Part shown: positions 1 to 64,000 of the stretch, piece by piece | Layout of the letters: every line of letters begins with the position of its first letter | Numbering within the stretch: position 1 is the stretch's first letter | Source: Parvibaculaceae bacterium | Lineage (GTDB): Bacteria; Pseudomonadota; Alphaproteobacteria; RS24; CBDDDD01 | Length of the DNA stretch: 64,000 nucleotides | Assembly: GCA_965226465.1 (NCBI GenBank) | Contig: OZ245362.1 | Location: 571,258-635,257, forward strand | Direction of reading: 5' to 3' | Notes under the pieces: model-generated | Seen by the model: the letters and a program-made list of their open reading frames with translations, nothing else | Told to the model about the DNA's origin: nothing | Databases searched by the model: none | Program-made: the position numbers and the translations under genes

Positions 1-196
1 CACAATGGATAATATCACTTTGACTATGGAGCTGCTTATGACGCTCCAAGAGAGGCATAATCTCTTTCTCATTACCATAAATACGAAAATGAAGATTGGG
101 ACGCCTTAAGCAAGCAAGAGCAGATCCCTCTATCACCATAGAAGGACCCAAATCACCGCCCATACCATCCAGAGCAATAATGCGTTTTTTTATCAC
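1..196 (-). CDS. plsX: Phosphate acyltransferase PlsX, N-terminal fragment (gene continues past the window start)
   Basis: Not in the ORF track because it is open at the window edge. Minus-strand translation from GTG at 196 reads VIKKRIIALDGMGGDLGPSMVIEGSALAC, which carries the PlsX N-terminal MGGD motif. The start codon choice is uncertain. Confidence 0.7.
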   Translation of the reverse strand, partial: MIKKRIIALDGMGGDLGPSMVIEGSALACLRRPNLHFRIYGNEKEIMPLLERHKQLHSQSDIIHC

Positions 197-200
197 CCCT

Positions 201-749
201 TTACTCCTCTTCCCGCAAGTTAAATAATTCCTCACAAAATAGCCTATGCAGAGGGCAGGATACAAGCAAGCGGTCTTTTGTGAACATGTATTGAGCTATC
301 TTTACCATGTTTTTAGAGGGCTTTTCGGGCTTTATTTGATAGAAATGCTCTTCCAATAAAATTGCAAGCTTTTGGGTATTTTGGCTATCTAATGCCCTAT
401 CATATGCAGCAGAACGATTATAGAAAACCGTTGCCATATTACGAATTTTTTTTCCAACGGAAACATCCCCTACCCCCATTTCCCGCAAAGATTGATCCAT
501 ATCTGCAAAAAACAAATCAAAAATTTGTTGAGATATTTCATATGCCTTTTTAAGGCGCAGATAACGAATAAGCAAAAAGACATGAATAATCACCATGCCA
601 TAACGCCCCTCCGGACTATCAGGTACCCCATTATTTTCATAAAAGCTCTTCTGGCGTGCAGCAGCGACTAATTGTGCATAAAGAATAGAAACCTGCCCCT
701 GCACATTTTTTTTAGAGGAAAACATAGATTTTAAAAAGGAGAACATCAT
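201..749 (-). CDS. Ubiquinol-cytochrome c chaperone (CBP3-like) family protein
   Basis: From ORF 201..833. I prefer the internal ATG-ATG at 749 (MMFSFLKSMF) because the longer form overlaps bamE. The body (LYAQLVAAARQKSFYE, PDSPEGRYGMVIIHVFLLIRYL, FFADMDQSLREMGVGD) is typical of the family. Confidence 0.65.
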   Translation of the reverse strand: MMFSFLKSMFSSKKNVQGQVSILYAQLVAAARQKSFYENNGVPDSPEGRYGMVIIHVFLLIRYLRLKKAYEISQQIFDLFFADMDQSLREMGVGDVSVGKKIRNMATVFYNRSAAYDRALDSQNTQKLAILLEEHFYQIKPEKPSKNMVKIAQYMFTKDRLLVSCPLHRLFCEELFNLREEE

Positions 750-803
750 GCCTCTCAATAATAAAAAAAACTTGCTATTCACTTGGTCAATGAATAGTAA
801 GTA

Positions 804-1292
804 GTGATGAACTATAGCAGTAAAAACAAACAAATTCTATTGGCTTGTATTGCCAGCCTCTTTCTTGTGGCTCTTACAGCCTGTGGCAAGCCTATTTTGG
901 ACCAGAGAGGCTATTTATTTGAGAAAGAGAAGCTGGCTCGTATTAGCAATGGTATGCCTCAAAGCCAATTCTCAACCATTATGGGAACACCATCTATGAT
1001 CTCTACAGATAACAAGATTTGGTATTATGTTTCCATAAGCTATGTAACAGAGGAATATCGCGCCCCTAAGGAAACGAAAAGAAAGATTATGGCATTTGTT
1101 TTTGATGATGCAAATACACTTATTCAGCAAGTTGAATATGGCAAAGAGGATGCACAGAAAATTGCCCTTGCTCAACAGGTAACACCAACAAGAGGCAAAG
1201 AGCTTGGTGTATGGGAACAATTGCTTGGTAATTTAGGGCGCTTTAACAATCAAAGCACTTCGGGTCTTGGAAATGATAATATTGAACGCTAG
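804..1292 (+). CDS. bamE: Outer-membrane assembly lipoprotein BamE (SmpA/OmlA family)
   Basis: Signal peptide with lipobox LVALTAC-G. The core RGYLFEKEKLARISNGMPQSQFSTIMGTP and WYYV are typical of BamE. Confidence 0.7.
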   Translation: MMNYSSKNKQILLACIASLFLVALTACGKPILDQRGYLFEKEKLARISNGMPQSQFSTIMGTPSMISTDNKIWYYVSISYVTEEYRAPKETKRKIMAFVFDDANTLIQQVEYGKEDAQKIALAQQVTPTRGKELGVWEQLLGNLGRFNNQSTSGLGNDNIER

Positions 1293-1293
1293 G

Positions 1294-3639
1294 CTACCAG
1301 GCTTTTTCAAATATTAACCCAAAAAACGGGGTTGCTTCATCATAGACATCCAATATATCAATGAAGAAAATGAAGTCAGCAAAGAATAAAGTCCGACGAT
1401 AATCGGCACGGATATTTAATACATCATTATCCTCCTCAAATTTTCCATTTTTTTGTATTACCTTTTCACCGATTACAAATTTCTCTGAATCTTCAACCTG
1501 CTCAACCACATCCTCCGGTCTTCCAGTTTGATATTTCCACCTTGCCCCCAGTTTCCAGCGGTCATTAACCTCCCATGAAGTACCGATACCAAAGGCATGC
1601 TCTCTACTAAAGTCAGCACGATAATCGCCTTTTCCATCATTATCATTAAGCATAGCATCATTAAAGGAATAGGTAATATCAACCAACCAGCCATCAGTAA
1701 ATTTACGGGAGAATACAACATCAACCCCCTGAGATGTTCCCTCTCCTTGATTACTGGTAGCAAAAGTTTCTTCATCTGGATCTATCACTAAACTATCTAA
1801 TTGCTGATGATAGGCTTCTAAAATCATGCTCCAATCGCGGTTAATTCTATAAGTAAAGCCGGCACTAAAATGGTTGGTTTTTTCATTTTTCAGCTTGTGA
1901 TTTGCTTCATCCGAAGCCCTGACTAAGAAGCTTGGAGATTGATAAAATGTGCCTGCAGTAAAAGAAAAGCGCAGTCCCGACCGATAATGCCAATTGGCAG
2001 CAAAGCGGGGGGAAATTAGGGTTTCATCAGAAAAGCCATCATATGCATAACGAAGCCCTGCCCGAAAGTCCCAATCGTTTTTATTAAAAATTTGCTCAAC
2101 ATAGGCAGCATAATGAAGTTCACTTGTTTTCAGGCTTGCATCATAATTGTCATCGGTAATGGAAATATGATCTTTATCACTACCATCATCTGTGAAAAAG
2201 TGGTCCTCAACGCTGTCTTCATGCAAGGTATGAACGATATCTATAGAAATATCATTTGCCTGTAATCCAGCAGAAAGAGTTCCCCATTTATTATTGTGAG
2301 TAAAATCAAGACGAATACCTGTTTCGCTTTCTTTTTCTACAATTTCAAATTCAGGATTAATAATTTTGTCTTCTGGAACATCCGAAGCAGTAAGGGGATC
2401 TGACTCGTCGGGTACTCCTTCTGGATAAATTTCTCCCTGCTGACTATCTTTGTCACTTTTTCTATAATAAAATGCGGTTGTTAATTCTCCATTTTCTCCA
2501 ACAAGTTTTTTCCATGTTGCCCCCAGCAAAGAGCTATCCTGTGTAAAATCAAACAAAGCGCTATCTTCAAAATAAGGTCCCGCACGGTGGCTATTTAGAA
2601 CATGTTGAACATCACGTTTATAGTTTTCCTCCGTTTGGATATAAAGCAATTCAAATGTATTTTGGCTGTTAATGACGGTATGGCTTTTGAAAATAATATC
2701 ACCAAGGGCTACTTCCCCTACATCATCTGAAAACTCTTCTAACAAATCAGTAAAGTCTAACTCGCGAATAGACAAAAGGAGCGTTGTATCCTTACCAATA
2801 CGACTTGGACCATCATAGGTCATCTCCCAGCCGGTAACATCATATCGCAGAGTTAAGGAAGGGGTTGGGTTTCCTTGTACAAGGTCTAATTTAAGAAGGG
2901 AGGCTCCCTTACCACCATAGGCAGCAGACCAGCCACCAGGAGAAAACTCAACGCCATCAACAATATTAGGGGCAAAAATAGAAAAACGACCACCTCCCTC
3001 AAATCCCGCATTTTCTGAATCTTCCCCAAGCGATGCATTAAAATGGACAACTTTGTCAAAAGGCAAACCATCAACAAAGAATAAATTGTCATCCTGCCCC
3101 CTACCTCTAACACTAAAGCTTGCAAACTCATCATCAGAAACCAGCCCCGGCATACCGTCCAAAGCGCGCAACACATCACTACCACTCCCCGTAGCACTAC
3201 GCAGCGCTTCACGGTCACGATATACAGCTCCTACTGAGCCAAAACCATCTGCTTTAACCTGTTCGGCAGTAACCACAATCTCCTCAATTTCCTCATCTGT
3301 AAACAGCATAACCAGGCTTATTGGCGTTGTTTTATTCGCTACAATACGAAGGCTAGGCTTTTCAACTCTGGCAAATCCCTGATGGAAAGCCGCAAGACTA
3401 TAAAGTCCAGGTGACAACCCTTCAACGAAAGCCACCCCGGAACCATCACTCTTTACTTCATATTTTTTGCCATCTCTTGCCTCTATAATAATAACGGCAT
3501 TGCTAAGAGGACGGCGTGTGTCACTACGAGTAATATTAACTTGCAACTCACCTGTATTTTCGTTTTGTGCATAAGCAGGAAGAAGAAACGCACTAAATAA
3601 TATCAGCAATAATGCTCTACTATATATTTTGGAAGCCAT
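1294..3639 (-). CDS. TonB-dependent outer-membrane receptor with an N-terminal carboxypeptidase-regulatory-like domain
   Basis: 781 aa with signal peptide (LLPAYA-QN). It has a CarboxypepD_reg-like beta-sandwich (VIIIEARDGKKYEVKSDGSGVAFVEGLSPGLYSL) and a plug region (DVLRALDGMPGLV, SVRGRGQDDNLFFVDGLP). The long C-terminal part alternates in beta-barrel fashion and ends in an aromatic residue. Confidence 0.8.
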   Translation of the reverse strand: MASKIYSRALLLILFSAFLLPAYAQNENTGELQVNITRSDTRRPLSNAVIIIEARDGKKYEVKSDGSGVAFVEGLSPGLYSLAAFHQGFARVEKPSLRIVANKTTPISLVMLFTDEEIEEIVVTAEQVKADGFGSVGAVYRDREALRSATGSGSDVLRALDGMPGLVSDDEFASFSVRGRGQDDNLFFVDGLPFDKVVHFNASLGEDSENAGFEGGGRFSIFAPNIVDGVEFSPGGWSAAYGGKGASLLKLDLVQGNPTPSLTLRYDVTGWEMTYDGPSRIGKDTTLLLSIRELDFTDLLEEFSDDVGEVALGDIIFKSHTVINSQNTFELLYIQTEENYKRDVQHVLNSHRAGPYFEDSALFDFTQDSSLLGATWKKLVGENGELTTAFYYRKSDKDSQQGEIYPEGVPDESDPLTASDVPEDKIINPEFEIVEKESETGIRLDFTHNNKWGTLSAGLQANDISIDIVHTLHEDSVEDHFFTDDGSDKDHISITDDNYDASLKTSELHYAAYVEQIFNKNDWDFRAGLRYAYDGFSDETLISPRFAANWHYRSGLRFSFTAGTFYQSPSFLVRASDEANHKLKNEKTNHFSAGFTYRINRDWSMILEAYHQQLDSLVIDPDEETFATSNQGEGTSQGVDVVFSRKFTDGWLVDITYSFNDAMLNDNDGKGDYRADFSREHAFGIGTSWEVNDRWKLGARWKYQTGRPEDVVEQVEDSEKFVIGEKVIQKNGKFEEDNDVLNIRADYRRTLFFADFIFFIDILDVYDEATPFFGLIFEKAW

Positions 3640-3729
3640 AGCAATACTCTATCAAAAACTTCAAAGTTACACCAAGAAATAAAGCTTTTCTTTTAAGTTG
3701 TAAATAGTGAAGATTTCCTTACCGTATTA

Positions 3730-5784
3730 TCAATACGAAAGAAAAGCCAGCAATAAGAGAGCTACAATATTTGCAATTTTAATCATGGGGTTGATAGCAG
3801 GACCAGCAGTATCCTTATAGGGGTCACCAACCGTATCACCTGTAATGGCAGCTTTATGAGCTTCTGAACCCTTACCTCCACAATTACCATCTTCAATATA
3901 TTTCTTGGCATTATCCCATGCCCCGCCCCCTGCTGTCATAGAGATTGCAACAAAAAGCCCTGTGATAATAATCCCAAGTAGCATAGCTCCCAATGCAGAA
4001 AAGGCAGAAGATTGATCGGCTATAGCCCAAACAATAAAAAACCATATAATGGGAGACAATACAGGCAGGAGAGAAGGAATAATCATCTCCTTAATCGCCG
4101 CTTTCGTCAATATATCTACAGCACGCCCATAATCAGGTTTTTCCTTACCCTGCATAATGCCTGGCTTTTCCTTGAACTGACGGCGTACTTCCTCAACGAT
4201 TGAGCCAGCCGCCCTGCCGACAGCCATCATGCCCATAGAGGCAAACAGATAAGGTAGCATGCCGCCGACAAATAATCCTGCTAGAATATAGGGATTATCA
4301 AGAGAAAAACTAACATTCATACCAAAATGCCGTAACTCTTCCGTATAAGCAGCAAATAAGACTAATGCACCAAGACCGGCGGAGCCAATTGCATAACCCT
4401 TTGTAACTGCCTTAGTCGTATTGCCTACCGCATCCAGAGCGTCTGTGCGTTTTCTTACCTTTTTGTCAAGCTTTGCCATTTCTGCAATACCGCCAGCATT
4501 ATCCGTAACCGGACCAAAAGCATCTAGAGCAACAATCATACCCGCAAGGGCAAGCATGGTCGTTACACTAATAGCAATACCAAACAGACCTGCCAGCTTA
4601 TAGGTAGCAATAATCCCGATTATGATAACAATTGCAGGAAGTGCTGTTGCTTCAAGGGATACAGCAAGTCCCTGGATAACATTTGTGCCATGCCCTGTAT
4701 TGGACGCCTTAGCAATAGAGCGCACGGGGCGGAAAGACACACTGGTATAATATTCAGTAATCCAAACAATAAGCCCCGTAACGACAAGCCCCACCACGCC
4801 ACATAGATATAGATTCATGCCGATATCCATACCAAGAAGGAAATAAGTAACAAGATATAGCCCAATCAAGGAAAGAACCGCCGATGCAATAAGCCCCTTA
4901 TATAATGCACCCATAATATTTTCGCTTTTACCAAGCCGCACAAAAAAGGTGCCAATGATAGAGGTCACAAGACATACGGCACCAATTGCAAGAGGGTAAA
5001 TCATGAGCTCAGCACTTAGTGAAGAATCATAAAAGAAAATTGCAGCTAACACCATGCTGACCACTACGCTAACCACATAGGTTTCAAACAAATCTGCTGC
5101 CATTCCGGCACAATCACCAACATTATCACCAACATTATCTGCTATTGTCGCAGGATTGCGTGGGTCATCTTCAGGGATACCTGCCTCAATTTTACCGACC
5201 AAATCACCACCGACATCAGCGCCTTTGGTAAAAATACCACCACCAAGACGAGCAAAAATAGAAATAAGGGAGGCACCAAAACCAAGCGCAACAAGAGGAT
5301 TAATTACCTCACGAGAATTGCTTTCCAGACCAAGCCAACCGGTCAATATGGCATAATAGGATGCCACTCCAAGTAAAGCGAGCCCTGCTACCAAAAGACC
5401 GGTAACCGCACCAGCGCGAAAGGCAATAGAAAGCCCTGCAGCCAGACTTTTGCTGGCAGCCTGGGTAGTCCTGACATTTGCCCGCACAGAAACCAACATA
5501 CCAATATACCCTGCTGCCCCACTTAAGACAGCACCTATCACAAAACCAATCGCAACTTTAATCCCAAGCAATATAGCCATAAGAATGGCAATCACGGCTC
5601 CGACTATAGCTATGGTAGTATACTGACGATGGAGATATGCTTCTGCACCCTCCTGAATAGCACCGGCAATATCTTTCATTGCCTTATTACCGCTATCAGC
5701 ACGTAGAATGATACGGCTTGCCCATACACCATAGGCAATAGATAAAAGCCCTGCTAATAAAATGAGTGTCATTGTGATTGCCAT
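3730..5784 (-). CDS. hppA: Membrane-bound H+-translocating pyrophosphatase, K+-independent type
   Basis: Polytopic protein with the motifs [37 protein letters not shown] and [14 protein letters not shown]. The [10 protein letters not shown] motif has Lys at the position that marks K+-independent enzymes. The track start at 5805 is TTG. The ATG at 5784 (MAITMT) follows an AGGA-like RBS and is preferred. Confidence 0.93.
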
Positions 5785-5852
5785 TGTTTTTTCCTTTTTT
5801 ATCAAAATGATTTAAGGCGCAACATGCCAAAATCACTGGCATTTATCAATGC

Positions 5853-6818
5853 CTAAAGTGATAAAATATGTTGATAACCAAGTCCAGCCGCCCCACCATT
5901 TGCCAACTTATACACTTTACCCCCTATAGAGAGGCTTGGTGCTTTTGTTGCTTTGGTAACCTGCCCGATTTCATGAATATCCGTTTCATGCATTTTAGCA
6001 AGGCGGAATGCTTCCTCTTTCCGGTGAGGGTCAATGGTAAAAGCAATCTCATAATCATCTCCCGCTCTTAGTAAAGCATCTACCCCTCTACCCTTCTCTA
6101 TATACTTTTTTGCAAAAGAAGAGATAGGGATAGCATCTTTTCTTAATTTTATTTCTACATTAGAAGAAAGAGCGATTTTCCCGATATCTGCCAGTAATCC
6201 ATCAGATATATCTATCGCACTATGGGCAAGGTCTATAAGGGCTTCTCCTAACCCATTTCTTGGTGTTGGCTGCAGAAAACGCTGTTTTAAGAAAGCATTT
6301 TGGTCTTTTATTTTTCCTTCTATCATTAGCCGCCCAATATATGCATCGCCAATAGTACCGGAAACAAAGACGCTATCGCCCTCTTTTGCTGTACTTCTTT
6401 TTATCATTTTGCCATGTGGCACCGTACCAAACACAGTCAGTGAAAACATTGGAATATCGCCTGATACGCTATCACCGCCCCATAATTCCCAGCCCAATTG
6501 CTGCTGATATGCTTCTAAAACTTTTACAAAAGCCTGAGCCTCCTTATCCGGCATATTTGCTATAAAGGTTAGAAAATAGCCTTTGGGTCTTGCTCCTTTT
6601 GCAGCAAGATCGGATAAATTAGAGGCAATAAGCCGCCTTGCAATATCTTTACCCCCAAGCCCCTTTGGATAATGTACCCCCTCCAATAAGGCATCTGTGC
6701 TGACTATCCATTCTTCATTCTCTAATTTTGGCAATATTGCTGCATCATCACAAAGCCCAAGGGCAGGCTTACCCGACAAAGGGGCAAGCAGTTTTTCAAT
6801 CCATGCGGACTCTTTCAT
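5853..6818 (-). CDS. thiL: Thiamine-monophosphate kinase
   Basis: AIR-synthase-like fold with motifs DDAAIL, STDALLEGVHY, SNLSDLAAKGA and AIDISDGLLADI. The start overlaps the nusB stop (ATGA). Confidence 0.88.
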   Translation of the reverse strand: MKESAWIEKLLAPLSGKPALGLCDDAAILPKLENEEWIVSTDALLEGVHYPKGLGGKDIARRLIASNLSDLAAKGARPKGYFLTFIANMPDKEAQAFVKVLEAYQQQLGWELWGGDSVSGDIPMFSLTVFGTVPHGKMIKRSTAKEGDSVFVSGTIGDAYIGRLMIEGKIKDQNAFLKQRFLQPTPRNGLGEALIDLAHSAIDISDGLLADIGKIALSSNVEIKLRKDAIPISSFAKKYIEKGRGVDALLRAGDDYEIAFTIDPHRKEEAFRLAKMHETDIHEIGQVTKATKAPSLSIGGKVYKLANGGAAGLGYQHILSL

Positions 6819-7249
6819 TCAGCAATTCCCTCTAATACGGCATTGGTAAGACCAATTTGAGGTCCATCAAAAAAGGCATTTGCCATATCCGTATATTCGC
6901 AAATAACAACTTTCGCAGGAACTTCCTCACAAAATAAAACCTCCCAACATCCTGCACGCAAAATGGCACGCAAAATAGTGTCTAATTGCGGAAGTTTCTT
7001 CTTCTCGGAAAGCTGCATATTAATACGCTTATCAATCTGTTTTTGATTTTCAATAATGCCTCTTAATATCAGCCTAAAATATTCTATATCTGGGTCAGTT
7101 AATGGCATATCTTCTAACACCTCATCCAGGCGATGATGGGTGAACTCTTCAATAATATCTTCTAAGGGAGCCTTTGTCATTTCCATCTGGTAAAGGGCAC
7201 TTACCGCCCAAAGGCGTGCTGCTGAGCGTGCTTGGAAATTATTACTCAT
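6815..7249 (-). CDS. nusB: Transcription antitermination factor NusB
   Basis: 144 aa. ARSAARLWAVSALYQMEM and LDTILRAILRAGCWEV are characteristic, and it sits in the conserved ribH-nusB-thiL position. Confidence 0.88.
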   Translation of the reverse strand: MSNNFQARSAARLWAVSALYQMEMTKAPLEDIIEEFTHHRLDEVLEDMPLTDPDIEYFRLILRGIIENQKQIDKRINMQLSEKKKLPQLDTILRAILRAGCWEVLFCEEVPAKVVICEYTDMANAFFDGPQIGLTNAVLEGIAE

Positions 7250-7665
7250 TTGCTCGGCTCTATCTGCTCTCTTGCTTTTAATAGCTGAGAAAGAGCATGG
7301 ACCGCATGAACTGCCTTACTATCTATCCGCTCTAAAGCCTGCTCTTTATTTTCTACAGTCTGTATAGCATTAATAATGGCTAGCTCATTATGGATAGATA
7401 AATCCATAAGCCCCCGTGCAGATTGCTTACAAACAATATCATAATGAATAGTATCGCCCCTTATAATGATACCTAATGCCAGATACCCATCATATCTTCC
7501 CCCTTTAGCAGCATAAGCAATTGCACCTGGAACCTCCAAAGCACCCGCCAGGCATATATATTCCCATTGCAGCTTTGCTTTTTCCAATTCTGTTTTTATG
7601 TTTTTATAAAATCGTTCCCCAAGATCTTCATAAAAACGTGCTTCTACCACTAATATTTTTGCCAT
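7246..7665 (-). CDS. ribH: 6,7-dimethyl-8-ribityllumazine synthase
   Basis: 139 aa. ILVVEARFYEDL, GALEVPGAI and GIIIRGDTIHYDIV match lumazine synthase. Confidence 0.88.
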   Translation of the reverse strand: MAKILVVEARFYEDLGERFYKNIKTELEKAKLQWEYICLAGALEVPGAIAYAAKGGRYDGYLALGIIIRGDTIHYDIVCKQSARGLMDLSIHNELAIINAIQTVENKEQALERIDSKAVHAVHALSQLLKAREQIEPSK

Positions 7666-7666
7666 C

Positions 7667-8779
7667 TTATTCTACTTCTATTGTGCGTTGTTCAACAATC
7701 TCCAGCCCATAGCCTTCCAGTGCTACTATATGCCGCTTTGTATTGGAGAGAAGAATAATCTTCTCAAGACCAAGTTGCACGGCAATTTGTGCGCCAACAC
7801 CATATTCCAAAAGGGGCAGCATATTTCCTTTTGCAGAAGTTTTTTTGACCTCCATATTTTTAGGCAATATTTGTTTAGCATTTTTACTAATGAGCACCAC
7901 CACGCCACTATTTTTTTTATCAATCATTTTCATAGATTGATGAAGCGCACTTCTATGTGTTTTATCCTCCGAAAGGGCAACACCAAGGGCATCTTCCAAT
8001 AAGTTCAATGCATGCATACGCACCAGAACGGGTTCATTTGCACTAAGCTTACCCTTTACCAATGCTATATGCTCATATCCATCTATATGGTTACGAAATA
8101 TATGCATTTTCCACTTGCCGCCATATAAGCTTTCTACAGCCCTTTCTTCAACAGGCTCAATAAGGCTGTCATGGCGTAAGCGATAGGCAATTAAATCAGC
8201 AATAGTGGTAACTTTTAAACTATGTTTCTTGGCAAATTTCAGTAAATCATCCATGCGTGCCATTGTGCCGTCTTCATTCATAATCTCGCATATTACTCCT
8301 GCCGGCAAGAGACCTGCCAGCCGTGATATATCTACCGCTGCCTCGGTATGACCTGCACGAACAAGAACCCCACCCTCTCTTGCTACCAGAGGAAACACAT
8401 GTCCCGGCGAAGCAATCTCACGGGCAGTTTTTTCAGGGTCAATCGCAACAGCTATTGTATGTGCACGGTCATGAGCTGATATGCCTGTGCTAATGCCCTC
8501 CCTTGCTTCAATAGAAACCGTAAAGGCAGTCTGATGGCGTGACTGATTGCTTGCTGCCATAAGTGGTAATTTTAGATATTCTGCCCTTTTCTTTTCCAAT
8601 GCCAGGCAAATAAGCCCCCTTCCATGCTTTGCCATAAAGTTTACTATATCAGGCGTAGCCATTTGAGCAGGGATTACCAAATCTCCCTCATTTTCTCGTT
8701 GCTCGGCATCAACAAGGATAAACATTTTACCATTGCGAGCATCTTCTATTACTTCTTCTACGGAACAAAGTTTGGTCAT
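7667..8779 (-). CDS. ribBX: 3,4-dihydroxy-2-butanone-4-phosphate synthase fused to a degenerate GTP-cyclohydrolase-II-like domain (RibBX type)
   Basis: The N-terminal RibB domain looks intact (DAEQRENEGDLVIPAQ, GHTEAAVDISRLAG). The C-terminal domain aligns to RibA, but the zinc-binding Cys cluster region reads VRMHALNLLEDALGVALSED and contains no Cys. Confidence 0.85.
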   Translation of the reverse strand: MTKLCSVEEVIEDARNGKMFILVDAEQRENEGDLVIPAQMATPDIVNFMAKHGRGLICLALEKKRAEYLKLPLMAASNQSRHQTAFTVSIEAREGISTGISAHDRAHTIAVAIDPEKTAREIASPGHVFPLVAREGGVLVRAGHTEAAVDISRLAGLLPAGVICEIMNEDGTMARMDDLLKFAKKHSLKVTTIADLIAYRLRHDSLIEPVEERAVESLYGGKWKMHIFRNHIDGYEHIALVKGKLSANEPVLVRMHALNLLEDALGVALSEDKTHRSALHQSMKMIDKKNSGVVVLISKNAKQILPKNMEVKKTSAKGNMLPLLEYGVGAQIAVQLGLEKIILLSNTKRHIVALEGYGLEIVEQRTIEVE

Positions 8780-9378
8780 TTTTTTTCTTCCAAAATACGT
8801 GCTATTGTTCGGGCAAATATATCAATCTCAAGATTTACCTTATCGCCCTCCTTGGCTTCTGCCCATAATGTTGTTTCCAGCGTGTGGGGGATAAGGGTAA
8901 TGGTAAAGTTTTTCTTCTCTATCTCATTAACAGTAAGCGATGTTCCATTTAGGGTAATAGAGCCCTTAGAGGAAATAAGAGAAATATGTTTTTCTGGTGC
9001 TGAGAAATGCATAATTTTTGAACTTTCCTGCTTTTCTATTTTTGTAATTTCTGCCAAACCATCTATATGACCGCCAACCATATGACCTCCTATTTCATCT
9101 CCCATTTTTAACGCACGCTCTAAATGCAGGCGGCTTTTTTCTTTCCATTCCCCTGCATTGGTTACCGCAAGAGTAGATGCGGTAACATTCACAGAAAACC
9201 AGCTTTGCTGTGCTGCTTCGCCTTTATCAATAACGCTTAGACAAATACCGTGACAAGCAATGCTTGCGCCCATTTTTATTTGTCCATGTGGATAATTACA
9301 GGCAATCTTGAAAGTTTTTTCTTCCTTGCCGGCAATTTCAAGAACTTCTCCAATATCATCCACAATACCGCTAAACAT
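8776..9378 (-). CDS. ribE: Riboflavin synthase (alpha chain)
   Basis: The protein starts MFSGIV(D)DIG and shows the internal duplication typical of the enzyme (GASIACHGICLSV and SITLNGTSLTV). Confidence 0.88.
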   Translation of the reverse strand: MFSGIVDDIGEVLEIAGKEEKTFKIACNYPHGQIKMGASIACHGICLSVIDKGEAAQQSWFSVNVTASTLAVTNAGEWKEKSRLHLERALKMGDEIGGHMVGGHIDGLAEITKIEKQESSKIMHFSAPEKHISLISSKGSITLNGTSLTVNEIEKKNFTITLIPHTLETTLWAEAKEGDKVNLEIDIFARTIARILEEKK

Positions 9379-9384
9379 GTTCTT

Positions 9385-10473
9385 TTATCCTTTTTTAAAT
9401 CCCAGCCAGTTATCTTGCCCTAATTGGTGCTTATACAAAAGCTGAAATCCATATTTTTCTTCTAATTGCTTTTGAGAAAAGCCTGGAAAGGGAGCATGTC
9501 CCTCTCCTATTTCCTGATTAGATTGAAACCAGTTCAAACTATCCACTACTTTACTCTCTAAAAATGAGCGGGCAATCTCTATACCCCCCTCCACCAAAAG
9601 ATTATTGATGCCCCTCTTAGCAAGATGTCTACCTACCAGCTCTATATCTTGCCTCCCTTTATCGCAATCAAGCTCTATACATTCCGCTCCTTCAGCCTCC
9701 AGCCTTGTCCTGGCCTTATCCGTTGCTTGTGAACCATGAAAGATAAGCAGCTTGTCCCTCTGTAGCAATTTGCTACCAAGCGGTAGGCGTAATGTACTAT
9801 CCAATAATACAGGAAGGGGAGAATAGCTCTCGAGCCCTTCAATTCTACAATCTAAGCTCGGATTATCGGAAAGTGCTGTTCCTATACCAATTAAAATTGC
9901 ATCATGTTCCGCACGCATTAGATGAGCAAAGCGGCGGGAAAGCGCATTGCTTATCCATATTTGTTTCTTATCCTTGCCTGCCATAATCCCGCGAGCATCT
10001 GTTGCAAACTTTAGGCAAATTGCAGGTCTGCCCTTTTTTATACGGAGAAAAAAACCATGATGAGCACTTTCTGCTTTCTCAGCCAGCACACCCTCCATAA
10101 TTGTTACACCGGCTTTCTGTAATATTTCTATACCCTTAGCTGATACTCTTGGGTCAGGGTCACGAATAGCACAAACAAGCTTTGCAATACCTGCATCCCT
10201 TAGGGCTTCCGCACAGGACCCTGTTTCTCCCCTATGCGCACAAGGCTCCAAAGTAACATAAGCAGTCGCTCCTTTGGCTTGCCTGCCTGCCTGCAATAGG
10301 GCTTCCGTTTCTGCATGAGGTCTGCCTCCGGCTTTTGTCCAGCCCCGCCCAATAATTTTCCCTTTTCCGTTTGTTAATACACAACCTACAGAAGGGTTAG
10401 GAGAGCATGCTCCCATCATACGCTTTGCTAAACGCAGAGCGATATCCATATATTCTTCTGGCTTTTCTGCCAT
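9385..10473 (-). CDS. ribD: Bifunctional diaminohydroxyphosphoribosylaminopyrimidine deaminase / 5-amino-6-(5-phosphoribosylamino)uracil reductase
   Basis: It has the deaminase zinc motifs HAETEAL and TLEPCAH, followed by a reductase domain (LLVEGG). Confidence 0.9.
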   Translation of the reverse strand: MAEKPEEYMDIALRLAKRMMGACSPNPSVGCVLTNGKGKIIGRGWTKAGGRPHAETEALLQAGRQAKGATAYVTLEPCAHRGETGSCAEALRDAGIAKLVCAIRDPDPRVSAKGIEILQKAGVTIMEGVLAEKAESAHHGFFLRIKKGRPAICLKFATDARGIMAGKDKKQIWISNALSRRFAHLMRAEHDAILIGIGTALSDNPSLDCRIEGLESYSPLPVLLDSTLRLPLGSKLLQRDKLLIFHGSQATDKARTRLEAEGAECIELDCDKGRQDIELVGRHLAKRGINNLLVEGGIEIARSFLESKVVDSLNWFQSNQEIGEGHAPFPGFSQKQLEEKYGFQLLYKHQLGQDNWLGFKKG

Positions 10474-10490
10474 ATCCAGTTTTCCAAAAA

Positions 10491-10955
10491 TTATTCTTCC
10501 GAATTATTATCTTCAATTCTGTCTAAAAATGCACCAAAATCACGCGCTTCACGGAAATTACGATATACGGAAGCAAAGCGTACATAAGCAACCGTATCCA
10601 ACTCAGCAAGTCCTTCCATAACCAACTCGCCAACAATTTTAGAGGGAATCTCACTTTCTCCCATATTTTCCAGACGGCGTACAATGCCGCTCACCATGCG
10701 CTCTACTCTATCAGGGTCAACGGGGCGTTTGCGTAATGCAATCTGAACGGAACGCATAAGCTTATCTCTCTCAAATGGCACACGCTTTCCCGAAGATTTA
10801 ACCAATATAAGCTCACGAAGCTGAATGCGCTCAAAGGTTGTAAACCGCCCTCCACAATCGGAACATTGGCGACGGCGGCGGATAGCAGTATCCTCCTCTG
10901 TTGGACGAGAATCCTTCACTTGCGTATTTTCACTTGCACAATATGGACACCGCAT
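10491..10955 (-). CDS. nrdR: Transcriptional repressor NrdR
   Basis: [18 protein letters not shown]...[17 protein letters not shown] is the zinc ribbon, and an ATP-cone follows. The track ORF extends to 11000. The ATG at 10955 gives the canonical N-terminus. Confidence 0.9.
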
Positions 10956-10968
10956 TTTTACCCTCTTT

Positions 10969-12258
10969 CTATAAATATGTGTACAGAGGAAAATCTGCAC
11001 AAAGCTTTTCTACCTTCTTACGCACCTCTTTTTGTTTCCCTGCACTGACCTCACCTTTATTGGCAAGAATATCATTTAATATCTCACCAATCCAGACACC
11101 GATTTCAGTAAACTCCCCTTCCTTAAATCCCCTTGTTGTACCTGCACTGGTTCCAACACGAATACCGGAAGTGATGGTAGGCTTCTCATCATCAAAAGGA
11201 ATACCATTTTTATTACAGGTAATACCCGCACCTTCTAATGCTTCTTCAACAAGCTTTCCTGTCAATCCTTTAGGACGCAAATCAACAAGAGCAAGATGTG
11301 TATCCGTTCCACCTGAGATAATTTCTACTCCCTGTTTTTCTAAAGAAGCAGCAAGTGCCTTGGCATTGGTTACTACTTGCTTGGCATAGTCCTTAAAATC
11401 ATCGCTAAGTGCTTCCCCAAAGGCAACGGCTTTGGCAGCAATGACATGCATAAGCGGACCACCTTGAATACCGGGGAAAATTGCTGAGTTAATCTTTTTT
11501 CCAATCTCCTCATCATTAGAAAGCACCATGCCCCCCCTTGGTCCACGCAGTGTTTTATGCGTAGTTGTTGTTACCACATGGGCATGAGGTAAGGGGCTGG
11601 GATGTATATCTGCTGCAACCAATCCTGCAATATGTGCCATATCTACCATTAAATACGCCCCTACCTCATCGGCAATCGCGCGAAAAGCAGCAAAATCAAG
11701 AATGCGAGAATATGCACTTGTTCCTGCAATAATCATTTTTGGTTTATGCTCTAAGGCAAGCGCATGCAGAGCATCCATGTCTATCAGATAATCCTGTTTG
11801 CGGACACCATATTGTATTGCATGAAACCACTTACCGGACTGGTTTGGCTTTGCTCCATGAGTAAGATGACCGCCAGCATCCAGTGACATGCCCATAATCG
11901 TATCACCCGGTGATAATAATGCCTGAAACACGCCCTGATTTGCCTGTGAGCCGGAATTAGGCTGGACATTGGCATAGTTACATTTATAGAGCGTACAGGC
12001 ACGCTCTATTGCCAGCTTTTCTGCAACATCCACAAAATTACAGCCCCCATAATAACGCTTGCCGACATAGCCTTCTGCATATTTATTCGTTAAGACAGAA
12101 CCCTGTGTCTCCATAACAGCACGCGAAACTATGTTTTCTGAAGCGATAAGCTCAATCTGGTCACGCTGGCGGCCAAGCTCAAGGCTTAGAACCTTTGCGA
12201 TATCAGGGTCGTGCTGCTCAAGTTTCTCTGAAAAAAATCTTTCTTTTGTGTTAGACAT
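10969..12258 (-). CDS. glyA: Serine hydroxymethyltransferase
   Basis: 429 aa. [25 protein letters not shown] and the PLP-lysine region [16 protein letters not shown] are all present. Confidence 0.95.
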
Positions 12259-12347
12259 TGAGTACTCTCCGAAATCTTCTCATGAAGTAGGCATTGATAC
12301 ACTAGATTATCCACTTTGGCGAGAGGAGATAACAAAATATAGATAAA

Positions 12348-13361
12348 ATGAGTAAAAAAAATCAAACTTTATTTGCAAAAGGAGGCTATCCAGCCATTAG
12401 AATGCGCCGCAACCGCAAGGCTGACTGGGTTAGAAGGCTCCTGGCTGAAAATATGCTTACGGTAAATGATCTTGTCCTTCCCCTATTTGTCCATGAGGGC
12501 AAGAAAAAAAAGACAGCTATCCCCTCAATGGTGGGCATAGACAGGCTCTCTATTGACCTTATGCTGGAGGAAGCAAAAAAGGCGTATCATCTTGGTATTC
12601 CTGCCATTGCCCTTTTTCCTGCCATTGACCCTGAACTTCGCAATAAAAAGGCAAGTGAAGCCTATAATAAGGATAATTTAATTGCCCGCAGCATTCGGGC
12701 GGTTAAGCAGGAAGTACCGGAAATCGGGGTGATTTGCGATGTAGCTCTAGACCCTTATAACTCTGACGGACATGATGGCGTTTTGCGCAATGGCAAGGTT
12801 GATAATGATGCTACGATTGAGATACTTATTCGCCAAGCAATAATGCAGGCAGAAGCCGGCTGTGATGTTCTTGCCCCTTCCGATATGATGGATGGTCGTA
12901 TCGGTGCAATACGCCACGCATTAGAGCAAGAAGGACATGTAAACACCCAATTGCTTGCCTATAGCGCAAAATATGCCTCTTCCCTTTATGGTCCCTTTCG
13001 TGAGGCGGTCGGTACAAAGCAATTATTACAAGGGGATAAAAAAGAGTATCAAATGAACCCTGCCAATAGCAAAGAAGCTCTTCGTGAAATAGCATTAGAT
13101 ATAGAAGAAGGGGCGGATATGATTATGGTAAAGCCCGCCGGTTTTTTTCTAGATATTCTTGCCCTTGCCAAGCAAGAATTTGCAATACCGCTTTTTGCTT
13201 ATCAGGTTTCAGGAGAATATAGCATGCTACAATCTGCTGCAAAAGCAGGACATATTGAGCAGGAAGCAGCAATGATGGAAAGCCTCTTATCAATAAAACG
13301 TGCAGGTGCTGACGCCATATTTACTTATTTTGCTATGCAGGCAGCCGAATTATTACGCTAA
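12348..13361 (+). CDS. hemB: Porphobilinogen synthase (delta-aminolevulinate dehydratase)
   Basis: 337 aa. RMRRNR, VICDVALDPYNSDGHDG, APSDMMDGRI and MVKPAG are characteristic. Confidence 0.93.
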   Translation: MSKKNQTLFAKGGYPAIRMRRNRKADWVRRLLAENMLTVNDLVLPLFVHEGKKKKTAIPSMVGIDRLSIDLMLEEAKKAYHLGIPAIALFPAIDPELRNKKASEAYNKDNLIARSIRAVKQEVPEIGVICDVALDPYNSDGHDGVLRNGKVDNDATIEILIRQAIMQAEAGCDVLAPSDMMDGRIGAIRHALEQEGHVNTQLLAYSAKYASSLYGPFREAVGTKQLLQGDKKEYQMNPANSKEALREIALDIEEGADMIMVKPAGFFLDILALAKQEFAIPLFAYQVSGEYSMLQSAAKAGHIEQEAAMMESLLSIKRAGADAIFTYFAMQAAELLR

Positions 13362-15430
13362 AAACGCTCCTGAAATATTGCCAATAAGGAGAGCATATTC
13401 TTACTTCGTACATCATGGCCTACATCATGTGTAAGGCGAACCCCAAATAGAATACTGCCATGTTTATCTTTATGCTTTAGCATTGCTTCAAAAAATAATT
13501 CTCTGCCTTTAGGCACAAGGGATAAAGTCTCCGTTTCCATTTTTATCTCCCCTTCTGGTGTCCTGCTCTTTGCAAGGTGTAATTTCATATCCCCCTCTAT
13601 GATACGCATGGGTTGAGCAAAGCGAAACTGCAACTGCTTTTTAGCGTTAAGGCTATGAGTAAAGCGGGCTTCAAAGCCTGCCCATATAACAGGAGATAAT
13701 TCCAGAAAGGAGGAACCCCTTTCCGCTGAGCTTACCCCCATTTGCATGTTCCAGTGTAAAGCCTGACGGGAAGAAAACTGAATATGCCTACGCAGAGAAA
13801 GAAACATGCTTTGATGATAGCCCCCTATTTCAAAAGCACCGGCTCCACGAATACCTTTTTCCCCTGCACGTGCCAGTCCCTGCCTTGAAAAATTAATTCC
13901 ACTCATAATGCTTACGCCCTTTTTGACCCGCTCCATATATATTCCTCCCTCAGCAAGCATGCCCTCTTCATCCATTCCTATACTTCCAGTAAAGTTCCAA
14001 CTCTTTGTAGCCGTCAGCTTTTTCCTAAGTCTTACTGGCAAAAATCCAAGCCCCATTGCTTGCATTTGCTGATAGCTCTGCTCTCCTTTCTTCACTTCGC
14101 TTATCCATTTTGTAATATGTTCCCCCCTTCGCTTTGGTAGAAAGTTTTTTAGAGAAATTTCAAAAGGTGCGCCCAACTCATCAAATATGGTGAACGCAAC
14201 GCCCTCTAAATTGGCAAGCACTCCAGAGCCAAGCCCATCAAGCAGTAATGCGCTTTGTGAAACGGCATAAGCCGTGGCAGTAGCAATATTGCCATTAGAA
14301 ATAATCTGGCTTTCCCCTACAGGTCTTGTTGCTGCCTCAAGGTCTACCAAACCCTGACCATAAATGCTCTTCTCCTGATATATGCCCTGCTTATTGGCTG
14401 TAGCAAGAAGGCGAGCTAAAATATCCTCATTACTTAATTGTCCAGCAAATAAATGCTTTAATAATGCCAAAGCACCGCTAATGTGAGCGGCAGCAAATGA
14501 TGTTCCAAACACGCCTCCATATTTTCCCTCTGGCATGGCTGCCGTTACCATTCGCTCATCATAACCACCAGGAGCGCTAATGCACCAATCAGCAAGACTT
14601 CCACAATGATTGCTTATGCTATCTATTTCCCCTTCTGCATTGACTGCAGTGACGATAAGCATCTTATTGGAAAGCTCTGGAAATAATAGAGGAAGAGCAG
14701 CGGTACGCTTTACTTCTGCCTCCCCTCCATTTCCGCTTGCCCAAACATAAATAATATTTGCCTGCTTCATAACCTCTAATGCATCACCAAAATACCATTT
14801 TAGAAAATCTTGACTTGCAGAAATTTCCTCTGGCTGGAAAACCAGGCTTGTTGCCCAACTATTATTAATGATATCGGAGCCTGCATTACCAAGCGCCGTA
14901 TAGGCTTTTTCTAAAATATTTGCATTTAGTTTTAGATAACCATTATCTTTTAACAGTAGCTCCCACATGGCGATATCCGCCTCATAAGCAACCCCATGCA
15001 TATTCTCTCCTGCCAGCCTGCTTCCTGCGGCAAGGCTAACAACTTTTGTAGCATGCTGCTGATGCTCGGCAGTTCTTTCCGTTTCCTCATAAGCTGTCTT
15101 GTCATGAAATATAATTCGCCCATCAGAGAACTCTTCATGTGTATTGTCCAAAGCCGTGTCAACAAAACCTATCGCAACGTCTTTTCCTGAACCTCCCTGT
15201 GAGTAAGCAGCCGCTGCTTTCATCATGCCCAGCCCCATTTGTCCGATATATTGGCTGTTTTCAACAAATTGTGTTGCGCTATCGGCTTCTTTAGTGCTTT
15301 GTGCTTGGGCTTGACTTCCTGTGCTTGTTAAAGAAACATCTATTGTATTGCCCCCTGAGCTACATCCTGCAAATGTGACCAATATAAGAGCGGTCCATAG
15401 GCGGGAAAAATGAAAAAGAAGCGTGCGCAA
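13358..15430 (-). CDS. Subtilisin-like (S8) serine protease lipoprotein with a C-terminal autotransporter-type beta-domain
   Basis: Lipobox LVTFAGC-SS. The S8 catalytic triad context is present (GFVDTALD, HATKVVSLAAG, GTSFAAAHISGALALL). The roughly 300-aa C-terminus alternates in beta fashion and ends QERF. The only available start is TTG at 15430. Confidence 0.72.
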   Translation of the reverse strand: MRTLLFHFSRLWTALILVTFAGCSSGGNTIDVSLTSTGSQAQAQSTKEADSATQFVENSQYIGQMGLGMMKAAAAYSQGGSGKDVAIGFVDTALDNTHEEFSDGRIIFHDKTAYEETERTAEHQQHATKVVSLAAGSRLAGENMHGVAYEADIAMWELLLKDNGYLKLNANILEKAYTALGNAGSDIINNSWATSLVFQPEEISASQDFLKWYFGDALEVMKQANIIYVWASGNGGEAEVKRTAALPLLFPELSNKMLIVTAVNAEGEIDSISNHCGSLADWCISAPGGYDERMVTAAMPEGKYGGVFGTSFAAAHISGALALLKHLFAGQLSNEDILARLLATANKQGIYQEKSIYGQGLVDLEAATRPVGESQIISNGNIATATAYAVSQSALLLDGLGSGVLANLEGVAFTIFDELGAPFEISLKNFLPKRRGEHITKWISEVKKGEQSYQQMQAMGLGFLPVRLRKKLTATKSWNFTGSIGMDEEGMLAEGGIYMERVKKGVSIMSGINFSRQGLARAGEKGIRGAGAFEIGGYHQSMFLSLRRHIQFSSRQALHWNMQMGVSSAERGSSFLELSPVIWAGFEARFTHSLNAKKQLQFRFAQPMRIIEGDMKLHLAKSRTPEGEIKMETETLSLVPKGRELFFEAMLKHKDKHGSILFGVRLTHDVGHDVRSKNMLSLLAIFQERF

Positions 15431-15614
15431 GAGCGGTTTTCCTCAGCTTTTTCTCATTTCCCATGGCAGGATAGAACACCATAAAAAGCTGAAGGCTCAG
15501 TTAACACTCTTGTGAGAGATAGCTTCACCCACTTCACACTCATGCAAGCTTTGTGCTATGCTTTCAAACTGAAAGAGCCAATTAGGCTCTTTTTCAATAG
15601 GGGAAGGAGGGATT

Positions 15615-17462
15615 ATGAGTTTCCAGATCCATATGTGGATTACATTTGCAGTTATCTTATCTGCGATGATTGCTTTTGCTTTAGAGCGTCTTCGTATGGA
15701 GATAATCTCCCTGCTTATTATCATCACATTAATGCTGGTCTTTTATTTCCTGCCCTTAGAAATAGAGGGCAAGAATTTATTAAATGCCGAAGTCTTTTTG
15801 CGTGGTTTTGGCAATCCTGCACTTATTTCTGTGATTGCCTTATTAATTATGGGTCAAGGGTTATTCCATTCTGGTGCCTTGGAGAGTGTAAGCAAGAGCC
15901 TAGTTAAGCTTGCAAGCAACCGCCCTTTTCTGGCTCTTGGATTTATCTTTCTGTTAGCAATTATAACAAGCATGTTCTTAAACAACACGCCTGTTGTAGT
16001 GATGTTTATTCCCATCCTCTCTGCCGTAGCTTTGCGTAGCAAGCTAGATGCCTCTCAGGTAATGATGTCTTTGAGCTTTCTATGTATTCTTGGAGGATTT
16101 ACCACGCTCATTGCCTCCTCTACTAATTTGTTGGTAGCAGGCGCAGTAGCAACCCATACAGAAATACCCCCTATTGGCTTTTTTGACTTCACCCTTCCAG
16201 GTCTTTTTCTGGCAGGGGTAGGCTCTATCTATGTATTTCTTATCATGCCGTTTCTATTTCCCAAAAGGGATAAAAAAAATACGACAGAGACGGTAAAAAA
16301 AGAACTGCCCTATATTGTAGGCATACGCTTGCGTTATGGCGACAAGCTTGTTGGCATAAAAGCGGAACAGGGAAAGTTTCCAGGTCTGGAAACAGCAGAT
16401 ATAAAACTTATTCTTCGTGATAATCAAAAAATACTCCCTCCCTTTGACAATGTTACATTAAAGACAGGGGACAAATTATCCGTTCTTGTTACCCGAACAA
16501 CACTTACCGATGCATTAAAATCAAGCTCCAATCCTTTGGGAGAAATTATCACCCGCTCTGGTAAAAGCCTACTTCACGCATTGGATGAGGAAGAGCAAGA
16601 AAGCTTTGCGCCCACATTGGCAGAAATTGTTGTTGCTCCAGGCTCTTCCATGTCAGGGCGGACGATAAACCAGCTTGCTTTTGAGTTTGAAACCCATTGC
16701 CGCATTTTAGGTATCCAAAGGCGTGGACGCATACTTCATGAGGATATAAGCATTATGCGCCTTCAACCAGGCGATGAACTGCTTGTTTTGGGGAAGGAAA
16801 ACCACGTACAGGAGCTTCGTAATAATCATGATGTATTATTATTGGAATGGTCAACTACCGAGCTTCCTAATTTTTCTCATGCCGTCAAAGCAAGGCTTAT
16901 TTTTCTTGGTACTATTCTGCTTGCTGCATTTAACATTGTGCCCATTGTTATTGCTGCTCTTTGTGGTGCAGCGGCAATGTTGCTTAGCAATACCATTACG
17001 CCCCGTCAGGCTATTCGGGCAATAGATATTCGTATATTCCTTATCATTGCCGCCTCTATTGCCATGGCAAGTGCATTGGAAATAACAGGGGGAGCAGAAT
17101 TTTTAGCGCATAGCTTTATCAATGTGTTTGCAAACGCCCCCATTCCAGTAATTCTTTCTATCTTTTTTCTGATTACCGCCCTTATGACGAATATATTAAG
17201 CAATAATGCAACCGCCCTCCTCTTTACGCCAATTGCAATTAATCTATCCCAGCAATTAGGCATTGACCCTATGGCATTTATCTTTGCGGTTCTCTTTGCC
17301 TCTAACTGTTCCTTTGCAACACCCTTTGCATATCAAACAAACCTGCTTGTGATGGGTCCGGGCAAATATCAATTCCGTGATTTTTTACGAGCAGGTCTTC
17401 CGCTTGTAATTATCATCTGGATAACCTATTCCCTCTTTGCCCCTTATTATTATGGTTTATAA
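15615..17462 (+). CDS. SLC13/DASS-type anion permease with central tandem TrkA-C (RCK_C) domains
   Basis: 615 aa with two polytopic halves (NNTPVVVMFIPI and SNNATALLFTPIA hairpin-type motifs) that flank two soluble repeats (LKTGDKLSVLV and LQPGDELLVLG). AAGGAGG sits 5-11 nt upstream of the ATG. Confidence 0.78.
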   Translation: MSFQIHMWITFAVILSAMIAFALERLRMEIISLLIIITLMLVFYFLPLEIEGKNLLNAEVFLRGFGNPALISVIALLIMGQGLFHSGALESVSKSLVKLASNRPFLALGFIFLLAIITSMFLNNTPVVVMFIPILSAVALRSKLDASQVMMSLSFLCILGGFTTLIASSTNLLVAGAVATHTEIPPIGFFDFTLPGLFLAGVGSIYVFLIMPFLFPKRDKKNTTETVKKELPYIVGIRLRYGDKLVGIKAEQGKFPGLETADIKLILRDNQKILPPFDNVTLKTGDKLSVLVTRTTLTDALKSSSNPLGEIITRSGKSLLHALDEEEQESFAPTLAEIVVAPGSSMSGRTINQLAFEFETHCRILGIQRRGRILHEDISIMRLQPGDELLVLGKENHVQELRNNHDVLLLEWSTTELPNFSHAVKARLIFLGTILLAAFNIVPIVIAALCGAAAMLLSNTITPRQAIRAIDIRIFLIIAASIAMASALEITGGAEFLAHSFINVFANAPIPVILSIFFLITALMTNILSNNATALLFTPIAINLSQQLGIDPMAFIFAVLFASNCSFATPFAYQTNLLVMGPGKYQFRDFLRAGLPLVIIIWITYSLFAPYYYGL

Positions 17463-17475
17463 AAAGATAAGTCTT

Positions 17476-18570
17476 ATGAGCAGTAAAAAGATAAAACGCC
17501 GTGATTTTTTAACAAAAACAAGTCTGCTTGCAGGTGCAACCGGACTTTCCCTTCCGAATATTGCTCGTGCACAGAGCAAACGCCGCCTTAAAATGGTGAC
17601 AACATGGCCAAAAAACTTTCCCGGTTTTGGAACAAGTTGTGAAGCATTAGCCAGACGGGTAAAGCTTATGAGCAAGGGCAGTTTAGAGATTAAAATCTAT
17701 GCTGCCGGCGAGCTTGTAGGTGCTTTTGAAGCCTATGATGCAGTTTCTACAGGAGCGGCAGATATGTATCATGCTGCAGAATATTATTGGCAAGGAAAAT
17801 CCCCTGCTTTTAATTTTTTTACTGCCGTTCCCTTTGGCATGACCCCTCAGGAGATAAATGCTTGGATATATTGGGGCGGGGGACAAACATTATGGGATGA
17901 GCTTTCCTCACGCTTTAATATACGCTCCTTTTTATGCGGAAACTCGGGAATGCAAATGGGGGGCTGGTTTAACCGTGAAATAAACCAGATTGAAGATTTT
18001 AAGGGGCTAAAAATAAGAATCCCCGGGCTTGGTGGAGAATTATTACACCGTCATGGTGCTTTGGCTGTATCTCTGCCTGGTGGAGAAATATTTCCCAGCA
18101 TGAAAAGTGGTGCCATTGATGCAACTGAATGGGTGGGACCATGGAACGACCTTGCCTTTGGATTATATCAGGTAGCAAAATTTTATTACTGGCCCGGCTT
18201 TCATGAGCCGGGTCCTGCAATCTCTGCAGGTATTAATTTAGAAAGCTGGCAAAGCCTATCCACGGAGCATCAGGAAATATTGCGAACAGCTATGGAAGCA
18301 GAAAATAATAAAATGTATACTGAGTATGAATATAGAAATGCTGTCTCTCTCAAAATATTAATTGAAAAGCATAACGTAAAACTGCGCCGTTTTTCTCCTG
18401 AAATTTTGAAAACTCTTAAGAAAACTTCAGAAGAAATATTAGAAGAAATTGGTTCCCATGATAATATTTCCCACAAAATTTATAAAAGCTTTCGTGAAAA
18501 TATGGCACGCAGCAAAGAATGGACAAAAATATCCTCTATTGCATATTATCAAACAAGGGATGGGGAATAA
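17476..18570 (+). CDS. dctP: TRAP transporter substrate-binding protein (DctP family, TakP-like) with a Tat-type signal
   Basis: KRRDFLTKTSLLAGATGLSLPNIARA is a twin-arginine signal. MVTTWPKNFPGFG and AAGELVGAFEAYDAVSTGAADMYH resemble DctP/TakP-type binding proteins. I prefer the ATG at 17476 over the track start at 17437, which overlaps the upstream gene. Confidence 0.82.
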   Translation: MSSKKIKRRDFLTKTSLLAGATGLSLPNIARAQSKRRLKMVTTWPKNFPGFGTSCEALARRVKLMSKGSLEIKIYAAGELVGAFEAYDAVSTGAADMYHAAEYYWQGKSPAFNFFTAVPFGMTPQEINAWIYWGGGQTLWDELSSRFNIRSFLCGNSGMQMGGWFNREINQIEDFKGLKIRIPGLGGELLHRHGALAVSLPGGEIFPSMKSGAIDATEWVGPWNDLAFGLYQVAKFYYWPGFHEPGPAISAGINLESWQSLSTEHQEILRTAMEAENNKMYTEYEYRNAVSLKILIEKHNVKLRRFSPEILKTLKKTSEEILEEIGSHDNISHKIYKSFRENMARSKEWTKISSIAYYQTRDGE

Positions 18571-18572
18571 AT

Positions 18573-19079
18573 ATGAAAACCCATCAGGCTTTGCATTATA
18601 CAAATCAAATTAATCGTAAAATTGGAAATATAATATGCTGGCTTCCCCTGATAATGGTTTTGCTACAATTTACTATTGTTATTATGCGCTATGTTTATGG
18701 CACGGGATCTCTCATTCTACAGGAAAGCATGCTATATATGCAGGGATTGCTTTTCATGCTGGCAGCGGCAGAAACCTTACGCCGTGATGCACATGTGCGA
18801 ATAGATATTTTTTATGGTAAAAAGAGTAAGAAGTTTCGTCTATGGGTAGATTTGCTGGGAAGTCTATTTTTCTTGCTGCCTTTTTCTATTTTCACTTTTA
18901 TTATTTCCTATCCCTATATACGCCTATCATGGATGGTACGTGAAGGCTCCCGTGAAGCCAGCGGGATTGAAGCAGTATATTTGCTAAAAACCTCTATCCT
19001 GTTATTTGCTCTTTTGCTGGGATTACAAGCCATTTGCTCTATTGCTTCTTCTATTTTGCATCTAAGGAGGCAAGAATAA
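18573..19079 (+). CDS. dctQ: TRAP transporter small permease (DctQ)
   Basis: About 168 aa with four TM segments, located between dctP and dctM. The ATG at 18573 lies 2 nt after the dctP stop. Confidence 0.78.
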   Translation: MKTHQALHYTNQINRKIGNIICWLPLIMVLLQFTIVIMRYVYGTGSLILQESMLYMQGLLFMLAAAETLRRDAHVRIDIFYGKKSKKFRLWVDLLGSLFFLLPFSIFTFIISYPYIRLSWMVREGSREASGIEAVYLLKTSILLFALLLGLQAICSIASSILHLRRQE

Positions 19080-20621
19080 ATGGGACTTGATATTCTCATG
19101 TTTCTGGCTGCGTTCCTGCTCTTAATGGCAGGATTTCCTGTTGCCTTTACGCTTGCCGGTGTCGCCCTTATTTTTTCATTTCTGGGCATAATGACAGGAA
19201 GCTTTGACAGTAGCTTTTTGCAGGCATTTCCCCAAAGAATTTTTGGCATTATGAATAATGAGATATTGCTAGCGATACCTTTATTTATTTTCATGGGAAG
19301 CCTTTTAGAACGCTCCCGCTTAGCAGAAAGTTTACTTACAGGCATGGCATATCTCCTGCGCCATGTACGAGGAGGCTTAGGCATATCGGTCACCATTGTC
19401 GGTGCCTTGCTGGCGGCATCTACAGGAATAGTGGCGGCAACAGTGGTAACAATGGGGCTTCTTTCCCTGCCTAGCCTTATCAAGCGGGGATATGACCCTG
19501 CTTTCGCAACAGGTACGATTAGCGCAGCAGGAACATTAGGGCAAATTATTCCTCCCTCTATCGTGCTTATTCTGCTTGGAGATATTATCAGCAATGCCTA
19601 TCAGCAATCTCAATTGCAAAGGGGTATATTTGCACCGGAGACCGTTTCTCTAGGAGAGCTTTTTGCAGGAGCCTTGCTGCCAGGATTAGCTCTGGTAGGC
19701 TTATATATTCTTTATCAATTTTCCATGAGCCTGTTCCGCCCTCACCTATGCGGTCATAATCAAGTAAATGAAGATAGCGAACTGAACATGCAAACAGTTC
19801 TATTAGGGCTTATCCCTCCTATATCCCTTATCATTGCTGTTCTGGGATCTATTCTTATGGGATTAGCTACCCCTACGGAAGCAGCCGGTGTCGGTGCACT
19901 TGGTACCATATTGCTTGCAGGCATGCATATTCGTAAGAAGGAAAATTTTCTTCCTCAAGCAGGTATTATTTCCCTGTTGATTTTACTGGCAATGGGAATA
20001 GCTTTTGACTTCAAATTATTACAAAGCCCTGCCCATCCCCTATTTTGGCTATCTGTTATTTGCATGGCTATATTTTTTGTAAGCCTTGCCTTCACCCTTA
20101 TCGCATTATGGAAAAGCAATATGCTGCGTGAAGTTATGCACAAAACTATGGAGATGAATGCCATGGTTTTCACTCTCCTTATTGGTGCCGCCCTTTTTAG
20201 TCTAGTCCTTCGTGGCTTTGGCGGAGATGAAACCGTGCAATCTCTGCTGGAAAACATGCCGGGGGGAGCAATGGGTGCCATGATTGGAGTGATGTTGGTT
20301 ATGTTTATTATGGGCTTTTTTCTGGATTTTATAGAGATTACTCTTGTCATTGTCCCTCTTATCGCACCCATATTGCTAAGCATGGGTTATGACCCTATAT
20401 GGCTTGGTGTCATGATTACCATTAATCTGCAAACTTCTTTTCTTACGCCCCCCTTTGGCTTTGCCCTTTTTTATCTGCGTAGCGTTGCACCAAAAAGCAT
20501 AAAAACGGCGGATATATATAAGGGGGTTATTCCGTTTATTTTTATTCAATTATTGATGTTGGGGCTATTGGCGTATTTCCCACAAATGGCATCTTTTTTA
20601 CCGGAATTGATATTTGATTAG
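19080..20621 (+). CDS. dctM: TRAP transporter large permease (DctM, long 513-aa form)
   Basis: Polytopic protein abutting dctQ (stop 19079, start 19080). The DctM-like segments IPLFIFMGSLLERS and TPPFGFALFYL are present. Confidence 0.88.
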   Translation: MGLDILMFLAAFLLLMAGFPVAFTLAGVALIFSFLGIMTGSFDSSFLQAFPQRIFGIMNNEILLAIPLFIFMGSLLERSRLAESLLTGMAYLLRHVRGGLGISVTIVGALLAASTGIVAATVVTMGLLSLPSLIKRGYDPAFATGTISAAGTLGQIIPPSIVLILLGDIISNAYQQSQLQRGIFAPETVSLGELFAGALLPGLALVGLYILYQFSMSLFRPHLCGHNQVNEDSELNMQTVLLGLIPPISLIIAVLGSILMGLATPTEAAGVGALGTILLAGMHIRKKENFLPQAGIISLLILLAMGIAFDFKLLQSPAHPLFWLSVICMAIFFVSLAFTLIALWKSNMLREVMHKTMEMNAMVFTLLIGAALFSLVLRGFGGDETVQSLLENMPGGAMGAMIGVMLVMFIMGFFLDFIEITLVIVPLIAPILLSMGYDPIWLGVMITINLQTSFLTPPFGFALFYLRSVAPKSIKTADIYKGVIPFIFIQLLMLGLLAYFPQMASFLPELIFD

Positions 20622-20648
20622 GTTTTTCTTTTGCTATAGACTTTTCAT

Positions 20649-23345
20649 ATGCGTGGTTCTCGTCGTTCTTTTTTGACCTTATTAGGAGGGGTTGCAGGCT
20701 CTTTTTCTTTAGGAGCTATTGCTCCCTCATCATTATTTGCACAAGAGGGAATAGAAAAGATTGATAATTTTTCCCGACCAGACGGCCATTCTTTAGGCAA
20801 TGCATGGGAGGGATTAAATCCAGGATATTGGAAAATAGAAAATAAGAAATTGCGCCGTCAGCTAAAAACCATTGGTGAGCGGGCACGCAAGACAGGTTTT
20901 CCTTTTCATTATGAAACCCATAAGAAAGGCAAAATGGAAACCCATTATGACCCCTCTCTTCCTCTTGGCATTTTATATGCCCGTGAATGGTTTTTTGGCG
21001 ATGGTTATGAGATAGAAATGGATGTCAGAGTAAAAAATCTGACCCCTGAAACCATCCCTGAAGGTGATGATAAAAATTGGAAAATGTATAATCCGGATTG
21101 GGGAGCTATTGGTATTTGCTTTGGTGCCAAAACACAATTTGAAAGCTTTTACCCCTCCACCAATGCCTCTCTTATGCTGATATTAAAAGAAAGCGGAGAG
21201 TTTGGTTTTATGCGTCATACAAATGATGCTTTTGAGAAGATTGGAAAAATTGGCAGGCTTAGAAGACCATTACGAAAAAATGACAAGCTCAATTTTCGTC
21301 TGCAAATTTCCCCTCGTGCAAATAATCAAGCACGCATTGTCGGTACACTTAATCACAATCGGGAAACACCTATACGGATTGTTTATAATAGTGAAGACAG
21401 GAAAAAAGAGGCGATAGGATATAGCGGTATTGCAGCACGCGGATTATTGGATATTGAGATTGATGATATCCATACAAATATTTCTCCCCGCCGTAAGCTA
21501 AACGCTCCTCTTAATGAATGCCATGTCTGTTATGCACTTGGTGACAGCTTGCGGGAAGAAAATGGTGAATATAAGGTCCGCTTCGTATCCCTATTTCGCA
21601 ATAATGGAAGAAGGGCTTTCATTCGTGTCAGTGAAGAAGAAAACCCTAAAGGAGGTTGGAAGCGTGTGCCTGTAGCGGGGAAAGCCAGCATTATTAATAA
21701 TGATTTCCGTCGCAATAGTGCCATTATTGATGTAAAGCTTCCTGCCAATCCTGCAGAAAAAACACTTTATTATACCATTTGGAAAGATGGTCAAAATGTC
21801 ACCGCAGACCCCCGCCCCGGTACAGAAAGCGTTGGCATGGGTACAGGCTTGGTCGGAGATATTCCCTCAAATGGGCAATATGTTGGCAGATTGCCAAAAC
21901 TTACCGCTCCCTATCGTATTTGCGGGCTAAGTTGCCATGCAGTGCATACCGCCCGCCATTCCGACCTTCCCCAATCCGGTATAAAGGATAGAAAAGAAAA
22001 CATTCCCCTACCCTTTTTTGTCCATGACCAGCCCTGCTATGGTGCCTTTGAATATTTGGAAGATTATGAATTTCAAATTATGCTCTGGGATGATGATGTG
22101 TTTTATATGGAGCTTTTGCTCTATCCTCCCAGCACAGATGATGCCTATAGGTTAGTAAATCATACACTTGGTGGTCCTACAACTCGTTGGCAGATGATGC
22201 GCCACTGGAATGTTCTCAATCCTGGAGACCATGATTTTGGTATGGATGATATAAAGGGTCCTGAACAAATATTGCTCCGTAATAAGAATAAACTTGGACA
22301 GGATATTGAATATCTTCAACGCAATTTTCAAATTGTCTTTCATGTAATGATGGGAGAAGAAAACCCGACAAAAACAGATAATCCAAAACGCTGGCGTAAA
22401 TGGAAAATGCCAAATCACGACTTTTCCCTTATGATTTTAGATAGCAGGCTTTGGCGAAACTCTCAGGATACGGATATTTGGCAGAACCATGGCTGGGCAG
22501 GCATTAAAAATCTTTACTCCCGCCATGACCCGACACGTTCCCTATTGGGTGAAGAGCAATTTAGCTGGTTACAAAACCAATTGGCTACAGATAGCTCTCC
22601 CCTTATTTGTCTTACGGGGTTAAACAGCATGCATAGTATTTTTTCTAATAGGGATGGCGAATTTAAGGAGCGTGACCGAGTAGTGGCAGATTTTGCCTCA
22701 TGGGTTTCGGCAGGCGTGGATAGAGTTCTGCACCTTATGAGTGGGCGCAAAGGCGTGGTAAGCGTTGGAGGAGATGTCCATGTCGGCTCCATTATAAAGA
22801 ATGAGGATTTGAACCTTTATGAGTGCTGCTTTGGACCCATTGGGCGTTGGGGCGGAAGGCGTCCTAAGCCTGGATTTGGAAGAAAAATGGAAGATTATGA
22901 AGGAAGGAAAATTACTTGCCATGCTTTTTACCAGCAGGAATATAATGACCCTGATTTACGCCCCCTTCGCGGTCCCTCCTATTGGAACTTTTTGGAGATG
23001 GTTTTTAATCCACTTGAAAATGGTGGTGAAGTAGACCTCGCCATACGCAATATTGTTGATAAGCCTGCTATTGAACCTCGTGGAGGCGGATGGGTAAAGC
23101 GTGCACGTGCCAATGAAATGGGGCGTGAGATAAGCGCACGCCTTCCAAAGATTAAAACACTGGCAAATGCAGATATTTTATTCCTACGCCCTGACAGCTC
23201 ACCAATCACAGGCACAAGAAGTAATGATAAGGGACTTATTACTCTAAAGGGTCTTATAGACATCGCGCCAAATACCACAATCCTTATGCTTGCCCGTGCT
23301 GAAGGCAAGACAGAAAGCAAGCTTATACGGACAACATCTCCTTAG
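20649..23345 (+). CDS. Tat-exported PhoD-like metallophosphatase family protein with a large N-terminal extension of unknown fold
   Basis: Twin-arginine signal [25 protein letters not shown]. The ordered motif positions resemble PhoD: [50 protein letters not shown] and [10 protein letters not shown]. It starts 27 nt after dctM. Confidence 0.58.
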
Positions 23346-25585
23346 CCCTCTTTCTTTGGTGCTTCCTGCCAGATTAACATGCCCAATGTTCCGTTAGAGG
23401 GGAATCCTTTAGGTCGTTTTCTTCCTGCTTGAGCACGCTTTCCTTGCCAATCATCAAGCTTGTTAAAAGCTTGCTCACGGCCAGCACTGTCATATATTTT
23501 CAGCCCTTCCTTTTCTATAAAACTTCTAACATCAGCTATCCCCCCTTGCTTATAGCTTTGCAATTTTATCCCTTTGCCACGCGTCATTTGGGGTATTTCT
23601 TTTATAGGAAATATCAGTAATTTTTTATTTTCTCCTAATACCGCCAAACTATCCCCTATAGCAGGAACACAAATTGCAGCCTCCTCCTCGCTAGCCAGAT
23701 TTAATATCTGCTTTCCAGCACGCCTGGTGCTAATAAGCTCACTTTCAGGCACAATAAATCCATATCCCTTATTGGAAGCAACCAGCAGAGAACGTTTTGA
23801 ATTATGGGAGAAAATCTGTAGGATATCCTCACTCTCATCCAACTCAATCATCAAACGTATTGGCTCGCCATTTCCCCTACCACCAGGAAGCTTGTTCACA
23901 TCCAAGCGATATGCTCGCCCATTTGACGCAAAGAGAACCAATATATCTCTTGTATAAGCATGCAGAACCAATCCCTCTTTATCTCCGGTTTTATATTTAA
24001 TTTCCTTATTTTCTAAATGTCCCTTCATCGCCCGTATCCAACCCTTTTCTGAACAGATAATGGTGACAGGTTCCTGTTCAATAAGAGTATTGGCATCAAT
24101 CTCCATTTCTTTTGGAGCCTCCTCTATTTTACTGCGTCTTTTTCCAAGATCGGTTTTTTTACCAAACTGCTCCAATAATAATTTTATCTGTGAGGATATT
24201 TCTTCCCACTGCATTTCATCTGATGCCAGCAAGGTTTTTAGGCGTTTTTGTTCCGCTTTATGTTTTTTGTGCTCAGCACGTATGGTTTCCTCTTCAAGCT
24301 TTCGTAATGCACGAAGGCGCATATTGAGAATAGCCTCGGCTTGGCGTTCCGTAAGCTTAAACTTCTTGATAAGGGAAGATTTAGGGTCATCTTCCTCGCG
24401 GATGATATGAATAACTTCATCAAGGTTCAGATAAGCAATGAGATAACCTTCCAATATTTCAAGCCTTGCCTCTATCGCATTAAGGCGAAAACGGCTTACC
24501 CGCCCCAATACCTCCTGGCGGTGCTCAAGCCATGCCTTCATTATCTCCTTCAGCCCCATAACGCGCGGCGTTTGGTTGGCGTCAAGCACATTCATATTAA
24601 CGCTTACCCTTACCTCTAAATCGGTCAGGCGAAACAGCATGGCCATAAACTGCTCAACATCTACCGTTCTGCTTTTAGGTTGCAGAATAAGGCGAATATC
24701 CTCGGTTGATTCATCCAGAATATTTTCCAGAAGTGGTAACTGCTTTGCATGTATGAGGTCGGCAATTTTCTCAATTAAACGGGCTTTCTGCACCTGATAG
24801 GGTATTTCTGTTATTACGATTTGCCAACCACCACGTGTGGTATCTTCCTTTTTATAACTTGCCCGCAGGCGTAACCCTCCCTTCCCAGTTTCATAAATTT
24901 GCTGTAATAATTCAGCATCCTCTAAAATAACACCCCCTGTTGGAAAATCGGGAGCAGGCACGAAACTCATAAGTTTTTTTAAACTTGCATTGGGTGCCTT
25001 AATAAGATGAAGAGCACATTTACAAAGCTCTACTATATTATGTGGTGGAATATTTGTTGCCATGCCGACAGCAATGCCGCTAGCTCCATTAGCCAGAAGA
25101 TTAGGAAAATTGCCCGGCAATATAACAGGCTCTTTATCTTCCCCATCATAGGTTTCTCTGAAATCTACGCTATCTTCATCAATATTGGATAGCAAAAGAT
25201 GAGCAACAATTGTAAGCCTTGCTTCCGTATAACGCATAGCTGCAGCATTATCACCGTCAATATTTCCAAAGTTTCCCTGTCCATCTATTAGCGGATATCG
25301 CACGGCAAAATCTTGTGCCAAACGCACCAAAGCATCATATACAGCTTGGTCACCATGAGGGTGGTAGCGTCCAATGACATCACCTACCACGCGGGCAGAT
25401 TTCTTAAAGCGGTTTTCAGGATTGAGCTTTAACTGATGCATTGCATAAAGTAGCCTTCTATGCACAGGCTTTAGCCCATCACGCACATCAGGCAGAGCAC
25501 GGTGCATAATTGTTGCCAATGCATAGGATAAATAGCGTGTCTCCAGTGCTTGGCGTAGTTCTACTTCAGAAGCTATTTTACTCAT
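23342..25585 (-). CDS. parC: DNA topoisomerase IV subunit A
   Basis: [25 protein letters not shown] and [18 protein letters not shown] are present. The roughly 750-aa length fits ParC rather than GyrA. The track start at 25612 is TTG. The ATG at 25585 (MSKIASE) is preferred, but the choice is uncertain. Confidence 0.88.
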
Positions 25586-25612
25586 GGAGGCGTTATAGCA
25601 AGATTCTATCAA

Positions 25613-26326
25613 TTAGATAGAGCTAAGAAGCTTTATCAAACGCTCTCTGGAGGAAGGAAATTGCTTATTTTGGGGGGCAAGCAGCCTTTGATTTAGAAAA
25701 TAGCCCGTAAGCTTGAGCCCATTTAGAATATCCTGATGGCTTTCGGCACAGCTATCATCACGCAAAAACTCCGGCAATAACAGTAATTTCTCCGCCCAAG
25801 GTGCCCCCTTTTCCCTACTTACAACCTGCCCACTCTTTGGAGAGATATAGATAAGATCCTCCCTACCTCCACCGCCGGCACATTCAGATAAATCAAGCCC
25901 AAAGCCTGTTTCCTCCAATAAAACCCATTCAAAGCGGACATAATGCTCTCTCCAAACATCACTATCACCCAATGCTTCCATAAGATTAGTAAAGTGAGTA
26001 TATAGGCGGGGATAAGCATGATTTTCCGGTAAATATCTTGATAATATTGCCGCACTTTCCAATGCCAATAGGCTGGTGTGATGATTTGCAATTTTTGCAT
26101 ATACGGTTTTACGGCTTTCCAGGGAGAAATTTCCTAAATGCTCCGCCAACCTTGCAGACCATGTTGCAGAAACAAGATTTCCCATTTGTAGAATATTTTC
26201 ATTTTTACGAGAGCGGCGAACAAATCCTGCCACCCTGCCCCTCTCATATGTCAAAAGTTCAACAACATGTCCGCTTTCCCCATGCTTTCGTAAAGCCAGA
26301 ACATATCCCTCCGCCTGCCAACGCAT
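25613..26326 (-). CDS. recO: DNA repair protein RecO
   Basis: 237 aa in the conserved era-recO position. The N-terminal OB-fold-like region reads W.AEGYVLALRKHGESGHVVELLT. The start overlaps the era stop by 1 nt. Confidence 0.82.
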   Translation of the reverse strand: MRWQAEGYVLALRKHGESGHVVELLTYERGRVAGFVRRSRKNENILQMGNLVSATWSARLAEHLGNFSLESRKTVYAKIANHHTSLLALESAAILSRYLPENHAYPRLYTHFTNLMEALGDSDVWREHYVRFEWVLLEETGFGLDLSECAGGGGREDLIYISPKSGQVVSREKGAPWAEKLLLLPEFLRDDSCAESHQDILNGLKLTGYFLNQRLLAPQNKQFPSSRERLIKLLSSI

Positions 26327-27228
26327 TATCTCTCCTTAGGGAAACTAAGCCCCAAAGAGGCATAACGCTGTGGGTCGTCCTGCCAGTTTTCTCTATGTTT
26401 CACAAATAAAAATAAATTTACCTTCTTCCCAAAAGCTTTTTTCATTTTTAGCCTGGCTCCGGTCCCAATTTGCTTAATGGTTTCCCCTCCAGCACCCAGC
26501 ACAATCGCTTTTTGCCCCTTACGGCTTACATAAATCGTCTGATGGATATGTATTTCTTTTTTACTTTCTTTCCATTTTTCCGTCTCTACACTGATTGCAT
26601 AGGGAAGCTCCTGATGCAAACGCAAAAACAAAACCTCTCTGGTAATCTCAGCAGCCAATAGACGAAGGGGAATATCTGCTATTTGCTCTTCAGGATACAT
26701 CCACTTCCCCGGAGGAACCGAGCAAGCCAAATATTCCAATAACTCCTCAACCCCATCATTCTTAAGGGCAGATATCATGAAGCTTTTTTCAAAATTATAT
26801 TTTTCATGCAAAGCTTTAGAAATTTCCAAAAGCTTTTCTTTTTTTACTAAATCTATCTTATTGAGGATAAGAAATATTTTTTTATTAATTTTTTTTATCT
26901 TTTCTAATATATGCTCCACTTTTTCACTTATCGGCTTACTTGCATCAAATAAAAAAAGTAGAAAATCTCCATCTCCAGCCCCTGCCCATGCCTCATCTAT
27001 CAGTGCACGCTCAAAGCGCTTGCTTGCCTCAAAAATACCGGGTGTATCAATAAAAATGATTTGGCTTTTTTGCCGATTGGCCACTGCCCGCAATCTTAAC
27101 CTTGTTGTCTGTGCCTTATGGGTCACGATAGCTAATTTTTCTCCGATAAGGGCATTAATAAGCGTTGATTTTCCTGCATTGGGTGCCCCGATAAGGCTTA
27201 CAAATCCACATTTTTCTTCCTTACTCAC
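26326..27228 (-). CDS. era: GTPase Era
   Basis: G motifs GAPNAGKST, DTPG and NKID are present, with a C-terminal KH domain. The track ORF reaches 27327 but would overlap rnc by 95 nt. GTG at 27228, which is 4 nt after the rnc stop, gives a canonical N-terminus (VSKEEKCGFVSLIG). Confidence 0.88.
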   Translation of the reverse strand: MSKEEKCGFVSLIGAPNAGKSTLINALIGEKLAIVTHKAQTTRLRLRAVANRQKSQIIFIDTPGIFEASKRFERALIDEAWAGAGDGDFLLFLFDASKPISEKVEHILEKIKKINKKIFLILNKIDLVKKEKLLEISKALHEKYNFEKSFMISALKNDGVEELLEYLACSVPPGKWMYPEEQIADIPLRLLAAEITREVLFLRLHQELPYAISVETEKWKESKKEIHIHQTIYVSRKGQKAIVLGAGGETIKQIGTGARLKMKKAFGKKVNLFLFVKHRENWQDDPQRYASLGLSFPKER

Positions 27229-27232
27229 TCCC

Positions 27233-27877
27233 TTACCTTTCCAAAAGCTTAAGCAAAGCTTCAGCCGCTTTCGTTTCTGCTTCTTTTCGTGTGCCTGCTT
27301 TTGCTCTTGCACTCTCTCCGCTGTCAAGGCGCACCTCTATCATAAAAACAGGATTATGGTCGGGTCCCGACTGCTCAATTATTCTATATTCGGGAAGCGC
27401 TTTGTTTCTGCCAGCCAGATATTCCTGCAGGGATGATTTTGCATTATGGGTAATATCCAATAAAAGATTTTTCCAATGATACAGTATAAATTTTTTTGCT
27501 TTTTCTATCCCACCATCCAGATAAATTGCTCCAATAATAGCTTCACATGCATTACCCAACATTGTAGGGCTTAGCGGGCCGGTTTTATGTAAATATTTAT
27601 CCAAATTCCAGCTTTTTGCAATTTCTACACATACCTTTCGTGCGACTAAACTATTATATCGAATGCTTAGTTCCGCCGGTGGAGCCTTTTCATATTCCTC
27701 ATATAACCAGGATGCAATAACAACACCAAGCACCCTATCACCAAGAAATTCCATCCGTTCATTATCCTGCTTACCTTTACGCATACTGGCATGTGTAAGT
27801 GCTTCTTCCAGCAATTTATTCTTTCCAAAAGAATAGCAGAGTATTTTTTCTAATTCCTTATACATTTTTTCACTCAT
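27233..27877 (-). CDS. rnc: Ribonuclease III
   Basis: It has the signature NERMEFLGDRVLG and a C-terminal dsRBD. Confidence 0.9.
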   Translation of the reverse strand: MSEKMYKELEKILCYSFGKNKLLEEALTHASMRKGKQDNERMEFLGDRVLGVVIASWLYEEYEKAPPAELSIRYNSLVARKVCVEIAKSWNLDKYLHKTGPLSPTMLGNACEAIIGAIYLDGGIEKAKKFILYHWKNLLLDITHNAKSSLQEYLAGRNKALPEYRIIEQSGPDHNPVFMIEVRLDSGESARAKAGTRKEAETKAAEALLKLLER

Positions 27878-28614
27878 TCTATTCTTTTCAGAAAGCGTGA
27901 AAAGCGAATGGCATTAGGCCATTTCCAAAATTGCCAGAATCTCACTCCTTCCTTTAATGAAAAAAAGATAATTTCTGCACGTCCAATAAGATTTTGTTTT
28001 GGCAAAAAACCTACACCATATTGAGAACGGCTATCGCTGGAGTTATCACGATTATCCCCCATAACAAAATAATGCCCCTCCGGTACAAAAAACGGACCAA
28101 CATTGTCGCTGTGACTATTTTCACGAACATCCAGCGTCATATAGCTTTTTCCACTAGCCAGTGTTTCTTTATAGCGTGGAACAGAAAACTCTTTACCATC
28201 CTCATATATAAGATAGTTTTCTTCCCTGTTTCGTTTTACAAGCTTTCCATTAATATATAGCTCTCCGTCTTTCATCTCAATTCTATCACCGGGAAGACCT
28301 ATAAGCCTCTTAATATAATCTGTTTTATTGTCACGTGGTAACTTAAACACAACCACATCTCCCCTTTTAGGAATTTTTTCAAATACCCTTCCCTGAAAAA
28401 GCTTTATTCCAAAAGGAAATGAATAACGCGAATATCCATAACTATATTTAGAAACAAATAGATAATCCCCGACATGAAGCGTAGAAAGCATAGAGCCGGA
28501 AGGTATGAAAAAAGGCTGAAATAACAGGCTGCGAACAAGGAAAGCAATAAATAGCGCCCAAGCCATAATATGCAGGTTTTCTTTGACCGTTGAACGAGTG
28601 TTTTTTTTCTTCAT
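27874..28614 (-). CDS. lepB: Signal peptidase I
   Basis: The Ser box IPSGSMLSTL, the Lys box YIKRLIGLPGD and GDNRDNSSDSR are all present. Confidence 0.9.
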   Translation of the reverse strand: MKKKNTRSTVKENLHIMAWALFIAFLVRSLLFQPFFIPSGSMLSTLHVGDYLFVSKYSYGYSRYSFPFGIKLFQGRVFEKIPKRGDVVVFKLPRDNKTDYIKRLIGLPGDRIEMKDGELYINGKLVKRNREENYLIYEDGKEFSVPRYKETLASGKSYMTLDVRENSHSDNVGPFFVPEGHYFVMGDNRDNSSDSRSQYGVGFLPKQNLIGRAEIIFFSLKEGVRFWQFWKWPNAIRFSRFLKRIE

Positions 28615-28622
28615 AATCTATC

Positions 28623-29024
28623 CTATGATATCTTGCAGGCGCTTACGATAACGGTAGCTTGCGCAAGAGGAAACTCATCGCTAAGGCTTACATGAATCTG
28701 CTCCCTATATCCAGCAGGAAGAAGTTTCCCTATCTCTATCTTAGCCTTTTCAGAAAGCAGCAAAGCAGGTTTATTCTTTTCATCGGATATAAGCTCTATA
28801 TCAAGCCATCCAAGTTTTTCCCCAATGCCACATCCCACCGCCTTGGCAAATGCCTCCTTGGCAGCAAAACGTTTTGCATAGCAAGCAGGCGGTTTATAGG
28901 CAGAGCAACATTTTTCCTGCTCTTTTTTTGTAAAAACACGTGCTAAAAACTTTTTTCCAAACCGTGTATATACTTTTTCTACCCGCCGAATATCGGCAAG
29001 ATCATTACCAAGCCCAATAATCAT
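28623..29024 (-). CDS. acpS: Holo-[acyl-carrier-protein] synthase
   Basis: 133 aa. It begins MIIGLGNDLADIRR, contains FAAKEAFAKA, and sits in the conserved pdxJ-acpS-lepB order. Confidence 0.85.
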   Translation of the reverse strand: MIIGLGNDLADIRRVEKVYTRFGKKFLARVFTKKEQEKCCSAYKPPACYAKRFAAKEAFAKAVGCGIGEKLGWLDIELISDEKNKPALLLSEKAKIEIGKLLPAGYREQIHVSLSDEFPLAQATVIVSACKIS

Positions 29025-29773
29025 GCGCTAACCTTTTTTTCACGTGCTTTATCCATAAGCGAGCGCATACGAATAATACTATTTTCCAACCCACAGAAAA
29101 TTCCTTCTCCTATAAGGAAATGCCCAATATTTAACTCCATAATCTGTTCTATATTGGCAATCGGCATCACCGTATCAAAATCAAGCCCATGTCCGGCATG
29201 TACCTCCAAGCCTAATTTATCTGCCTGCTCGGCTGCTTTTTCTATACGGGCAAGCTCGGTAGAAAAAGCAAGCTTATCCCCTGCATGGTGCGCATGGCAT
29301 AAGCTACCTGTATGAAGCTCTACCACATCGGCATGAATTTCTTTTGCACATTCAATTTGTGTATTGTCCGGATTAATAAATAGCGACACACGAATACCAG
29401 CATGGCGGAGAGGTTTTATAAATTCCTGCAAGTGTTTTTTTTCGCCAATAACATCAAGCCCGCCTTCTGTGGTTAGCTCTTGGCGTTTTTCTGGAACAAT
29501 ACAGCAAGCATGTGGGTTATGAGCCAGGGCAATTTCACTCATTTCACTTGTTGCCGCCATTTCTAAATTAAGGGGCAGAGAAATCTTATTACGCAACCGA
29601 AGAATATCCTCATCGGAAATATGACGCCTATCCTCCCGCAAATGAGCGGTAATACCATCGGCACCTGCTTTTTCAGCAAGAAAGGCTGCCCTCAATGGAG
29701 AAGGGTGCTTCCCGCCTCTAGCATTTCTTACCGTTGCAACATGGTCTATATTTACCCCTAACCGTAAACTCAT
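29021..29773 (-). CDS. pdxJ: Pyridoxine 5'-phosphate synthase
   Basis: LGVNIDHVATVRNARG, ITAHLREDRRHI and ELHTG are characteristic. Confidence 0.9.
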   Translation of the reverse strand: MSLRLGVNIDHVATVRNARGGKHPSPLRAAFLAEKAGADGITAHLREDRRHISDEDILRLRNKISLPLNLEMAATSEMSEIALAHNPHACCIVPEKRQELTTEGGLDVIGEKKHLQEFIKPLRHAGIRVSLFINPDNTQIECAKEIHADVVELHTGSLCHAHHAGDKLAFSTELARIEKAAEQADKLGLEVHAGHGLDFDTVMPIANIEQIMELNIGHFLIGEGIFCGLENSIIRMRSLMDKAREKKVSA

Positions 29774-30306
29774 TCCTCTTCCTTTTTCTGTTTTTCCTCA
29801 GCACTTCCCCTATAGGCTTTGACAACAAAAAAGACAATAAAATAGCATAAAACTCCCAAAGTCAGCCCTAAAGGAATAGAGCCAATAAGCACAGGTTTTA
29901 AAAGATTTGCCATAGTATTATCAACATTTATAAATATCTCTCCAAACGACATGCGCTCTATAACTATACCTGCATCATCAACAGAGTTTCCAACCAATAG
30001 ACTGCCTAATTTATAATTAAGGAAAATAAATATTGGGAAGCTTACAGGATTACCAATAGCCGTGCTAAGGAGAGCCGCCAACATATTGGCTCTTAATAAC
30101 CATGCTATGACAAGGGTCAGAAAGACATGAAACCCCAAAAGTGGCGTTACAGAAATAGCAACACCAATGGCCACTCCAAAAGCGATAGCATGAGGGGTGG
30201 CATGTTGTCGCACCATACGCCACCAAATATATCGTACCGCCCTCCCCCAGCCACGCTCGGGCCATATTAGGCTCATAAGCCTTCGTGATTTCCGGCGGCG
30301 AAACAT
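29770..30306 (-). CDS. DUF2062-type small membrane protein
   Basis: 178 aa with a basic N-terminus (MFRRRKSRRL), the sequence PHAIAFGVAIGVAISVTP and 3-4 TM helices. The family assignment is from memory of the motif. Confidence 0.55.
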   Translation of the reverse strand: MFRRRKSRRLMSLIWPERGWGRAVRYIWWRMVRQHATPHAIAFGVAIGVAISVTPLLGFHVFLTLVIAWLLRANMLAALLSTAIGNPVSFPIFIFLNYKLGSLLVGNSVDDAGIVIERMSFGEIFINVDNTMANLLKPVLIGSIPLGLTLGVLCYFIVFFVVKAYRGSAEEKQKKEEE

Positions 30307-30899
30307 TATGCTTTTATCTCATTTCGTGATCCCGGTTTTATTACCGGTATTTTTTCAAGATCTTCTGGCAAATTATCAGGAGAGAAGGTTTCCAGCCTCA
30401 TTTCTGCCAATGCCGTTAATGGTATGGGCAGGGAAGCAGTTCCCTCCGAGCGGTCTATAAGACAAGCAGCGGAGATAACCTCACCACCGGCTGCCTTGAT
30501 TGCTTCAATTACCTCACAAGAGGATAAACCTGTTGTTACAATATCTTCTACCATGAGACAAATGGCACCCTTTTCAATCTCAAATCCTCTTCTTAAGGAG
30601 AAGTTGCCATTGGAGTTTCGCTCAAAAAATATAGAGGGAACTTCCAATTGTCTGCCTATTTCATAACCGATAATTAATCCCCCCATAGCTGGAGAAACAA
30701 CCATATCAATTTTACCCGTTAATTCACTTCCAAGCTTTTCAACCAGTGCCTTTGCAAGTTTTTCAGAACGCTTTGCATCCATGAGCACTTTGGCGCATTG
30801 TAAATATTGACGGCTATGCAAGCCTGAGGAGAGAAGAAAATGTCCCTCCAGCAAAGCACCCGCTTGGTAAAATTCTTCTAAAACTTCTTTGTTATTCAT
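30306..30899 (-). CDS. pyrE: Orotate phosphoribosyltransferase
   Basis: The PRPP-binding loop LMVEDIVTTGLS is present, along with GHFLLSSGLHS. Confidence 0.85.
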   Translation of the reverse strand: MNNKEVLEEFYQAGALLEGHFLLSSGLHSRQYLQCAKVLMDAKRSEKLAKALVEKLGSELTGKIDMVVSPAMGGLIIGYEIGRQLEVPSIFFERNSNGNFSLRRGFEIEKGAICLMVEDIVTTGLSSCEVIEAIKAAGGEVISAACLIDRSEGTASLPIPLTALAEMRLETFSPDNLPEDLEKIPVIKPGSRNEIKA

Positions 30900-33079
30900 T
30901 TATCCTCCTCAACCAATACACGCTCAGCCTTGCTAATAAGACTTAGCCCCCGCAATGCCGCCAATAGACGGCTTACATGCTGTAGGTCATGAACTTCAAT
31001 ATCTAATTGCAAATCATAAAAATCTTCATCTCTCTGCCGTAATTCAAGATTGATAATATTTGCTTCATAGTCAGCAATCAATGTAGCGACAACACCAAGG
31101 GCTCCTATTTTATTGGCTATGCAAAGCTGCAAACGTGTAGGAAAAAACATTTCTTTTTGACTTTTTTCCCAGCTAAGAGCAACCCAACGCTCCTGCTGTT
31201 TATCAAACTGACCAAGATGAGGGCTTTGCAGAGGATGTATCTCCATTCCCTGTCCCGGCATTACAATACCGATAATCTGATCTCCAGGCAATGGGAATGC
31301 CCCCTTTGCAAAACATACCCCAATACCAGGCTCCAATCCGGCAATAGGAATGGGTGTGTTTTCTGTTTTCTTTTTTCTCTTTCTGCTCAAAGCCCGCAAA
31401 GCGGAAGATATTTTATTACGCTGCCCCTTTTGAGGATATACTTGGCTAAGCACCTCATTCCCGCTTAAATGACCGCTACCAATGGTTGCATATAACTCTT
31501 CCAGACTTTCTTTTTCAAAAGGCACCAATGCACGCTCTGCAATATTTTCTTCAAAACGCCGACCATTAGCAGAGAACACGCTTCGCAATATTTCCTTGCC
31601 TAGCACTTGATAATCCTTATCTCGTCTTTCCCGTAGTGAACGGCGTATAGCAGCACGTGCCTTACCGGTTACAACCAATTGTTCCCAGCTTGGCATAGGA
31701 TGTTGCGCCTCCGAGCGAATGATTTCCACCTCATCTCCATTTTCAAGCTTTGTCCTAAGCGGCACAGTTCGACCATTTACCCGCACCCCCACACAACTAT
31801 CCCCTATATCCGTATGAACGGCATAGGCAAAATCCAACACCATCGCTCCCATAGGAAGAGCGATAAGCCTGCCCTTTGGCGTGAAACAAAATACCTGATC
31901 ATGAAATAATTCCAGCTTGGTATTTTCAAGAAACTCTTCTGCATTATCGCCCACGGTCATTTGTTCAATAAGCTCCTGTATCCATCGAAATGGTTCTATT
32001 TCCGACAAGGCGGAAGCAGACCAATCTATGGCATCGCTTTTGCTGTTTTCCTTATAATACCAATGGGCAGCAATACCATTTTCTGCAATCTCATGCATTT
32101 TTTTTGAGCGAATTTGCATCTCCACCCTCTGGCTGGAAGGTCCGACTACGGTAGTATGAATAGACTGATAGCCGTTTCGCTTTGGTGTAGAGATATAATC
32201 CTTATATCTGCCTGCAACATGGCGCCATTTTCTATGTATGGCTCCTAGCGCCCGATAACAATCTGCTTCATCATCTACAATAATACGAAAACCAAAAATA
32301 TCGGAAAGCTGTTCAAGGGCAATAGATTTTCTTTCCATTTTACGCCAAATGGAAAAGGGTTTTTTCTGTCGCCCTATTATTTCTGCCTTAATATTATTTT
32401 CTTTCATAAGGGTAGCAATCTCAGAAGTAACCTTATCCGTAAGACTTGCATTATGCTGGCTGAGGCTCGTGAAACGCTCTAAAATCATATTGCGTGCCTC
32501 AGGGTTTAACTCCTGAAAAGCCAAATCCTCCAACTCATCACGAAACCGCTGTATCCCCATCCGTCCAGCAAGGGGAGCGTATATTTCCATTGTTTCTCTT
32601 GCAATGCGCTCGCGTTTTTCAAGGGAAGAAATATGGTTCAGAGTACGCATATTATGCAATCTATCGGCCAGTTTTACCAAAAGCACTCTTATGTCATGTG
32701 CCGTTGCAAGTAGTAATTTACGGAAATTTTCTGCTTGGCGGCTTTCCTCTGAGGCAAGTTCTAAACGGGTAAGCTTTGTTACCCCATTGACAAGGCGGGC
32801 AATTTCCTCTCCGAAAAGCTTAGATATCTCTTCAAAGCTGGCGTCGGTATCCTCTAATGTATCATGCAAAAGCGCAGTAATGATACTGGCACTATCCAGC
32901 TTTAAGCCTATGAGAATATCGGCAACCTGAACGGGATGATAAAAATATGGCTCTCCTGATGCACGCTTTTGCCTAGCATGCATACGCTGGGCATATTCAT
33001 AAGCCCCCTCCAGCAATTTACGATTTAGCTTAGGTTCATAAGAGGCAATATTGTCAGCAAGCTCAGAAGGCGTCAACAT
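30896..33079 (-). CDS. spoT: Bifunctional (p)ppGpp synthetase/hydrolase (RelA/SpoT homolog)
   Basis: It has an HD hydrolase domain (HPVQVA, LLHDTLEDT) and a synthetase domain (YISTPKRNGYQSIHTTV). TGS and C-terminal ACT-like regions follow. Confidence 0.9.
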   Translation of the reverse strand: MLTPSELADNIASYEPKLNRKLLEGAYEYAQRMHARQKRASGEPYFYHPVQVADILIGLKLDSASIITALLHDTLEDTDASFEEISKLFGEEIARLVNGVTKLTRLELASEESRQAENFRKLLLATAHDIRVLLVKLADRLHNMRTLNHISSLEKRERIARETMEIYAPLAGRMGIQRFRDELEDLAFQELNPEARNMILERFTSLSQHNASLTDKVTSEIATLMKENNIKAEIIGRQKKPFSIWRKMERKSIALEQLSDIFGFRIIVDDEADCYRALGAIHRKWRHVAGRYKDYISTPKRNGYQSIHTTVVGPSSQRVEMQIRSKKMHEIAENGIAAHWYYKENSKSDAIDWSASALSEIEPFRWIQELIEQMTVGDNAEEFLENTKLELFHDQVFCFTPKGRLIALPMGAMVLDFAYAVHTDIGDSCVGVRVNGRTVPLRTKLENGDEVEIIRSEAQHPMPSWEQLVVTGKARAAIRRSLRERRDKDYQVLGKEILRSVFSANGRRFEENIAERALVPFEKESLEELYATIGSGHLSGNEVLSQVYPQKGQRNKISSALRALSRKRKKKTENTPIPIAGLEPGIGVCFAKGAFPLPGDQIIGIVMPGQGMEIHPLQSPHLGQFDKQQERWVALSWEKSQKEMFFPTRLQLCIANKIGALGVVATLIADYEANIINLELRQRDEDFYDLQLDIEVHDLQHVSRLLAALRGLSLISKAERVLVEEDK

Positions 33080-33100
33080 AATGAGCCTCCATATGCAATC

Positions 33101-33523
33101 TTACCGACTACCACCATCACGGCCTCCAGATGAAGCCTCCAATGCCTCCATTGCTTTTAAGAGGTCTTCCTCGCTCATTGGTGCCTCTGCCTGCTCTTCA
33201 GCAACAGGTTCCTCCTTGCTGGAGATAGCGGCAACCGGCTCACGGCGGCGTGCCCGATATCCTTCCTCTACCACCTCCTGCTCAGGCTCATCAATATCAA
33301 TATGCTTCTGCATGCTTTCAATCAAGCTTTCACGAAGTGTTTTTCCTTCAATTTTTTTGTCTGCAATTTCACGCAGGGCAACAATAGGATTTTTATCATT
33401 ATCACGCGGTACCAAAAGCTCTGCCCCCGCACGCATAATTCGTGACCGATGCGCAGCATATAAAACCAAATCAAATCGGTTAGAAACCTTATCTACACAA
33501 TCTTCAACCGTAACTCGTGCCAT
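33101..33523 (-). CDS. rpoZ: DNA-directed RNA polymerase subunit omega
   Basis: It begins [28 protein letters not shown], and rpoZ-spoT adjacency is conserved. Confidence 0.9.
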
Positions 33524-33604
33524 ATCCTATTCTCCTTATATGCCCCAAATATACCAGGACTTTATGGGCTTTTCTATAGTCTTACGAAAGAAAGCGCAAG
33601 AAAA

Positions 33605-34105
33605 TTATTCCTGCAGCCGAACACAATCCAAGCAAGATTGCTTGGGAAGGCTTGCTATCAGGCTATCAATAGAAGCTCCGCTTTGCGGATGTACCCATTG
33701 GGGGGCAACTTCCTGCAAAGGAAACAACACAAATGCCCGCTCACTAATTCTTGGATGAGGAAGGGTCGGGTTTTTCTTGGAAATATGCCCCTTATAATCC
33801 AATAAATCCATGTCCAATATACGCGGTCCCCAACGCATTTCCTTATTCCGGTCCCGTCCAAACTCTGCCTCTATATGATGAAGCAGTTGCAATAATTGCG
33901 GGGCATGTAAAGGCGTATCTATCCTTGCTACACTATTATAATAATCCGCTTGCTCAATTTCACTTACCGGCACACTACGGTAAATTGCAGAGCATGCTTT
34001 TACCTCTATGCCATTCTCACCAAGTGCCTTCAAAGCTGCAGGCAAAGTGTATTGAGGACTTTTGTGATTGAGAGGCAGATTTGCCCCAACTCCGATATAA
34101 ATCAT
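33605..34105 (-). CDS. folK: 2-amino-4-hydroxy-6-hydroxymethyldihydropteridine diphosphokinase
   Basis: IYIGVGANL, RWGPRILDMDLL, HPRISERAFVL and PL are characteristic. Confidence 0.85.
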   Translation of the reverse strand: MIYIGVGANLPLNHKSPQYTLPAALKALGENGIEVKACSAIYRSVPVSEIEQADYYNSVARIDTPLHAPQLLQLLHHIEAEFGRDRNKEMRWGPRILDMDLLDYKGHISKKNPTLPHPRISERAFVLFPLQEVAPQWVHPQSGASIDSLIASLPKQSCLDCVRLQE

Positions 34106-34162
34106 ATAGCCCCTTAGCCTTTCCTGTTATATGCTGAGATAAATTATAGAGAGTTTTTTCTT

Positions 34163-34798
34163 ATGTCATCAAGTGAAGCTGCCAAAGATTGCCCATTATG
34201 CCCCCGCCTTGTGGCATTTCGGCAAGAAAACAGGCAGAAATACCCAGACTGGTTTAACGGTGCTGTCCCCTCCTTTGGCAATAATAAAGCAAAACTGCTT
34301 ATTGTAGGGCTTGCGCCTGGCTTACAGGGGGCAAACCGTACAGGGCGACCCTTCACAGGTGATTATGCCGGCGATTTACTTTACAAAGCCCTTGATAAGT
34401 TTGGCTTTTCAGAAGGCAGTTATGCCCGACACAAGGAAGATGGATTACGCTTGAGCGATGCAATAATTAGCAATGCCCTACGCTGTGTACCCCCTGCCAA
34501 TAAGCCTTTAGGGTTAGAAATTAGGACTTGTCGGCAGTTTTTACAGGCACAGATAGAATCATTGGAAAACTTGCAGGCAATTTTAGCCTTAGGGCGTATT
34601 GCCCATGAAAGCATATTGTCTTGCTATGAGGCAAAACGAAAAGACAACCTGTTTGCTCATGGTGGAAAATATAAGCTAGGGAGTATAAATCTCTTTAGCA
34701 GTTATCATTGTTCCCGTTATAATACCAATACAGGAAGATTAACCGAAGAAATGTTTTTTAATGTTTTCAAGGATATAAAAGAATTTCTTAAATTATAA
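34163..34798 (+). CDS. Uracil-DNA glycosylase superfamily protein (Fe-S type, family 4/5-like)
   Basis: It has the N-terminal CPLCPRL, then GLAPGLQGANRTGRPFTGDYAGDLLY, and a C-terminal HCSRYN. Confidence 0.78.
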   Translation: MSSSEAAKDCPLCPRLVAFRQENRQKYPDWFNGAVPSFGNNKAKLLIVGLAPGLQGANRTGRPFTGDYAGDLLYKALDKFGFSEGSYARHKEDGLRLSDAIISNALRCVPPANKPLGLEIRTCRQFLQAQIESLENLQAILALGRIAHESILSCYEAKRKDNLFAHGGKYKLGSINLFSSYHCSRYNTNTGRLTEEMFFNVFKDIKEFLKL

Positions 34799-34800
34799 CA

Positions 34801-35289
34801 TTATTTTTTATTTTTTAATAATCGTGCCTTATCCCTTGCCCAATCTCGTGCCTTTTCTACCTGTCTTTTATCAACCAGCTTCCTTCCCTTTCCCAATCCC
34901 AACAGCACTTTTGCACGACCTGCCTTGTTAAAATATATTTTTAGAGCAAGAAGCGTCTTTCCTCCCCTTTGGACAGCGGCGGCAAGCTTATTTATCTCGC
35001 TCCGATGAAGTAGAAGCTTGCGTTTTTGCTGTGGGCGATGATTGCGGCTATGAGCTCCATCATAGGCAGAAATATTGGCATTAATGAGATATAACTCTCC
35101 TCCCTCTTCGCGGGCATAGCTATCATTAAGGCTTGCTTTTCCTTCTCTCAGGCTTTTGACCTCACTACCGTGCAATACAAGCCCTGCTTCAATGGTTTGT
35201 TCTACCTCTATCTCACGGCGTGCCTTCCGATTTTCAGCAACCAGTCTATCACCCTGCCTCTTTTTTCTCCCTCCATGGCGCGAAGACAT
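34801..35289 (-). CDS. smpB: SsrA-binding protein SmpB
   Basis: VAENRKARREIEVEQTIEAGLVLHGSEVKSLR is present, with a basic C-terminal tail. Confidence 0.9.
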   Translation of the reverse strand: MSSRHGGRKKRQGDRLVAENRKARREIEVEQTIEAGLVLHGSEVKSLREGKASLNDSYAREEGGELYLINANISAYDGAHSRNHRPQQKRKLLLHRSEINKLAAAVQRGGKTLLALKIYFNKAGRAKVLLGLGKGRKLVDKRQVEKARDWARDKARLLKNKK

Positions 35290-35293
35290 AGAA

Positions 35294-36175
35294 CTACGCC
35301 TCTATTGCGCCGAGGTCCTTTAATACCTGGGCTAATATTTTGCGGGTTTTGCTCTCTACAGGCACAAGAGGCAAACGCAATATGCCTTTACAAAGCCCCA
35401 TCATCTCTGCTGCCGCTTTAAGTGGAGCGGGGCTTGTTTCTAAAAATAGAGCCTGATGCAGGGGTTGCAGCAATTTGTCTATAATCTCAGCCTCCATCAT
35501 ATCCCCTTCAAGACAAGCTTGCTGAAAGCGAGCACATTTTGCAGGCATGAGATTAGCGGAAACGGAAATACAACCCTTACCGCCTGCCTTATTAAAGGCA
35601 AGCGCCGTACCATCTTCGGCAGAAAGCTGGAGAAAGTTGCTTCCACAATGATCGGCTTGCTCTTTTATGCGCCCCATATCGGAAGTTGCATCCTTCACAC
35701 CAATAATATTTTCTATTTTTGCCAGCTTTCCCATTGTTTCAGGAGTAATATCTATCACGCTCCGTCCAGGAATATTATACAATATGATAGGCATATCAGA
35801 TACGGCATGAGCAATTTCAGTGAAATGCGCAATTATTCCTGCCTGTGTGGGCTTGTTATAATAGGGGCTGACGCTAAGCACGGCATCGGCACCTGCTTTT
35901 TTAGCATGTTGGGTAAAGTGAATGGCTTCTGTGGTGCTGTTGGAACCCGCTCCGGCAATAACAGGCACTCGTCCCTGTGCTGCCTCCACGCATATTTCAA
36001 CGACACGCATATGCTCCTTATGCGAAAGCGTTGGGCTCTCCCCTGTCGTACCACAAGGCACAATCCCATCGGTACCCTGCTCAACATGCCAATCAACAAG
36101 TTTCGCAAGGATAGACTCGTCTACTCCCTTATCCGTAAAGGGGGTCATTAATGCTACGATAGATCCTTTAATCAT
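35294..36175 (-). CDS. dapA: 4-hydroxy-tetrahydrodipicolinate synthase
   Basis: GSIVALMTPF, GTTGESPTLS and YNKP are present. The ATG at 36175 (MIKGS) is preferred over the track start at 36223. Confidence 0.9.
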   Translation of the reverse strand: MIKGSIVALMTPFTDKGVDESILAKLVDWHVEQGTDGIVPCGTTGESPTLSHKEHMRVVEICVEAAQGRVPVIAGAGSNSTTEAIHFTQHAKKAGADAVLSVSPYYNKPTQAGIIAHFTEIAHAVSDMPIILYNIPGRSVIDITPETMGKLAKIENIIGVKDATSDMGRIKEQADHCGSNFLQLSAEDGTALAFNKAGGKGCISVSANLMPAKCARFQQACLEGDMMEAEIIDKLLQPLHQALFLETSPAPLKAAAEMMGLCKGILRLPLVPVESKTRKILAQVLKDLGAIEA

Positions 36176-36325
36176 GCTCTTCTTCCTATTCAGCAAGATA
36201 CGCCCTTTATCCAGCCAATGCAATCCATTGCTAATATCTTGACTTCACATGACTAAAAGCTCTCTGCACTTCTTACGTGTCAAAGTTATCAAAAACTATA
36301 TCGTTTCTATTAAAATATTTTTCCC

Positions 36326-36889
36326 TTATTCTGCATTCTCAAGATAATAGAATATTCCGCTTTCTCCATCGGAACGCAAAGCAAGGGTTCCTTTTAAAGT
36401 AATCGGGTCATATGAAAATTTTATAGGTTTTTTAGCGAATATCTCAATCAACTGAACAGGCCCTACATAATAGTGAAATGGGCAGCTTAACGGATATGGA
36501 CCAATGAGAAAGTTTTTTTGTTTTTCTGATTGCTCTAAAGGAAACATATACCCCATTAAGGTAACCTCTTTTCCATCTAAGTTTTTAACATCATCACTAT
36601 ATTCAGCTGTGATAATACAGTGGTCAAAACCTTCTTCATTTTTTTTGCAATCCTCTGTTACCATTGTTTTAGAAAACACATCCCAAGGAATAGCATCACC
36701 TTTTACCTCAATTGGTTCCCAATAGTTCCTAGAAGCCTTACTATGAGCTTGTGACATCTCCTCAAAAGTGAAAGCATCTGCTCTCTCTAAAAAAAGGAAT
36801 GGAAGCAAAAATAAGAACCATAAGAAAAATTTATTCTGATATTTTTTCTGCATTGTTAAGGCTGTAAACCATCCCTGTTTCTTTTTCAT
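36326..36889 (-). CDS. DUF3299-type exported protein, last gene of the znuA-ABC operon
   Basis: It has an N-terminal signal/anchor. The C-terminal part reads VTLMGYMFPLEQSEKQKNFLIGPYPLSCPFHYYVGPVQLIEIF, which I recognise as the DUF3299 pattern usually found beside FtsX-type ABC transporters. Confidence 0.5.
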   Translation of the reverse strand: MKKKQGWFTALTMQKKYQNKFFLWFLFLLPFLFLERADAFTFEEMSQAHSKASRNYWEPIEVKGDAIPWDVFSKTMVTEDCKKNEEGFDHCIITAEYSDDVKNLDGKEVTLMGYMFPLEQSEKQKNFLIGPYPLSCPFHYYVGPVQLIEIFAKKPIKFSYDPITLKGTLALRSDGESGIFYYLENAE

Positions 36890-36927
36890 CTCTGGTAAGT
36901 AATAACATTTTTATGCCCACCTCAAGC

Positions 36928-38112
36928 TTAAACATGTGTCAGCGTATTCCATATATCAGTTTTATATGCCTCCCATGCGGGTATCAGGCAAGCCAGCAAT
37001 GAAAGCAGCAGGACTATGCCCCATACTATCCAAACCGCTGGAAGAAAAAATAATCCTTCCAATCCCATTTCCATCCCTTTTTCAGTGAACATCCCAATAG
37101 CTTCCATAAGACCGTGCCCAAGCAACAAGCCAGCAATGCTACCAATAAGAACAATGGTCATGCCTTCCATAATGACAAGAAGCAGAATTTTCTTTCTGGA
37201 TGCTCCCAGCGTACGGAAAATAGCAAGATCATAGCGGCGGGAGCGAATATTGTTCAGTAGCCCAATAAAAACTCCGGCCAGCGATACAGCAATTAGAAAT
37301 CCACTAAACATCATCATGCTATCAGTTCCTATGCCAACCAGGTCAACTAGTCGCGCCATTTCAAAGGCTGGACTTGCCGCCTGCATGGATGTCTGCTGAT
37401 TAATCTGGCGCGGGAAAGAAAATGCTGCTGCCCGATTTCGATAACTCACCAGCAAAGCCGTGACTTCACGCTTGGAACTATCCTCGCTATGCTTTTCTTC
37501 TGCATGTAGCCTCCACACGCTATCCAATGAGGTGACGATGAGGCGGTCCAATACCGTGCCTGTGGGCTTCAACACACCAACTACCCGATAGGGATTATCA
37601 CCATGGCCATGCCCTCCTGAAACCAGACCATGCACGCCTACAAAACTATTACCGACCTTAATACCGGTTTGCTGAGCGACTTTAGCCCCAACCACCGCCT
37701 GCATGCTTTTATTCCAGATATTGCCATCTGCAAATTCAGCTTTGAAATGTTTCAAATAGGAAGGCTCGGTGCCGACAATTCGAAACCGTTGATAATTATC
37801 ACCCAAAGAAATAGGAATAGCCTGTCGGATATATCGGTGGTTTTTGATACGCTCAGCTTCTGAAAGCAGGATATTACCAGTTGGAATATCCATATGCTGA
37901 ATGCTGGAAAGAATCAGTTGTAATGGGCTACCTTTTGCCCCAACCACCAAATCAATTCCGGCACCATCACGATATAACCGCTCCTTCGCCTGATGGCTGA
38001 AGAGTAAAAGCACAGTTATCATCATGACGCCTAGCAACATTAATATGATATGCAATAAGCTGTTTGACCATTTGGAACGTAAATATGCCAGTGCAAGGGA
38101 AAAGAGGTTCAT
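36928..38112 (-). CDS. ABC transporter permease, FtsX/MacB-LolE type
   Basis: 394 aa with an N-terminal TM helix, a roughly 230-aa periplasmic domain and three C-terminal TM helices (the FtsX topology). The start overlaps the ATPase stop (ATGA). Confidence 0.8.
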   Translation of the reverse strand: MNLFSLALAYLRSKWSNSLLHIILMLLGVMMITVLLLFSHQAKERLYRDGAGIDLVVGAKGSPLQLILSSIQHMDIPTGNILLSEAERIKNHRYIRQAIPISLGDNYQRFRIVGTEPSYLKHFKAEFADGNIWNKSMQAVVGAKVAQQTGIKVGNSFVGVHGLVSGGHGHGDNPYRVVGVLKPTGTVLDRLIVTSLDSVWRLHAEEKHSEDSSKREVTALLVSYRNRAAAFSFPRQINQQTSMQAASPAFEMARLVDLVGIGTDSMMMFSGFLIAVSLAGVFIGLLNNIRSRRYDLAIFRTLGASRKKILLLVIMEGMTIVLIGSIAGLLLGHGLMEAIGMFTEKGMEMGLEGLFFLPAVWIVWGIVLLLSLLACLIPAWEAYKTDIWNTLTHV

Positions 38113-38753
38113 GGTGTACCTCCCAGCATCAATATATGCTGCTTATCAAAAAATGAAGTAACCCGTTTATCATGGGTGACTACCACTAAAGACGCTTTGC
38201 AACGGCTAGCTTCTTCCTCCAGCAAGTTCAGCATAGCCTTAGCATTGTCATCATCCAGTGCGGAGGTAGGCTCGTCACATAAAATCCATTTTGGGTTGCC
38301 TATCACAGCGCGTGCTACAGCAAGGCGCTGCGCTTCTCCCACGCTTAACTGTGCTACATTCTGGTGTGACTTGTCCGCAAGCCCCAACCGGTTCAGTACA
38401 TTATAGATACGGGATTCATCAACAGGCTTTCCCGGCAAGCTTTGCGCCAATAGAAGGTTCTGCCTAACCGTTAAAATTTTGACCAGATGAAAGGTCTGGA
38501 AGAGAATACCCAATTGCTCACCACGAAAATAATCGCGTTCAGTTTCACTGAGACTATACAGCACCTTATCATCATAGCATATTGTGCCTATATCTGGCTT
38601 TTTCAGACCGGCCAATATAGAAAGCAATGTTGTTTTCCCACAACCCGAGGCACCAAGTACTAGCAGATGTTGTTTGGGCTTAAGTGTGAAGTCAATATTA
38701 TCTAGAACACAGCTTCCTTCAATTGTGATAGATATCTTTTTGCATTGTAACAT
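38109..38753 (-). CDS. ABC transporter ATP-binding protein (MacB/LolD-like)
   Basis: Walker A GASGCGKTT, signature LSVGEAQR and Walker B ILCDEPTSALD are present. Confidence 0.85.
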   Translation of the reverse strand: MLQCKKISITIEGSCVLDNIDFTLKPKQHLLVLGASGCGKTTLLSILAGLKKPDIGTICYDDKVLYSLSETERDYFRGEQLGILFQTFHLVKILTVRQNLLLAQSLPGKPVDESRIYNVLNRLGLADKSHQNVAQLSVGEAQRLAVARAVIGNPKWILCDEPTSALDDDNAKAMLNLLEEEASRCKASLVVVTHDKRVTSFFDKQHILMLGGTP

Positions 38754-38757
38754 TTCA

Positions 38758-39723
38758 CTATTCTAAGCATTTTTTAAGATTTTTTGCCAGGTTACGGAGC
38801 AAGTTTATATATAATTCAGGGCCATTTTCTAACCCTACTCCTAACGGGTCAAGTATACCGCTCTTGGCATTGCTTCCTTCTATAACCGTATTCACGAGGC
38901 GGTCAGAAAACTGAGGCTCTCTAAAAACACATTGAGCACCTGTTTGCTGCAATTTGGCACGCATTTCCCTTATGCGGTTTGGTGAAGGGGATTCATCCGG
39001 CTCAAAAGTGATGGAGCCAACACCATTGAGGGCGTAAGCGCGCTCAAAATATTGATAGGCATCATGAAATACGATAAAGGGCTTATCCTGCAGGCTGGCA
39101 AGTGATGTTTTTAACTCTCTATCCAGCATATTTATTTTCTTAATATATTTCCGTGCATTTGCTTTGTAAGTGTTACGGTTTTCGGGATAGATAGCACTTA
39201 GCTCTTTGGTGATGGATTTAATAATCCTGCGTGCATTTTTCAGGTCAAGCCAAACATGCATATCATGATGTCCATGGTCATGATGTTTTTCCTCATGAGC
39301 ATGGCTATCATGACCATCCCCCTCTTCCATCTTATCTTCATGTACCTCATGTTCGTCCCATGTTTTACCTTCCCGATGGGCAAGCACAGTCAATCCTGCC
39401 TTTTGTGCTACTGCAAATTTTCTTATATGCTTTGGCAGATTTTCAAACACACTATGCAGAAATGTTTCAAAACTATCATCAATGTAGAAAATCACATTTG
39501 CTTTCTGCATTGCTCTTACCTGTGAGGGCTTTAATTGGAAATCATGCGGAGAAGTATTGCCTCTCAACAATAATTTTGCTTCTCCCGTATCACCAATAAC
39601 TGCACTAACCAGTGAATGTAACGGTTTGATAGTAACAACAACACCCTTGGTTTCTTTAGCCGATACATGAGCGGATAAGAATAAGGACAATATAAATATG
39701 GATATAATAATTCTTATTTTCAT
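38758..39723 (-). CDS. znuA: Zinc ABC transporter periplasmic binding protein ZnuA (cluster A-I) with a His-rich loop
   Basis: It has a signal peptide, a TroA-like fold (VVVTIKPLHSLV, PHDFQLKP) and a long acidic/His loop HEVHEDKMEEGDGHDSHAHEEKHHDHGHHDMH. It is divergent from zur-znuCB. Confidence 0.85.
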   Translation of the reverse strand: MKIRIIISIFILSLFLSAHVSAKETKGVVVTIKPLHSLVSAVIGDTGEAKLLLRGNTSPHDFQLKPSQVRAMQKANVIFYIDDSFETFLHSVFENLPKHIRKFAVAQKAGLTVLAHREGKTWDEHEVHEDKMEEGDGHDSHAHEEKHHDHGHHDMHVWLDLKNARRIIKSITKELSAIYPENRNTYKANARKYIKKINMLDRELKTSLASLQDKPFIVFHDAYQYFERAYALNGVGSITFEPDESPSPNRIREMRAKLQQTGAQCVFREPQFSDRLVNTVIEGSNAKSGILDPLGVGLENGPELYINLLRNLAKNLKKCLE

Positions 39724-39757
39724 GCTTGCTCTTTTTTATGCTTGTGGAATGTATATT

Positions 39758-39774
39758 ATGTTATAGTATAACAT
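39758..39774. promoter_or_regulatory. Zur box (perfect 8-N-8 palindrome ATGTTATA-G-TATAACAT) in the znuA / zur-znuCB divergent promoter region
   Basis: Read directly from the sequence as ATGTTATAGTATAACAT. It lies between the znuA start (39723) and the zur start (39804). It matches the ATGTTATA-N-TATAACAT core reported for proteobacterial Zur operators. Confidence 0.75.
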
Positions 39775-39803
39775 TTATTAGTCAATCTATTTATGAGGCA
39801 ATC

Positions 39804-40268
39804 ATGCATCTATGTATTAACCATAACTCCTGCATTGACGAAGCAGTGCATAAAGCAGAAATGATCTGTCAGGATAAAGGCTTGCGTTTTACGGAATTGC
39901 GCCAGAAAATATTGAAAATGATTTGGGAAAATCACAGACCCGCAAAAGCCTATGATATCCTTGATAAGTTAAAAAAAGGCAGATATTCAGCAAAGCCCCC
40001 TACCGTCTATCGCACACTGGATTTTCTCCTGGAGCACGGATTGGTACATAAGTTAGCCAGCCTTAATGCTTATATAGGGTGCTCCCATCCTTTAAAACAT
40101 AATGAATGTTATTTTCTGATTTGTAGGAAATGCGGTGAGATTAGCGAATGTTGCAATAGTAAACTGGCAGAGGCTATTATTGGTATAACCAATAGAAATA
40201 AATTTCGTTCCAAACACATCACCCTGGAAATTGAAGGGGAATGTCAGGGATGCATTAAAAAGAAATAG
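39804..40268 (+). CDS. zur: Zinc uptake regulator (Fur family)
   Basis: It has a Fur-family winged helix (RFTELRQKILKMIWENHRPAKAYDILDKL, TVYRTLDFLLEHGLVHK) and two Cys pairs (CRKCGEISEC, CQGC). The ATG at 39804 is preferred because the track start at 39726 would place the Zur box inside the ORF. Confidence 0.8.
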   Translation: MHLCINHNSCIDEAVHKAEMICQDKGLRFTELRQKILKMIWENHRPAKAYDILDKLKKGRYSAKPPTVYRTLDFLLEHGLVHKLASLNAYIGCSHPLKHNECYFLICRKCGEISECCNSKLAEAIIGITNRNKFRSKHITLEIEGECQGCIKKK

Positions 40269-40271
40269 ACC

Positions 40272-41000
40272 ATGAACGAATTAATTGCTGCAGAAAACGT
40301 AACCGTCATTTGTCAGGGAAAGCATATTCTTAAAGATGTTTCCGCAGTAATTGGCATGCGTGATTTTATCACCGTAATCGGTCCAAACGGAGCGGGTAAA
40401 TCCATGCTCTTGAAATGCCTGATGGGATTTTATCCTCCGGATAGCGGTAGAATTACCCGAAAGAAAGGGCTGAAGATAGGCTATGTGCCACAAAATCTTT
40501 CGCTGGATTATACCATGCCACTTAACGTGAAGCGTTTTCTGACGCTTCGTAAAAAAGTTGATAAATTTTCTGTACAAAAAATAGCCGAAGAAACCAATAT
40601 TGAAGAAGTTTTAATGAAGCCTCTTACCGTACTTTCTGGCGGCGAATTACAGAGGGTATTACTGGCACGCAGTCTGCTGAATAATCCGGAACTATTAATA
40701 TTGGATGAGCCTGCACAAAATCTAGATATATCCGGACAGCTAGGTTTTTATAAATTACTGGAACATATTTATAATGAACGCAATTTAAGCATATTGATGG
40801 TGTCCCATGATCTGCATATGGTCATGGCCTCAAGCAAGCAGGTAATCTGCCTTTTTCATCACATATGTTGTTCCGGCGAGCCACAAGCGGTGACCAAAGA
40901 CCCGGAGTTCATCTCGCTTTTCGGCCAAGACATGGCACGCATGATGTCGGTATATCAACATAGCCACAATCACACACATAAGCGAGGGGATGATGTTTGA
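40272..41000 (+). CDS. znuC: Zinc ABC transporter ATP-binding protein
   Basis: Walker A GPNGAGKS, signature LSGGELQR and Walker B LILDEPAQNLD are present. The C-terminal tail is His-rich (HSHNHTHKRGDD). Confidence 0.85.
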   Translation: MNELIAAENVTVICQGKHILKDVSAVIGMRDFITVIGPNGAGKSMLLKCLMGFYPPDSGRITRKKGLKIGYVPQNLSLDYTMPLNVKRFLTLRKKVDKFSVQKIAEETNIEEVLMKPLTVLSGGELQRVLLARSLLNNPELLILDEPAQNLDISGQLGFYKLLEHIYNERNLSILMVSHDLHMVMASSKQVICLFHHICCSGEPQAVTKDPEFISLFGQDMARMMSVYQHSHNHTHKRGDDV

Positions 41001-41790
41001 TCCATTTATTACACGTGCTTTAATTGCCGGCATTGGTGTTTCGCTCATTGCCGGCGTTATCGGATGTTTTGTGGTTTGGCGGCGCATGGCCTATTTTGGT
41101 GACTCATTGGCACATAGTGCATTATTAGGCATTGCACTTGGACTTGCCGCAGGATTTAGTACTAATTTGGGTGTGGTAATAGTCTGTTCCACATTTGCTG
41201 CCTTGCTTCTCTGGCTACAGCAGAAAAAAGTTTTGGCTACCGACACACTGCTTGGTATTCTAGCACATGCAGCATTATCCATAGGTATGGTAACAATAAG
41301 CGTATTGAACCAGCGTATAGATCTGTATTCCTATTTATTCGGTGATATTCTCACCGTAACTCCGACTGAGTTGTGGTGGATTTATGCTGGAGGTGCCATT
41401 GTATTGGTTACACTTTTACTGAACTGGTCTTCTTTGGTACTGATGACGGTGCATGAAGATTTGGCAAGAGCAGAAGGTGTAAAAGTGTTTTTTACCCATT
41501 TAATGTTGATGTTTCTGATGACTATTGTGGTAGCGGTTTCTATCCGCATTGTTGGCATATTGCTGATAACATCCATGCTTATTATCCCTGCGGCTACGGC
41601 ACGACAATTGGTACGCTCTCCTGAGGCTATGGCTGTTGTCTCATCAATCTTGGGGATAGCAGCCGTTATAATCGGTATTTATGGCTCTATTAAGCTGGAT
41701 ACCCCCTCCGGACCTTCCATCGTTGCAGCGGCGGCGATAATTTTTGCAATACTCTTCTCCCTTTCAACGCTCCTATTACGAAAAAAATAA
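40990..41790 (+). CDS. znuB: Zinc ABC transporter permease
   Basis: 266-aa polytopic ABC-3 family protein (YFGDSLAHSALLGIALG). It overlaps znuC by 11 nt. Confidence 0.85.
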   Translation: MMFDPFITRALIAGIGVSLIAGVIGCFVVWRRMAYFGDSLAHSALLGIALGLAAGFSTNLGVVIVCSTFAALLLWLQQKKVLATDTLLGILAHAALSIGMVTISVLNQRIDLYSYLFGDILTVTPTELWWIYAGGAIVLVTLLLNWSSLVLMTVHEDLARAEGVKVFFTHLMLMFLMTIVVAVSIRIVGILLITSMLIIPAATARQLVRSPEAMAVVSSILGIAAVIIGIYGSIKLDTPSGPSIVAAAAIIFAILFSLSTLLLRKK

Positions 41791-41835
41791 GCTTTTAAAA
41801 TACAAGCAAGGAGAAACAAGACTTGATTAGTTTTA

Positions 41836-41852
41836 ATGTTATATTATAACGT
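41836..41852. promoter_or_regulatory. Second Zur-box-like operator (ATGTTATA-T-TATAACGT, one mismatch to the perfect palindrome)
   Basis: Read directly from the sequence. It ends 39 nt upstream of the ATG at 41892 and shares 15 of 17 positions with the box at 39758-39774. Confidence 0.55.
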
Positions 41853-41891
41853 AACATAAATTTAACAAGTAAACAGGTAAGAGGGATAAAG

Positions 41892-43052
41892 ATGAAAAAC
41901 AGGCTATTCACAAAATTGCTATTAAGTATTGTAGCTATTCTAGTTGCATCACCAATCTTTGCAGCAGACGGTCATGACCACGCAGCTCATGCTGGAGACA
42001 AACCATTTTACGGTCATCTTGATATTCGCATTCATAGTAATAGCATTATTGATGCTGAGGAAGAGGACGAAAAATTTAATGAAACCTATTCTCATTCACA
42101 TCTTGAACTGGGCGTACAATTTAATAATGGGTTCTCCATTAATTCCAATATCAAACTGGAAGGCGAGCCAAGCGGACATGACCATGGGCATGGCGAAGGT
42201 GAGGGGGAGAGTGAAGCTGGAGGAGATCGTTTCCTTGAAGACCACCCTCTTTTCATTTCGGAACTGACCTTGAATTATGACGGTGATTATTTTTCTTCCT
42301 ATATTGGAAAGTTTAATCCTGCTGTTGGGCTTGATTATCATATTTTCCCCGGTATTTTCGGCTATCACATTATTGAGGAATATGCCATTCGTGAACGAGT
42401 TGGTTTTGGTGTCGCTGCCAAGCATAATGCCGGTGATTATGGTACACATAGGCTTGAAGTAAGCACATTCTTTGCGGATACCACCCCATTAAGCAATTCC
42501 CTTATCTATCAGCGTGGTCATACCAGCGAAAAGGATGGAGGTCTTTCAAACACGGAAGACTTTTTCTCCTCTTTTGCAATCTCATTGAGCGGTCATGATT
42601 TCTATTCTTTGAATAATAATATTGTTGAGGGACTTTTCTACCGTTTGGGCTATGCCAAACAAGAGGCAGGTACTGGAAATGAGGATAATGAAACACGCTA
42701 TTCCTTTTCACTGGGATATGAGCAGAAAATTACACAAGATATCAATATGACACTGGTAGCAGAGCATATGGACATCACCCATCTTGGCGGTGAAGAAGCA
42801 CATGACCGTGCATATAGCACCTTAGCATTACGTTTAGACTACCAAAAATGGAACCTTGGCGCTTCCTATACCAATATTAAAAACGAGGCTGAAGAAGAAG
42901 ATGAAAACCATGATGGAAGCATTTTACAAATTTCTATCGGCTATAATTTTGACAACGGCATTGCTCTTGGCCTTGGCTATCAAAGCGCAGATCAAGAAAA
43001 CGAAGTCACAGACACCATCGGCGCCCTATTAAGCTATAGCTATGCGTTTTGA
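41892..43052 (+). CDS. Outer-membrane beta-barrel (porin-like) protein with His-rich segments, putatively Zur-regulated
   Basis: It has a signal peptide (ASPIFA-ADG). The mature N-terminus is ADGHDHAAHAGDKPFYGH, and a second His/acidic tract reads EPSGHDHGHGEGEGESEAGGD. Amphipathic alternation is pervasive and the C-terminal beta-signal is LLSYSYAF. There is no plug domain and it is too short for a TonB-dependent receptor. Confidence 0.6.
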   Translation: MKNRLFTKLLLSIVAILVASPIFAADGHDHAAHAGDKPFYGHLDIRIHSNSIIDAEEEDEKFNETYSHSHLELGVQFNNGFSINSNIKLEGEPSGHDHGHGEGEGESEAGGDRFLEDHPLFISELTLNYDGDYFSSYIGKFNPAVGLDYHIFPGIFGYHIIEEYAIRERVGFGVAAKHNAGDYGTHRLEVSTFFADTTPLSNSLIYQRGHTSEKDGGLSNTEDFFSSFAISLSGHDFYSLNNNIVEGLFYRLGYAKQEAGTGNEDNETRYSFSLGYEQKITQDINMTLVAEHMDITHLGGEEAHDRAYSTLALRLDYQKWNLGASYTNIKNEAEEEDENHDGSILQISIGYNFDNGIALGLGYQSADQENEVTDTIGALLSYSYAF

Positions 43053-43115
43053 TAGCAATATTTACTGACAACCCTGTCTGTTTCTTAGCTCAGTTTTTGA
43101 AGCTTTTTAGATGAA

Positions 43116-43206
43116 TGGCGGAGAGGAAGGGATTCGAACCCTCGATACGCGATGAACGTATACTCCCTTAGCAGGGGAGCGCCTTCAGCCACTCGGCCAC
43201 CTCTCC
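43116..43206 (-). tRNA. tRNA-Ser (anticodon GCU), CCA encoded
   Basis: The reverse complement reads GGAGAGGTGGCCGAGTGGCTGAAGGCGCTCCCCTGCTAAGGGAGTATACGTTCATCGCGTATCGAGGGTTCGAATCCCTTCCTCTCCGCCA. It has a 7-bp acceptor stem, an anticodon loop CU-GCU-AA, a long variable arm hairpin and a GGTTCGAATCC T-loop. Confidence 0.92.
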
Positions 43207-43235
43207 GTGGGAGGGTGTAGCACAAGAGAAATCGC

Positions 43236-43256
43236 AAAAAAAGGGCTAATAGCCCT
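43236..43256 (-). terminator. Rho-independent terminator candidate downstream of the esterase/sulfatase operon
   Basis: On the minus strand the sequence is AGGGCT-ATT-AGCCCT followed by TTTTTTT. It ends about 50 nt after the stop of the 43307..44218 gene. Confidence 0.5.
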
Positions 43257-43306
43257 AGCTTTAGATTATTGTAATGAAAGCGCATCCATTATCTTGTTTT
43301 CCTATA

Positions 43307-44218
43307 CTATTTACATTTTTTCTCAAGTCTATGAACAGCTTCAGCAAAATCTTCTCCCATACGCAGATAGCTTTTTGATGTGTAATGCAAATTATCGGGT
43401 AGCATTTTATAATCATCAATTTCTGAAACAAGGTGAGCGCAGACATCATTTTCAGCAAATTCCTTCTGTTTCTCCTGCACAATATGCCCATAGGCAAGCT
43501 TTGGCTTCCCTCTTTTAGTGATGGCATTGCTTGTTTTGCCTATCACCACAGGAATATCATCAAGACGCAAAGCAGCACGCAGGGCATTCATGAGGCGCTG
43601 TAAATTGTCCTTATACGCATTGGAAGATTCCACCCAACGAGAATCCGCCTCACCCTGCATCCAGATAATACCGGAAGGGATAAGCGTATCACGCTCTCCA
43701 TCACCATCAATATCGGATATAGCAAAAGCATTGCGGATGGTATCAAGAGCATAATCATATTGATTAAGCCCTTCAAAATCCTCTGCCCAATTATTACGCT
43801 CTTTTGTGTTGTAAAGCGCAGTAGCCCCTCTGGCATATTTAATAATTGCAATTTTGCTATTGGGGTTCAACGCAGCGATTGTTTTTCCAAAGCTCAATTC
43901 TGCCCCAAAGCGTTTTACATATATATTGCTTTTGCCATTGGAAGAAAATCCACCGCCATGCCCCTCTCTCAGCTTGCTCCACTTGCCCTGCCCTGCCCGA
44001 AACTTTTTGGGGTTATAAGGCATATTATCAACACCGGTCGTGCCATGAAAAATCATCACATTGTTAGCCTTACCCTTATATGCACGAGGCAAATCTTCAT
44101 TCTTACCAAGCCCCACCATATTGGACTGCCCTGCAAGCAGATATAACTTATATTCTTCTGCCTTTATGGGCAAAGCCAGGATTGAGCAGAAGAAAATAAG
44201 GGACAAAAAAAATCTCAT
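43307..44218 (-). CDS. Exported SGNH-type carbohydrate esterase, sialate O-acetylesterase (SASA/DUF303) family, paralog 1
   Basis: It has a signal peptide (ALPIKA-EE), the nucleophile motif LLAGQSNMVGLG, WMQGEADS and a C-terminal D..LHYTSKSY. Confidence 0.72.
   Translation of the reverse strand: MRFFLSLIFFCSILALPIKAEEYKLYLLAGQSNMVGLGKNEDLPRAYKGKANNVMIFHGTTGVDNMPYNPKKFRAGQGKWSKLREGHGGGFSSNGKSNIYVKRFGAELSFGKTIAALNPNSKIAIIKYARGATALYNTKERNNWAEDFEGLNQYDYALDTIRNAFAISDIDGDGERDTLIPSGIIWMQGEADSRWVESSNAYKDNLQRLMNALRAALRLDDIPVVIGKTSNAITKRGKPKLAYGHIVQEKQKEFAENDVCAHLVSEIDDYKMLPDNLHYTSKSYLRMGEDFAEAVHRLEKKCK
43653..43741. repeat. 89-nt tract about 95% identical to 44577..44665 (paralog-to-paralog)
   Basis: Hand alignment gives 4 mismatches in 89 nt, whereas the flanking paralogous sequence is much more diverged. 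Confidence 0.8.
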
Positions 44219-44230
44219 AATCCAGCTCCT

Positions 44231-45175
44231 TTATTTACAGCTTTTTTCTAACATATAAACTGCCTTAGCAAAGGCAATACCCATTTTAATGTATCCCTCA
44301 GAACTATAATGAGCAAGATCGGGGCGCATTTTATAAGTATCGGTTTCCTCTACCAGATGAGCACAAACATCATTTTTTGCAAAAGCCCTCTGCTCATTCT
44401 TGACCACATGCCCATTTTTTCTTTTTGGCTTTCCCTGTTTGGTGATGGCATTGGTAGTCATGCCGATAATAATGGGCAAATCATCCCTATGTAAGGCTGC
44501 CCGCAATAGACCCATAAGATGGTGCAGGTTCTCCTCATAGGCTTTTGCAATTCTTATGTCCCCGGAATCAGATTCGCCCTGCATCCAGATAATACCGGCA
44601 GGGATAAGCGTATCACGCTCTCCATCGCCATCAATATCGGATATGGCAAACGCATTGCGGATGGTTTTCAGCGCATAATCATATTGGTTTATGCCCTCTG
44701 CTCTCTGATCCCAATTATTACGCTTAGGCTTGCCTTTCCGCTTAGGCATATTATAGAGGGAAGACCCCCCACGGGCATATTTGATAATCGCAATTTTCTG
44801 GTTGGGGTATAGCTTTTCCAATGTTTGCCCAAAGCTGAGCTCCGGTCCGAAGCGTTCGCCCAGATAACTATTTTTTCCATCTGACATGGAACCCCCTGCA
44901 TATCCGGGGCGTAATTTCCCCCATACCCCCATAGCGGCTATGCCTCTTAGCTTGTGAACAGGCTTATTATCATCACCTGGATTTCCTCTAAAAATCATAA
45001 CATTTTCTGAGATATGGTTATATTTTTTCGGCAATTCATTAATAAAACCCACCCCGACCATATTAGATTGCCCCGCCAGAAAATAGAGCTTGTAAGTTTC
45101 TGCCTTTGCAGAAAACGGGATACTATAAAAAAAGATAGGCAGCAAAATTACTGAAAAGATATTTTTTATTAGCAT
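44231..45175 (-). CDS. Exported SGNH-type carbohydrate esterase, SASA/DUF303 family, paralog 2
   Basis: It has a signal peptide (PFSAKA-ET), FLAGQSNMVGVG, WMQGESDS and D.AHYSSEGY. The ATG at 45175 (MLIKNIF) is preferred over the track start at 45193, which overlaps the sulfatase. Confidence 0.72.
   Translation of the reverse strand: MLIKNIFSVILLPIFFYSIPFSAKAETYKLYFLAGQSNMVGVGFINELPKKYNHISENVMIFRGNPGDDNKPVHKLRGIAAMGVWGKLRPGYAGGSMSDGKNSYLGERFGPELSFGQTLEKLYPNQKIAIIKYARGGSSLYNMPKRKGKPKRNNWDQRAEGINQYDYALKTIRNAFAISDIDGDGERDTLIPAGIIWMQGESDSGDIRIAKAYEENLHHLMGLLRAALHRDDLPIIIGMTTNAITKQGKPKRKNGHVVKNEQRAFAKNDVCAHLVEETDTYKMRPDLAHYSSEGYIKMGIAFAKAVYMLEKSCK
44577..44665. repeat. 89-nt tract about 95% identical to 43653..43741 (paralog-to-paralog)
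   Basis: This is the partner of the repeat above. Both copies encode TIRNAFAISDIDGDGERDTLIP(S/A)GIIWMQGE. Confidence 0.8.
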
Positions 45176-45185
45176 GTGATTTCCC

Positions 45186-46874
45186 CTACACACAGCCGGA
45201 AAGTTTATTGGTAGCTATCGTCACCACATCACTTTGACGATAACCATACCGTATCGCTTTGGCTTTTATTATTTCTTCCATAACAATCGGCTCTTTATAA
45301 AGTTGCCATTGTTTTTTGCCTTCTTCATCAAGAAAATGATATCCGATGGAGGCTCCCTTTGTTTTACTTTTCAACATAATCTCTCCCCCCTTTGTAAGAC
45401 AAGCTATTGGCTTTGCAGTATGTGGCTGAACATTATCAGGCCATATTGTAGCAAGAAAGTCTTTTTCTGGCAAAGCGCTGAGGTCGCCTATACGCATTAC
45501 CCATTCTGCCAATGCCATGCGTAACCGTTTCATTTGTGGAGCAAATTTAGGATTATTGGCAAGATTATGCACTTCATCAGGATCATTTTTTCTATCATAA
45601 AGCTCCTCTTCAGGGGAAGGCGTTGCAAGAAACTGCCTTTGACGTTCGGATAAAGACCCCTGTTGGAACTTTCGGTTAAGCTCCGCCATGATGGGGTTCA
45701 TATCCTGATATCCGATAGAGGCTATCCGAGGCTGTGCAGGCATATAGTTGCGAATATAGGTAAAGCGTCCGTCATATACCGCCTTAATGCGCCCGACTTG
45801 CTCGTCTAAACGGTCAGCGGCGGCATAGATATATTTGCGGGGGGGATCTTTTTTATCTCCAATGATAATGCGCCCCTGCATCCATTTGGGAACATCTATT
45901 CCGGCCAGAGATAAAATTGTCGGCGCAAGGTCAACAAAACTGACAAGATTCTTATCTTTTGTGCCGCCTCCCCTTCCATCAGGAAAGCGGATAAGCAAAG
46001 GCACATGCAAACCGGAATCATAAAGCGTACGCTTTGCACGAGGCAGCCCATCACCATGGTCAGTAGTAAAGATAATAATGCTGTTCTCAAAATATCCCTT
46101 TTTGCGCAAATCTTGGAGAAGAGCCCCTATCTGCTTATCCAGAAGCGCAATATTGTCATAATGACGGGCAAGGTTTTTTCGTGTAGCGGGACTATCAGGA
46201 TAATAAGCAGGCACTTTGACGGAGGCAGGGTCTGTGAAATAGGTTTTTTTTGCATCTGCCTTTTGGTTTCGTGGCAACACCTTTTTTGCAGCAGGATGTG
46301 CCTTACTTCCATTAGGAGGCCATGTATAGCTTTCATGAGTGATATTGTAATTTATCATTGCAAAAAATGGTTTTCCCGAAGGGACATTTCCGATATTGGC
46401 TTTCCCACTATTTTTATCCCAGACTGTAAAGGGATTTCCAAACTGGTAATCCGTCTTGCTACGGTTCAACGTATAATATCCAGCACGGCGCAACAGCTCA
46501 GGAAAAGCTTTGACATAAGCAGGAGGTATAGCCTCATAGGGCTGCCCCTCTTCCATATTCACCCCAAAGCTGGATGTACGCATATGCATCGTGCCAAGCG
46601 TTTGCTGATGCACACCGGTTATGAGCGAGGAGCGACTTGGCGCACATACCCCTGCCGTAGTAAATGCATTGGTAAAAAGAACGCTTTCCTCCGCCAACGC
46701 ATCAATATTAGGCGTATGCGCAAGCTCATCCCCATAAGCACCAATACGAGGGCTCAAATCTTCCGCCGTTATAAGAATAATATTAAGAGGTTTTTGCCCA
46801 GATTTTTCTGACGTTTCCGGCAAACAAGCAAATAAAAACAGAAAGCAGATTAAGATTGAAAAATATTTATGCAT
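45186..46874 (-). CDS. Cys-type sulfatase (formylglycine-dependent arylsulfatase family), probable lipoprotein
   Basis: Lipobox-like FLFAC-L. It has the N-terminal metal site ILITAEDL, the formylglycine motif CAPSRSSLITG, and TTDHGD. Confidence 0.85.
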   Translation of the reverse strand: MHKYFSILICFLFLFACLPETSEKSGQKPLNIILITAEDLSPRIGAYGDELAHTPNIDALAEESVLFTNAFTTAGVCAPSRSSLITGVHQQTLGTMHMRTSSFGVNMEEGQPYEAIPPAYVKAFPELLRRAGYYTLNRSKTDYQFGNPFTVWDKNSGKANIGNVPSGKPFFAMINYNITHESYTWPPNGSKAHPAAKKVLPRNQKADAKKTYFTDPASVKVPAYYPDSPATRKNLARHYDNIALLDKQIGALLQDLRKKGYFENSIIIFTTDHGDGLPRAKRTLYDSGLHVPLLIRFPDGRGGGTKDKNLVSFVDLAPTILSLAGIDVPKWMQGRIIIGDKKDPPRKYIYAAADRLDEQVGRIKAVYDGRFTYIRNYMPAQPRIASIGYQDMNPIMAELNRKFQQGSLSERQRQFLATPSPEEELYDRKNDPDEVHNLANNPKFAPQMKRLRMALAEWVMRIGDLSALPEKDFLATIWPDNVQPHTAKPIACLTKGGEIMLKSKTKGASIGYHFLDEEGKKQWQLYKEPIVMEEIIKAKAIRYGYRQSDVVTIATNKLSGCV

Positions 46875-46885
46875 AATCTCTCCCC

Positions 46886-47248
46886 TTAAAGATTATGATA
46901 CCGAATAGGACTTCGTGTTCCTGTTAGATTATTTGGCAAGTTTTTCCCTTCATAGATATCACAAATTTCTTTGGGGGCTTTTCTTCCATCAAACCCCCAC
47001 CTTCTGTGAGGAAAATCCTTTTCATATGATTTAGGAAAGTTTTCTTTAGTCCACTCTAACCATTTCTCTACTTCATAAACGCCAACAATCAAGCCATGTT
47101 CCGCCGCCAATACAAAGTCAGCTTGGCTTGCTCTTTCAACATTAATCCTCCACGCATAACGAGTAGCACTATAAATATCTTTTTTTTCTATCATGTGGTT
47201 AATTGTTAAAATAACAAGCTTATGTTGCAGTTCTGCTATTTGAGTCAT
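46886..47248 (-). CDS. Hypothetical 120-aa protein
   Basis: It is an intact ORF with an ATG start, 11 nt upstream of and co-directional with the sulfatase. The core ATRYAWRINVERASQADFVLAAEHGLIVGVYEVEKW looks like a conserved domain, but I cannot name it. Confidence 0.45.
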   Translation of the reverse strand: MTQIAELQHKLVILTINHMIEKKDIYSATRYAWRINVERASQADFVLAAEHGLIVGVYEVEKWLEWTKENFPKSYEKDFPHRRWGFDGRKAPKEICDIYEGKNLPNNLTGTRSPIRYHNL

Positions 47249-47366
47249 TTATAATCCTCCCTTATTATGAATATAATAGCCTATCCAAAATTTATAAATC
47301 TTCCTAGCCTTTTTACCTGCTAATTTTTGTGATATGGGTATTCAAGATTTCAGGAAAGGGAAAAAT

Positions 47367-48347
47367 ATGACAATAAAACTTAGCAAGCTGGAAAAGGTTG
47401 ACTTGCGGAAGGTTTGGAAGAAAGAAGATAGAGATTTCACCCCTTGGCTCGCCAAAGAAGAAAACATTGAACGGCTGGCAAATACAATCGGCATGGAACT
47501 TGAAGTAGAGGAAGAAGAAAAGTCTGTTGGTTCATTTTCTGCTGATATTCTATGTAAAAATTTAGAAGATAATTCATGGGTTGTGATAGAAAATCAGTTG
47601 GAACGAACTGACCATAAACATCTTGGACAATTGCTTACCTATGCTGCAGGTCTGGATGCCACCACTGTTATCTGGGTAGCTGAAAACTTTACAGAGGAAC
47701 ACCGAGCAGCACTGGACAGATTAAACGAAATTACCAATGAAGATTTTCACTTTTTTGGACTTGAAGTGGAATTATGGAAAATTGGTGAATCTCCACCTGC
47801 TCCGAATTTTAATATTGTTTCCAAACCTAATGACTGGAAGAAAGAAACAAAGAACAAAAGAAATTACTCAGAAAAGGAGATTTTTCGTAAAAAATATTGG
47901 GCAAATTTTGTTGACTATATGAAAAAAGAACAAACCCCCCTAAAACTCAAAAAGCCTAAACATACCCCATGGTATACATTTTCCATAGGTAAGGGAGGCT
48001 TTTGGTTTGCAACTCTTATGCAGACAAGAAATAAAAGAATTGGTGTTGAGTTGTGTATCTATCAACCTATAACTAATAAAAGCTTCTTTAGTCAGTTACA
48101 GGATAACAAAAAGCAAATTGAAGAAGAAATCGGGTTTAGCTTGGAGTGGCATAAAAACCCAGATAAAAATACTGCAAAAATTCAAATATGGAAAAATGTT
48201 GACTACAGTAATCAGGAAGATTGGAACAAACAATATAAATGGCTTAAGGAAAAAATTGAAGCTTTTTACAAGATTTTCTGCCCAAGGATTATAAAATTAA
48301 ATTCTAAAGAAAACAAAAATTTAGAGGAAGAAAGTGTAGATGGATAA
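47367..48347 (+). CDS. DUF4268-type protein with an N-terminal restriction-endonuclease-fold (NucS-like PD-(D/E)xK) domain
   Basis: The N-terminus contains DLRKVWKKEDRDFTPWL and FSADILC...WVVIENQLERTDHKHLGQLLTYAAGLDA. The C-terminus is DUF4268-like (KKYWANFVDY, RIGVELCIY, EEEIGFSLEWH). The ATG at 47367 has a GGAAAGGG-type RBS. Confidence 0.62.
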   Translation: MTIKLSKLEKVDLRKVWKKEDRDFTPWLAKEENIERLANTIGMELEVEEEEKSVGSFSADILCKNLEDNSWVVIENQLERTDHKHLGQLLTYAAGLDATTVIWVAENFTEEHRAALDRLNEITNEDFHFFGLEVELWKIGESPPAPNFNIVSKPNDWKKETKNKRNYSEKEIFRKKYWANFVDYMKKEQTPLKLKKPKHTPWYTFSIGKGGFWFATLMQTRNKRIGVELCIYQPITNKSFFSQLQDNKKQIEEEIGFSLEWHKNPDKNTAKIQIWKNVDYSNQEDWNKQYKWLKEKIEAFYKIFCPRIIKLNSKENKNLEEESVDG

Positions 48348-49032
48348 AATTTTAAAAAAAACAAAAAAACCTTCAGAAATAAATCCACTACCTAAAAAAA
48401 ATACTCTTATTCCTTACCAAAGAACCTTTAGCCAAACAGCATATGAACTCCTTTCTTTTGGGTTTATGCCTAAAAGCATGGATGATAGATGGCTTATTTA
48501 TATGGATAATAAGACTATTTTCTTTCATCGTAGTTGGACTGGTCATTGTATATACAAAGTCATTTTAGAAAAAAAAGGTGAAGAGTTCATTGTCAAAGAG
48601 GCACGCGCTAATAGAAACCCTAAAGAATTTACAGGAAAAGATGAGCAAAGGGATATAAAAACAATAAATGCACTAATATCGTGGCATACCCCTCTCATTC
48701 TAAACAATATACGTATTGTAGGTCTAAGTTATCCTTCTACTTCAGGAAAAAGGAGAGGAGAACTTAGACACAAGATTCTTCATGAAATAAAAGATAATGA
48801 GAGAGTGGCTTTAATGCGTGAACCAAATAACAAGTTTGACAAAAATGCTATTCGTATAGATTGGAAAGGGTGTGATATTGGTTATATCGCTAAATATCAA
48901 GCGAAAGAAATAGCGCCTCTTTTAGATTTAACGGTAAGTACAAACGCATTTTTTAATTTTTCCAATATTTCCATTAAAATATGTTTTTTTTCTCGTTGCT
49001 TAGATAACTTTAAAAATTCAGCTTCTTCTTAA
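48340..49032 (+). CDS. HIRAN-domain protein with an uncharacterised N-terminal domain
   Basis: The C-terminal half reads IRIVGLSY...[43 protein letters not shown], which fits the HIRAN pattern. The N-terminal half contains [28 protein letters not shown]. The start overlaps the upstream stop by 8 nt, and the 3' end overlaps gatB by 23 nt. Confidence 0.6.
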
Positions 49033-50470
49033 TCAACTCACTAACCGCTTGCGGATTTGCCTTACCCTTTGTCGCCTGCATGACCTGTCCGACAAACCAG
49101 CCTGCCAATTGTGGCTTTTCCTTTGCCTGCTTAACCTTTTCAGGATTGGCAGCAAGCACCTCATCCACCGCCTTTTCAATCACGCCCATATCGGTAACCT
49201 GTTTCAAACCACGCTCTTCAACAATTTTATCTGCTGGCTGACCAGTTTCAAGCATGACCTCAAATACATCCTTCGCAATACGCCCTGAGATTGTATTATC
49301 CTCAATCAAAGCGATAAGACCCGCCAGCGCCTCTGCACTTATCGGCGATCGGCTTATTGCTACGCCCTGCTTATTCAACACCCCAAATAATGACCCGATT
49401 ACCCAATTTGCCGACAGCTTGGCATCACGCCCCTTAGCAACCGCTTCAAAGAAATCCGCCCGCTCATGCTCTGAAACCAAAACACCGGCATCATATTCGC
49501 TAAGACCATATTGCTCTTGCAACCTTGCCGCTTTGGCATCAGGAAGCTCAGGCAAGCTCGCCCTAATCTCATCAACCAAGCTTTGCTCAAAAGTAAGCGG
49601 AAGCAAATCAGGGTCAGGAAAATACCGATAATCATGAGCTTCCTCCTTAGACCGCATAGCGCGCGTTTCTCCCTTTTGCGGGTCAAATAAACGCGTCTCC
49701 TGTCTAATTTTTCCCCCTCCCTCAATGACCTCAATCTGGCGGCGTGCCTCATATTCAATTGCCTGCCCGATAAAACGAATAGAGTTCACATTTTTAATCT
49801 CGCACCTCGTGCCAAGCTCCTCACCGGGCAAGCGCACCGATATATTAACATCCGCCCGCAAGCTCCCCTTTTCCATATTGCCATCACATGTATCCAAATA
49901 GCGGACAATAGAGCGTATCTTGCGCACATAGGCTTGTGCCTGTGCAATACTTCCTATATCGGGAAAAGAAACAATCTCCATAAGTGCCACGCCCGAGCGG
50001 TTCAAATCTACAAAGCTTTGCGAAGGGTGCTGGTCATGCATGGACTTTCCTGCATCCTGTTCCAAATGCAATCTCTCAATACGAACTGTTTTATGCTCCT
50101 CCCCCTCAGGAAGAATAGTAATTTCTCCCTTCCCGACAATAGGCTGACTAAATTGCGAAATTTGATACCCTTGCGGTAAATCAGCATAGAAATAGTTTTT
50201 TCTATCAAATACGGAAAAACAATTTATCTCCGCATGTAACCCAAGACCGGTTCGGATAGCCTGCTCAACACATTTCCAATTAATAACCGGCAACATTCCG
50301 GGCATGGCTGCATCTACAAGGCTTACCTGCGTATTCGGCTCGCTACCAAACTCCGTGCTTGCCCCTGAAAACAGCTTGGCGTTAGACTTCACCTGTGCGT
50401 GAATTTCTATCCCAATGACAAGCTCCCATTTATCATCTATCAAAAAATTATTACTCACGACAGCCACCAT
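49010..50470 (-). CDS. gatB: Asp/Glu-tRNA(Asn/Gln) amidotransferase subunit B
   Basis: [29 protein letters not shown] and the C-terminal YqeY-like tail are present. The ATG at 50470 overlaps gatA by 16 nt, and a GTG at 50458 is an alternative start. Confidence 0.93.
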
Positions 50471-51933
50471 GGGTTAGGGCGATGCTGAAAGCCTGCCGCT
50501 TCCTCTAAGGCATAAGCAGTTTGAAATAAAACTTCCTCTCCAAAGGCAGGTGCCATAAGCTGCAAGCCTAAAGGCAAACCCTGCTTATCCAGCCCCGCAG
50601 GCACCGAAATTGCAGGAATTCCAGACATATTGGCAGGCACGGTGAAGATGTCATTAATATACATGGAAAGCGGATCATCCATTTTCTCCCCCAATGCAAA
50701 AGCCGCATTTGGCGTGGTAGGCGTGAGGAGAACATCCACTTTTTTAAAAACAGAATGGAAATCATTGGCAATAAGACGACGGATTTTTTGCGCCTTCACA
50801 TAATAAGCATCATAATAGCCTGCCGATAACACATAGGTTCCCATAAACACACGACGGCGCACCTCATCGCCAAAGCCTGCTGCCCTAGTATTTTGATACA
50901 TCTCCTCCAAACTCTTCCCCTCAACACGAAGCCCATATCGCACCCCATCATATCGTGCCAGATTAGAAGAAGCCTCCGCAGGTGCTACAATATAATAAGC
51001 AGGCAAAGCATATTTCGTATGAGGAAGGCTTACTTCAATAATTTCTGCGCCCTGCTCCTTAAACCATTCCATGCCCTTTTCCCAAAGTGCATTTATCTCC
51101 TCAGGCACACCCTCCATGCGATATTCTTTTGGAATACCAATTTTCATCCCCTTCACATTTTTGCCAAGCATTGCTTCATAATCAGGAACGGGGCAGTTAA
51201 TACTGGTTGTATCTTTAGGGTCATGCCCCGCCATAGATGTTAGCAATATGGCGCTATCACGCACCGTATTGGTAATGGGACCCGCCTGGTCAAGCGAACT
51301 GGCAAAGGCAATCATGCCCCAACGTGAACAGCGTCCATAGCTTGGCTTCATCCCTATTGTGCCTGTAAGAGCTGCAGGCTGGCGAATAGAACCACCGGTA
51401 TCGCTTGCTGTTGCCCCATATCCGAGCCTTGCCGCTACAAAAGCAGCCGAGCCACCAGATGAGCCACCCGGCACTAATTCTTTATCACTATTCTTTGCTT
51501 TCCATGGGTTCACCACCGCACCATATTTGCTGGTTTCATTGGAAGAGCCCATTGCAAACTCATCCATATTGAGCTTCCCAAGCATTACCGACCCTGCTTG
51601 CCATAAATTATTGGTTACGGAAGATTCATAAGGAGGCACAAAGCCTTCCAGAATGTTAGAACACGCTCCAGAAGCTATACCCTCCGTGCAAAATAAATCC
51701 TTCACCCCTATCGGTATGCCCTCTAACGCTCCGCCATCCCCCTTATTAATTTTTTCCTGCGCACGCTCAGCCATTTTCAAGGCACGCTCTGCACATAGCG
51801 TAATCACTGCATTTAAAGCACCAGCGCGCTCTATTGCCTGGAGGGAAGCATTTGTCAAATCAAGCGCAGAAAACTCTTTTTTCTCCAGCCCCTTTCGTGC
51901 TTCTGCAAGAGTTAGATTTGTAAGATCTGCCAT
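50455..51933 (-). CDS. gatA: Asp/Glu-tRNA(Asn/Gln) amidotransferase subunit A
   Basis: It carries the amidase signature [13 protein letters not shown] ... [11 protein letters not shown]. Confidence 0.95.
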
Positions 51934-51938
51934 TTGCT

Positions 51939-52226
51939 TTATTCCACCATTTTAGGAACAGCAAAAAAACCATCATCTTTTTGGGGAGCATTTTCCAAAA
52001 TTTTATTTTGTATATCCCCATCATTCACCACATCCTCACGATGGGGAATGACTGCCTCTACCGCACTTGTAAGAGGGGCTATATTTTCCGTATTGACCTC
52101 GCTTAGCTGCTCAACCCAATCTACGATTTTGGATAGCTCCATTGCCAATTGTGGAACTTCCTTTTCCTCTATCTTGATAGCTGCAAGGGAAGCAATATGG
52201 CGTATTGTTTTTTCATCAATGGACAT
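51939..52226 (-). CDS. gatC: Asp/Glu-tRNA(Asn/Gln) amidotransferase subunit C
   Basis: 95 aa located immediately upstream of gatA. It contains [14 protein letters not shown]. Confidence 0.88.
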
Positions 52227-52305
52227 AGAAATCTCCTAAGAGTTGCGCCAAGCTAGCAAACTGCCCCCTCTAGCGCAAGAGGAGCAAACAGACTAAGCTA
52301 AGTTT

Positions 52306-52806
52306 ATGGCACTTATAGAAATAGCAAAACTGGACACAGTCATAGAGAAACAAAAGAAAGTTCTAGGGCTTGACCTTGGCAGTAAAACCATTGGGCTGGC
52401 TTTGGGTGATTATATACATTCTATTGCAACACCGATAGGAACCATAAAAAGGAGCAAGTTTAGCAAAGATGCAGAAGTGCTTTCCAAGATTATCAAAGAA
52501 CATGATATTGGCGCCCTCATTATAGGGCTTCCGGTAAATATGGATGGCACTGAGGGTGCTCGCGCACAATCTACCCGTGCTTTTGTGCGTAATTTTCTGA
52601 ATATTTATGATATCCCATGTGCATTTTGGGACGAAAGGCTCTCTACAAAAGCAGCGGAACGCATTTTATTGGAAGCAGATTGTTCAAGGGTGAAACGTGC
52701 GAAAAATATAGACAAAATGGCGGCTTCCTTTTTGCTGCAGGGCGCATTGGACTATATAAAGAATAATTCTTCCTTGCCAAAAGAGAACCATGAGCATATA
52801 AATTAG
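52306..52806 (+). CDS. ruvX: Putative pre-16S rRNA nuclease / Holliday-junction-resolvase-like YqgF (RuvX)
   Basis: VLGLDLGSKTIGLALGD, LIIGLPVNMDGTEG and FWDERLST are present. Confidence 0.85.
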   Translation: MALIEIAKLDTVIEKQKKVLGLDLGSKTIGLALGDYIHSIATPIGTIKRSKFSKDAEVLSKIIKEHDIGALIIGLPVNMDGTEGARAQSTRAFVRNFLNIYDIPCAFWDERLSTKAAERILLEADCSRVKRAKNIDKMAASFLLQGALDYIKNNSSLPKENHEHIN

Positions 52807-52812
52807 CTTTTA

Positions 52813-53772
52813 ATGACAAAAGAAGTTTTACAAAGCATTGATTTCCCCCATAAACACTTATTGGGGATTGAAGCCCTTTCGCCAAATGACATCACAATCC
52901 TGCTTGATTTAGCGGATAAATATGTAGAGCAAAACCGTCGGGCAGATAAGAAATGTGACTTATTGCGTGGTCGTACGCAGATAAATGTATTTTTTGAACC
53001 CTCCACCCGCACGCAAAGCTCTTTTGAGCTTGCTGGCAAAAGGCTTGGGGCAGATGTTATGAATATGCATCTCTCCTCAAGTGCTATTCATAAGGGTGAA
53101 ACCCTGATTGACACGGCAGCAACATTAAATGCGCTTAACCCTGATTTGCTGGTGGTACGCCATGGGGCATCAGGAGCGCTGGATTTGCTTTCCAAGAAGG
53201 TTTCCTGTGCCACGCTTAATGCAGGAGATGGCATGCATGAACACCCGACACAAGCACTTTTGGATGCCCTTACCATTCGCCGCCGCATAGGGCGCATTGA
53301 GGGCTTGCGCATTGCTATTTGCGGTGATGTTCTCCACAGCCGGGTAGCACGCTCCAATATATTGCTCTTGCAGATGATGGGAGCAAGCCTTCACCTTATT
53401 GGTCCCTCTACCCTTTTGCCTTCTTATACAACCCGTCTTGGCGTAAAAATATTCACTGATATTCGGGAGGGGTTAAAGGGATGCGATGTGGTTATGGCAC
53501 TGCGCATTCAGAAAGAGCGTATGACAGGTAGCTTTCTGCCTTCCATTAGAGAATATTACCATCTTTATGGGCTGGACCATGAGAAGCTTTCCTATGCGAA
53601 AAAAAATGCGCTTGTCATGCACCCTGGTCCTATGAATAGGGGTATTGAGATTAATAGCCTTGTTGCAGATGACCCCAATATCAGCCTTATCCATAAGCAG
53701 GTAGAGATGGGCGTTGCCGTTCGCATGGCAACATTGCATGCACTGGCACAAAGCAGGGGGAATAAAGCATGA
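52813..53772 (+). CDS. pyrB: Aspartate carbamoyltransferase catalytic subunit
   Basis: [32 protein letters not shown] and MHPGPMNRG are present. Confidence 0.9.
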
Positions 53773-55046
53773 CGCTGTTTTTTGAAAATGCCCGCTATGT
53801 AAATCCCCAAAATAGCAAATTGGAGAAAACCCATATTCTTGTAGAAAAAGGCAAGATATCGGCTATGGGAGAAAAAATTAAAAAGCCTGAAGGCGCAAAA
53901 ATTATCTCCTGCAAAGGGAAAATACTATTGCCGGGCCTTGTGGATATGCAAGTATTTGCGGGAGAACCTGGTGGAGAGCACAGGGAAACCCTTGCCTCCG
54001 CCTCTCATGCAGCAGCGGCAGGGGGTGTGACCAATATGGTTACAAGCCCTGCTACCAATCCGACAATTGACAGCGTTCCCCTTGTGGATTTCATTATGCG
54101 ACGTGCAAGGGATACGGCGATTGTTCATGTGCACCCTATGGCATGTATTACAAAAAATATGGAGGGAAAAACTATGACAGAGTTTTCCCTCCTTAAAGAG
54201 GCAGGTGCCACCGCCTTTAGTGACGGAAGCAATACACTTATGGATGCACTGGTTATGCGCAGAGTTATGGAATATGCCGCTATGCTGGACGCATTATTGG
54301 TACAGCATGTATGCGATGCCTCTTTGGCAGCAGCAGGTTGCATGCATGAGGGAGAGCTATCCTTACGGCTTGGTCTGAAGGGTATCCCAGACGCCGCAGA
54401 GCTTATGATGATTGACCGCGATATACGCCTTATAGAGCAAACAGGTGCCCGCTATCATATCGCGCAAATTTCATCAGCAAAAAGCGTAGAGACCCTCCGC
54501 AATGCTAAAGCAAGAGGGCTAAAGATTACGGCTTCCGTCTCTGTCCATCATTTATTATTAAATGAAATGGATGTTCAGGAATATCGTAGTTTTGCCAAAC
54601 TTGACCCTCCGCTACGCAGTGAGGAAGACAGAATTGCACTATTGGAAGGGGTTAAAGATGGCACGATTGATACGATTATTTCTGCCCATATGCCACAAAG
54701 TGAGGAAGCAAAACGCCACCCCTTTGAGCATGCTGCCTATGGCTCCATTGGCGTAGAAACTCTGCTACCTGCCGCCCTTTCCCTTTACCATGAAAAATCT
54801 GTTCCCCTCGCCCGCCTTATTGATGCCCTCTCTACCCGCCCTGCCAATATTTTACATATTGACGGTGGCAGCTTAGAAGCTGGAGCACCGGCAAATATGA
54901 TTCTTATAGATATAGACGCACCCTTTATTGTGGATACAGACAAGCTTCATTCCAAATCCAAAAATGCCGTGCTGGAGGGCAGACACCTTCAGGGTATTGT
55001 AGAAAAGACCTTTCTCAATGGTAAGGAGATTTATAGCCATGCCTGA
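53769..55046 (+). CDS. Dihydroorotase-like protein lacking the metal and catalytic ligands (PyrC-prime type)
   Basis: It belongs to the type-I DHOase family by length and overall similarity. The canonical D-x-H-V-H-x-R-x-PG reads [12 protein letters not shown], and the canonical TDHAPH reads SAHMPQ. The start overlaps the pyrB stop by 4 nt. Confidence 0.8.
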
Positions 55047-55656
55047 TCCAATAAATTGGGGGCTTTCTTTTCCTTTTTTTGCTCTTGCCTTTTTTATAGG
55101 CTATGGGCTTGGCTCTATTCCTTTTGGATTTCTTTTTACAAAATATATAAGCGGCAGGGATATTCGCAAAGAAGGCTCCGGTAATATTGGGGCAACAAAT
55201 GTTCTCCGCACAGGAAAAAAACCTTTGGCATTGCTGACCCTCCTCTGTGATGGAGGCAAGGGCTATCTCGTAGTAGTCTGTGGTCTGTATTGGGGAGGCA
55301 ATGATATTGCCTTTTTTGCAGCATTAGGAGCATTTTCAGGACACCTCTTTCCTATATGGCTCCTCTTTCGCGGCGGCAAGGGCATTGCTACCTATATAGG
55401 CATATTGCTCGCGCTCTCTCCCTTTTCTGCGCTTGGTTTTCTTTTACTATGGATAATTATATTTTTTCTATGGCGCCTTGTATCCTTAGCCTCAATCATT
55501 GCCTGTCTTAGCGTTCCTATATTTATGTATATGGTTTCATCTTTTCAATTTGTAGAATTATCTCTTCTGCTGAGCATTTTATGCATTTGGGCGCATCGGG
55601 AAAATATAGTAAGGATTATGCGTGGTGAGGAAAAACCAATTTCTCTCAGGAAATAA
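55039..55656 (+). CDS. plsY: Glycerol-3-phosphate acyltransferase PlsY
   Basis: GSGNIGATNVLRTGKK and FPIWLLFRGGKGIAT are present. The ATG at 55039 is preferred over the track start at 55018. Confidence 0.85.
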   Translation: MPDPINWGLSFPFFALAFFIGYGLGSIPFGFLFTKYISGRDIRKEGSGNIGATNVLRTGKKPLALLTLLCDGGKGYLVVVCGLYWGGNDIAFFAALGAFSGHLFPIWLLFRGGKGIATYIGILLALSPFSALGFLLLWIIIFFLWRLVSLASIIACLSVPIFMYMVSSFQFVELSLLLSILCIWAHRENIVRIMRGEEKPISLRK

Positions 55657-55668
55657 TAAGGGGGGCAT

Positions 55669-56787
55669 ATGCCAGATAATCAATCAAAAAATCTCTCGGA
55701 AGAAGAACGCATAAGCTGTTTACAACTTTACCGCAGCCAAAATGTAGGCCCGATAAGTTACCGCCAGCTTCTTATGCGCTTTGGCAGCCCCAAAGAGGCA
55801 ATAAGAGCCATTCCTCAATTGGTAGGACAGGTAAGCAGAGGAAGGAGGGTAAAAATTTGCTCTTTTTCCGATGCAGAGAAAGAATATAAAGCGATTAAGA
55901 AGCTTGGCGGTATATTGCTTGTTTCAACTGATGATAATTATCCTGAATCCCTTGCTGCCATTAGTGATGCTCCTCCGGTTCTTACTTTATTGGGACATGC
56001 ACATTTACTTCGCCGTCCAATGGTTGCCTTTGTTGGCGCACGCTCTTGCTCAGCAGCAGGGCTAAGAATTACAGAAAAGCTTATTCAAGGATTATATGGC
56101 ACGGAATATGTAATTGTTTCCGGTCTTGCCAGCGGGATTGATACAATGGCGCATAAAACTGCTTTGGAACAAGGCACGATTGCTGTGATTGCTAATGGTA
56201 TAGATAGTATATATCCGAAAGAAAATGCCGAGCTTTTTGCAAGGATGAAAAATCAAGGGCTGATAATTACTGAAAACCCTATCGGCTCAAAACCATTGTC
56301 ACGATATTTCCCCCGCCGCAATCGTATTATTTCTGGTCTTTCCCTTGTTGTTATTATTGTGGAGGCAAGTTTGAGGTCTGGCTCTCTTATCACGGCAAGG
56401 CTTGCTGCCGACCAAGGTCGTCTTGTGATGGCAGTACCAGGCTCTCCCTTAGATGCCAGATGTCATGGCAGCAATAAATTATTGCGTGAGGGTGCCCAGA
56501 TAGTAGAGCGCAGTGCCGATATTATTGACGCCCTAAGCCCTATGTTGCAAACCCCTCTTACGGAGCCTTCCTATGAAGCCTCTATTCATAATCAAGCTCC
56601 AGAAGAGCCCACACAAAACATTAGGGAGAAGATTATCGGACTGCTTGGACCAACACCTATTGAAATTGATGTTCTTGCTGAGCAAAGCGGGGCACATATT
56701 GGCGAGGTGCTTTGGGTTATTCTCACATTAGAGCTTGCAGGGCAGATTTCCCGCTCTCCAGGTGCCCGGGTGAGCCTTATTAATTAA
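55669..56787 (+). CDS. dprA: DNA processing protein DprA (Smf)
   Basis: It has a Rossmann-like core (VAFVGARSCS, SGLASGIDTMAHKTAL, RNRIISGLS) and a C-terminal winged-helix-like tail. Confidence 0.85.
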   Translation: MPDNQSKNLSEEERISCLQLYRSQNVGPISYRQLLMRFGSPKEAIRAIPQLVGQVSRGRRVKICSFSDAEKEYKAIKKLGGILLVSTDDNYPESLAAISDAPPVLTLLGHAHLLRRPMVAFVGARSCSAAGLRITEKLIQGLYGTEYVIVSGLASGIDTMAHKTALEQGTIAVIANGIDSIYPKENAELFARMKNQGLIITENPIGSKPLSRYFPRRNRIISGLSLVVIIVEASLRSGSLITARLAADQGRLVMAVPGSPLDARCHGSNKLLREGAQIVERSADIIDALSPMLQTPLTEPSYEASIHNQAPEEPTQNIREKIIGLLGPTPIEIDVLAEQSGAHIGEVLWVILTLELAGQISRSPGARVSLIN

Positions 56788-56871
56788 GGCTAAAAACACA
56801 GAACACTTGACAGCAAGGGTTTTTATTGCACAAGTTTCGCCTCTATATAGTTATAAAGGAATACAGGAAGC

Positions 56872-59385
56872 ATGGATGTAATTGTTGTAGAGAGCCCTGC
56901 AAAGGCAGGAACGATTAATAAATATCTTGGTTCAAACGCTAAAGTGCTTGCCTCTTTTGGGCATATTCGTGACTTACCAAATGTCAATGGCTCGGTTGAC
57001 CCTGCAAATAATTTTGCGATGAAGTGGGAAGTTTCCCCAAAATCCTCCAAGCATATTAAAGAGATAAGCGAAGCGATGAAATCTGCTGACAGGTTGGTAC
57101 TTGCTACTGACCCTGACCGCGAGGGGGAAGCCATTTCATGGCATGTTTATGAGATATTGCAAAAAAAAGGATTGCTGGAAGGAAAAGAAATCTGCCGAGT
57201 TGCTTTTAATGCCATTACCAAGACTGCGGTTTTGGAGGCGATGAAACATCCGCGCGAGATTGATAAAAAACTGGTGGATGCTTATCTTGCCCGCCGTGCT
57301 CTTGATTATCTTGTTGGCTTCACGCTCTCACCGGTATTATGGCGCAAATTGCCGGGGTCGCGTTCGGCAGGGCGGGTACAATCTGTAGCTTTACGTCTTA
57401 TTTGCGAGCGGGAATTTGAAATTGAACGCTTTCAATCACAGGAATATTGGAGTGTAAAAACAAATTTTTCCTCACCGGATAATAAAGATTTCATTGCCAG
57501 CCTTACCCATTTAGACGGCGAGAAATTAGATAAGTTTTCTCTTACCAATTCCGAGGACGCCAATAGAGCAAAAAATAATATTGAAGCAGGCAGCTTTAGC
57601 GTTACCAAGGTTGAACAAAAGCCTGAAAAGAGAAGACCAAAAGCACCCTATACCACCTCTACCCTGCAACAGGATGCATCCACACGGCTTGGTTTTTCTG
57701 CAAGCGTTACCATGCAAATTGCACAAAGGCTTTATGAGGCAGGACACATTACCTATATGCGTACAGATAGTGTGCAAATTATCCCTGAAGCCATAGAAAC
57801 CATACGCCAAGCCATAGAGAATAATTTGAGTAAGGAATATATTCCCGCGAAACCAAATTTTTATAAAAGCAAGGCAAAAAATGCACAGGAAGCTCACGAA
57901 GCTATCCGCCCTACTCATCCCGAGAAATCCAAAGAAGAAATGAAAGCCCTGCTTGATACAGACCAATTTCGCCTCTTTGAGCTTATCTGGAACCGTACAC
58001 TGGCAAGCCAGATGGAAAATGCACAAATTGAGAGAACCATTGCAGAAATATCTTCTCAGGATGGAAAAACAAAGCTTCGTGCTAGCGGTAGTGTAATTAC
58101 TTTTCCAGGCTATCTCAAACTATATGAAGACAGGGTGAATAAAAACAAACAGGAAGAAGATAAAATTCTCCCTGCCCTTCAGGAAAATCAAGCCCTGCAG
58201 ATAAAGGAAGTGCTGCCCGAAGAGCATCACACGGAGCCACCCCCACGCTATGGCGAGGCAAGCCTTGTAAAGCGCATGGAAGAGCTTGGTATTGGACGCC
58301 CTTCCACCTATGCAAGCATTCTCTCAGTTCTTCCCAAACGCGGTTATGTAAATCTTGAAAAGAAACGTTTTCATCCAAGCGATAAGGGAAGGCTTGTTAC
58401 TTCCTTCCTTGAAAACTTTTTCACCCGTTATGTGGAATATGATTTCACCGCAGAGCTGGAAGAAAAGCTGGACAAGATTTCTAACGGAACAATTAACTGG
58501 CAGGATTTGCTGAATGATTTCTGGAAAAAATTTGAAAGCAATGTCAATGAAGCAATGGAGATACGCACGACAGAGATTTTAGACCGCCTGAATGAAGTTC
58601 TAGCTCCTTATATTTTCCCCGATAAAGGCGAAGGCGACCCCCGCCAATGCCCCAAATGTAAAGAAGGCGAGCTAAGCCTGAAAACAAGCCGTTATGGTGC
58701 CTTTATTGGCTGCACCCTTTATCCGGATTGCAATTTTACCCGCCCCTTTGCCGATAATGGTGACCAAGCAGATATAGAGCGTGAAATAGGCAAAGACTTA
58801 GAAAGCGGTAAAATTATCTTTTTGAAAACGGGGCGTTTTGGACCCTATCTCCAATTGGGAGAGGTAGAAGAAGGGGAGAAGCCTAAAAGGGTTTCCATTC
58901 CCAAAGGGATGTCCCCAACCGAGATTGATTTTGATACGGCCGCCAAGCTCATCTCTCTGCCTCGGATAATCGGCACCCATCCTGAGACAGGAAAAGAGAT
59001 TATTGCCAGCATTGGTCCCTATGGACCTTATCTCAAGCATGAGACCCTTTATGCCAATTTAGACGATCCGATGGAGCTATTTGACATTGGCGTCAACCGA
59101 GCGGTTACGCTTCTGGCAGAGAAAAAAAGCAAGGGCAGAGGAGCCGGCAATGCTACGATTAAGGAGCTTGGTGAACACCCTGAAAATAAGAAGCCTATAC
59201 GTGTTATGAATGGCCGCTTTGGACCCTATGTGAAGAATGCAAGCATTAACGCCACCATTCCTAAGGATGAAAACCCTGAGCAGATTACAATTGAGCGAGC
59301 TATTGAGCTTATTGCAGCACGGGCAGCTAAGGGACCACGCAAAAAGAAAAAAGCATCAAAAAAAACCAAAGCGAAAAATAAGTAA
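56872..59385 (+). CDS. topA: DNA topoisomerase I
   Basis: It has a TOPRIM N-terminus (VVVESPAKAGTINKYLG, LATDPDREGEAI) and the active-site region ITYMRTDS. A Cys4 zinc ribbon (CPKCKEG...CTLYPDC) and a Lys-rich C-terminus follow. Confidence 0.95.
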   Translation: MDVIVVESPAKAGTINKYLGSNAKVLASFGHIRDLPNVNGSVDPANNFAMKWEVSPKSSKHIKEISEAMKSADRLVLATDPDREGEAISWHVYEILQKKGLLEGKEICRVAFNAITKTAVLEAMKHPREIDKKLVDAYLARRALDYLVGFTLSPVLWRKLPGSRSAGRVQSVALRLICEREFEIERFQSQEYWSVKTNFSSPDNKDFIASLTHLDGEKLDKFSLTNSEDANRAKNNIEAGSFSVTKVEQKPEKRRPKAPYTTSTLQQDASTRLGFSASVTMQIAQRLYEAGHITYMRTDSVQIIPEAIETIRQAIENNLSKEYIPAKPNFYKSKAKNAQEAHEAIRPTHPEKSKEEMKALLDTDQFRLFELIWNRTLASQMENAQIERTIAEISSQDGKTKLRASGSVITFPGYLKLYEDRVNKNKQEEDKILPALQENQALQIKEVLPEEHHTEPPPRYGEASLVKRMEELGIGRPSTYASILSVLPKRGYVNLEKKRFHPSDKGRLVTSFLENFFTRYVEYDFTAELEEKLDKISNGTINWQDLLNDFWKKFESNVNEAMEIRTTEILDRLNEVLAPYIFPDKGEGDPRQCPKCKEGELSLKTSRYGAFIGCTLYPDCNFTRPFADNGDQADIEREIGKDLESGKIIFLKTGRFGPYLQLGEVEEGEKPKRVSIPKGMSPTEIDFDTAAKLISLPRIIGTHPETGKEIIASIGPYGPYLKHETLYANLDDPMELFDIGVNRAVTLLAEKKSKGRGAGNATIKELGEHPENKKPIRVMNGRFGPYVKNASINATIPKDENPEQITIERAIELIAARAAKGPRKKKKASKKTKAKNK

Positions 59386-61391
59386 TGAGAAGAAAATCAA
59401 TTTCTTCCGAACAAGCAAGCCTTCCCTCTGTTGGTGTCATAGAGATTGCAGAGCAGGATAAGGAGGGCATGTTTCATGCTCACGCTCTTTATAAGGGACA
59501 AAAAAAGAAATCCATTGACGTTCTGATTGTTTCTACAGGAAGAACAAGAAGGATAGAAAAAGGTGCCCGTGCCCTAGCACGCCTTAGACAAGTTTCAAAA
59601 AGAAAATATGAAGCAAAAATTATTCGTGTTTTTGAAGAAGAAAATCATAGCTTTCTTGGTGTCGTCCGCAAAAAGGGACATGATTATATTCTTATTCCTA
59701 CCGATAAAAGAGAACGCCGTGAGTTTCTACTAATCGGAGAGGGAGCTGAGAAGATAAAAGAAAACAGCCTTATCCGTGCAGAAAAGATGATATCCCGCAA
59801 ATGGGAGAAGAAAAAAGCCCGCTTTATTGAATATATTGGCAATATAAAAGAAAAAAATGCTTTCAGCCTGATAGCCCTTCATGAATATGGCTGGCATATA
59901 GATTTTTCTCCTCAATTATTGGAAGAAGCGGCACAAGCAAAGGCAAAAACAGTTAAGCGAGAAGATAAGCGGGATATCCCCTTCATCACCATAGACCCTG
60001 CCAATGCACGCGACCATGATGATGCCGTATGGGCCGAGGAAGAGAAAGATGGTTTTACGATATTTGTAGCCATTGCCGATGTAAGTGCATATGTGGCAGA
60101 AGGCAGTGCTCTTGATAAGGAAGCAAAAGAGCGTGGCAATAGCGTATATTTGCCTGACTGTGTCATTCCGATGTTGCCGGAGCATATTTCCAATATTCTC
60201 TGCTCGCTAAGAGAGGGGGAGGACAGACCCTTTCTTGGTGTGGAGATAAAGATTGATAAAAACGGCAAGAAAAAACAGCACCGCTTTGTAAGAGGTCTTA
60301 TGCGCTCCCATAGCAAGCTTTCCTATGAGCAGGCAGAGGCGATTATACAGGGCAAGGAAAAAACAAAGGATAAAAAGCTGGAAGAGGTTCTGCTTACCTT
60401 ATCTAAGGCATATAAATGCCTGGAAAAGGGTCAAAAAAAACACCCTCCCCTTAACCTGAATATTCCTGAAACCGAGATTACGCTGGATAAGCAAGGCAAG
60501 GTGAAACAGGTAAGCAAAACGAAACAATTGGCAACACATAAGCTCATTGAGATGTTTATGATAATTGCCAATATTTGTGCTGCCGAAACATTGGAGAAGC
60601 ATCAACGCAAATTTATCTATAGAGTGCATGATAAGCCTGTCCGTGAGAAATTGACAGACCTTGCCGAGATGTTGAAAGGCTTTTCTCTACGCCTTGATTT
60701 AGGACAACCCATCCGCCCCGATGTTTTTAATCATATTATAGCGAAAGCAAAGGGGAAAAATATTGAACACCTTGTCGGTGAATTAATATTGCGGTGCCAA
60801 TCTCAGGCGGTATATAGCACCCGAAATTTAGGGCATTTTGGATTATCCCTTGCGCATTATTCCCATTTTACCTCTCCTATCCGGCGCTATAGTGATTTGA
60901 CCTGTCACAGGGGTCTTATTGCAGCATTAACGCTTGGTGAAGATGGGATATCTGCAGGTGAGGAGAAGAAATTGGAGAAAATAGCGGAAAGCTTATCCGA
61001 AAAGGAACGCCGCGCCATGATGATAGAACGCTCCTCTGCCGACCGCTATCTGGCAAGTTTCCTGGAGCATAAAACAGGCGAGATTATGGAAGGTCGTATT
61101 CAGGGGCTAAACCGTGCAGGAATTTTTGTAGAGCTTGAAGAAAGCTATGCGCAAGGATTACTCCCTGCCCGCAAACTTGGCGCAGAGCCTTTTTACCATG
61201 ATGAAGCCTCCTCCTGTCTGCGCGGCAGGAATACGGGGCTATGCTTTCGCTTAGGGGATAGAGTAAGAGTAAGCCTTGATAGCGTACAGCCTCTTTCCGG
61301 CGGGATAATTTTCGGGCTTGTGGAAGGTGGCAAGCGGGAGAAGAAACTGCCTCGCCCTACCCGCATGAAACACTATCGCAAAAGACGATAA
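59385..61391 (+). CDS. rnr: 3'-5' exoribonuclease, RNase R/RNase II family
   Basis: It has the RNB domain motifs ITIDPANARDHDDAVW and HFTSPIRRYSDL, plus a C-terminal S1 domain (GRIQGLNRAGIFVEL). It is relatively short for RNase R (668 aa). The start overlaps the topA stop by 1 nt. Confidence 0.82.
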   Translation: MRRKSISSEQASLPSVGVIEIAEQDKEGMFHAHALYKGQKKKSIDVLIVSTGRTRRIEKGARALARLRQVSKRKYEAKIIRVFEEENHSFLGVVRKKGHDYILIPTDKRERREFLLIGEGAEKIKENSLIRAEKMISRKWEKKKARFIEYIGNIKEKNAFSLIALHEYGWHIDFSPQLLEEAAQAKAKTVKREDKRDIPFITIDPANARDHDDAVWAEEEKDGFTIFVAIADVSAYVAEGSALDKEAKERGNSVYLPDCVIPMLPEHISNILCSLREGEDRPFLGVEIKIDKNGKKKQHRFVRGLMRSHSKLSYEQAEAIIQGKEKTKDKKLEEVLLTLSKAYKCLEKGQKKHPPLNLNIPETEITLDKQGKVKQVSKTKQLATHKLIEMFMIIANICAAETLEKHQRKFIYRVHDKPVREKLTDLAEMLKGFSLRLDLGQPIRPDVFNHIIAKAKGKNIEHLVGELILRCQSQAVYSTRNLGHFGLSLAHYSHFTSPIRRYSDLTCHRGLIAALTLGEDGISAGEEKKLEKIAESLSEKERRAMMIERSSADRYLASFLEHKTGEIMEGRIQGLNRAGIFVELEESYAQGLLPARKLGAEPFYHDEASSCLRGRNTGLCFRLGDRVRVSLDSVQPLSGGIIFGLVEGGKREKKLPRPTRMKHYRKRR

Positions 61392-61454
61392 GGCTTGACT
61401 TATGCGGGATAAGTAGCGTAATTTTTGGCGGACTTACATATAGGGTTTAAGAAT

Positions 61455-61622
61455 ATGGCAAAAGCAGCAAGCATTAAAATTAAGCTGGAAAGCACCGAAG
61501 GTACGGGATATTTCTATGTAACCCGCAAAAATGCGCGCACCATGACAGAAAAAATGACTGTCCGCAAATATGACCCTGTTGCCCGCAAGCATGTTGTTTT
61601 CAAAGAAACAAAGATTAAATAG
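61455..61622 (+). CDS. rpmG: 50S ribosomal protein L33
   Basis: [55 protein letters not shown] is a 55-aa canonical L33. The track ORF starts earlier, at 61425. Confidence 0.9.
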
Positions 61623-61998
61623 CTTCCGCAAAACGCTCCACGGTTTCCAAAAACAGATCTACAGGAACAGGCTTAGAAAGATAAGCATCTACACCCAATT
61701 TGCGGATACGTGCCTCATCACCGGACATAGCAAAAGCGGTAACCGCAACAATAGGGGTGTTTTGTAATTGCTTTATTTTTTTAATTTCCTCAATGGCAGA
61801 ATATCCGGATAGCTTTGGCAGCCGAATATCCATGAGAATAAGGTTTGGATTACATTCTCTTGCTATATCCACGCCCTCCCCTCCATCTTCTGCACGCAAT
61901 ACTTTATAACCATTATATTCAAGCAAATCGGTAAAAAGTCGCATAGATAATTCATTATCTTCAACAACGAGGATTGTTTTTTTGTTATTTTTTCCCAT
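61615..61998 (-). CDS. divK: Single-domain response regulator, DivK-like
   Basis: [32 protein letters not shown] and [27 protein letters not shown] closely resemble my recollection of Caulobacter DivK. It has a receiver domain only. The ATG at 61998 is preferred. Confidence 0.72.
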
Positions 61999-62064
61999 AG
62001 TTTCCTTCCTTAGGATAGTGGTTGAGAGTATATTGTGAGGCATAAGGCTTATTGCGAGGTTAAA

Positions 62065-62343
62065 ATGAAGAGAGAAGATGCAGAAATTTTGGGATTATTA
62101 TTGCTGACCTATATAGCGGGCAATGAGGATTTATTCTCACGTTTTCAGGCACTAAGCGGGTTAGACACGGCAAGTCTTAAAGAACGGGCAAATTGCTCGG
62201 AAACGTTAGCTGGCATCATGGACTTCGTAATGGCAGAGGAAAAGGCGATAGAGGATTTTTGTACAAAGAACAATATCAGCAATGAAACCCTGATAGAAGC
62301 ACGCAACTTGCTCCCTGCAGGTGCAAATCCCCATTGGACATAA
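62065..62343 (+). CDS. DUF3572-type small protein
   Basis: It is about 92 aa. AEILGLLLLTYIAGNEDLFSRFQALSGLDTASLKERA and IMDFVMAEEKAIEDFC fit the DUF3572 pattern as I recall it. It is divergent from divK. Confidence 0.5.
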   Translation: MKREDAEILGLLLLTYIAGNEDLFSRFQALSGLDTASLKERANCSETLAGIMDFVMAEEKAIEDFCTKNNISNETLIEARNLLPAGANPHWT

Positions 62344-62344
62344 A

Positions 62345-62779
62345 ATGATAAAAAATTTAGAAGAAAAGTTAAAAAAACTGGGGCTTTCGCTGCCCGAAGC
62401 CAATGCGCCCATTGCTAATTATCTGCCCTATAATGCGCACCCTCCCCTTCTTTATGTTTCAGGGCAGCTTTCCACCATATGCGGGAAGTTAGACAAGGAG
62501 CTGAGCATAGAGCAAGGGCAAGAAGCCGCTAAAGAAGCCGTCCTCCATGTTCTTGCTCAGGCACATAAGGCAGAATTAGAAGTCACAAAATGTATAAGAT
62601 TAGCAGGATATATAAATGCAAGTGAAAGCTTCACCGAACATGCACAAGTAATGAATGGCGCCAGCGATATCATGGCAAAATTATTAGGGAAGCATGCAAG
62701 GGCTGCATTTGGTGTAGCGAGCTTGCCGCTTGGTGCAGCAATAGAAATTGAGGCTCAATTTGAGATAAAAGGAGCATAA
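62345..62779 (+). CDS. RidA/YjgF-family protein
   Basis: It is about 144 aa. LLYVSGQL, the size and the C-terminal LPLGAAIEIEAQFEI are typical of the family. Confidence 0.72.
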   Translation: MIKNLEEKLKKLGLSLPEANAPIANYLPYNAHPPLLYVSGQLSTICGKLDKELSIEQGQEAAKEAVLHVLAQAHKAELEVTKCIRLAGYINASESFTEHAQVMNGASDIMAKLLGKHARAAFGVASLPLGAAIEIEAQFEIKGA

Positions 62780-62782
62780 GCC

Positions 62783-63202
62783 ATGTATGATAAGGAAAAT
62801 ATTTTTGCTAAAATTTTGCGGGGAGATATCCCCTCCACCAAAGTCTATGAAGATGAATATACGCTTGCCATTATGGATGTCATGCCACAAGAGCAAGGAC
62901 ATGTTCTTGTTATTCCCAAGCTGGAAAGCGAGAATATTCTTGATGAGATGGGTGATGAGCATTCCTTAGCTCTCATGAAAGCGATGCAGAAAATTGCCCG
63001 CGCGACAAAAGAGGCGATGCAAGCTGACGGAATAACCATCCATCAGTTTAATGGCGAGGCAGGCGGACAAAGTGTGTTTCATTTGCATTTTCATATTATT
63101 CCACGCTTTGACGGAAAGCCCCTTGCTCCCCATAGCGAAAAAATGGCAGACCCTGGCGAGCTGAATGCAGTTGCAGAAAAAATAAGAAGCGCAATTCGCT
63201 AA
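62783..63202 (+). CDS. HIT-family nucleotide hydrolase (HinT-like)
   Basis: IFAKILRGDIPS, GHVLVIPK and the histidine triad HLHFHIIPR are present. Confidence 0.87.
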   Translation: MYDKENIFAKILRGDIPSTKVYEDEYTLAIMDVMPQEQGHVLVIPKLESENILDEMGDEHSLALMKAMQKIARATKEAMQADGITIHQFNGEAGGQSVFHLHFHIIPRFDGKPLAPHSEKMADPGELNAVAEKIRSAIR

Positions 63203-63246
63203 CCACAGCAATTATGCTAATAGACATGCAAGGAGTTTCTTAGAAA

Positions 63247-64000
63247 ATGAGCAAAGCAGTGCTAGAAAATATAAAGCAAGGCAAGCTGGATACCATAATT
63301 ATCTGTGCGCCTGACATGCAAGGGCGGCTTGTTGGCAAACGGGTTACAGGCAAGCATTTTTTAGAACATGCCCGTCATGAAACGCATGGTTGTAACTATT
63401 TGCTCACCGCTGATATGGAGATGGAGCCAGTGCCGGGTTATAAGCATGCAAATTGGCAGGATGGTTATGGCGATTTCATTTTTGTACCGGATATGAAAAC
63501 GCTTCGTGAAATTCCATGGCAGAAAAATACAGGGCTTGTTCTTTGTAACTGGATAAGTGAAAAGAAAAAAGCAATAGAAGTCGCCCCCCGCAGAATTTTA
63601 AAAAAACAAATAGCCCGTCTTAAAAGCAAGGGGTTTCTATGCAATATAGCGTCCGAGCTTGAGTTTTTTCTTTTCAAACAAAGCTTTGAGCAAGCAGCGA
63701 CACAAGCCTATCGCAATTTGACACCAAATGGTTGGTATATTCAGGATTATCATATCTTTCACACAAGCAAGGAAGAAGAATATATGAGAAGTTTGCGCAA
63801 TGGTCTTATGGGCGCAAATATTGAAGTGGAAGGCACGAAAGGAGAATGGGCACACGGACAGAGCGAGATTAATCTCCGTTTTCAAAACCCTCTTACTATG
63901 GCAGATAGCCATGTTATCACGAAAAATGCCGCCAAAGAAATTGCATGGCAATATGGGCAAGCAGTTACCTTTATGGCGAAATGGAGTGAGAAGCAGGCAG
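63247..64000 (+). CDS. Glutamine synthetase family protein (GlnA-like / gamma-glutamyl-amine ligase type), N-terminal part, continues past the window end
   Basis: Not in the ORF track because it is open at the window edge. The frame from ATG 63247 reads MSKAVLENIKQGKLDTIIICAPDMQGRLVGKRV ... ASELEFFLF ... GTKGEWAHGQSEINLRF, which shows the GS beta-grasp and catalytic-domain motifs. Confidence 0.8.
   Translation, partial: MSKAVLENIKQGKLDTIIICAPDMQGRLVGKRVTGKHFLEHARHETHGCNYLLTADMEMEPVPGYKHANWQDGYGDFIFVPDMKTLREIPWQKNTGLVLCNWISEKKKAIEVAPRRILKKQIARLKSKGFLCNIASELEFFLFKQSFEQAATQAYRNLTPNGWYIQDYHIFHTSKEEEYMRSLRNGLMGANIEVEGTKGEWAHGQSEINLRFQNPLTMADSHVITKNAAKEIAWQYGQAVTFMAKWSEKQA

Follow-up and report, generated by a model that had tools for sequence, protein, structure and literature searches.

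A lectin-fused family of probable PhoD-type metallo-esterases with a putative role in the degradation of sulfated glycans

Directly downstream of a CitMHS-TRAP transporter block in a Parvibaculales MAG lies a gene for an 898-aa protein (MGI9392916.1) that NCBI names 'alkaline phosphatase D family protein'. The question raised by this locus, which was analysed in a window of 64,000 nucleotides (the whole stretch of DNA considered here), is whether the protein serves the transporter beside which it is encoded or belongs to another pathway. The sulfated glycans of algae and animals form a large pool of carbon that is degraded slowly, and the known sets of enzymes do not fully account for their breakdown. 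The reading that we favour, with a probability of roughly 55%, is that the protein is a periplasmic PhoD-type metallo-esterase of an uncharacterised, lectin-fused family that aids the degradation of anionic, probably sulfated, glycans.

Probable export signal, domain architecture and metal site

The open reading frame was found in full, with its start 27 nt after the end of dctM at position 20621, and a string search located each of the six motifs quoted in the initial annotation (Table 1). These are not chance matches, since their key residues are invariant in 37/37 aligned homologs and the twin arginines are kept in all 35 homologs with a complete N-terminus. The twin-arginine stretch (residues 4-14) contains the sequence SRRSFL. 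The description of this signal as a 'textbook' one held for the motif and its conservation but not for the score, as the Tat-signal model TIGR01409 gave 13.8 bits, below its cut-off of 16.7; the assignment is thus based on motif and conservation rather than on the model. The signal-peptide residues had a pLDDT below 50 in the AF2 model, as expected for such a segment. B. subtilis PhoD is a known Tat substrate and, judging from the motif, the protein of the window is probably also exported by this pathway.

Table 1. Features of the gene and of the transporter block upstream of it (positions in the window)
Feature	Residues	Position	Strand	Basis or correspondence
Whole gene, lectin-fused PhoD-like metallo-esterase	898 aa	20649..23345	+	ORF, ATG start
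Probable twin-arginine signal peptide (SRRSFL, hydrophobic core, LFA-QE)	1-33	20649..20747	+	Motif read from sequence; RR in homologs; pLDDT <50
N-terminal ConA/legume-lectin-like beta-sandwich	~35-285	20751..21503	+	AF2 (all-beta), Foldseek
Second beta-sandwich, putative PhoD_N equivalent	~290-410	21516..21878	+	Low-confidence hhalign, Foldseek, AF2
PhoD/purple-acid-phosphatase-type metallophosphoesterase catalytic domain	~411-800	21879..23048	+	Pfam, AF2, Foldseek, hhalign
Motif I, LSCH	427-430	21927..21938	+	Cys429 = PhoD Cys180 (Fe3+ ligand); His430 also invariant
LWDDDVFY motif	479-486	22083..22106	+	Asp483 = PhoD Asp207; Tyr486 = PhoD Tyr210
Motif III, with GDHDFG at the residues given	526-531	22224..22250	+	Gly526/Asp527/His528/Asp529 = PhoD Asp265/Asp266/His267/Glu268; Asp533/Asp534 probably = Asn271/Asn272
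ILDSRLWR	596-603	22434..22457	+	PhoD LDTRQYR
Motif at 632-641	632-641	22542..22571	+	PhoD LLGKEQEQWL
Motif V, GGDVHVG	707-713	22767..22787	+	Asp709 = PhoD Asp436; His711 = PhoD His438
C-terminal beta-sandwich, ~90 aa	~805-898	23061..23342	+	AF2 (strands only), pLDDT >90
Context block, total		15615..20621	+	Upstream, same strand; permease, dctP, dctQ and dctM
CitMHS/DASS-type permease with two TrkA_C domains		15615-17462	+	
TakP-like dctP		17476-18570	+	
dctQ		about 18573-19079	+	
dctM		19080-20621	+	

The AF2 model of the whole protein (pLDDT 81.6, pTM 0.86) predicts the order signal peptide, ConA/lectin-like sandwich, PhoD_N-like sandwich, catalytic domain and C-terminal sandwich. When this model was compared with known structures by Foldseek, the top match was PhoD (2yeq_A, E 3.7e-13, with an alignment spanning 630 columns) and the second a purple acid phosphatase (PAP; 4dhl_A, E 1.2e-8). 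The Pfam PhoD profile PF09423 scored 34.7 bits against a gathering threshold of 27, with the match limited to residues 575-715 and profile positions 138-268 of 343 (131 positions), and hhalign against a PhoD profile gave a probability of 95.4% over 358 columns. Neither the single protein nor the family profile retrieved a match when PDB sequences were searched, and the link to PhoD needed Pfam, the fold search and hhalign. Together with metal ligands that are mostly conserved, these results bear out the initial assignment of the C-terminal region to the PhoD/metallophosphatase superfamily. The NCBIfam equivalog 'alkaline phosphatase PhoD' (NF058638) reached 15.2 bits for a cut-off of 1000 and, judged by sequence, the protein and B. 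subtilis PhoD are not orthologs.

The N-terminal lectin-like domain was modelled as all-beta with pLDDT mostly above 85 and is highly conserved (WESLNPGYW...GFPYHYETH...DPSLP, with NFSRPDGHS... at residues 40-70), including a loop at residues 50-115. Foldseek matched it to legume lectins and to PL36/PL14 lyases (E ~1e-6, probability 1.0), in agreement with the earlier guess of a beta-sandwich or lectin-like module; the predicted ConA-like jelly-roll holds at fold level only. A relationship to DUF1080/3-keto-disaccharide hydrolases was also considered and dropped, as hhalign gave a probability of just 7%. The N-terminus had been called unassigned, which is correct for the lectin-like region in searches of Pfam and of PDB sequences, where nothing matched, but the region resolves into two sandwiches, lectin-like (residues ~35-285) and PhoD_N-like (~290-410). 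Within the latter, residues 293-395 align at low confidence with PhoD residues 13-100 (hhalign), AF2 shows a beta-sandwich, and the PhoD_N profile PF16655 had no Pfam match at E <= 1.

A further domain, absent from the initial description, was apparent at the C-terminus, where residues 810-898 form strands only. It had no Pfam match. As the AF2 model contains no helix past residue 698, this sandwich is predicted to take the place of the active-site lid helix of PhoD.

Conservation of the metal site was read from 37 aligned homologs of several phyla, including the protein of the window. In B. subtilis PhoD the ligands of Fe3+ are Cys180, Asp207, Tyr210 and His438, and those of Ca2+ are Asp265, Asp266, Asn271, Asn272 and Asp436 (PMC4223295). 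The complete Fe3+ set (Cys429, Asp483, Tyr486 and His711) was aligned to that of PhoD and was invariant (37/37), as were the Ca2+ ligands Asp527 and Asp709. The position of Asp265 is occupied by an invariant glycine (Gly526), meaning that this ligand was lost, and Asn271/Asn272 fall in an alignment gap beside the invariant Asp533/Asp534, their probable counterparts on alignment grounds. Several motifs are non-canonical, as had been noticed; GDHD takes the place of DDHE, and SCH that of SCQ. The register of motif III adopted here, GDHD with DDHE, is that obtained by hhalign with a profile of 17 PhoD sequences; it shifted by one residue when just one or two PhoD sequences were used. Asp265 is essential in B. 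subtilis PhoD. Because this residue is invariably Gly in the family and the equivalents of Asn271/Asn272 are not confidently aligned, the metal site may differ from that of PhoD, and phosphate-ester chemistry may not be taken as guaranteed.

Gene neighbourhoods and the proposed function of the family

The family comprises proteins of ~900 aa that share ~50% identity over at least seven phyla, from Acidobacteriota to Bacteroidota. The family stands apart in sequence space, is tightly conserved and uncharacterised, and a literature search found no paper on it. Its culturable carriers include Agaribacillus aureus BMA12, Halalkalibaculum sp. DA3122 and Flaviramulus. Look-ups of the exact sequences P0001 and P0002 yielded no record. 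A Sulfatase domain (PF00884) with the CxPxR motif was absent from the protein of the window and present only in neighbours elsewhere, and a Rosetta-stone search for fusions with sulfatase domains revealed no protein longer than 964 aa among the matches listed by an exhaustive profile search.

A sulfatase (PF00884 plus SGSH_C, with CxPxR) directly adjoined the family gene in 31 of 78 loci from several phyla, often in the same direction and with gaps of 3-60 nt. Sulfatases made up 31% of the genes at position -1 vs. 3.1% at a distance of four or more genes and, after weighting by lineage, 23.8% of adjacent vs. 5.0% of far genes, an approximately five-fold enrichment (Fisher p = 0.0012). Among 88 neighbours from 24 lineages, this was the sole recurrent Pfam family. 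The adjacent sulfatases look like carbohydrate sulfatases of the formylglycine type and fall into at least 10 groups or subfamilies at 40% identity, which rules out a single orthologous partner. An adjacent sulfatase was detected in 11/24 lineages and was missing as a neighbour in more than half of them; the link is statistical, with no fixed module, and the nearest sulfatase in the window itself is 22 kb distant.

Individual loci illustrate the setting. In Flaviramulus, the order is GH95, GH97, a Raffinose_syn/GH31-like gene, three sulfatases, the family gene, three sulfatases, GLAA-B, two sulfatases and GH36. In Sphingobium, the family gene is followed by a sulfatase, a TonB-dependent receptor and another sulfatase. 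A Cyclobacteriaceae genome shows the order ECF sigma, FecR, SusC, SusD and family gene, and Robiginitomaculum that of family gene, TonB-dependent receptor and rhamnose mutarotase. Finally, four loci of Bryobacterales carry an arylsulfotransferase directly downstream of the family gene.

According to the reading preferred here, the Tat pathway would deliver a metallo-esterase of the PhoD/PAP lineage to the periplasm, where a tyrosinate-Fe3+/Ca2+ centre would activate water for the cleavage of an anionic ester. Phosphate mono- or diesters are the most probable substrates, and sulfate esters are possible ones. Judging from its fold, the lectin-like domain may hold the substrate, probably a glycan. 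As suggested by the neighbourhoods, the enzyme would act beside carbohydrate sulfatases and TonB/SusCD import in the breakdown of decorated polysaccharides, probably sulfated ones, or of comparable organic polymers. In the Parvibaculales genome, the gene would be a later addition at the 3' end of a CitMHS-TRAP block that is conserved and predates it.

Could the protein instead be an ordinary, Pho-regulated PhoD for phosphorus scavenging, with the additional domains as accessories and the sulfatases as part of general nutrient scavenging? The homology to PhoD and its ligands, the Tat motif and the name given by NCBI would fit such a role, as would the TonB-dependent receptor and phospholipase C found ~5-10 kb upstream in Sphingobium; SusCD systems are also associated with phosphatases in Bacteroidota. 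However, pst, phoU and phoBR were not recurrent among the 88 neighbours, and a scan for Pho boxes produced background matches only, none of them near the operon. The equivalog score given above also speaks against a canonical PhoD, and such proteins could be present only among the at most 34 weak matches of the exhaustive profile search beyond those listed. In addition, the level of identity kept across phyla and the fixed four-domain architecture suggest a specific rather than a broad substrate, and one Ca2+ ligand is lost. A role in phosphorus scavenging is therefore rather unlikely.

A second alternative is that the PhoD-type Fe/Ca centre cleaves sulfate esters beyond the reach of the formylglycine sulfatases. 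A new kind of sulfatase would account for the place of the gene in sulfatase runs and beside the arylsulfotransferase, that is, for its enrichment next to two unrelated families of sulfate-ester enzymes (S1 sulfatases and ASST). The Flaviramulus gene lies in the middle of such a run, with six sulfatases directly flanking it and eight in the locus, and the altered motif III is invariant. SoxB, in which a metallophosphoesterase fold works on sulfur oxyanion groups, sets a precedent. Nevertheless, the Fe3+ ligands are exactly those of a genuine phosphatase, no PhoD or PAP enzyme is known to act physiologically as a sulfatase, and no paper tying a PhoD-type fold to sulfatase activity was found in a literature search, so this explanation is more doubtful still.

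The wider claim that the family constitutes an unrecognised enzyme class of sulfated-glycan degradation in at least seven phyla can be advanced only tentatively, as an unlikely case. Such a class would consist either of Fe/Ca sulfatases on a PhoD fold that do without formylglycine, or of glycan-specific phosphodiesterases/phosphatases that are directed to sulfated polysaccharides by their lectin-like domain and clear the way for sulfatases and glycoside hydrolases.

The initial annotation had proposed release followed by import: the periplasmic enzyme would act on a phosphorylated precursor to set free an organic acid, which the TRAP transporter would then take up. The TakP-like nature of DctP was upheld by its match to 2hzk (E 1.3e-79), so that, by analogy, it probably binds 2-oxo or monocarboxylic acids. 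The gene and dctM share a strand, the 27-nt gap between them contains no terminator-like site, and an identical arrangement was found in a second, near-identical assembly; the gene may be co-transcribed with the CitMHS-TRAP block in this genome. Promoter and terminator scans stayed at shuffle background, and an Rfam scan detected just one tRNA (43119-43206). When 80 homolog loci were searched by tblastn with DctP, DctQ and DctM, neither DctP nor DctQ was detected in any of them and DctM only once, as a weak match on the opposite strand. Moreover, two related alphaproteobacterial genomes keep a syntenic ALAD/S8/CitMHS/dctPQM block (51-62% protein identity) without the gene, and in both a small unrelated ORF follows dctM instead. 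The protein shares ~50% identity with homologs that lie inside sulfatase, glycoside hydrolase and SusCD loci, which argues for one common function apart from keto-acid import. The proposed coupling was thus not sustained and is improbable. On the basis of these comparisons, the gene and the TRAP block are not a conserved functional unit; the position behind a TRAP transporter is a peculiarity of the Parvibaculales lineage and should not guide inference of the substrate there. No flanking repeats, mobile-element signatures or GC anomaly were found at the gene.

Finally, a non-catalytic glycan-binding or scaffold protein, compatible with the large lectin-like domain and with two divergent representatives (P0138 and P0146) in which Cys429, Asp483, His528 and the DVH motif are gone but the remaining sequence is preserved, is highly improbable, as the protein of the window and the 36 other aligned homologs retain every aligned ligand.

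The family is well placed as a missing component of sulfated-glycan breakdown, because it maintains ~50% identity between Acidobacteriota and Bacteroidota, has no detectable close relatives and occurs repeatedly beside carbohydrate sulfatases, TonB/SusCD systems and glycoside hydrolases. Whether phosphate or sulfate is removed, the chemistry assigned to the PhoD/PAP fold would be widened. In either case, the automatic label 'alkaline phosphatase D', currently counted in marine and soil surveys as a marker of phosphorus acquisition (phoD), would also need correction.

Comparison with known systems

Residues ~35-285 share their predicted fold with legume lectins (2PEL and 3ZVX) and with the alginate lyases PL36 6KCV and PL14 5GMT at target-normalised TM values of ~0.45-0.55, a likeness of fold with no counterpart at the sequence level in the Pfam and DUF1080 comparisons described above.

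Plant PAP, such as that of kidney bean (4DHL), has in common with the protein of the window a tyrosinate-Fe3+ site, predicted in the latter, and a Gly preceding the motif III ligand (GNHE and GDHD, respectively). The set of seven ligands that is invariant in PAP (Asp, Asp, Tyr, Asn, His, His, His) is not matched, with Cys for the first Asp, GDHD for GNHE and GDVH for GHVH. PAP has Asp where our protein has Cys, and its transition-metal M2+ is held by His/His/Asn ligands, compared to the PhoD-like Asp (PMC4223295).

The PhoD-type phospholipases D of Streptomyces (SchPLD, and SaPLD with PDB 9UYA) belong to the PhoD superfamily and have a Cys-type Fe site, as is predicted for the protein of the window. 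These enzymes show that the fold is able to act on diesters of larger substrates. They lack the lectin-like and C-terminal domains, and no direct sequence similarity to our protein was detected.

The closest comparison is with B. subtilis PhoD (2YEQ), an Fe3+/2 Ca2+ phosphodiesterase/alkaline phosphatase. Both proteins have the Cys-Asp-Tyr-His set for Fe3+ and the motifs LDxRxxR, LLGxEQxxWL and GDVH, and the protein of the window has, in common with PhoD, a predicted beta-sandwich before the catalytic domain and a probable twin-arginine leader. Their identity is just ~13-21%. Unlike PhoD, the protein of the window carries an additional N-terminal lectin-like domain of ~250 aa and, in the model, a C-terminal beta-sandwich where PhoD has its lid helix. 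The genomic setting also differs, as the neighbours of the family described here are sulfatases and not tat or pho genes.

Fold and predicted metal site of the PhoD-like protein

The 898-aa protein encoded behind dctPQM is identical to MGI9392916.1 of NCBI, from a Parvibaculales (Alphaproteobacteria) MAG, where it is named "alkaline phosphatase D family protein"; a PhoD assignment as such is unremarkable and stands in GenBank already. All the strings quoted from it in the initial annotation were located (residues 4-14, 40-70, 427-430, 479-486, 526-531, 596-603, 632-641 and 707-713). The Pfam PhoD model (PF09423) matched residues 575-715 only, with 34.7 bits against a gathering score of 27; the protein fell far under the threshold of the NCBIfam PhoD equivalog, and PDB sequence searches with it gave no match.

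An AlphaFold2 model computed from 37 homologs (mean pLDDT 81.6, pTM 0.86) consisted of a disordered leader followed by four folded parts, as listed in the table, and its closest PDB fold was Bacillus subtilis PhoD (2YEQ, E 3.7e-13), with kidney-bean purple acid phosphatase in second place. In the fold search, the first sandwich resembled legume lectins and jelly-roll lyases (E about 1e-6, probability 1.0); no Pfam family was found for it, and an identity with DUF1080 was discarded as the profile similarity was not significant. The second sandwich could be aligned with the PhoD_N domain at the profile level with low confidence.

In B. subtilis PhoD, residues C180, D207, D265, D266, N271, N272 and D436 coordinate metals, as tested by mutagenesis, and Fe3+ is ligated by a tyrosinate (PMC4223295); the D265A variant is inactive. 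The PhoD sequence used here was checked to be identical to chain 2YEQ_A. When the family of lectin-fused homologs was aligned by hhalign with a 17-sequence PhoD profile (95.4% probability, 358 columns), PhoD C180, D207 and D436 were paired with C429, D483 and D709 of the window protein, and Y210 and H438, which we take to be ligands from the PhoD/PAP motif alignment, with Y486 and H711. At motif III (GDHD here, DDHE in PhoD), D265, D266, H267 and E268 corresponded to G526, D527, H528 and D529, and N271/N272 fell in an alignment gap next to D533/D534. Each of these window-protein residues was invariant in 37/37 homologs. Therefore, the set of Fe3+ ligands is complete and two Ca2+ ligands are retained, and the PhoD-like phosphatase proposed initially does not founder on missing metal ligands. 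One Ca2+ ligand is lost (PhoD D265 to Gly) and two more (N271/N272) are probably swapped for Asp. Judged from sequence, the metal site is PhoD-like, with differences from PhoD.

Features of the window (nucleotides), of the window protein (residues) and of the compared loci (nucleotides of each locus)
Feature	Location	Strand	Source or remark
CitMHS/DASS-type permease	15615-17462	+	615 aa
dctP	17437-18570		mechanical ORF, TTG start
dctQ	18519-19079		mechanical ORF
dctM	19080..20621		513 aa
PhoD-like gene, 898-codon ORF	20649..23345	+	ORF call
TAG stop of PhoD-like gene	23343-23345	+	
TAA stop of parC	23342-23344	-	
parC, convergent to PhoD-like gene	23342..25612	-	annotation
tRNA gene	43119-43206	-	
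Sulfatase and SASA cluster	43307-46874	-	
First beta-sandwich	about 35-285		AlphaFold2 model
Second beta-sandwich	about 290-410		AlphaFold2 model
Alpha/beta catalytic domain	about 411-800		AlphaFold2 model
C-terminal beta-sandwich	about 805-898		AlphaFold2 model
Permease, L086	5442-7256		
Permease, L087	5470-7281		
Small ORF behind dctM, L086	11149-11661		
Small ORF behind dctM, L087	11146-11619		
ASST, L037	12626-14305	-	also in L047, L050, L057
Sulfatase-like ORF, L084	7905-10000		same as L062 7943-9991

The family and its sulfatase neighbours

Full-length homologs of about 900 aa formed more than 535 clusters in a word-indexed search (46-54% identity), and 268 loci were detected by a scan of species-representative genomes. 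The carriers were Acidobacteriota, mostly Bryobacterales and including many sponge and soil MAGs, together with Planctomycetota, Verrucomicrobiota, Lentisphaerota, Bacteroidota, Rhodothermales, Balneolales, Calditrichota and a few Alphaproteobacteria. When 1.84 billion representatives at 50% identity were searched exhaustively with HMMER, just 184 matches came back at E <= 1e-3; the family is thus compact and stands clear of canonical PhoD, which is a very large family. Among the matches listed, about five were full-length representatives (911-964 aa), the rest were fragments collinear with the profile, and no fusion partner was seen. Literature searches found no publication on this lectin-fused PhoD-like family.

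When the ORFs called in 80 homolog loci were clustered, formylglycine-type sulfatases (PF00884 plus SGSH_C, CxPxR motif) were the standout neighbours, adjoining the family gene in 31/78 loci. Their unweighted frequency was 31% (23/74) at -1, 13% (10/75) at +1, about 9% at ±2 to ±3 and 3.1% (19/606) at four or more genes; with weights for 24 lineages defined at 65% identity, it was 23.8% for both adjacent positions, 16.1% at ±2 to ±3 and 5.0% at four or more (Fisher's test for adjacency, p = 0.0012 weighted and 7e-13 unweighted). Adjacency was seen in 11 of the 24 lineages, from Acidobacteriota, Verrucomicrobiota, Planctomycetota, Bacteroidota, Balneolales and Sphingobium, with 18/33 adjacent sulfatases co-directional with the family gene, many of them at gaps of 3-60 nt. 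Across the 24 lineages, 88 neighbours lay no more than two genes away, and sulfatase was the sole recurrent Pfam family among them (12 proteins), TonB-dependent receptors coming second (3 proteins). The partner sulfatases fall into at least 10 subgroups and are similar to carbohydrate sulfatases (Bacteroides arylsulfatase and GalNAc-6-sulfatase structures 7AN1/7ANA, carrageenan sulfatases, S1_8).

Several individual loci are instructive. In Flaviramulus, GH95, GH97, Raffinose_syn/GH31-like, three sulfatases, the family gene, three sulfatases, GLAA-B, two sulfatases and GH36 follow one another on one strand. The order is family gene, sulfatase, TonB-dependent receptor, sulfatase, SDR and MFS transporter in Sphingobium; ECF sigma, FecR, SusC, SusD and family gene in a Cyclobacteriaceae genome; and family gene, TonB-dependent receptor and rhamnose mutarotase in Robiginitomaculum. 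Directly 3' of the family gene, four Bryobacterales loci carry a periplasmic arylsulfotransferase (ASST, PF05935), a second sulfate-ester enzyme unrelated to the sulfatases.

In a Planctomycetota MAG (L084), a 682-aa sulfatase-like ORF ends 3 nt before the family gene within a 2.1-kb stretch that is empty in public gene calls, so that either a gene missed there or a pseudogene is possible. The window itself holds, beside a tRNA gene, a 562-aa formylglycine-type sulfatase (PF00884 plus SGSH_C) and, after it, two carbohydrate esterases of the SASA family, which would place genes for glycan desulfation and deacetylation 22 kb from the PhoD-like gene.

The best-supported reading, to which we give a probability of roughly 0.55, is a periplasmic Fe3+/Ca2+ esterase of the PhoD type, with export probably through Tat. 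The lectin-like domain would present a glycan or similar polymer to it, and it would act together with sulfatases and outer-membrane importers. Of this, the analysis shows the protein fold, the ligand residues and the statistics of the gene neighbourhood; we infer which metals are bound, whether phosphate or sulfate leaves, and that glycan is bound. Generic phosphorus scavenging within the Pho regulon is considerably less probable, as no pho or pst genes recurred among the 88 neighbours and no Pho box was found near the operon. A new PhoD-fold sulfatase, for which the recurrence of two unrelated sulfate-ester enzyme families beside the family gene speaks, ranks a little lower still. For the study of sulfated-glycan degradation, this lectin-fused family with its link to sulfatases offers a real lead that can be tested, and caution is advised against counting its genes as phoD phosphorus markers.

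The TRAP block upstream

The PhoD-like gene is preceded by a CitMHS/DASS-type permease with two TrkA_C domains and by DctP, DctQ and DctM, the DctP being TakP-like (2hzk match, E 1.3e-79). Co-transcription with this block is possible; the gene follows dctM by 27 nt, no terminator-like hairpin was found in this gap, and no obvious Shine-Dalgarno sequence was found for the gene. At its other end, its stop codon overlaps that of parC, leaving zero intergenic room for terminators on either strand.

When the proteins of the upstream genes were searched by tblastn against the 80 homolog loci, up to 10 kb per side, no DctP or DctQ was detected and DctM gave one weak match, on the opposite strand. In the reverse test, the genomes of the two nearest DctP homologs on long contigs (61-62% identity; L086 and L087) both showed the syntenic block of the window, made up of ALAD, dctPQM and the CitMHS-TrkA_C permease, one of them with an S8 peptidase in addition. 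Identity with the window's proteins was 51% for CitMHS and 57% for DctM, and in both genomes a small 157-170-aa ORF, instead of the PhoD-like gene, lay 3' of dctM. The arrangement of the window recurs only in a near-identical second assembly. As the TRAP blocks of L086 and L087 lack the gene, we read it as an addition to an older transporter block in the window's lineage; neither GC anomaly nor flanking repeats were found in its surroundings. With such a distribution, the "release-then-import" unit of phosphatase and TRAP importer proposed in the initial annotation is improbable.

Regarding the block itself, the permease lies directly 5' of the TakP-like TRAP genes, a pairing of two different anion importers that is kept in L086 and L087, where permease and dctP are separated by an additional gene (about 245 aa), ATE-like or unannotated. 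The small protein behind dctM in these genomes is conserved, has one N-terminal hydrophobic segment, is absent from the window, and no Pfam family was found for it. The mechanical starts of dctP and dctQ overlap the preceding genes, and the NCBI models in the near-identical assembly begin later (DctP, 364 aa, ~17476; DctQ, 168 aa, ~18573). The 413-position Pfam DctM model matched the window DctM in two stretches, suggesting an insertion of about 90-100 aa; the orthologs in L086 and L087 have 517-518 aa.

Divergent members and comparison with PhoD

Two divergent members of the family, P0138 (929 aa) and P0146 (663 aa), representatives from the exhaustive HMMER search, carry replacements at the site (C429 to S, D483 to G/N, H528 to L/G, DVH to GTG/NEH) while retaining the remaining family sequence, His430 included, and by these replacements look like pseudo-enzyme paralogs. 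The window protein differs in kind from these ligand-losing proteins, and a non-catalytic role for it is highly improbable.

The window protein is a member of the PhoD superfamily and, as a predicted function, PhoD-like in its working, without being orthologous to B. subtilis PhoD. Compared with the latter, it has additional lectin-like and C-terminal domains. PhoD bears a C-terminal lid helix (PMC4223295), for which the model predicts no counterpart in the window protein, with a beta-sandwich there instead. Motif III and the genomic neighbours of the family differ from those of PhoD as well, and the family stands isolated in sequence space.

Follow-up and report, generated by a model that had tools for sequence, protein, structure and literature searches.

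Two divergent groups of zinc-related genes lie side by side in the stretch of DNA analysed here, a window of 64,000 nucleotides from a Parvibaculaceae bacterium (assembly GCA_965226465.1, contig OZ245362.1, positions 571,258 to 635,257). On the minus strand, a predicted operon begins with znuA (38758-39723) and continues, after a 4-nt gap (38754-38757), with the gene of an ABC ATPase of the MacB/LolD/FtsE type that is homologous to ZrgC and PA4064 (38109-38753; ORF list and domain search). The next gene (36928-38112) encodes a permease with the Pfam domains FtsX (61 bits) and MacB_PCD (43.8 bits), a homologue of ZrgB and PA4065, and its ATG shares an ATGA with the TGA of the ATPase gene at 38109-38112. 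A gap of 38 nt (36890-36927) leads to the last gene (36326-36889), whose ZrgE/PA4066-like product belongs to the DUF3299 family (PF11736; 33.5 bits, cut-off 22). On the plus strand lie zur (39804-40268; NCBIfam Zur, 110 bits), znuC (40272-41000) and znuB (40990-41790). The initial annotation had described exactly this minus-strand order, which the ORFs and the sequence match down to the gaps, and had placed znuC and znuB behind zur on the other strand, in agreement with the ORF list and the domain scores. The ATG at 39804 is the likely start of zur; in the ORF list the gene starts with a TTG at 39726 and abuts znuA.

The window contains a complete ZnuABC set, in which a zinc-binding periplasmic protein of cluster A-I with 11 His per 40 residues in its His-rich loop (ZnuA; Pfam 239 bits, NCBIfam 233.6 bits) is joined by its canonical partners, an ABC-3 permease (ZnuB; Pfam 233 bits) and an ATPase (ZnuC; NCBIfam 280 bits), all under predicted Zur control and all with NCBIfam scores slightly under the curated equivalog cut-offs. 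Beyond znuB, a His-rich, porin-like outer-membrane protein is encoded on the plus strand (41892-43052; Porin_4, 30 bits), with an orthologue of 65% identity at the same position in the related locus L001. The protein probably represents this zinc regulon in the outer membrane. Scanned against Rfam, the window gave one tRNA only, and the operon had neither a riboswitch nor a known sRNA.

Zur box and recurrence of the znuA fusion

The 80-nt intergenic region between znuA and zur contains a Zur box, TGTTATAGTATAACA (39759-39773), which a sequence scan recovered as a perfect 15-nt palindrome (TGTTAT-N3-ATAACA) common to the promoters of znuA and zur, which diverge from it. No other perfect palindrome of this kind occurs in the window, where two sites with at most one mismatch were observed against 0.26 expected from shuffles. 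A second Zur box with one mismatch (41837-41851) lies 5' of the outer-membrane protein gene and is kept in L001 and L006. Furthermore, a survey of 67 loci revealed an identical palindrome 5' of the first operon gene (znuA, ATPase or zur) in almost every related locus. In the gap between the permease and DUF3299 genes, a Zur-like site with two mismatches (36893-36907) is treated as a chance occurrence, since the loci contain a site as good as this about every 4.5 kb and this one is not kept in the closest relative.

The box covers the spacer and the -10 element of a promoter-like site for znuA on the minus strand (39758-39785; -35 TTGACT at 39785-39780, 16-nt spacer, -10 TAACAT at 39763-39758), which matches the consensus at 9 of 12 positions; sites of this kind are no commoner in this region than in shuffled sequence. 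Scans for promoter-like and terminator-like signals gave chance-level results in the region and are not counted as evidence. Another 9/12 promoter-like site falls within the 3' end of znuA (38852-38824), so an internal promoter is possible. The earlier claim that the MacB-type genes are linked to a Zur box through their junction with znuA was borne out by a perfect palindrome over the -10 element and by its conservation among loci, and the spacing, the operator and the conservation together suggest co-transcription and zinc-dependent expression of the operon.

The fusion is not a peculiarity of this genome, which the initial annotation had named as one way in which its reading could fail. The order znuA-ATPase-FtsX-DUF3299 recurs in 36 loci (34 of the 67 genome loci from Alphaproteobacteria, plus two metagenomic ones), with a Zur box 5' and with -4 to +9 nt separating znuA from the ATPase gene. 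The ATPase-FtsX-DUF3299 triad stands beside zur in about half of the loci, where no gene for a binding protein accompanies it, and these ZnuA-less loci have further zinc-regulon genes as neighbours (COG0523 family, FolE, MerC-like), with Zur boxes. Beyond znuA, ATPase, permease and DUF3299, no further conserved operon gene was found in the 67 loci, a MacA/HlyD-type adaptor included. The DUF2796 family (ZrgA/PA4063) was searched for by tblastn with PA4063 and the Phaeobacter DUF2796 protein and was found neither in the 64-kb window nor in 70 related loci or six additional loci; Pfam scans of the upstream ORFs likewise contained no DUF2796. The variant is widespread, occurring in SAR116 and in uncultured Rickettsiales-like lineages. 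Ca. Levibacter (NZ_CP159808) and a SAR116 isolate are cultured carriers. SAR116 has been called ubiquitous in the surface waters of the ocean, and a pangenome survey that relied on standard annotation of transporters lists only znuABC there (PMC12262181).

A MacB-fold permease and its DUF3299 partner

Homology, Pfam domains and predicted fold identify the ATPase and the four-helix permease as a split type VII (MacB-fold) ABC machine, in line with the initial annotation of a MacB/FtsX-type transporter with a DUF3299 protein downstream. In blastp comparisons, the permease aligns with PA4065 over its full length (residues 1-392; 27% identity, E 1.6e-44) and the ATPase aligns with PA4064 (37% identity, E 9e-40); the ATPase is closest to the LolD, FtsE and DevA types. 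The AF2 model of the permease (pLDDT 87) has helices at residues 15-50, 248-291, 306-342 and 358-383, with a Porter/Sabre-type periplasmic domain (about residues 51-247) between helices 1 and 2. Its top Foldseek match is MacB (5gko; TM-score 0.63, E 1e-16), LolE is also matched at E 1e-16, and LolCDE, HrtBA, YbbAP, BceAB and FtsEX are among the other matches. The permease family has roughly 8,000 members.

Across 30 diverse members of its family, the permease has four invariant periplasmic residues, H161, H170, D189 and H203. In a set of sequences that includes PA4065, H161, D189 and H203 were present in 18/18 and H170 in 16/18, and PA4065 itself has all four in common with the window permease. 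The corresponding positions in E. coli LolC, LolE and MacB are V/I/I for H161, P/P/- for H170, G/H/G for D189 and M/L/M for H203. By these alignments, the His3-Asp set is family-specific, with no counterpart in LolC, LolE or MacB, and it represents a candidate periplasmic metal site and a concrete target for mutation. Within the membrane helices of the family, no His, Cys or Asp is conserved at 85% or more.

The DUF3299 protein carries a signal peptide and is predicted to be a periplasmic OB-fold protein (AF2 pLDDT 86). It has the PY..C.H motif conserved in PF11736. The PA4066 structure 4hsp is its top Foldseek match and also the top hit of the DUF3299 profile (E 2.3e-7); PA4066 reportedly has no evident zinc site (PMC11481552). 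The Cys and His residues of the motif SCPFHYY (residues 135-141, within GPYPLSCPFHY), which the initial annotation had singled out as conserved, behave differently: Cys136 is invariant across 27 DUF3299 sequences, whereas H139 and H141 vary (HYY in the window, HYH in most sequences, EYH in Rickettsiaceae-like ones). Judged from gene content, DUF3299 is the sole universal periplasmic partner of the machine.

Histidine-rich loops, ZnuA and ZrgA

Where ZnuA-less relatives hold a His-rich insertion, the window permease has a short loop (residues 203-216). This loop contains one or two His in the window and in all 33 genome-survey loci with ZnuA, two and four in the two further metagenomic ZnuA loci, and one or two in three ZrgA-linked permeases. 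Most ZnuA-less operons encode a His-rich periplasmic loop, with a median of 11 and up to 33 loop His (ZnuA versus ZnuA-less, Mann-Whitney p = 2.5e-13, with no phylogenetic correction). The His-rich loop is therefore absent from 36/36 ZnuA-linked and 3/3 ZrgA-linked permeases, and all operon-linked ZnuA proteins have 11-16 His per 40 residues. This complementary pattern of loop and ZnuA is the new result of the analysis, and it suggests, at the level of sequence, that ZnuA supplies a His-rich zinc "antenna" that ZnuA-less relatives bear on the pump itself.

In the sequence trees, the window and L001 are sister to the ZnuA-less L004 and L005, which have the His-rich loop (bootstrap 99.7%, and 77% with more taxa). 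The ZnuA-linked lineages are not monophyletic, as they grouped together in 0 of 300 bootstrap replicates. The anticorrelation between loop and ZnuA amounts to only 2-4 independent transitions, with weak deep-node support of 0.35-0.56. Some ZnuA-less permeases also have no loop (L056, L058, L060, L065, Polymorphobacter and Deinococcus). Among three newly chosen short-loop permeases, ZnuA is encoded upstream in one (L081) and not in L082 or L083, the cut ORF upstream in L082 being something other than ZnuA. A short loop thus failed to predict an upstream ZnuA in two of the three cases, and the rule holds in one direction only: where ZnuA or ZrgA is present, the loop is missing.

A putative zinc antenna, competing readings and known systems

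We propose, with about even confidence for and against, that the window encodes a Zur-repressed zinc-scavenging operon, znuA-zrgC-zrgB-zrgE, which is a ZrgA-less variant of ZrgABCDE/PA4063-66 with ZnuA as the zinc antenna of the permease. When zinc is plentiful, Zur-Zn on the single palindrome over the znuA -10 element would keep both this operon and the divergent zur-znuCB genes off; when zinc is scarce, one polycistronic mRNA would be made. The type VII machine would then handle Zn2+ directly on its periplasmic domain, at H161, H170, D189 and H203, and a His-rich antenna, exchangeable in evolution, would feed zinc to this site. The antenna may take three forms: a poly-His/Asp/Glu permease loop of 20-75 residues in most operons without a binding-protein gene, ZrgA (DUF2796) in Vibrio, Pseudomonas and Phaeobacter, and ZnuA in the window, where ZnuA would serve two mechanistically different ABC systems. 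DUF3299, with its invariant free Cys next to a His, probably docks on the periplasmic domain as metal acceptor or adaptor. As for direction, we lean slightly towards an ATP-driven hand-off within the periplasm, by mechanotransmission, with the membrane crossed via ZnuBC; translocation through the MacB-type membrane domain itself would be the alternative. LolCDE provides a model for the former, as it loads LolA by mechanotransmission, and a precedent for passing zinc on within the periplasm is AztABCD, in which the binding protein AztC is loaded by AztD, a periplasmic chaperone.

The more general claim, that the MacB-fold machine is a true Zn2+ handler with interchangeable His-rich donors (loop, ZrgA, ZnuA) and that ZnuA serves two mechanistically unrelated ABC transporters, is put forward tentatively and looks somewhat more doubtful than probable. 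We know of no type VII ABC transporter that handles free metal ions. If the claim is true, mechanotransmission would here be applied to a free metal ion for the first time, and the dispute over import or export by ZrgABCDE/PA4063-66 would be settled in favour of direct zinc handling. Replacement of ZrgA by ZnuA or by a His-rich permease loop argues that the role of ZrgA is zinc capture for the permease.

Other readings of the same genes have to be weighed against this antenna model. The MacB-type module and DUF3299 may acquire zinc autonomously and merely share a Zur promoter with a ZnuA that feeds only ZnuBC. We regard this regulatory hitch-hiking as rather unlikely, but it has several observations on its side: about half of the loci have the triad with no gene for a binding protein, so that it can function where the operon has no ZnuA, some permeases without the loop lack ZnuA as well, and znuCB are immediate neighbours in most ZnuA-linked loci. 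It leaves unexplained why the loop is missing in the 36 ZnuA-linked and three ZrgA-linked operons and present in the nearest ZnuA-less relatives, and it sits poorly with L080, where the MacB-type operon begins with znuA and no znuBC lie within 6 kb.

It is improbable, in our estimate, that the module works as an exporter of a metallophore, of a metallophore-metal complex or of surplus cobalt when zinc is scarce, and has no contact with zinc. Such a role would suit a fold that is also that of MacB and LolCDE, known exporters or extractors, as well as the lack of conserved metal-ligand residues in the membrane helices, and a 2024 proposal has PA4064/65 of P. aeruginosa exporting pyochelin-cobalt, PA4065 being linked to pyochelin and cobalt levels (PMC11481552). 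However, no conserved cluster examined has genes for a MacA-like adaptor, TolC or metallophore synthesis, the periplasmic loops with 10-33 His and the invariant His3-Asp set point to direct metal contact, the partner genes are those of ZnuA, COG0523 and Zur, and Zrg of V. cholerae supports growth under zinc limitation (PMC9820375). Least probable is a periplasmic or envelope regulator with no relation to metal transport, resembling FtsEX-EnvC, which would use ATP to activate or remodel a periplasmic enzyme during zinc starvation, with DUF3299 as adaptor. FtsEX-type machines do operate like this and also turn up as fold matches of the permease, and Zur regulons can include cell-wall hydrolases (PMC6381278); yet no hydrolase gene is conserved beside the module, and the His-rich loops and the linkage to ZnuA or ZrgA would be left unexplained.

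Among known systems, ZnuABC is represented in the window by typical znuA, znuC and znuB genes at the same Zur box, but znuA is joined, on the predicted transcript, to the other class of ABC transporter and not to znuBC. Type VII transporters (MacAB-TolC, LolCDE, FtsEX, HrtBA, BceAB, YbbAP) likewise have four helices, with a large periplasmic domain placed between helix 1 and helix 2. The window system differs from them in having no adaptor gene, such as the MacA/HlyD-family gene of the tripartite MacAB-TolC pump, and no outer-membrane partner gene, in its OB-fold DUF3299 partner, in the family-specific periplasmic His3-Asp set and in the poly-His loop of many members. AztABCD, likewise an ABC system for zinc, has an additional periplasmic protein too, but its AztB is a permease of the classical importer kind and AztD a beta-propeller, neither homologous to the MacB-type module or DUF3299. 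Caulobacter znuGHI was rejected as a relative, being an unrelated ABC-2 type system.

The closest likeness is to ZrgABCDE and PA4063-PA4066, whose genes rank with the most strongly zinc-induced ones of Vibrio and Pseudomonas and, in V. cholerae, contribute to virulence. The initial annotation had named PA4063-PA4066 as a similar gene set with no defined mechanism. Homology to PA4064-PA4066 supports the likeness, as does the Zur box upstream of both, but the gene set is not the same, since the PA4063 homologue (DUF2796) is missing and ZnuA takes its place. The lack of a mechanism is only partly true, because the system has been named ZrgABCDE in Vibrio and described as a second, Zur-regulated zinc system beside ZnuABC (PMC9817125, PMC9820375), V. 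cholerae genetics ties ZrgABC to zinc acquisition while deletion of ZrgE had no phenotype (PMC9820375), and the export proposal exists. The mechanism is disputed between zinc import and pyochelin-cobalt export, and the latter has no visible basis in the examined clusters. Opinions also differ on the roles of ZrgA and ZrgE. Like the window operon, ZrgABCDE (vc2551-2555; VP_RS01455-01475) combines a Zur-regulated split ATPase (ZrgC), a four-helix MacB-like permease (ZrgB) and DUF3299 (ZrgE) in one operon, and the Phaeobacter operon Fur-DUF2796-ATPase-FtsX-DUF3299 is homologous too. Unlike ZrgABCDE, the window operon contains neither ZrgA (DUF2796) nor ZrgD (DUF2607) and has znuA as its first gene. 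Its permease, which shares about 27-28% identity with the three ZrgA-type permeases that were compared, is part of a separate subfamily and has an additional HxDxPTGN motif.

Organization of the predicted znuA operon and the nearby Zur boxes

The operon is encoded on the minus strand. It begins with znuA (38758-39723; Pfam ZnuA, 239 bits), followed by an ABC ATPase gene (38109-38753; ABC_tran, 112 bits) that starts 4 nt past the znuA stop, a permease gene (36928-38112; FtsX, 61 bits, and MacB_PCD, 43.8 bits) whose ATG overlaps the ATPase TGA (ATGA), and, after a 38-nt gap, the gene for a DUF3299 protein of 187 residues (36326-36889; 33.5 bits, cut-off 22). The genes zur, znuC and znuB lie on the plus strand. 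A six-frame ORF list and the sequence, with domains taken from Pfam and NCBIfam, reproduced every coordinate of the gene order, gaps and overlap described in the initial annotation. The NCBIfam models nearest to the ATPase are LolD, FtsE, DevA and a bacteriocin-export ATPase.

In the ORF list, zur begins at a TTG (39726) abutting znuA. Judged from the sequence, translation probably starts instead at the ATG of 39804 (MHLCINH...), which would leave the interval 39726-39803 within a divergent control region of 80 nt. Inside this intergenic region, the perfect palindrome TGTTATAGTATAACA (39759-39773) constitutes a Zur box and spans the spacer and -10 of a promoter-like site (TTGACT-16-TAACAT) reading towards znuA. 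All four genes would be expressed as one zinc-repressed transcript. Zur-type sites with at most one mismatch occur twice in the window, against 0.26 expected. The second box (41837-41851, one mismatch) precedes the gene of a porin-like outer-membrane protein of 386 residues (41892-43052, plus strand) with the His-rich segments AADGHDHAAHAGD and SGHDHGHGEGEGE; this protein may provide zinc-regulated entry through the outer membrane. This gene and its box are also present in the closest relative, L001/L006 (GCA_030425825; 65% identity), and absent from SAR116 loci. The sole Rfam match across the 64 kb is a tRNA gene (43119-43206, minus strand). A further Zur-box-like sequence with two mismatches, TGGTAAGTAATAACA (36893-36907), in the gap before the DUF3299 gene, was rejected as an operator and is probably a chance occurrence, because the closest relative lacks it and equally imperfect sites are frequent.

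Distribution of the operon and of related modules

A pattern built from a DUF3299 alignment retrieved 67 loci among species-representative genomes, which were annotated by blastp against the window proteins. All but two bear alphaproteobacterial or unplaced Pseudomonadota names, and the lineages include SAR116/Puniceispirillales, Ca. Levibacter, Rickettsiales-like MAGs and Micavibrio, among others. The order znuA-ATPase-FtsX-DUF3299 is found in 33 loci, and a 34th (L028) has the same genes rearranged. Wherever a ZnuA-linked contig includes upstream DNA, znuC-znuB diverge from znuA, in many cases with zur between them. Between znuA and the ATPase gene the 33 measurable loci have -4 to +9 nt, a tight spacing kept across about 40% ZnuA sequence divergence, and nearly all related loci have a TGTTAT-N3-ATAACA palindrome just 5' of the gene that opens the unit. 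The closest relative keeps the entire island, including the outer-membrane protein gene. Metagenomic look-ups yielded two more ZnuA-linked operons, L080 and L081. The latter has a divergent znuCB; the former (2053-8221) reads feoA-feoB, small ORF, Zur box, znuA-ATPase-FtsX, a 162-residue DUF3299-like protein and DUF3299. With znuBC not found within 6 kb, the only transporter linked to ZnuA in L080 is the MacB-type module. Since the znuA linkage recurs across these 34 survey loci and two metagenomic ones, the adjacency is not unique to this genome, the outcome that the initial annotation had named as refuting its reading.

The other half of the loci carry ATPase-FtsX-DUF3299 without znuA, often with two DUF3299 paralogues. 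Most have zur adjoining this triad, either divergent, directly upstream or directly downstream, and the neighbours include COG0523/CobW GTPases, FolE and HisI. The COG0523/CobW-type genes (L007 4735-5961, in the order zur-cobW-ATPase-FtsX-DUF3299; L010 2649-3848; L066 6434-7681; L068 4596-5831) encode putative zinc metallochaperones and mostly have Zur boxes nearby. Many of these operons have tandem DUF3299 paralogues (L004, L005, L010, L020, L033, L058 and L071); in the five closest lineages, identity between the upstream copy and the window protein is only 26-32%. Genes with a MerC (mercury-transporter-like) domain adjoin the module in Catenovulum (L073 1857-2340 and 3256), where perfect Zur boxes precede both the MerC-like and the ATPase gene, and in Polymorphobacter (L071 3542-4009). 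Their product may form a zinc channel of its own in the inner membrane, cooperating with the MacB-type module. Outside Proteobacteria, the permease subfamily (34-46% identity) is found on Deinococcus radiodurans plasmid MP1 (L075 2773-5080), with a DUF3299-like gene upstream, and in a Bacteroidota MAG (L078), with a TonB-dependent receptor gene nearby.

Histidine-rich loops, a candidate metal site and the DUF3299 protein

The permease alignment shows, within the periplasmic domain, a variable insertion between the conserved motifs SVWxxH and EVTALL (window residues 203-216). In ZnuA-less permeases this insertion usually comprises 20-75 residues of His, Asp and Glu (for example HGDHDHHDHQKESHDHVHHDHHDHDTHDHGHKTHDDHAHHNHAH...), with a median of 11 and a maximum of 33 His, whereas in the window and all 33 ZnuA-linked genome-survey loci it has 9-16 residues and 1-2 His (Mann-Whitney p = 2.5e-13, uncorrected for phylogeny). 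The metagenomic pair has 2 and 4 His, and three permeases linked to the DUF2796 protein ZrgA (PA4065, Phaeobacter, Catenovulum) have 1-2. Every operon-linked ZnuA has a loop of its own, in which 11-16 His occur per 40 residues.

In a neighbour-joining permease tree, from which gap filtering removed the loop columns, the window and L001 are sister to the His-loop, ZnuA-less L004/L005 (bootstrap 99.7%, 77% with added taxa), the SAR116 permeases form a separate clade, and monophyly of ZnuA-linked permeases appeared in 0 of 300 replicates. Once L080 and L081 are added, the ZnuA-linked lineages number four and are scattered among those with the His loop; support at deep nodes is weak (0.35-0.56), and independent transitions are few (2-4). 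The loop looks ancestral, because deeper ZnuA-less clades carry it too. The rule is one-way only, as some ZnuA-less permeases also lack the loop (the L056/58/60/65 group, Polymorphobacter, Deinococcus); when short loops were used prospectively to predict an upstream ZnuA, two of the three cases picked were ZnuA-less.

Conservation also points to H161, H170, D189 and H203 as a candidate family-specific metal site. Among 18 family members, ranging from PA4065 to the window permease, H161, D189 and H203 never vary and H170 occurs in 16; at these positions E. coli LolC/LolE/MacB have V/I/I (H161), G/H/G (D189), M/L/M (H203) and P/P/- (H170). A second, independent alignment, of 30 relatives from metagenomes (46-77% identity), shows all four to be invariant, and likewise D54, D75 and D105. 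Between H161 and H170 lies a flexible loop that often bears His (HGLVSGGHGHGD in the window; pLDDT < 50 at residues 164-166), and H203 is the exact starting point of the His-rich insertion.

Among the periplasmic proteins, only the DUF3299 protein accompanies the module in all its versions. It has a signal peptide, in our reading cleaved after ...ERADA. PA4066 of Pseudomonas aeruginosa (PDB 4hsp) adopts an OB fold (PMC8561739, PMC11481552). Compared one to one, the window protein is distant from it (E 0.006); a profile built from 27 relatives matches 4hsp at E 2.3e-7, and the AlphaFold model (pLDDT 86) finds 4hsp as best PDB match, then generic OB folds. Of the Cys/His motif singled out initially, Cys136 (in GPYPLSCPFHY) is invariant, whereas His139 and His141 vary (HYY in the window, HYH in most, EYH in Rickettsiaceae-like sequences; C-x-H in PA4066). 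C81 and C91 are mostly conserved and may form a disulfide.

Transport direction and kinship with Zrg systems

ZrgABCDE of V. cholerae and V. parahaemolyticus is under Zur control, and zinc limitation induces it 75- to 205-fold; once znuA is deleted, growth in zinc-poor medium depends on ZrgA (PMC9817125, PMC9820375). In P. aeruginosa, PA4063 is a zinc-binding protein of low affinity, and PA4064/65 has been modelled as a MacB-type exporter and tied to pyochelin-cobalt export (PMC8561739, PMC11481552). It follows from these published systems that this kind of system is already known, and its mechanism is openly disputed. The likeness to PA4063-PA4066 drawn in the initial annotation was thus right but incomplete, as a Zrg literature and proposed mechanisms exist.

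We propose that the MacB-type module would bind Zn2+ on its periplasmic domain and would require a His-rich antenna, either in cis (the permease loop) or in trans (ZrgA; here ZnuA), with DUF3299 as docking partner or metal acceptor. ATP would drive a periplasmic hand-off, as LolCDE loads LolA, and ZnuBC would carry zinc across the membrane in the window organism. The four membrane helices hold no His, Cys or Asp at 85% conservation in the permease alignment, and E316, their sole conserved charged residue, is common to MacB. Because a conserved membrane-embedded ligand set is thus missing and we know of no type VII importer, we lean slightly towards this hand-off, by analogy with LolCDE. The module may instead perform true import, a reading kept because Zrg sustains V. 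cholerae growth without ZnuA (PMC9820375) and because neither the L080 operon nor minimal Rickettsiales-like operons have znuBC nearby. Export, as proposed for PA4064/65, is hard to reconcile with poly-His loops in the periplasmic domain, with the identity of the partner genes, and with the absence of adaptor and metallophore-synthesis genes from the clusters examined.

The window system is a member of the published family. Its permease aligns over the full length with PA4065 (27% identity, E 1.6e-44) and with a Phaeobacter permease (E 3e-51), and its ATPase is 37% identical to PA4064. The plasmid collection yielded a PA4063-66 copy (L072) and the Phaeobacter operon, Fur-DUF2796-ATPase-FtsX-DUF3299 (L074). 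The permease AlphaFold model (pLDDT 87) matches MacB, LolCDE, HrtBA, YbbAP, BceAB and FtsEX. With at least 7,965 relatives at E <= 1e-10, the permease family is far wider than the Zrg literature suggests. Caulobacter znuGHI was rejected as a relative; it is Zur-regulated, of ABC-2 type and unrelated.

DUF2796 was not found by tblastn in the window or 70 related loci, with two seeds that detect each other at 1e-23 to 1e-28, nor in Pfam scans of unassigned upstream ORFs. Our literature search found no published mention of the substitution of ZnuA for ZrgA and its spread in SAR116 and related lineages, of the His-loop complementarity or of the His3-Asp set; a SAR116 pangenome study lists znuABC only (PMC12262181). 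Although we infer all of its functional steps, the ZnuA-linked variant gives testable handles on the live Zrg/PA4063-66 controversy. The window operon, ZrgABCDE and PA4063-PA4066 have in common a core of DUF3299, MacB-like permease and ATPase; the canonical first gene is ZrgA/PA4063, whereas in the window ZnuA holds that position.
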